Assembly (NCBI GenBank): GCA_038874215.1
Contig: JAVZCV010000036.1
Span: 1 to 6,413 of the forward strand
DNA: 6,413 nt
Source of the DNA: Candidatus Micrarchaeia archaeon
GTDB lineage: Archaea > Micrarchaeota > Micrarchaeia > Burarchaeales > JAVZCV01
Reading direction: 5' to 3'
Positions 1 through 6,413 of the stretch are shown here, one piece after another. Within the stretch, counting starts at the first letter, position 1. Each line of letters starts with the position of its first letter. Below the pieces are notes generated by a model that had not been told where the DNA came from, ran no database searches, and saw only the letters and a list, made by a program, of their open reading frames with translations. Made by a program: the position numbers and the translations under genes.

Positions 1-1542
1 GATAACTGAGTTTTTAGACTCTTCCTCTAATTCCTTTAACACTTGATGGACATCGGATATTGTGAAATGGGATGAGATTGAAAAAATGTCCGTATCCTTT
101 TCTATAACCAAACCGGAGAGGAGACGTTCATACGTGCTGCCTGCCTTGGTAAGGCCTTTTAGGATTTTGATGGTGCCATCTACCGTATCTGCAATTTTAT
201 CTGCGCATTTCAGACCCTCGCATGTAGATGCCATAGTAATGTTTATGTCGCCGTCTTTTTTATCAAAAGAAGAAACGATGAAGGTTATATTAAAATCAGG
301 GGTGTCATTCTGTGGTATGCTACGGCCGTTTATGAAATAGAAAAGCATGCCGTTTTCGTTTGATTTTGCTCGCAATCGCTTGAAGTCTGAATTTTCAAGG
401 ATTGATTTTTTATTGCCGTCAGACACATCAAGGATGTTTTTTATGTTGGTTGGCGCTTCTTTTTCAGTCACAAAAAGCACGGAATCGTCTTTTATAAATA
501 CTAATGAAAAAACAGTAGGAGTATCATAAGTAGCTTTAAGGCTGTATGTATGGATGGTGTGGGGCCCGTGGGCAATTTCGGTTAATTTGACATTGTTGGC
601 TGTCGTATAGGTGAAAAAAGCCTCTTTGCTTATGCCGCCTTCAATAAAAATTGCAAAGTAATTGAAGGCACCGATTTGCTGTAAGAAGGTAGAAGGGGCT
701 ATGAAATTGTCGCTTGAAGGAGCAGAGACGGTTTTTGGAACATCAGTATTTATTTCTCCGAAAAAGACCAGTCTGGAGACATTGCTCGCAGAAACAAAAG
801 AAATGTTTCTGCTAATCTCATTTAGGATCTCATCAACACTCCTGTTTGTTGTATTCTTTATGTAATCTTGAATGTCTTTGTCATTAAGCATTTTTTGTGT
901 GTTTATTTGAAGTAGGATGGTAGCATTTTCTGGCACAATGGCAAGATAGGATTTCTGCTGGGGTGCAAAGAGGGATTGGAGAAAACCGAAAACAACGAAC
1001 AGAAACAAGCCAAGCAGTAGTACGACGACTAAACCGATAAAAAGCGCCTTTTTGTTATCGCCTGCCAAAAAAGCAGATAATTTGTCCTTTACTTCTTGGA
1101 ATGGGCTTTTACTTTCCTGTGCTTCTGTTTGCATAACGGATACGGGCTTATCGCCAAAAGCCCCGCCAGTCCATTTAGGACCGAAATCCGCTTTTCCCTC
1201 CTCAACTTTACTTTCTTCAAACATGGGTTTTTCAGCCGTCTGAGTATAACCATATCCGAGAGGCATCTGCTCTTCTTTTTTTTCTTCTCTTTTCCACCAT
1301 AGATCCCCAGCTCCGATGGCTTCATCCCGTATGCCTGATTCTTTTTCTCCTTCGTGTGAAGGAGTCGGTTCAGGAGCAGGAATGACTCTCGCTTTTTCTC
1401 TTTCCGATAGCGCTATTCGTATCCCTTCATTAACTTCGTCCTTTGGCCAACCCTTATCAAGTAGCGCTTTTCTTATTTCTTCATCCGAATAACCAAGATC
1501 AAGGCATTTTCTTACATAATCCAACAATATTTCGCTTACCAT
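1..1542 (-). CDS. Large single-pass membrane/surface protein (partial, 3' end beyond window start; at least 514 aa)
   Basis: Hand-translated: open from ATG at 1542 (preceded by SD-like GGTGGAG) to position 1 with no stop. Absent from the ORF track. Begins MVSEILLDYVRKCLDLGYSDEEIRKALLDKGWPKDEVNEGIRIA, then a charged low-complexity linker, one TM helix (ALFIGLVVVLLLGLFLFVVFGFL, about aa 166-188) and a long C-terminal domain with 8 N-X-S/T sequons. Confidence 0.9.
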   Translation of the reverse strand, partial: MVSEILLDYVRKCLDLGYSDEEIRKALLDKGWPKDEVNEGIRIALSEREKARVIPAPEPTPSHEGEKESGIRDEAIGAGDLWWKREEKKEEQMPLGYGYTQTAEKPMFEESKVEEGKADFGPKWTGGAFGDKPVSVMQTEAQESKSPFQEVKDKLSAFLAGDNKKALFIGLVVVLLLGLFLFVVFGFLQSLFAPQQKSYLAIVPENATILLQINTQKMLNDKDIQDYIKNTTNRSVDEILNEISRNISFVSASNVSRLVFFGEINTDVPKTVSAPSSDNFIAPSTFLQQIGAFNYFAIFIEGGISKEAFFTYTTANNVKLTEIAHGPHTIHTYSLKATYDTPTVFSLVFIKDDSVLFVTEKEAPTNIKNILDVSDGNKKSILENSDFKRLRAKSNENGMLFYFINGRSIPQNDTPDFNITFIVSSFDKKDGDINITMASTCEGLKCADKIADTVDGTIKILKGLTKAGSTYERLLSGLVIEKDTDIFSISSHFTISDVHQVLKELEEESKNSVI

Positions 1543-1558
1543 ATCTCCACCCAAAAAT

Positions 1559-2173
1559 CTATATTGATATGAAATTCACACCCCCATTTTCTAAATCCAA
1601 TATTGCTGCCCGCCCCCTGCTTGCAGAGCCGACTTTTACGATAATCGTATCGCCAAGCATCGCTTTTCCCTCGTGCTCGTGGATATGCCCGCACACGTTC
1701 ATGTATGGTTTCTTTTTTTCTATTATTTCCCTGATGGCAGTTGAGCCTGCATTTCCTTTTGGCGTCATGTCAAAGTAGCCTTTTGGTGGTGCATGAGTAA
1801 AGAGCACTGTTTTGCTGTCTATTTCAAGCCCTTCGAGGTCTGCCAGAATTTCCTCTTCTTTTTTCTCGCTCGGGGTTCCAAAAGGCGTCGGTCCGCTTCC
1901 CCCGTAGCCAACAAAGTTAAACTGCCCGAAATCAACCCTCTTTTTATGTAGGCTTACGCCCCTCTCGTCAAGCATATCAACAACCTGTGGAGGATCACAA
2001 TTTCCGTGTATGGCGAGGAGGTTTGGAACGGCGTCCAGTATCTTCATGACATAGGATATGGGCGTGCGTGTTATGAAATCCCCAATAATTACGATGAGGT
2101 CTGTATCCACCCTACGAAGCCCTTCTATTAGCGCCTCGTCTCCATGAAGGTCTGATAAAACAAAAATCTCCAA
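1559..2173 (-). CDS. Calcineurin-like metallophosphoesterase, Icc-related (COG2129-like)
   Basis: Metal-binding motifs SDLHG, IGD, HGNCD, THAPP and CGHIHE are present. TTG at 2173 is preferred as the start (SD GAGGTG upstream, gives MEIFVLSDLHG). The alternative is GTG at 2182. Confidence 0.9.
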   Translation of the reverse strand: MEIFVLSDLHGDEALIEGLRRVDTDLIVIIGDFITRTPISYVMKILDAVPNLLAIHGNCDPPQVVDMLDERGVSLHKKRVDFGQFNFVGYGGSGPTPFGTPSEKKEEEILADLEGLEIDSKTVLFTHAPPKGYFDMTPKGNAGSTAIREIIEKKKPYMNVCGHIHEHEGKAMLGDTIIVKVGSASRGRAAILDLENGGVNFISI

Positions 2174-2185
2174 CCGTTCCACCTC

Positions 2186-2689
2186 TCACAAACCTATGAA
2201 ATTCCTGTTTCCCCTGTCAAACAATTTTTTTTCCCTCCTTCCGCTATCGTGAATTTTAACAACTTCGCCCACGAAGATAGTATGGTCGCCCGTTCCTATG
2301 CTGGCTACGACCTTGCATTCCATGTTGGCCATGCATTCTTTTATGAGCGGGGGTTTAACGCAATCAGCCTTCATTGGCGTTAGCTTTGAGAATTTGTCCG
2401 TGTCTCTGCCGCTCGTCGTACCACAGAAGAGCGCTTCCTCAACCATATTCTCGGAGGGTATGCCAAGCACGAACTCTCTCGTCTCACTTATGGATTTGTG
2501 GCTGTATCTCGTGTTCCCGACACATATTGCCACCATGAAAGGATTGAATGAGGCGGGCATCGCCCACGCAAGTGTTATTATGTTGGCTTTGCCTTCTTTG
2601 TTTACGCTACTCACAAGAACAACCTGCGCTGGATAAAGCCAGTGGTACGGTTTTTCGGCGTAGTTGTATTCAAAGTCGGTTTCAGACAT
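2186..2689 (-). CDS. Flavin reductase-like (DIM6/NTAB, flavoredoxin-type) FMN-binding split-barrel protein
   Basis: Family-typical segments: LYPAQVVLVSS, NIITLAW, RYSHKSI, CGTTSGRDTDKF, MECKV and GDHTIFVGEV. Confidence 0.9.
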   Translation of the reverse strand: MSETDFEYNYAEKPYHWLYPAQVVLVSSVNKEGKANIITLAWAMPASFNPFMVAICVGNTRYSHKSISETREFVLGIPSENMVEEALFCGTTSGRDTDKFSKLTPMKADCVKPPLIKECMANMECKVVASIGTGDHTIFVGEVVKIHDSGRREKKLFDRGNRNFIGL

Positions 2690-3467
2690 GCTCTCCCTTT
2701 ATGCCCAACAGTATAAGTTTTTTTTCCAAATCTTCTTTAAGTTTTTCGGCTATGAAGTGCTTTGTGTATGCGTCTCCTTTTGCTGCGATTGATATCTTCG
2801 CTGATAGGAGACGCGCAATTTTTCCGCGCACTTTCTTCGGGGACATGCTTATGTATGGATGCTTAAATATTATTCCGTGTTTAGGTGGCTTTGTGTGTTT
2901 TCTCAGATGCTTGAAAAGCGCTTTCTCGGCTCCCATAACCTGAATTCTGCTCGCCGACATTCGTGCGAGTTTTTCTATGCTGCCTGCCTTGGCGATGAGC
3001 TCCGCTGTAATAGCAGGGCCTACTATGTAAGATGTGTTGGGGGCAACATCTGATGCAAGCTTCTCCTCGTATTCGGAAAGTTTCTTTCTAATTTCGTAGA
3101 GGGATAGGATGAGTTTTGCGAGCTCTTTCATCTGCTCTATATCATCTGGCTCAAATTTAGCGCCGAGGCTCTTAGATGCGCTATTTGCTATCTCATGCGC
3201 TTTTTTTGAACCAACAACTTTTGCGAGTTCTTCTTCATCTATTGAATCCCTGTTTATCGCAAGAACGAGCTGTGGAAACTTCTCGCCCTCTGCCTTCAAT
3301 TCGGGGAAATAGAGGCCGTACCATTCTCGCAACCTTGTGCTGAGCAGGTTTATCGTTTTATCAAGCTCTGAGACTGCGCCGACTGTATGTATCAGAAGCC
3401 TGTCCCTCTCGCCAAGAGCTACTGAAACGGCTTCGCGAGTTCTTCTCAAAATCTCGTCTCGGTCCAT
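2682..3467 (-). CDS. nop5: Nop5 (aNOP56/58) box C/D RNP scaffold protein, coiled-coil plus Nop domain, short N-terminus
   Basis: Signature segments LDKTINLLSTRLREWYGLYFPEL, APN, IQVMGAEKALFKHL, PPKHGIIF and RGKIARLL. ATG at 3467 has SD GGGGTGA, and an in-frame TGA lies immediately upstream. Confidence 0.93.
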   Translation of the reverse strand: MDRDEILRRTREAVSVALGERDRLLIHTVGAVSELDKTINLLSTRLREWYGLYFPELKAEGEKFPQLVLAINRDSIDEEELAKVVGSKKAHEIANSASKSLGAKFEPDDIEQMKELAKLILSLYEIRKKLSEYEEKLASDVAPNTSYIVGPAITAELIAKAGSIEKLARMSASRIQVMGAEKALFKHLRKHTKPPKHGIIFKHPYISMSPKKVRGKIARLLSAKISIAAKGDAYTKHFIAEKLKEDLEKKLILLGIKGEHV

Positions 3468-3518
3468 TCACCCCACTCCATAAAGCGAAAAACGCCCAAC
3501 CAGTATATTTTGATAGAG

Positions 3519-3534
3519 TATTAAAATAATTTCT
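3519..3534 (-). promoter_or_regulatory. Putative BRE/TATA promoter for the nop5 operon
   Basis: The minus strand reads AGAAATTA-TTTTAATA about 50-65 nt upstream of the nop5 ATG, in an AT-rich intergenic gap. Motif resemblance only. Confidence 0.35.
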
Positions 3535-3551
3535 TGTTAGCTGAGCACATC

Positions 3552-4016
3552 TTATGAACTCTGGTATATCTCAATTGTTCCGTTTCTGTTTCTTATGAAA
3601 ATGTTGCGAAGCGTGTTATTGAGTGTATAGCCGTATTCGGTGCCGTTTTGCAGGTATGCGAAATTGGTGGGTGAAACTGTGATGTTTTTTGTGAGAATTG
3701 GCAAAGATATATCGGATTGGTTTTCTTCATAGTAAATATCAACCGAGCCAGACAGCGTGTTTATTACGAGCGTGTATGTCATGAAACCTTCTGCGCGTGA
3801 TGGGATGGTGAAGTTACGCATATAGCCGTCTCCCGCGCGCACGGCATTGTCTATTTCTTCCGCAACCTGAAAGCCCAATTCCTCGGCTATGCCTTTTGTC
3901 TGCATGCGCGCATCCCGCATTGCATCGCTTGTAAAGAGTGCTAACAAAACCACAAAAGCAAGCACAACAACGCCAAATATCACTAGGTATTCAACGGCAC
4001 TCTGAGCTCTATCCAT
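3552..4016 (-). CDS. Class III signal peptide-containing (type IV pilin-like) protein
   Basis: Starting from ATG 4016 gives MDRA|QSAVEYLVIFGVVVLAFVVLLALF: basic residue at -2, Q at +1, E at +5, then a hydrophobic helix. Six N-X-S/T sequons follow. The ORF track start (4031) is 5 codons earlier. Confidence 0.85.
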   Translation of the reverse strand: MDRAQSAVEYLVIFGVVVLAFVVLLALFTSDAMRDARMQTKGIAEELGFQVAEEIDNAVRAGDGYMRNFTIPSRAEGFMTYTLVINTLSGSVDIYYEENQSDISLPILTKNITVSPTNFAYLQNGTEYGYTLNNTLRNIFIRNRNGTIEIYQSS

Positions 4017-4023
4017 CAAACCA

Positions 4024-4518
4024 CTATCCAAAAGGAGGATAGACTACTACACAGCGAGGCGTAGAGGCTCCGCATGTGCCCGCATCGTCCATTGCTTCTA
4101 TTGTAAGGTGGTAGGTGCCGCTCTTGCTGAATCTTTCTGCATAAGTGCTATCAGCCCATTTTGTAGGGACTAATGTAAGAGCTACAACGTCGCTCTTACC
4201 CGAGGGTGTGAGCACTCTTATTACCACCTCTCTCCCGCTTGTTATTGATGAGCCTCCGCTCGCCTCCTGTCCTATTATTATTTTCTCCGTATTCTGCGGT
4301 ACTGAAATTAGAAGATTCATTTTTGCTGGCGGGCCCATAGCGCCGACTATATCTATCGCGTTCTTTATCCTTTTTGCCGTGTTTTCTGCTTGCGCTATCG
4401 CTATTTGCTGTGAGGAATTGCTCACTTGTAGATAAACCAAAAAGATGACAGGTAGTATTACGGCAACGGCAAACGCTATCGTTATCAGGAGTTCGGTGCT
4501 GACCTGTGCTTTTACCAT
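4024..4518 (-). CDS. Class III signal peptide-containing (type IV pilin-like) protein
   Basis: Starting from ATG 4518 gives MVKA|QVSTELLITIAFAVAVILPVIFLVYL (Q+1, E+5). The longer ORF-track start at 4677 overlaps the upstream gene and would bury the signal peptide. Confidence 0.85.
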   Translation of the reverse strand: MVKAQVSTELLITIAFAVAVILPVIFLVYLQVSNSSQQIAIAQAENTAKRIKNAIDIVGAMGPPAKMNLLISVPQNTEKIIIGQEASGGSSITSGREVVIRVLTPSGKSDVVALTLVPTKWADSTYAERFSKSGTYHLTIEAMDDAGTCGASTPRCVVVYPPFG

Positions 4519-4542
4519 ACAATCCCAATGGTTATCGTTCCG

Positions 4543-4560
4543 TATAATATTAACCTTTTG
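4543..4560 (-). promoter_or_regulatory. Putative BRE-TATA promoter for the pilin-like gene pair (short or no leader)
   Basis: The minus strand reads CAAAAGG-TTAATATTATA about 25-42 nt upstream of ATG 4518, overlapping the stop codon of the upstream gene. Confidence 0.5.
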
Positions 4561-4891
4561 CAGTCCAGATTTCGTTAAGCGCGGATTGCATTGCGTATAT
4601 GGTATAAAGTGTGAGAGGGGGTATTGCAAAAATAACCAATAACGCCCGTGTGTCAAGGCCGTTAAAGCCGCTGTCAATTGAGAGGTGGTCTATCTCGTTT
4701 AGCGTTTTCCAAACCACAAAAAGGTTTAATATGGGGATTATAAATACGAGCGTGCGGAGGAGGGGGTTGATATCAAGCGATGCATACTCTGAAATTTCTT
4801 TATTTATTTTATAATACCAGAATATAGCGTAGAGCCCAAAGGTTGAGATGATAAAGGCAATAACCCTCATTGGGTCAATCGGCTCTCCCAC
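4550..4891 (-). CDS. Small multi-pass membrane protein, DUF4234-like
   Basis: Three hydrophobic segments with the pattern STFGLYAIFWYYKINKEI ... IPILNLFVVWK ... YAMQSALN, resembling DUF4234 from memory. GTG start with GGGGT upstream. Confidence 0.75.
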   Translation of the reverse strand: MGEPIDPMRVIAFIISTFGLYAIFWYYKINKEISEYASLDINPLLRTLVFIIPILNLFVVWKTLNEIDHLSIDSGFNGLDTRALLVIFAIPPLTLYTIYAMQSALNEIWTAKG

Positions 4892-4920
4892 ACAAACCCC
4901 ATGTATTCAAGGAGCGTTGT

Positions 4921-4938
4921 ATTTTATATAATTTTGTT
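4921..4938. promoter_or_regulatory. Bidirectional TATA box between divergent genes
   Basis: Palindromic TTATATAA at 4924-4931. It lies about 23-30 nt before the Lrp ATG (4954) and about 33-40 nt before the GTG at 4891 on the other strand. Confidence 0.55.
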
Positions 4939-4953
4939 TATCATAATTGAAAC

Positions 4954-5262
4954 ATGATAACTGCGATAGTATTAATTGAAGCGGAGGTTGGTGCGGCAAT
5001 AGATGTCGCAGAGAAGGTTGCAGCATTACCAGAAGTGCGAGAAGCGTACACTGTTGCAGGAAATTACGATGTGGTGGCAATAGTATGCGTTAAGGAATTT
5101 GAGGAAACGAGCCGAGTAGTGGTTGGGAAGATATCAAACATACCGGGAGTGAAGAAAACAACGACGCTTTTTGCTTTTGAATGCTTCTCCAGATATGACG
5201 TTGAGAGGATGTGGGGCGTAGGATTTGAGGAGAAGATAAACCAAAAAACACCCTCGCAATAG
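4954..5262 (+). CDS. Stand-alone Lrp/AsnC ligand-binding (RAM) domain protein, no HTH
   Basis: MITAIVLI...LPEVREAYTVAGNYDVVAIV...IPGVKKTTTLFAF matches the AsnC C-terminal domain. The protein is 102 aa with no N-terminal helix-turn-helix. Confidence 0.9.
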   Translation: MITAIVLIEAEVGAAIDVAEKVAALPEVREAYTVAGNYDVVAIVCVKEFEETSRVVVGKISNIPGVKKTTTLFAFECFSRYDVERMWGVGFEEKINQKTPSQ

Positions 5263-5277
5263 TGGATGCTTGCAGAA

Positions 5278-5312
5278 ACCGGATTAGAGGGGTTCGATTC
5301 CCTTCCCCAGCT
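5278..5312 (+). tRNA. tRNA-Cys 3' half (positions 38-73)
   Basis: A38, CCGGA anticodon-stem strand, TTAG variable loop, AGGGG-TTCGATT-CCCTT T arm, CCCCAGC acceptor strand and T discriminator. No encoded CCA. Confidence 0.93.
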
Positions 5313-5337
5313 TTAAACTTGAAAAGACGTCGTCTGG

Positions 5338-5373
5338 GCTGGGGTGGCAGAGTGGCTATGCGTCCGGCTGCAG
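5338..5373 (+). tRNA. tRNA-Cys 5' half (positions 1-37)
   Basis: GCTGGGG acceptor strand, T8, D arm GCAG-AGTGGCT-ATGC with the conserved GG, TCCGG stem strand and CT-GCA-G loop. Confidence 0.93.
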
Positions 5374-5400
5374 AACAAAATTTTAGTGGGGGGCGTCATA

Positions 5401-5844
5401 TTGGATTTAATAGATATAGTAGAGGAGAAAAAAGGGTGGTTGGCGCTTGTTATTCCTGCACTTATATATTTGTCTTTCTACAACAGGAATGATCCATTAA
5501 TAATAACAACTTTGTTCTCATACGTAGTAGGGATTGCGTTTTTAACCATAGAGTTAGAGAAAATAAAGAAGGAGATAAGCAGAAATAAGGATAGATTGAA
5601 GGATGATATTCGCGTTTTGCAGTTTGTATTTTCTAAGAAATCAGTTCTTGCTTCAGGTATGTTGTTGCTAATATGTTGCCTCGTAACTTTATGGTATCTA
5701 TACCAGCGTATTTATGAATTTTGGGCTTACGCGTTTTTTATATCTCTTATTTTGGCATTTGTGTATGCGGTGATTATGGCAGTTGTTAAAGTTGGTGTTC
5801 GGAATATTAAGAAGATAGTAGATAATTCTAATAATAATCAATAG
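5401..5844 (+). CDS. Hypothetical membrane protein (about 4 TM), low GC
   Basis: Open frame with hydrophobic segments. TTG 5401 follows a G-rich SD-like run (5388-5393), and GTG 5386 is an alternative. The ORF-track start (5344) falls inside the tRNA 5' half. No family recognised. Confidence 0.7.
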   Translation: MDLIDIVEEKKGWLALVIPALIYLSFYNRNDPLIITTLFSYVVGIAFLTIELEKIKKEISRNKDRLKDDIRVLQFVFSKKSVLASGMLLLICCLVTLWYLYQRIYEFWAYAFFISLILAFVYAVIMAVVKVGVRNIKKIVDNSNNNQ

Positions 5845-6413
5845 TTGCCGATTAGTAGAGCTTCGGCTTTTTGAAGAAGTTTTCTTTTTTGTTTAATGAA
5901 GACGCTGGTGGTGTGGATTTCGCTTTCTATCCGCTTTATGTCTGCAAGCAGATTGGCAGGTTTTGTCCCGCTTCTACGATTAATTACATTTGCGGGTGTT
6001 AGAGCTTTAAGTTCGCTATCTTCAATTTTAACACTCGCCCGCTTGCTTATCTCGTCGGCATTTATGGAATTGAGTGGTTTTCCCTCTNNNNNNNNNNCGC
6101 CTTTTTGTGCGAGCAAATCGGCAAGGTCCGTCGCCAAAGTATAAACGCTGGTGGCTTCGGCCATTCTCGCCTTGTTGAATTTTGAGCGTTTAAGTATTTC
6201 GTTTAGTATTAGAAGAGATGACTTCGCGATTTCAACACTCCTCATGAGCGGCTTTTTTGTTTCTTGCGTGTCTGCATTGTGCCCAGAGATGAGCGATTTG
6301 GTTGTAGAAAGAATGGAGAAAAGCCCCCCATGCACTCTTGATGTTCTTGCCCGCATGATTTCAAGCGCATCGGGGTTCTTTTTCTGGGGCATTATTGAGG
6401 AAGTGGTGCAGAA
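5838..6413 (-). CDS. argH: Argininosuccinate lyase, C-terminal part (5' end beyond window)
   Basis: The frame is open to the window edge and reads FCTTSSIMPQKKNPDALEIMRAR, the fumarase/ASL superfamily signature in its ArgH form. It also contains the ArgH-typical ATDLADLLAQKG. Confidence 0.9.
   Translation of the reverse strand, partial: FCTTSSIMPQKKNPDALEIMRARTSRVHGGLFSILSTTKSLISGHNADTQETKKPLMRSVEIAKSSLLILNEILKRSKFNKARMAEATSVYTLATDLADLLAQKGXXXXEGKPLNSINADEISKRASVKIEDSELKALTPANVINRRSGTKPANLLADIKRIESEIHTTSVFIKQKRKLLQKAEALLIGNY
6088..6097. other. Assembly gap (10 N) within argH
   Basis: Ten Ns at the point where ArgH normally has the PFRxAHxxVG helix, so the true gap is probably longer than 10 nt. 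Confidence 0.95.

Follow-up and report, generated by a model that had tools for sequence, protein, structure and literature searches.

A candidate circularly permuted tRNA-Cys(GCA) gene with a 37/38 junction on a Micrarchaeota-like archaeal contig

The locus and the origin of the contig

The stretch of DNA analysed here, called the window in the following, is a contig of 6413 nt whose features are collected in Table 1. Downstream of a gene for an AsnC-like protein the plus strand carries two tRNA halves in swapped order, the 3′ half (35 nt) being followed by a linker of 25 nt and then by the 5′ half (36 nt). The original prediction had placed a 3′ half in front of a 5′ half on the same strand, 25 nt apart, and its coordinates proved exact; the order of the halves is that of a permuted gene. 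The 3′ half comprises A38, the 3′ strand of the anticodon stem, a variable region of 4 nt, the T arm, the 3′ strand of the acceptor stem and the discriminator U73, after which no CCA is encoded. The 5′ half comprises the 5′ strand of the acceptor stem, the D arm, the 5′ strand of the anticodon stem and the loop positions 32–37, with the anticodon GCA at 5370–5372. Two palindromes are found in or at the linker, TTTAAA (5312–5317) and GACGTC (5326–5331).

Table 1. Features of the window and the basis on which they were assigned
Feature	Position	Strand	Basis and remarks
518-aa ORF	1–1554	−	One clear membrane-spanning stretch; assigned to no family in Pfam or NCBIfam; open at the contig end
Nop5	2682–3467	−	ORF annotation
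ORF	4024–4677	−	No family found
ORF	4550–4891	−	DUF4234
Lrp/AsnC ligand-binding protein, 102 aa	4954–5262	+	Pfam PF01037, E 9.7e-17; ends 16 nt before the 3′ half
Presumed precursor leader	5263–5277	+	Carries the strand 5272–5275, then A5276 and A5277; predicted to be removed; from folds
tRNA-Cys 3′ half	5278–5312	+	Covariance model R2, positions 37–71; ARAGORN on the rejoined halves; unique pattern match
Linker (intervening sequence), discriminator to G1	5313–5337	+	25 nt; small hairpin at about 5324–5334
tRNA-Cys 5′ half	5338–5373	+	Covariance model R2, positions 1–36; Rfam tRNA model, positions 1–36; ARAGORN
Loop positions 32–35, central-helix strand	5368–5371	+	Pairs with 5272–5275; from folding
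Trailer ending in a TTTT run (5381–5384)	5374–5384	+	Candidate archaeal terminator, presumed

Besides these genes the contig encodes a flavin reductase, a metallophosphoesterase, the C-terminal part of a lyase and, following the tRNA, a small membrane protein. The ORF at 4024–4677 overlaps that at 4550–4891 by 128 nt, and its start is therefore probably later than listed. We also considered whether the contig might be circular. The two ORFs of the minus strand that are open at the contig ends could be connected in frame, but the lyase domain needed by the missing N-terminus of the other ORF is absent from the 518-aa ORF, and a circular contig was rejected.

The lineage was judged from Nop5. 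Its best non-self relative is 57% identical, and among the relatives listed those with a name (15 of 120) comprise 11 from Candidatus Micrarchaeota or Micrarchaeia and one each from Ca. Burarchaeum, Ca. Bilamarchaeum, Parvarchaeota and Ca. ainarchaeum. Both Ca. Burarchaeum and Ca. Bilamarchaeum we take to be Micrarchaeota, which would make 13 of the 15 named relatives Micrarchaeota-type. To judge from these protein sequences the contig looks Micrarchaeota-like and would thus belong to the DPANN archaea, in agreement with the DPANN-like host that had been guessed from the DNA letters. For the AsnC-like protein only one non-self relative was found, at 41% identity, which marks the lineage as poorly sampled. 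The ORFs of the window use 19 Cys codons, so that the organism needs a tRNA-Cys.

Searches of phage and plasmid collections gave no match to the region. That an integrating element had left the halves behind as a tRNA fragment was rejected as well, since the window contains neither an intact tRNA nor, among its ORFs, an integrase. Two repeats of the plus strand should be mentioned here. The permuted arrangement is flanked by a direct repeat of 19 nt (5210–5228 and 5387–5405), which is imperfect, its copies being 74% identical. An exact 14-mer, AGATAAACCAAAAA, occurs twice among the positions 4430–4443, 5234–5247 and 2153–2166, the third copy being 86% identical; the copy at 5234 lies within the tail of the AsnC-like ORF, 31–44 nt upstream of the 3′ half. 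The AGATAAACCAAAAA repeat could be a chance occurrence or a promoter-like element.

The two halves and the rejoined tRNA

The acceptor arms (5305–5311 and 5338–5344) are complementary at 7/7 positions and the arms of the anticodon stem (5279–5283 and 5363–5367) form 5/5 pairs; each of the 12 pairs joining the halves is Watson–Crick, and the exact complementarity that had been claimed for them is thereby confirmed. When the halves were rejoined by their coordinates, ARAGORN reported a tRNA-Cys(GCA) of 71 nt with a 7-bp acceptor stem and the discriminator U. All 20 pairs of the cloverleaf are standard and 19 of them are Watson–Crick, so that the rejoined halves make up the complete cloverleaf of a recognisable isoacceptor, with the length, the GCA anticodon and the U73 that had been foreseen. 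The folding energy of the rejoined tRNA stands out only mildly, with a z-score of −2.0, and is equalled by 28 of 1000 shuffled sequences.

It could be argued that two such halves were brought side by side by an assembly artefact of a metagenomic contig that is, after all, only 6413 nt long. However, both flanks continue into ordinary genes, no repeat of at least 14 nt touches the tRNA halves, and the longest exact string common to flank and gene measures 7 nt. With no longer exact repeat linking the tRNA to its flanks a k-mer misjoin is unlikely, and we regard an artefact of this kind as very improbable.

Standard searches do not detect the locus. On the unaltered window ARAGORN found no tRNA gene, and Rfam, with E-values up to 10, found no tRNA and one match to MicA (1037–1110), which with 23.3 bits and an E-value of 3.2 against a gathering score of 41 was discarded as a chance match. 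That standard scanners would miss the gene had been predicted, and both programs did so. As permuted genes are invisible to ARAGORN and Rfam, the tRNA counts by which the completeness and the coding capacity of DPANN bins are judged can be too low. The 5′ half presented separately was matched by the Rfam tRNA model over positions 1–36 with 12.6 bits (E 1.9), which is below the gathering score of 29. For the separate 3′ half the tRNA model was not reported by Rfam, and the matches were T-arm matches to tmRNA models only.

We also used a covariance model (R2) based on the contiguous tRNA-Cys genes of three DPANN genomes, the cloverleaf being set by hand; a model with an automatic consensus structure (R1) had a wrong D arm and was left unused. 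R2 aligned 5338–5373 to its positions 1–36 (35.8 bits, E 8.6e-9) and 5278–5312 to its positions 37–71 (22.0 bits, E 1e-5), each half standing at the end of the searched stretch and both E-values being rough, as they refer to 60-nt stretches and a short calibration. When the entire window was searched unfiltered, the two halves were the top two matches, and three others followed with E-values of 1.7–3.3. Since R2 has no position 17, a break between its positions 36 and 37 corresponds to the canonical 37/38 site. Positions 5278 and 5374 are both A, and from the sequence alone the break can therefore also be written as 38/39.

A pattern made of the 3′ strands of the anticodon and acceptor stems, CCGGA-N19-25-CCCCAGC, has a single match in the window, and none of 200 dinucleotide shuffles contains it. 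For a permuted-gene scan every 140-nt block was doubled onto itself and run through ARAGORN with introns allowed. Flagged blocks of the window start only at 5211–5291, and in 20 shuffled windows no place was flagged. Applied to 22 unrelated loci with 340,452 bases in all, the same scan produced 21 clusters; they fall in 8 loci, and in 7 of these 8 complete tRNAs lie at or beside the clusters. The eighth locus (L021) has no complete tRNA, and the scan therefore has a false-positive rate: at 6161–6211 of L021, a locus of a bacterial MAG, the doubled blocks yield a "tRNA-His(atg)" where ordinary ARAGORN finds none, and we took this as a false positive.

The rejoined tRNA was compared with contiguous archaeal tRNA-Cys genes. 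Identity is 56/71 to the gene of an unclassified archaeal MAG (L014) and 55/71 each to those of a Woesearchaeota (L015) and a Pacearchaeota (L016) genome, and the D arm is identical in all three; L015 and L016 are likewise 71 nt long. Two further genes, L009 and L003, share 49/71 and 48/71 positions. At the inter-half pairs 3:70, 27:43 and 28:42 both bases differ from the consensus of L014–L016 with the pairing kept. The identity and these double-sided changes show that both halves are parts of a single tRNA-Cys of DPANN type. Taken alone they would fit a working gene or a recent remnant alike. The three DPANN genes are in one piece and lie directly 3′ of another tRNA gene, whereas the gene in the window is permuted.

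Predicted transcription, splicing and maturation

Within 5179–5400 of the plus strand the only run of at least four T is TTTT at 5381–5384, 8 nt after the 5′ half, and this run is presumably the terminator. The clearest promoter of the window is TTTATATA at 4923–4930 in front of the leaderless ATG 4954, and a similar box at 5405–5418 precedes the TTG at 5440. TATA boxes about 24–30 nt before these two start codons suggest that the host has leaderless mRNAs. With a TATA consensus of 8 positions, for whose calibration one gene of the window served, no match of at least 6/8 was found in 5184–5311, and the best one in 5215–5262 reaches 5/8. The promoter is the least secure element of the locus. 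Possibly the tRNA is co-transcribed with the upstream AsnC-like gene. Runs of T5 and T4 at 5168–5178 of the plus strand, inside the AsnC-like ORF and near the end of its Pfam domain, resemble an internal terminator; they would hinder read-through from the promoter of the upstream gene to the tRNA and argue against co-transcription.

A different view of the locus would be that of a split tRNA with adjacent halves, transcribed separately, with a second promoter in the linker, and joined in trans, so that no circle would be formed. The linker indeed contains TTTAAACT at 5312–5319, which matches the TATA consensus in 6/8 positions and starts 26 nt before G1, and adjacent halves of a split tRNA are described for Aeropyrum pernix (in the part of PMC3218864 dealing with split genes). 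But 6/8 matches occur at a frequency of 0.0149 per position in the window, so that the match in the linker is no rarer than chance, and with the spacing of the gene that has TTTATATA in front of its ATG the start belonging to the linker box would fall at about 5342, within the tRNA. Moreover, no terminator separates the 3′ half from the 5′ half, and leader and trailer pair over only 4–6 bp. Known split tRNAs have long complementary flanks. Neither such flanks nor own promoters of the two halves are seen here, and we consider a split tRNA quite unlikely.

According to the description of canonical archaeal introns in PMC4090602, a central 4-bp helix takes in the first two bases of the anticodon and stands between two 3-nt bulges that bear the splice sites. 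When the putative precursor is folded, the leader strand 5272–5275 pairs with the loop positions 32–35 and forms the central 4-bp helix of a BHB-like motif, with bulges at 5276–5278 (3′ junction) and 5372–5374 (5′ junction). The chance of four Watson–Crick pairs at exactly this register of the leader is 0.0025, or 0.012 when G–U pairs are admitted. Since the loop string is palindromic, the pairing of the leader also shows as a 7-nt direct repeat (5271–5277 and 5369–5375). At the 3′ junction A5276, A5277 and A5278 form a 3-nt bulge adjoining the anticodon stem, with the predicted cut (5277|5278) after the second bulge base; the succession of outer helix, 3-nt bulge and 4-bp helix in the fold matches that of canonical introns. 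The bulge geometry of this predicted structure favours a break at 37/38 over one at 38/39, and together with the alignment to R2 it speaks for the canonical 37/38 site that had been claimed.

The 5′ junction (5373|5374) is less complete. It has no outer helix, and an added pair A5375–U5271 would be unfavourable (−25.4 kcal/mol). The cloverleaf with the 4-bp helix has −30.4 kcal/mol versus −25.6 kcal/mol for the cloverleaf alone. A 6-bp helix, in which A36 and G37 pair with U5271 and U5270, reaches −32.1 kcal/mol; it is 1.7 kcal/mol stabler than the cleavage-competent form and hides the 5′ bulge. Because the outer helix is missing at the 5′ junction and the central helix can be extended to 6 bp, the motif is to be classed as relaxed and hBH-like (bulge-helix-loop), and cleavage would therefore hinge on a splicing endonuclease of broad specificity. 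The precursor as a whole has an unremarkable folding energy: its z-score is 0.07, and 99 of 200 shuffles do no worse.

The maturation that we propose would start from a single transcript consisting of leader, 3′ half, 25-nt linker, 5′ half and trailer. Its acceptor, anticodon, D and T stems would form as in a normal tRNA while the leader 5272–5275 pairs with the loop positions 32–35, placing the 3′ junction in a canonical 3-nt bulge and the 5′ junction in an open bulge or loop. A broad-specificity splicing endonuclease would cut both sites, an RtcB-type ligase would join G37 to A38 to give a circle, and RNase P and tRNase Z would then excise the linker, with CCA being added thereafter. We put forward the circle, the action of RNase P and of tRNase Z and the addition of CCA by analogy to Cyanidioschyzon merolae. 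In the section of a permuted-gene review on processing, the pathway of BHB cleavage, ligation to a circle, trimming by RNase P and by tRNase Z, and CCA addition is given as established for this alga and as unproven for Archaea (PMC3978253). By ORF family search the 6413-nt contig encodes no splicing endonuclease, RNA ligase, RNase P, tRNase Z or CCA-adding enzyme.

Could the two halves be a non-functional remnant, left by a rearrangement or by a tandem duplication followed by deletion, with the working tRNA-Cys encoded elsewhere? The failure to find a promoter upstream and the incomplete motif at the 5′ junction are what one would expect of a remnant, and the pattern scan described below returned no relative with the permuted arrangement. 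The pairing of the leader, too, might be inherited rather than selected if the locus arose from a tandem pair of intron-containing genes, as in the model outlined in PMC3978253. Against this, both halves are flawless with all 12 inter-half pairs Watson–Crick, and the leader helix, the 3-nt bulge and the downstream T4 run are all in place. Decayed outer halves were sought in the flanks by local alignment and no significant alignment was obtained: 170 shuffles out of 2000 in one case and 966 out of 2000 in the other score as high, and control pairings are similar. Flawless inner halves between traceless flanks point to selection on the inner halves, and we judge a remnant to be rather unlikely.

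To sum up the evidence on the gene itself, the reading as a permuted tRNA-Cys(GCA) broken at 37/38 is supported by the partner halves, by R2 and by ARAGORN, and it is weakened by the relaxed splicing motif and by the upstream promoter that was not found. On the strength of its sequence the locus is in our estimate probably a genuine and working circularly permuted tRNA-Cys(GCA) gene with a 37/38 junction in a Micrarchaeota-like DPANN archaeon. The permuted gene would then presumably be the working tRNA-Cys of the cell.

Disrupted tRNA genes in other genomes

Permuted tRNA genes are rare, and the reviews and papers searched give two archaeal cases, both from one crenarchaeon and both with a 59/60 junction. 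Kind, junction type and isoacceptor of the gene in the window are already on record from green algae. In the permuted-gene review, the 37/38 junction is listed as type II and as the commonest type in green algae (PMC3978253). The prasinophytes Ostreococcus lucimarinus, O. tauri and Micromonas pusilla have permuted tRNA-Cys(GCA) genes which share with the gene in the window the isoacceptor, the 37/38 junction, the order of the halves and the lack of an encoded CCA; their linkers measure 26, 38 and 12 bp, respectively (Table 1 of PMC3978253), versus 25 nt in the window. The prasinophyte genes are eukaryotic nuclear genes (PMC3978253), whereas the gene in the window is archaeal. An origin independent of the green-algal cases seems likely. 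If the permuted reading is true, the locus would be a parallel to the green-algal tRNA-Cys genes, apparently by convergence.

The novelty ascribed to a permuted tRNA-Cys by the original prediction was thus overstated, since three green algae have 37/38 Cys(GCA) genes (PMC3978253, entries on green algae). Full-text searches of the literature outside supplements and subscription journals turned up no permuted tRNA reported from DPANN or Micrarchaeota. The archaeal entries of the 2014 review, as far as its section on these genes goes, are only the iMet and Tyr genes of Thermofilum pendens, both with a 59/60 junction (PMC3978253). According to the account of these two genes in PMC3218864 they are permuted, have a BHB-type junction and were found via incomplete standard predictions; they have linkers of 7 and 1 nt, an encoded CCA and an extra intron at 37/38 and belong to a crenarchaeon. 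The gene in the window differs in having its junction at 37/38, a linker of 25 nt, no CCA and no extra intron, and in lying in a DPANN archaeon.

Split tRNAs, as described in PMC3218864 for Nanoarchaeum equitans and for the adjacent tRNA-Asp halves of A. pernix, are joined at 37/38 via a BHB-like motif and the splicing endonuclease, as is predicted for the gene in the window. Split genes, however, have separate transcripts and own promoters (PMC3218864, same part), whereas the halves in the window are 25 nt apart and swapped and have no good second promoter between them. In the passages on tRNA genes of a 2026 preprint covering 208 Nanobdellota genomes, tRNAs are found missing and split genes are the only kind discussed.

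A neighbour at the phylum level is ARMAN-2 (Candidatus Micrarchaeum acidiphilum), a member of the Micrarchaeota in which 56% of the tRNA genes are stated to be disrupted (PMC3239211; also PMC12397907, PMC5829648). In vitro the epsilon2 endonuclease of this organism cleaved a strict motif and also the organism's own pre-tRNA-Cys at a motif of the relaxed hBH type, as given in the relevant parts of the same papers (PMC3239211; also PMC12397907, PMC5829648). This pre-tRNA-Cys(GCA) is of the isoacceptor found in the window and is disrupted too, with a relaxed hBH motif (PMC3239211, part on tRNA-Cys) like the one predicted here. The ARMAN-2 gene has the normal order with a 13-nt intron at 59/60 (PMC3239211, same part), whereas the gene in the window is permuted.

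We lean, by a narrow balance, towards a fuller reading in which the locus would be the first DPANN permuted tRNA gene to be reported, the first archaeal one with a 37/38 junction and the only tRNA-Cys of the organism, and in which it would be matured from a relaxed bulge-helix-loop junction via a circle by an epsilon2-type endonuclease, possibly after being freed from an mRNA's 3′ end. If the permuted reading is true, permuted tRNA genes would extend to DPANN, and this would agree with the co-evolution that has been proposed between disrupted tRNA genes and splicing endonucleases of broad specificity. If it is also true that this is the sole tRNA-Cys, some of the tRNAs reported as missing from DPANN bins would be permuted genes and not losses.

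Further cases were sought by a pattern scan of 185,579 species genomes, in which the genome of the window itself is absent. The pattern consisted of a T loop, a gap of 20–50 nt, the start of a D arm, a gap of 12–19 nt and an anticodon loop; it is exact and narrow and would miss genes with other letters in the D arm or T loop, or with introns such as that of ARMAN-2 at 59/60. The scan returned 22 loci with no permuted tRNA-Cys among them. Read in the permuted manner, these loci form at most 5/7 acceptor pairs, compared with 7/7 acceptor and 5/5 anticodon-stem pairs for the window. Five are ordinary archaeal tRNA-Cys genes and the remainder are chance matches. The five contiguous genes were retrieved because each of them follows another tRNA gene. 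In the three DPANN loci the tRNA-Cys lies 2–8 nt downstream of its neighbour, which is a tRNA-Lys in L014 (9949–10195) and a tRNA-Arg(TCT) in L015 (9966–10111) and L016 (573–720).

What the first reader, a model, noticed from the sequence alone, without database searches (positions are those of the whole stretch)
5267..5377. Outer flanks form a relaxed bulge-helix-bulge splice motif at 37/38
Seen: leader GCAG (5272-5275) pairs with C32-U33-G34-C35 (5368-5371) to form the 4-bp central helix. It is followed by the 3-nt bulge A5276-A5277|A5278(38) and the anticodon stem, which is the canonical geometry. The other bulge is A36-G37|A5374, but its closing helix is weak: A5375-U5271, extendable to C5376-G5268 and A5377-U5267 only by bulging bases. 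Known: relaxed BHL/hBH motifs are handled by broad-specificity archaeal EndA forms (alpha2beta2 in Crenarchaeota and Nanoarchaeum, epsilon2 in ARMAN). Inference: the motif is evidence that the permuted gene is functional, and it predicts that the host has a broad-specificity endonuclease.
Basis: partly seen in the sequence, partly recalled or inferred. Interest (0 to 1): 0.75.

Follow-up and report, generated by a model that had tools for sequence, protein, structure and literature searches.

The report
Half splice motif on permuted tRNA-Cys

Summary
The window holds a circularly permuted tRNA-Cys(GCA) gene: 3' half at 5278-5312, a 25-nt spacer, then the 5' half at 5338-5373. ARAGORN and Rfam miss it as it stands. 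The joined halves give a clean tRNA-Cys cloverleaf. No other place in the window does so: all 130 hits among 770,064 trial joins lie at this locus.

The leader GCAG (5272-5275) pairs with C32-C35 (5368-5371) in the exact register, followed by the 3-nt bulge AAA and the anticodon stem. Pair probability is >=0.99 and the bulge is unpaired with probability 1.0.

The second bulge and its closing helix are not supported. The proposed pairs cost 5-6 kcal/mol and have probability 0.0. The immediate flanks pair no better than shuffles (746 of 1000). A36 and G37 are instead predicted to pair with U5271 and U5270.

The motif is therefore the relaxed hBH/BHL form, as in algal type II permuted tRNAs.

Neighbouring proteins are closest to Micrarchaeota (DPANN), the lineage of the broad-specificity epsilon2 EndA. 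The host's own EndA was not seen.

Verdict: a real feature and a new member of a known kind.

The parts
4923..4930 (+). Consensus archaeal TATA box of the upstream AsnC-type gene (4954-5262). It may also be the promoter of a co-transcript that carries the tRNA.
   Evidence: It is the only exact TTTAWATA match in the window (sequence). No match with <=1 mismatch lies on the + strand between 5200 and 5340.
5232..5240 (+). Weak TATA-like AAGATAAA, a possible own promoter that would start transcription near 5262-5267. Uncertain.
   Evidence: Read directly. It does not match TTTAWATA within 1 mismatch. The spacing argument is inference from the two leaderless genes nearby.
5251..5257 (+). 5' strand of a possible distal helix with 5386-5392. 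Relevant only if the transcript begins upstream of it.
   Evidence: Pair probabilities are 0.87-0.95 in 200-290 nt contexts. Significance is marginal: 46 and 88 of 1000 shuffles.
5262..5277 (+). Leader. The 5' end is not mapped. It is removed by the cut after 5277.
   Evidence: Geometry of the motif.
5272..5275 (+). Leader strand GCAG of the 4-bp central helix. U5271 and U5270 can extend it to 6 bp.
   Evidence: Pair probabilities 0.995-0.999. The extension pairs have 0.89 and 0.59.
5276..5278 (+). Canonical 3-nt bulge AAA. The predicted cut is between 5277 and 5278 (position 38).
   Evidence: Unpaired probability 1.0 for all three bases.
5278..5312 (+). 3' half of tRNA-Cys, positions 38-73: anticodon-stem 3' strand, 4-nt variable loop, T arm (TTCGATT loop), acceptor 3' strand and U73. 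No CCA is encoded.
   Evidence: The joined halves give tRNA-Cys(gca) in ARAGORN. They align without gaps to archaeal tRNA-Cys genes at 61-65% identity.
5313..5337 (+). 25-nt intervening sequence that joins the 3' end to the 5' end. It would be removed by RNase P and tRNase Z. It holds a small hairpin (5325-5328 with 5332-5335) and a TTTAAA at 5312-5317.
5338..5373 (+). 5' half of tRNA-Cys, positions 1-37: acceptor 5' strand, D arm, anticodon-stem 5' strand and the loop CUGCAG with anticodon GCA. The predicted cut is after G37 (5373).
   Evidence: The Rfam tRNA model matches positions 1-36 here as a 3'-truncated hit of 12.6 bits, E = 1.7.
5368..5371 (+). C32-U33-G34-C35, the tRNA strand of the central helix.
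5374..5385 (+). Trailer AACAAAAUUUUA. The run of four T at 5381-5384 is a possible weak terminator. It forms no closing helix with the leader.
5386..5392 (+). 3' strand of the possible distal helix with 5251-5257.

Best explanation
This is a working, circularly permuted tRNA-Cys(GCA) gene of type II (junction 37/38) in a DPANN archaeon related to Micrarchaeota.

Proposed pathway:
1. One transcript carries leader, 3' half, 25-nt spacer, 5' half and trailer.
2. The two halves fold into the cloverleaf. The acceptor stem is capped by the spacer.
3. The leader GCAG pairs with C32-C35. Together with the anticodon stem and the AAA bulge, this makes the h-B-H part of a bulge-helix-bulge motif.
4. The other cut site (G37|A5374) lies at the open end of that helix. 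The motif is therefore the relaxed hBH/BHL form.
5. A broad-specificity splicing endonuclease cuts after 5277 and after 5373.
6. RtcB joins G37 to A38, giving a 96-nt circle (5278-5373).
7. RNase P and tRNase Z excise the spacer, and CCA is added.

Shown here: the permuted layout, the cloverleaf, and the helix and bulge in the exact register.
Inferred: the single transcript, the enzymes, the order of steps and the circular intermediate.
For: - ARAGORN finds no tRNA in the window as it stands, and Rfam finds nothing at E<=1.
- The joined halves are called tRNA-Cys(gca), with a 7-bp acceptor stem, a 5-bp anticodon stem, a T arm, a 3-bp D stem and U73.
- Of 770,064 permuted joins over both strands, 130 gave a tRNA. 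All 130 lie at this locus.
- The joined sequence aligns without gaps at 61-65% identity to five ARAGORN-called archaeal tRNA-Cys genes from L001, L017 and L045. All share the loop CUGCAGA.
- Central helix probability is >=0.995 and the bulge is unpaired with probability 1.0. Both are present in the unconstrained MFE folds of all five stretches tried.
- Chance of the 4-mer at the fixed register is 0.4-1.3%.
- In the one other permuted-layout tRNA-Cys met here (L022, a bacterium), the leader pairs at only 1 of 4 positions in that register (read). The helix is therefore not an automatic by-product of the layout.
- The hBH form at 37/38 is what green-algal and nucleomorph type II permuted tRNAs have (Soma 2014, section 8 read whole; table and legend passages).
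- ARMAN-2 epsilon2 EndA cuts an hBH pre-tRNA-Cys in vitro (Fujishima 2011, passages).
- Named hits among the best 120 listed for the Nop56-like protein are mostly Micrarchaeota; the 120 span 44-57% identity.
Against: - No expression data.
- No relative with the same layout was found. Conservation is therefore untested.
- No consensus TATA box lies in front of the leader, and the terminator is only four T.
- The whole pre-tRNA folds only modestly better than shuffles: z = -1.46, with 18 of 200 shuffles as good.
- A36 and G37 are predicted to be paired, which a strict enzyme would not accept.
- The host's EndA, RtcB and any second tRNA-Cys gene are unseen.
- In the 489-nt co-transcript context the helix probability drops to 0.58.
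- L022 shows that an intact permuted cloverleaf can exist without any BHB-like leader, in a bacterium whose tRNA array also holds a normal tRNA-Cys. Intact halves alone therefore do not prove function.
Confidence: 0.72

Rival explanations
1. It is a decaying relic of a tandem tRNA-Cys duplication and is not used. The leader's complementarity comes for free: the anticodon loop CUGCAG is its own reverse complement, so the leader UUGCAG would be the leftover anticodon loop of a lost upstream 5' half, with two A inserted.
For: - Leader 5271-5275 (UGCAG) is identical to positions 33-37 at 5369-5373.
- Tandem tRNA-Cys genes exist in archaea: 2 copies in L017 and 3 copies with 29-nt spacers in L045. 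Those spacers are close to the 25-nt spacer here.
- Alignments anchored at the junction give marginal similarity of the flanks to the missing halves. For the trailer, 258 of 4963 random segments score as well. For the leader, 192 of 4964 do.
- L022 shows a permuted layout without a BHB.
Against: - Local alignments of the flanks to the halves are not significant: 277 and 588 of 2000 shuffles.
- Both retained halves are intact, with 12 of 12 Watson-Crick inter-half stem pairs.
- A plain relic would put CUGCAG directly next to A38. Here two extra A create exactly the 3-nt bulge.
- The relic origin and present function are not exclusive. This is the published origin model for working permuted genes (Soma 2014, passages).
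Confidence: 0.13
2. The two halves are adjacent split-tRNA genes that are transcribed separately and joined in trans, rather than one permuted transcript.
For: - A TTTAAA lies in the spacer at 5312-5317, about 21-26 nt before G1.
- Split tRNAs joined at 37/38 with nearby halves are known in Aeropyrum and Thermosphaera (Chan 2011, passages).
Against: - The spacer is only 25 nt.
- TTTAAACT does not match TTTAWATA within one mismatch.
- By the spacing seen for the two neighbouring genes, the start would fall a few bases inside the acceptor stem (inference).
- The 3' half has no terminator of its own.
- The flanks have no long complementary extensions.
Confidence: 0.06
3. It is a strict hBHBh' motif, closed by the reader's helix A5375-U5271, C5376-G5268 and A5377-U5267, and any archaeal EndA could cut it.
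For: The three pairs are chemically possible.
Against: - They are non-contiguous and cost +5 to +6 kcal/mol.
- Their probability is 0.0.
- The flank duplex is no better than 746 of 1000 shuffles.
- The definition asks for a flanking helix of more than two base pairs (Soma 2014, Fig. 2 legend).
Confidence: 0.03
4. It is an assembly artefact of a short metagenomic contig.
For: The window is a whole 6413-bp contig and holds a run of N at 6088-6097.
Against: - The break would have to fall at 37/38 on both sides and also create the GCAG-AA leader.
- The upstream ORF ends cleanly at 5262, and the downstream gene has its own TATA box and start codon.
- The N run lies 700 nt away.
Confidence: 0.03

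Closest known systems
Type II (37/38) circularly permuted tRNA genes of prasinophyte green algae and the Bigelowiella nucleomorph. These include tRNA-Cys(GCA) in O. lucimarinus (26-bp spacer), O. tauri (38 bp) and M. pusilla (12 bp). Source: Soma 2014, Table 1 and section 8.
   Same: 3' half upstream of the 5' half, junction at 37/38, hBH-type motif at the junction, no encoded CCA, a spacer of similar length (25 nt here), and the same isoacceptor.
   Different: The host here is an archaeon, not a eukaryote (aNOP56, archaeal TATA boxes). Any link must be convergence. The enzyme would be an archaeal EndA rather than the Sen complex with its ruler mechanism.
Permuted tRNA-iMet and tRNA-Tyr of Thermofilum pendens, the only archaeal permuted tRNAs in the papers I saw (Chan 2011, passages).
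   Same: An archaeal, single-locus permuted gene with a BHB-type junction and a host lineage with a broad-specificity EndA.
   Different: In T. pendens the junction is at 59/60 in the T loop, the spacers are 7 and 1 nt, CCA is encoded, each gene also carries a 37/38 intron, and the host is a crenarchaeon with (alpha-beta)2 EndA.
ARMAN-2 pre-tRNA-Cys(GCA), whose 13-nt hBH intron is cut by epsilon2 EndA (Fujishima 2011, passages).
   Same: The same isoacceptor, the same relaxed motif class, and the same wider lineage as the window's nearest protein relatives.
   Different: It is a colinear gene with an intron at 59/60, not a permuted gene at 37/38.
Split tRNAs joined at 37/38, such as tRNA-Asp of Aeropyrum pernix and Thermosphaera aggregans, and the Nanoarchaeum halves (Chan 2011).
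   Same: Two half-molecules joined at 37/38 by EndA and a ligase.
   Different: Those halves are separate transcripts. That the Nanoarchaeum halves carry long complementary extensions is recalled, not read here. In the window the halves are 25 nt apart on one strand, and the flanks show no such extension.

Membership tests
Circularly permuted tRNA gene, type II | The 3' half lies upstream of the 5' half on the same strand, separated by a short spacer. | tested here: met
   5278-5312, then 25 nt, then 5338-5373.
Circularly permuted tRNA gene, type II | The joined halves give a complete cloverleaf with the junction at 37/38. | tested here: met
   ARAGORN calls tRNA-Cys(gca) on the join. All 130 hits among 770,064 control joins lie at this locus.
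Circularly permuted tRNA gene, type II | The leader and trailer form a BHB or BHB-like motif at the junction. | tested here: met
   The relaxed hBH form only.
Circularly permuted tRNA gene, type II | One transcript from an upstream promoter, with a terminator after the 5' half. | tested here: inconclusive
   There is no consensus TATA box before the leader. The nearest is at 4923-4930, in front of the upstream gene. Only four T follow at 5381-5384.
Circularly permuted tRNA gene, type II | A circular RNA intermediate and a mature, charged tRNA. | not testable with these tools
   This needs RNA from the organism.
Strict hBHBh' bulge-helix-bulge motif | Two 3-nt bulges separated by a 4-bp helix. 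| tested here: not met
   The first bulge is met. In the second, A36 is unpaired with probability 0.04 and G37 with 0.25, while A5374 is 0.97.
Strict hBHBh' bulge-helix-bulge motif | Both flanking helices have more than two base pairs (Soma 2014, Fig. 2 legend). | tested here: not met
   h is the 5-bp anticodon stem. For h' only one contiguous pair is possible, with probability 0.0. The flank duplex is -0.4 kcal/mol, and 746 of 1000 shuffles do as well.
Relaxed hBH / BHL motif | A flanking helix, one 3-nt bulge and a 4-bp central helix, with the other bulge or helix missing. | tested here: met
   Anticodon stem, AAA bulge and the GCAG:CUGC helix.
Substrate of a broad-specificity EndA (epsilon2 or (alpha-beta)2) | The host encodes such an enzyme, with its specific loop. 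| not testable with these tools
   No EndA gene lies in the window. There is only taxonomic proximity to Micrarchaeota.
Split (trans-spliced) tRNA | Each half has its own promoter, and the flanks carry long complementary extensions. | tested here: not met
   The spacer is 25 nt and has no TATA match. The flanks have no significant duplex.

The most novel reading that the evidence does not exclude
This is the first circularly permuted tRNA gene with a 37/38 junction in any archaeon, and the first permuted tRNA in DPANN. It serves as the host's working tRNA-Cys and matures through a 96-nt circle made by an epsilon2-like EndA. Genes of this kind, which standard tRNA finders cannot see, would account for part of the 'missing' tRNAs of DPANN genomes. 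It may have arisen from a tandem tRNA-Cys pair without any ancestral intron, because the self-complementary anticodon loop CUGCAG needs only a 2-nt insertion to make the h-B-H half motif.
Probability: 0.4. Interest if true: 0.72.

Novelty: new member of a known kind. Interest (0 to 1): 0.6.

Why it matters
In the papers I could search, permuted tRNA genes in Archaea are known from one species only (T. pendens), and there only at 59/60. Reviews up to 2025 still cite that single case.

A 37/38 permuted tRNA-Cys in a Micrarchaeota-like archaeon would extend the phenomenon to DPANN. It would reproduce in Archaea the layout that is otherwise typical of green algae.

It would also give a natural permuted substrate for the epsilon2/DPANN endonucleases. 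And it would bear directly on the remark that incomplete tRNA sets in DPANN genomes hide undiscovered disrupted genes (Kaneta 2018).

In practice it shows that ARAGORN and Rfam miss such genes altogether.

Tried and rejected
1. Relatives. My single genome-contig scan used a generic pattern for permuted tRNA-Cys.
- Of 119 matches, only 7 had >=6 of 7 acceptor pairs.
- The archaeal hits were a tRNA-Thr/Cys array (L001), tandem tRNA-Cys copies (L017, L045) and two chance matches in coding sequence (L021, L058).
- No archaeal permuted relative and no self-hit appeared. Because the scan was cut short, this says nothing about absence.
- Covariation would in any case have little power, because C32-C35 are nearly fixed in tRNA-Cys.

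2. Rfam on each half placed at a stretch end. The 5' half gave a truncated tRNA hit of 12.6 bits (E = 1.7). The 3' half gave only T-arm-sized matches. Both are weak, as expected when the stems cannot be scored.

3. Flanks as decayed outer halves. Local alignments were not significant, and anchored alignments were marginal. This is left open as a weak lead.

4. Closing helices. The immediate flanks form none. The distal helix 5251-5257 with 5386-5392 is marginal. The alternative 5265-5270 with 5392-5397 appears in one MFE fold but has probability <=0.045 in wider contexts.

5. Own promoter. None matches the consensus.

6. Supplements of Fujishima 2011, which hold the ARMAN tRNA lists, could not be read. 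I therefore could not compare ARMAN tRNA-Cys sequences.

The contigs of the closest protein relatives could not be inspected for a syntenic copy.

8. Searches for prior reports turned up no paper describing a permuted tRNA in DPANN or at 37/38 in Archaea. The library lacks most subscription journals.

Full report
**What is there.** Window 5278-5373 holds the two halves of a tRNA-Cys(GCA) in swapped order.
- 3' half: 5278-5312, covering positions 38-73. It comprises A38, the 3' strand of the anticodon stem, a 4-nt variable loop, a T arm with loop TTCGATT, the 3' acceptor strand and U73.
- Spacer: 25 nt, 5313-5337.
- 5' half: 5338-5373, covering positions 1-37. It comprises the acceptor 5' strand, U8, the D arm, the anticodon-stem 5' strand and the loop CUGCAG.

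ARAGORN finds no tRNA in the window as it stands. Rfam finds nothing at E<=1. When a script joins the halves, ARAGORN calls tRNA-Cys(gca) with a regular cloverleaf.

As a control I made every join of a 36-nt piece with a 35-nt piece lying 0-60 nt upstream, on both strands. That gave 770,064 joins. 130 gave a tRNA, and all 130 lie at this one locus; the minus-strand hits are the same gene read as its complement.

The joined sequence aligns without gaps, at 61-65% identity, to five ARAGORN-called archaeal tRNA-Cys genes from L001, L017 and L045. It shares G1-C2, U8, the loop CUGCAGA, the T loop and GCU at 71-73 with them. The role of U73 and the GCA anticodon as cysteine identity elements is recalled knowledge, not tested here.

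**The motif: what holds.** GCAG (5272-5275) pairs with C32-U33-G34-C35 (5368-5371) through four Watson-Crick pairs. A5276-A5277-A5278 follow as a 3-nt bulge, and then comes the anticodon stem.
- All five unconstrained folds, of stretches from 111 to 161 nt, contain this helix and bulge, as does strand folding.
- In the ensemble the four pairs have probability 0.995-0.999, and the three A are unpaired with probability 1.0.
- The same holds in contexts of 200 and 290 nt. In a 489-nt putative co-transcript the probability falls to 0.58.
- The register is fixed in advance by the cloverleaf, because the helix must end three bases before position 39. Only one 4-mer is therefore tested. GCAG makes up 0.43% of the window's 4-mers, and the wobble-tolerant set 1.3%.
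- The cut after the second base of each bulge is the accepted geometry of the motif. The '3-4-3' form is stated in Fujishima 2011; the cut position is recalled.

**The motif: what does not hold.** The second bulge (A36-G37|A5374) and its closing helix are not supported.
- Adding A5375-U5271 to the cloverleaf plus central helix raises the energy from -30.4 to -25.4 kcal/mol. A variant with a 2-nt bulge gives -27.3. The A5375-U5271 pair has probability 0.0.
- The best duplex between 5262-5271 and 5374-5385 is -0.4 kcal/mol, and 746 of 1000 shuffles do as well or better.
- U5271 pairs with A36 (0.89) and U5270 with G37 (0.59). The helix then has 6 bp (-32.1 kcal/mol), and the second cut site sits at its open end.
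- By the definition in Soma 2014 (Fig. 2 legend), flanking helices must have more than two pairs. This is hBH (BHL), not hBHBh'.
- If the transcript is longer at both ends, CCCUCGC (5251-5257) can pair with GUGGGGG (5386-5392), closing a roughly 6x6 internal loop. Its probability is 0.87-0.95 in mid-sized contexts. As a duplex it beats shuffles only marginally, 46 and 88 of 1000.

**Transcription.** The upstream gene (4954-5262, + strand) is an AsnC-type ligand-binding domain without an HTH. It has the window's only exact TTTAWATA, at 4923-4930, about 30 nt before its ATG.

The downstream membrane-protein gene probably starts at TTG 5440, behind a TATA-like TTTAATAG at 5406. This start is my reading, not a tested fact.

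Before the tRNA leader there is only a weak AAGATAAA at 5232-5239 and no match within one mismatch. After the 5' half there are four T (5381-5384). The tRNA may therefore have a weak promoter of its own, or it may ride on the 3' end of the upstream mRNA. I cannot tell which.

**Host.** The window encodes an aNOP56-type protein. The best 120 non-self hits listed span 44-57% identity. Those that carry names are mostly 'Candidatus Micrarchaeota/Micrarchaeia archaeon', with single Parvarchaeota, Burarchaeum, Bilamarchaeum and ainarchaeum entries.

A second protein, the phosphoesterase, has hits of at most 50% identity. Few are named: an Altiarchaeales MAG, an unclassified 'bacterium' MAG and one weak Gaiellaceae (bacterial) hit.

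NCBI places Micrarchaeota (now Microcaldota) in Nanobdellati, that is DPANN. The host is thus a DPANN archaeon with no close sequenced relative.

Epsilon2 EndA with broad specificity is known from ARMAN-1/-2 and Mancarchaeum, while DPANN EndA architectures vary (Kaneta 2018, passages). ARMAN-2 epsilon2 EndA cuts an hBH pre-tRNA-Cys in vitro (Fujishima 2011; also used as the BHL substrate in the 2025 NAR paper).

**Relatives.** It is unique in the window, with none of 200 shuffles matching.
- A script found 119 matches in them. Acceptor complementarity of >=6 of 7 occurred in 7.
- Combined with >=4 of 5 anticodon-stem pairs at the canonical offset, 3 matches remained: two in L045 and one in L022.
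- L045 (Methanocorpusculum) and L017 (Methanoregula) are tandem copies of ordinary tRNA-Cys genes. L001 is a tRNA array. L021 (a Micrarchaeota MAG) and L058 are chance matches in coding sequence, with no tRNA found by ARAGORN.
- No archaeal relative with the permuted layout was recovered. Because the scan was truncated, this is no evidence of absence.

**A natural contrast.** L022 comes from the actinobacterium Plantactinospora veratri and lies inside an array of 16 tRNA genes. It carries a 3' half, a 6-nt spacer and a 5' half of a tRNA-Cys(GCA).
- ARAGORN accepts the join as a cloverleaf, while the contiguous DNA gives no tRNA.
- Its leader pairs with C32-C35 at only 1 of 4 positions in the BHB register (read).
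- A conventional tRNA-Cys lies 800 nt away.

This shows two things. A permuted layout can occur without the splice motif, so the motif in the window is not a by-product. And intact halves alone do not prove use.

**Origin.** CUGCAG (positions 32-37) is its own reverse complement. Any copy of the anticodon loop is therefore also its pairing partner. Leader UUGCAG+AA looks like a former loop with C32 changed to U and two A inserted.

This fits the published model of duplication followed by loss of the outer halves (Soma 2014), and the tandem tRNA-Cys genes seen in L017 and L045. But similarity of the outer flanks to the lost halves is not significant locally (277 and 588 of 2000 shuffles) and only marginal when anchored at the junction (258 of 4963 and 192 of 4964). 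I keep it as a lead only.

**Comparison and novelty.** The layout, junction, motif class, isoacceptor and spacer length match the type II permuted tRNA-Cys genes of Ostreococcus and Micromonas (Soma 2014, Table 1). The host, however, is archaeal.

The only archaeal permuted tRNAs in the papers I saw are the two of T. pendens, at 59/60 (Chan 2011). Later papers still cite only those.

Three full-text searches found no report of a permuted tRNA in DPANN or at 37/38 in Archaea:
- 24 papers held the terms, 22 listed;
- 46 papers, 40 listed;
- 5 papers.

I read listings and passages, not whole papers, and subscription journals are largely absent from the library. I therefore rate this a new member of a known kind.

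**Verdict.** The best explanation is a working type II permuted tRNA-Cys with an hBH motif, at confidence about 0.7. Expression, the host's enzymes and conservation remain untested.

Noticed in passing
L022 1986-2064 (+), Plantactinospora veratri NZ_JAZGQL010000039.1: A bacterial tRNA array holds a permuted tRNA-Cys(GCA): 3' half, 6-nt spacer, 5' half. ARAGORN accepts the join as a cloverleaf with 7-, 4-, 6- and 5-bp stems, while the contiguous DNA gives no tRNA. The leader has no BHB-type pairing (1 of 4). Leader CCACGA (1976-1981) is complementary to trailer TCGTGG (2070-2075). A normal tRNA-Cys lies at 2874-2942. I saw no report of a permuted tRNA in Bacteria in the papers read. It could be a relic or something new.
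   Followed up: partly
L017 1966-2133 (-) and L045 1950-2223 (+): Ordinary tRNA-Cys(GCA) genes stand in tandem in Methanoregula (2 copies) and Methanocorpusculum (3 copies, 29-nt spacers). This is the kind of precursor that the duplication-and-loss model for permuted genes needs.
   Followed up: partly
window 5368-5373 and 5270-5275: The anticodon loop CUGCAG is self-complementary (it is a PstI site). Leader UGCAG (5271-5275) is therefore identical to positions 33-37 as well as complementary to positions 32-36.
   Followed up: partly
window 2682-3467 (-): The Nop56/Nop5-like protein has only 261 aa. It matches just positions 127-373 of the 417-position aNOP56 model, so the N-terminal part is missing, and no fibrillarin gene lies beside it. 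Most of the relatives listed have similar lengths (about 255-290 aa), so the short form looks typical of the lineage.
   Followed up: partly
window 4954-5262 (+): A stand-alone AsnC/Lrp ligand-binding domain protein (102 aa, no HTH) ends 10 nt before the tRNA leader helix. It carries the only consensus TATA box in the window, so the tRNA may be co-transcribed with it.
   Followed up: partly
window 5312-5317: A TTTAAA sits in the spacer about 21-26 nt before G1 of the 5' half. It could be a second promoter (the split-gene reading) or simply AT-rich spacer.
   Followed up: no
window 6088-6097: A run of 10 N lies inside the argininosuccinate-lyase C-terminal fragment (5838-6413, - strand).
   Followed up: no
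window 1-1554 (-), 3552-4031 (-), 4024-4677 (-): Three ORFs (518+ aa, 159 aa and 217 aa) have no Pfam or NCBIfam match at E<=0.01.
   Followed up: no

Follow-up and report, generated by a model that had tools for sequence, protein, structure and literature searches.

Organisation of the tRNA-Cys locus

The stretch of DNA analysed here (6,413 nt, referred to as the window), from a small archaeon of hot springs, was found to hold a tRNA-Cys(GCA) gene that is written with its 3' half before its 5' half and is broken in the anticodon loop. The 3' half (5278..5312, + strand; 35 nt, A38 to U73, tRNA positions 38-73) carries the 3' strand of the anticodon stem, the variable loop, the T arm, the 3' strand of the acceptor stem and the discriminator U73, which we take to be the cysteine identity base. 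It is followed by a 25-nt spacer closing the acceptor stem (5313..5337, +), which opens with the T-rich start usual for tRNA-Cys trailers, and then by the 5' half (5338..5373, +; 36 nt, G1 to G37, positions 1-37) with the 5' strand of the acceptor stem, the D arm, the 5' strand of the anticodon stem and the anticodon GCA at 5370-5372. Rejoined and read as a circle, the two halves give a 71-nt tRNA-Cys(GCA) with U73, in which the acceptor stem is Watson-Crick paired throughout (7/7), the anticodon stem is complete (5/5), the T stem has five pairs including one G-U and the D stem has three. The T loop is intact, and CCA is not encoded after U73. The order of the halves on one strand, the short spacer at the acceptor stem and the complete cloverleaf with a coherent identity are those of circularly permuted tRNA genes.

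A call of tRNA-Cys(gca) on 5278-5373 was obtained using ARAGORN in circular mode, and together with direct reading of the sequence this bore out the halves, coordinates, complementarity, GCA anticodon, U73 and length of 71 nt given in a preliminary description of the locus. That description also expected standard scanners to miss the gene, and on the linear window ARAGORN did report no tRNA, nor was there an Rfam match at E<=1. A pattern combining the T loop with the Cys 5' half matched once in the window and in 0/200 shuffles, and up to 34 of the 36 bases of the 5' half are identical to tRNA-Cys 5' exons of relatives. ARAGORN also gives some call for many shifted junctions; placement of the break point therefore rests on the geometry of the splice motif and on the positions of introns in relatives.

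Splice motif at the precursor ends

The ends of the predicted precursor would form a relaxed bulge-helix-bulge at the canonical 37/38 site. On the leader side (5271..5277, +), 5272-5275 pairs 4/4 with tRNA positions 32-35 as the central helix, and 5276, 5277 and A38 make up a 3-nt bulge with a predicted cut at 5277/5278. On the trailer side (5372..5375, +), the second bulge consists of A36, G37 and 5374, with a predicted cut at 5373/5374. The outer helix comprises one pair, 5271:5375.

Comparison was made with 29 tRNA-Cys loci of relatives, ten of which have an intron at 37/38 that was measured and twelve of which have no intron, with the remaining seven left unparsed by the script (six of these show an intron and a downstream 3' half, and one stops at a contig end). 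The central helix is paired 4/4 in 7/10 of the measured introns, and 9/10 have no outer pair or one. The motif of the permuted gene can be regarded as typical, since its 4/4 helix and single outer pair fall within the range of these ten natural introns, and by this measure it appears to be as good as theirs. ViennaRNA was found to zip the trailer-side bulge (5271:5372, p 0.88), giving the outer pair p 0.0; the competing T of the permuted gene's motif is present in 6/10 natural introns. The folding z-score of the precursor (-1.67) is unremarkable. Motif geometry and the intron position of relatives both place the junction at 37/38, that of type II in the Soma classification, and the junction at 59/60 and encoded CCA of type IV (the Thermofilum pendens type) were not found.

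Neighbouring genes and transcription

Upstream of the tRNA lies a gene for a stand-alone Lrp/AsnC ligand-binding domain (4954..5262, +; PF01037, 61 bits), with its stop codon 8 nt 5' of the splice motif. A TATA-like box, identified by motif scan only, is found at 4923..4932 (+), 31 nt before the ATG of this gene. TATA-like hexamers within 4881-5420 start at 4923-4927 and at 5312 only, leaving no other such motif upstream of the tRNA within 4881-5311 and none directly upstream of it. As the sole TATA-like motif in that interval, the box at 4923..4932 is the likely promoter of the permuted tRNA. The Lrp stop lies so close to the motif that co-transcription is the simplest reading, and the Lrp-domain gene and the tRNA are probably transcribed together. 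A TATA-like motif within 60 nt is also absent from 7/24 other tRNA genes of the host. A sigma-70 scan gave nothing above shuffles, this model being unsuited to archaea.

The hexamer at 5312 lies in the spacer region, 26 nt before G1, and falls partly within the usual T-rich trailer. It could act as a second promoter if the locus were an adjacent split tRNA, made as two transcripts, with the 5' half starting from the spacer, that are joined in trans with no circle; Aeropyrum provides known cases of split halves next to each other, according to the accessible text of PMC3218864. However, the motif starts at least 29 nt before the gene in 15 of the 17 host tRNA genes that have one, a distance of 26 nt would start transcription inside the tRNA, and the bases of the hexamer are those of the T-rich trailer that usually follows U73. 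Leader and trailer share only five pairs, as opposed to the long complementary extensions of split tRNAs, as gauged from the precursor and mature sizes in the same accessible text (PMC3218864), and no longer pairing was predicted with 5200-5420. No long complementary leader and trailer extensions of the split-tRNA kind were found, and we consider a split gene improbable.

A 15-base match to the leader on contig C1 falls within a membrane-transporter-like reading frame and was attributed to chance. In a synteny search, four neighbouring proteins had no match near the tRNA-Cys loci of relatives, and the Lrp-domain protein had no close match in 28 genomes of the order (25-45% identity). Further upstream, the Nop5/Nop56 gene at 2682-3467 (-) is short, its 261-aa product aligning with positions 127-373 of a 417-position NCBIfam model. 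Two adjoining genes without a Pfam match are found at 3552-4022 and 4024-4518 (-), and to us the N-termini of their products resemble the class III (pilin-type) signal peptides of archaea.

Second assembly and haplotypes

A contig assembled separately from hot-spring DNA (run X1, contig 4) covers 4921-5375 unbroken, and differs from the window by six substitutions and one deletion, none of them within 5271-5375; the absence of strain differences inside that interval is not significant (p 0.16). Contig 5 of the same run covers 5346-5527, bridging the 5' half to the trailer. The only run containing the stretch is X1, possibly related to the source sample, with runs X2 and X3 covering only 34 bases derived from another organism's tRNA-Cys. 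The preliminary description had called for reads across the linker and flanks as a check against misassembly, and the X1 contigs cross both with the order unchanged.

With a single genome it might be suspected that misassembly exchanged the two halves of an ordinary gene, all the more as the sample contains an intact tRNA-Cys at higher depth, visible in X1 as a joint of 5374 to 5280 (depth 56). The loose ends of that joint match relative L004 and its acceptor stem differs from that of the permuted gene, identifying it as another organism's ordinary tRNA-Cys. The half order is not a misjoin, given that X1 contig 4 runs without a break from the leader through the 3' half and the spacer into the 5' half while the second contig carries the 5' half on into the trailer, and a misjoin would not yield a correct splice motif. 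An artefact is accordingly regarded as very improbable.

The X1 assembly graph forks right after 5375, the last base of the splice motif, with depth 7.6 dividing into 4.6 and 3.0. Of the two haplotypes, one follows the window and the other rejoins it at 5917 via approximately 98 different bases. Graph joints at such likeness can stem from other organisms, according to the tool's own warning, but the depths add up (7.6 = 4.6 + 3.0), which argues for a true haplotype bubble. The segment replaced in the second haplotype (5376..5916, +) has a low GC content (34%), takes in the last 26 codons of an argininosuccinate lyase gene, and contains a gene for a 150-aa membrane protein (5392-5844, +) that is absent from the second haplotype and for which all Atlas leads were under 0.9.

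Sole tRNA-Cys of the assembly

The host assembly comprises 1.13 Mb in 38 contigs and is 91% complete. A genome-wide search for another tRNA-Cys or further halves, as proposed in the preliminary description, found no further piece of a tRNA-Cys in this assembly using ARAGORN, Rfam and a 14-mer scan. Throughout the assembly, 14-mers from the Cys-specific parts of both halves did not recur at <=1 mismatch, the 14-mer matches that did occur being to generic starts of tRNAs or to T loops, or else due to chance. None of the 24 Rfam tRNA matches in the assembly lies at the permuted locus, and none of the 24 gene starts is that of a tRNA-Cys. Cysteine codons make up approximately 1.6% in the host by a rough count, and a CysRS is present.

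The single Cys call of ARAGORN (contig C3, with a 436-nt 'intron') was rejected by eye, lying inside the open frame of an iron-sulfur protein, and at low threshold ARAGORN was uninformative on the contigs of this genome. An acceptor-loop scan of the assembly gave two candidate permuted tRNAs, the second of which was likewise rejected by eye, having no T loop or D arm; no second convincing case emerged.

Many host tRNA genes hold one to three introns, several of them in the T or D loop, which ARAGORN misses. At C17:13186-13310, downstream of the intact gene, a tRNA 3' exon is duplicated as an orphan; immediately ahead of this duplicate are 16 bases that match the tRNA-Cys 37/38 intron in genome G005 (L133; E 0.008). 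Apart from the canonical CysRS on C25, a second CysRS-family ORF of 413 aa, with HIGN replacing HIGH, was found at C11:11508-12407 (L068:1198-2439).

It can be asked whether the permuted unit is a non-functional relic of duplication or integration, the working tRNA-Cys being encoded in the unassembled part of a genome that is 91% complete. Consistent with this, a 7-base direct repeat (5271-5277, 5369-5375) flanks the unit, which also borders the variable segment 5376-5916, and the same genome carries the C17 orphan duplicate of another tRNA's 3' exon. Both halves, however, lack no base, complement each other and show no decay, and both haplotypes retain everything up to the last base of the motif. 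Furthermore, positions 32-37 are palindromic, so that the splice helix itself requires four of the seven bases of the repeat. A relic is therefore judged to have only a small probability.

Processing genes and proposed maturation

The EndA of the host, encoded on contig C2, was found to align end to end with the epsilon2 EndA of ARMAN-2 (4FZ2; E 9.6e-139), and it retains the Tyr-Lys in its specificity loop. The ARMAN-2 enzyme cuts strict and relaxed motifs (accessible text of PMC3239211 and PMC12397907), and the epsilon2 type has been reported from Micrarchaeum and Mancarchaeum (PMC5829648, likewise in part). The enzyme type would thus mark the host as Micrarchaeota-like. Genes for RtcB, RNase Z and the CCA enzyme all score over the cut-off in the host, while an RNase P RNA-like gene (C14:20994-21234, 241 nt) gave a full-length match of 73 bits against an Rfam archaeal cut-off of 84.

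The layout, the complementarity of the halves, the splice motif, the uniqueness of the gene in the assembly and the presence of these processing genes were observed directly, and the permuted tRNA-Cys with a break at 37/38 that the preliminary description proposed is now backed by its anatomy, by its being the sole copy in the assembly, by the second assembly and by the processing genes. As far as DNA shows, both of the refuting conditions named in that description were decided in favour of the permuted gene. Most likely the locus is a working tRNA-Cys(GCA) gene, circularly permuted, of type II (37/38) and present in one copy, in a Micrarchaeota-like archaeon.

In the algal pathway, as set out in the accessible text of PMC3978253, the RNA folds, both bulges are cut, the ends are ligated to a circle, the circle is opened with RNase P and RNase Z, and CCA is added. 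Maturation of the permuted tRNA-Cys is likely to follow the same course of cutting, circularisation, reopening and CCA addition. A single transcript, probably from the promoter of the Lrp gene, would contain leader, 3' half, spacer, 5' half and trailer, fold as a cloverleaf, and form the relaxed bulge-helix-bulge from its ends. The epsilon2-type EndA would then cut at 5277/5278 and 5373/5374, RtcB would close a circle of 96 nt by ligating G37 to A38, RNase P and RNase Z would take out the 25-nt spacer and so reopen the circle, and the CCA enzyme would complete the tRNA.

Distribution and origin

The Cys 5'-half pattern was found in 328/401 genomes of the phylum and the permuted pattern in 1/401, the host only, in tallies that include two genomes flagged unpublished (G073, G222); the remaining 327 genomes have the same 5' half and no upstream T loop. 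No second permuted tRNA-Cys was thus detected by pattern search in the 400 other phylum genomes, all of them from outside the genus and family of the host. The preliminary description had suggested comparing the locus in related genomes: tRNA-Cys is in normal order at 28/29 loci of relatives, one being cut by a contig end, and the permuted layout was found in the host only. At the cut locus (L003; G011 C99:1-36) the last base of the contig is G37 of the tRNA-Cys, whose 3' half is unassembled; no 3' half lies upstream, so that this gene is not permuted.

A covariance model of the layout gave 91 bits for the window, itself a training member, and at most 42.5 bits elsewhere in 149 phylum and 28 order genomes. 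Among its top 46 loci, none of the 42 that could be parsed has an upstream partner, and four were unparsed. There were no matches to the permuted pattern on viral contigs. Genes with introns in the T or D loop, or with spacers longer than about 60 nt, would escape these layout patterns. With the permuted layout seen in one species, there is no covariation support.

Pattern searches of metagenomes and genome contigs, one of which used a pattern differing slightly in the D arm, returned 20 and 11 matches respectively. All were rejected, having an intact tRNA-Cys downstream and representing tandem arrays or chance T-loop matches. Tandem Cys-Cys genes with spacers of 22-58 nt account for 6/20 of the metagenome and 6/11 of the genome-contig matches, in other archaea; the named carriers are methanogens and not members of the host's phylum. 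At five loci (L033, L042, L044, L059 and L060, of which L059 is titled Methanocella) a tRNA-Cys-like copy was seen 4-7 nt before an intact tRNA-Cys, with U73, a 4-base CCAC loop replacing the anticodon loop, and a stem that varies but remains paired.

The presence of the 5' half without an upstream T loop in 327 other phylum genomes argues for a late and independent origin, and as far as searched the permuted layout appears to be recent and lineage-specific. In the duplication-and-loss model, as described in the accessible text of PMC3978253, tandem genes are the precursor state. An alternative origin would be the insertion of a small circle, the unit being bounded by the 7-base direct repeat, of which the splice helix demands four bases.

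The lack of a promoter motif of its own and the position of the tRNA 8 nt behind the Lrp stop also allow a more speculative reading, in which the tRNA would be a circular 'intron' of an mRNA, excised by EndA from the Lrp-gene transcript with the flanks possibly re-ligated, and in which its borders would mark the insertion of a small circle. Insertion, as against tandem duplication, is suggested by the direct repeat at the borders and by the two haplotypes parting at its final base. We regard this combined reading as possible, although on balance unlikely.

Comparison with known permuted tRNA genes

The permuted tRNA-Cys genes of Ostreococcus and Micromonas are reportedly from Maruyama et al. 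2010, and the permuted tRNAs of Cyanidioschyzon merolae from Soma et al. 2007. Table 1 of Soma 2014 (PMC3978253) gives Ostreococcus lucimarinus, O. tauri and Micromonas pusilla as carriers of type II permuted tRNA-Cys(GCA). According to the accessible text of that review, these genes share isotype, anticodon and the 37/38 junction with the gene described here, and also have no further intron and no encoded CCA; their spacers measure 26, 38 and 12 nt, respectively, compared to 25 nt here. They differ in being eukaryotic nuclear genes, whereas the present gene is archaeal and its exons match the ordinary tRNA-Cys of the host's own phylum, from which we infer an origin independent of the algal genes. 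C. merolae has six type II genes and is the source of the pathway of cutting, circularisation and reopening (same text); its circle has been shown experimentally, while circle formation in archaea is left open by the review in its accessible part (PMC3978253) and is predicted here.

The archaeal cases published to date come from one crenarchaeon, Thermofilum pendens. Its two permuted tRNA genes are of type IV, with a junction at 59/60 and CCA encoded, as given in the accessible texts of PMC3978253 and PMC3218864. Like the present gene, these are archaeal and single-copy, with the 3' half before the 5' half on one strand and a splice motif at the ends. They differ in junction (59/60 against 37/38), in spacer (7 and 1 nt against 25 nt), in encoding CCA and in having an extra 37/38 intron, neither of which is found here. 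T. pendens also has an (alpha-beta)2 EndA and its permuted genes have their own promoter, in contrast to the epsilon2-type EndA and the absence of an own promoter motif in this case. The precedent of T. pendens named in the preliminary description thus stands as regards permuted genes in archaea; it does not extend to the layout, for which the closest match is the algal type II tRNA-Cys.

ARMAN-2 (Ca. Micrarchaeum acidiphilum) has the same type of EndA and also a disrupted tRNA-Cys, although in normal order and with an intron at 59/60, and no permuted gene is reported for it in the accessible portions of PMC3239211 and PMC12397907. For archaeal permuted tRNAs, Chan 2011 is the sole reference given in the accessible texts of reviews from 2014 and 2026 and of the tRNAscan-SE 2.0 paper (PMC4033280, PMC13578239, PMC8450103), and a further review from 2014 remarks, in its accessible part, on the scarcity of such genes (PMC3978253). 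No archaeal 37/38 or DPANN permuted tRNA was found in the openly accessible literature that was searched. An archaeal type II permuted tRNA, in a DPANN-like host with an epsilon2 enzyme, has apparently not yet been reported.

The algal-type 37/38 layout, in the same isotype as in green algae, is thus now seen in a DPANN lineage with a different type of enzyme, one that exists as a recombinant protein with solved structures. Permuted layout is one way in which 'missing' tRNAs arise in DPANN annotations. A late origin of the gene favours the 'recent origin' view of permuted tRNAs over that of a relic of an ancient hairpin. If the tentative reading as an mRNA 'intron' is true, the supply of cysteine tRNA would be tied to the gene of an amino-acid-sensing regulator, and a recent insertion of a tRNA-bearing circle, if true, would represent the origin of an archaeal permuted gene caught in the act.
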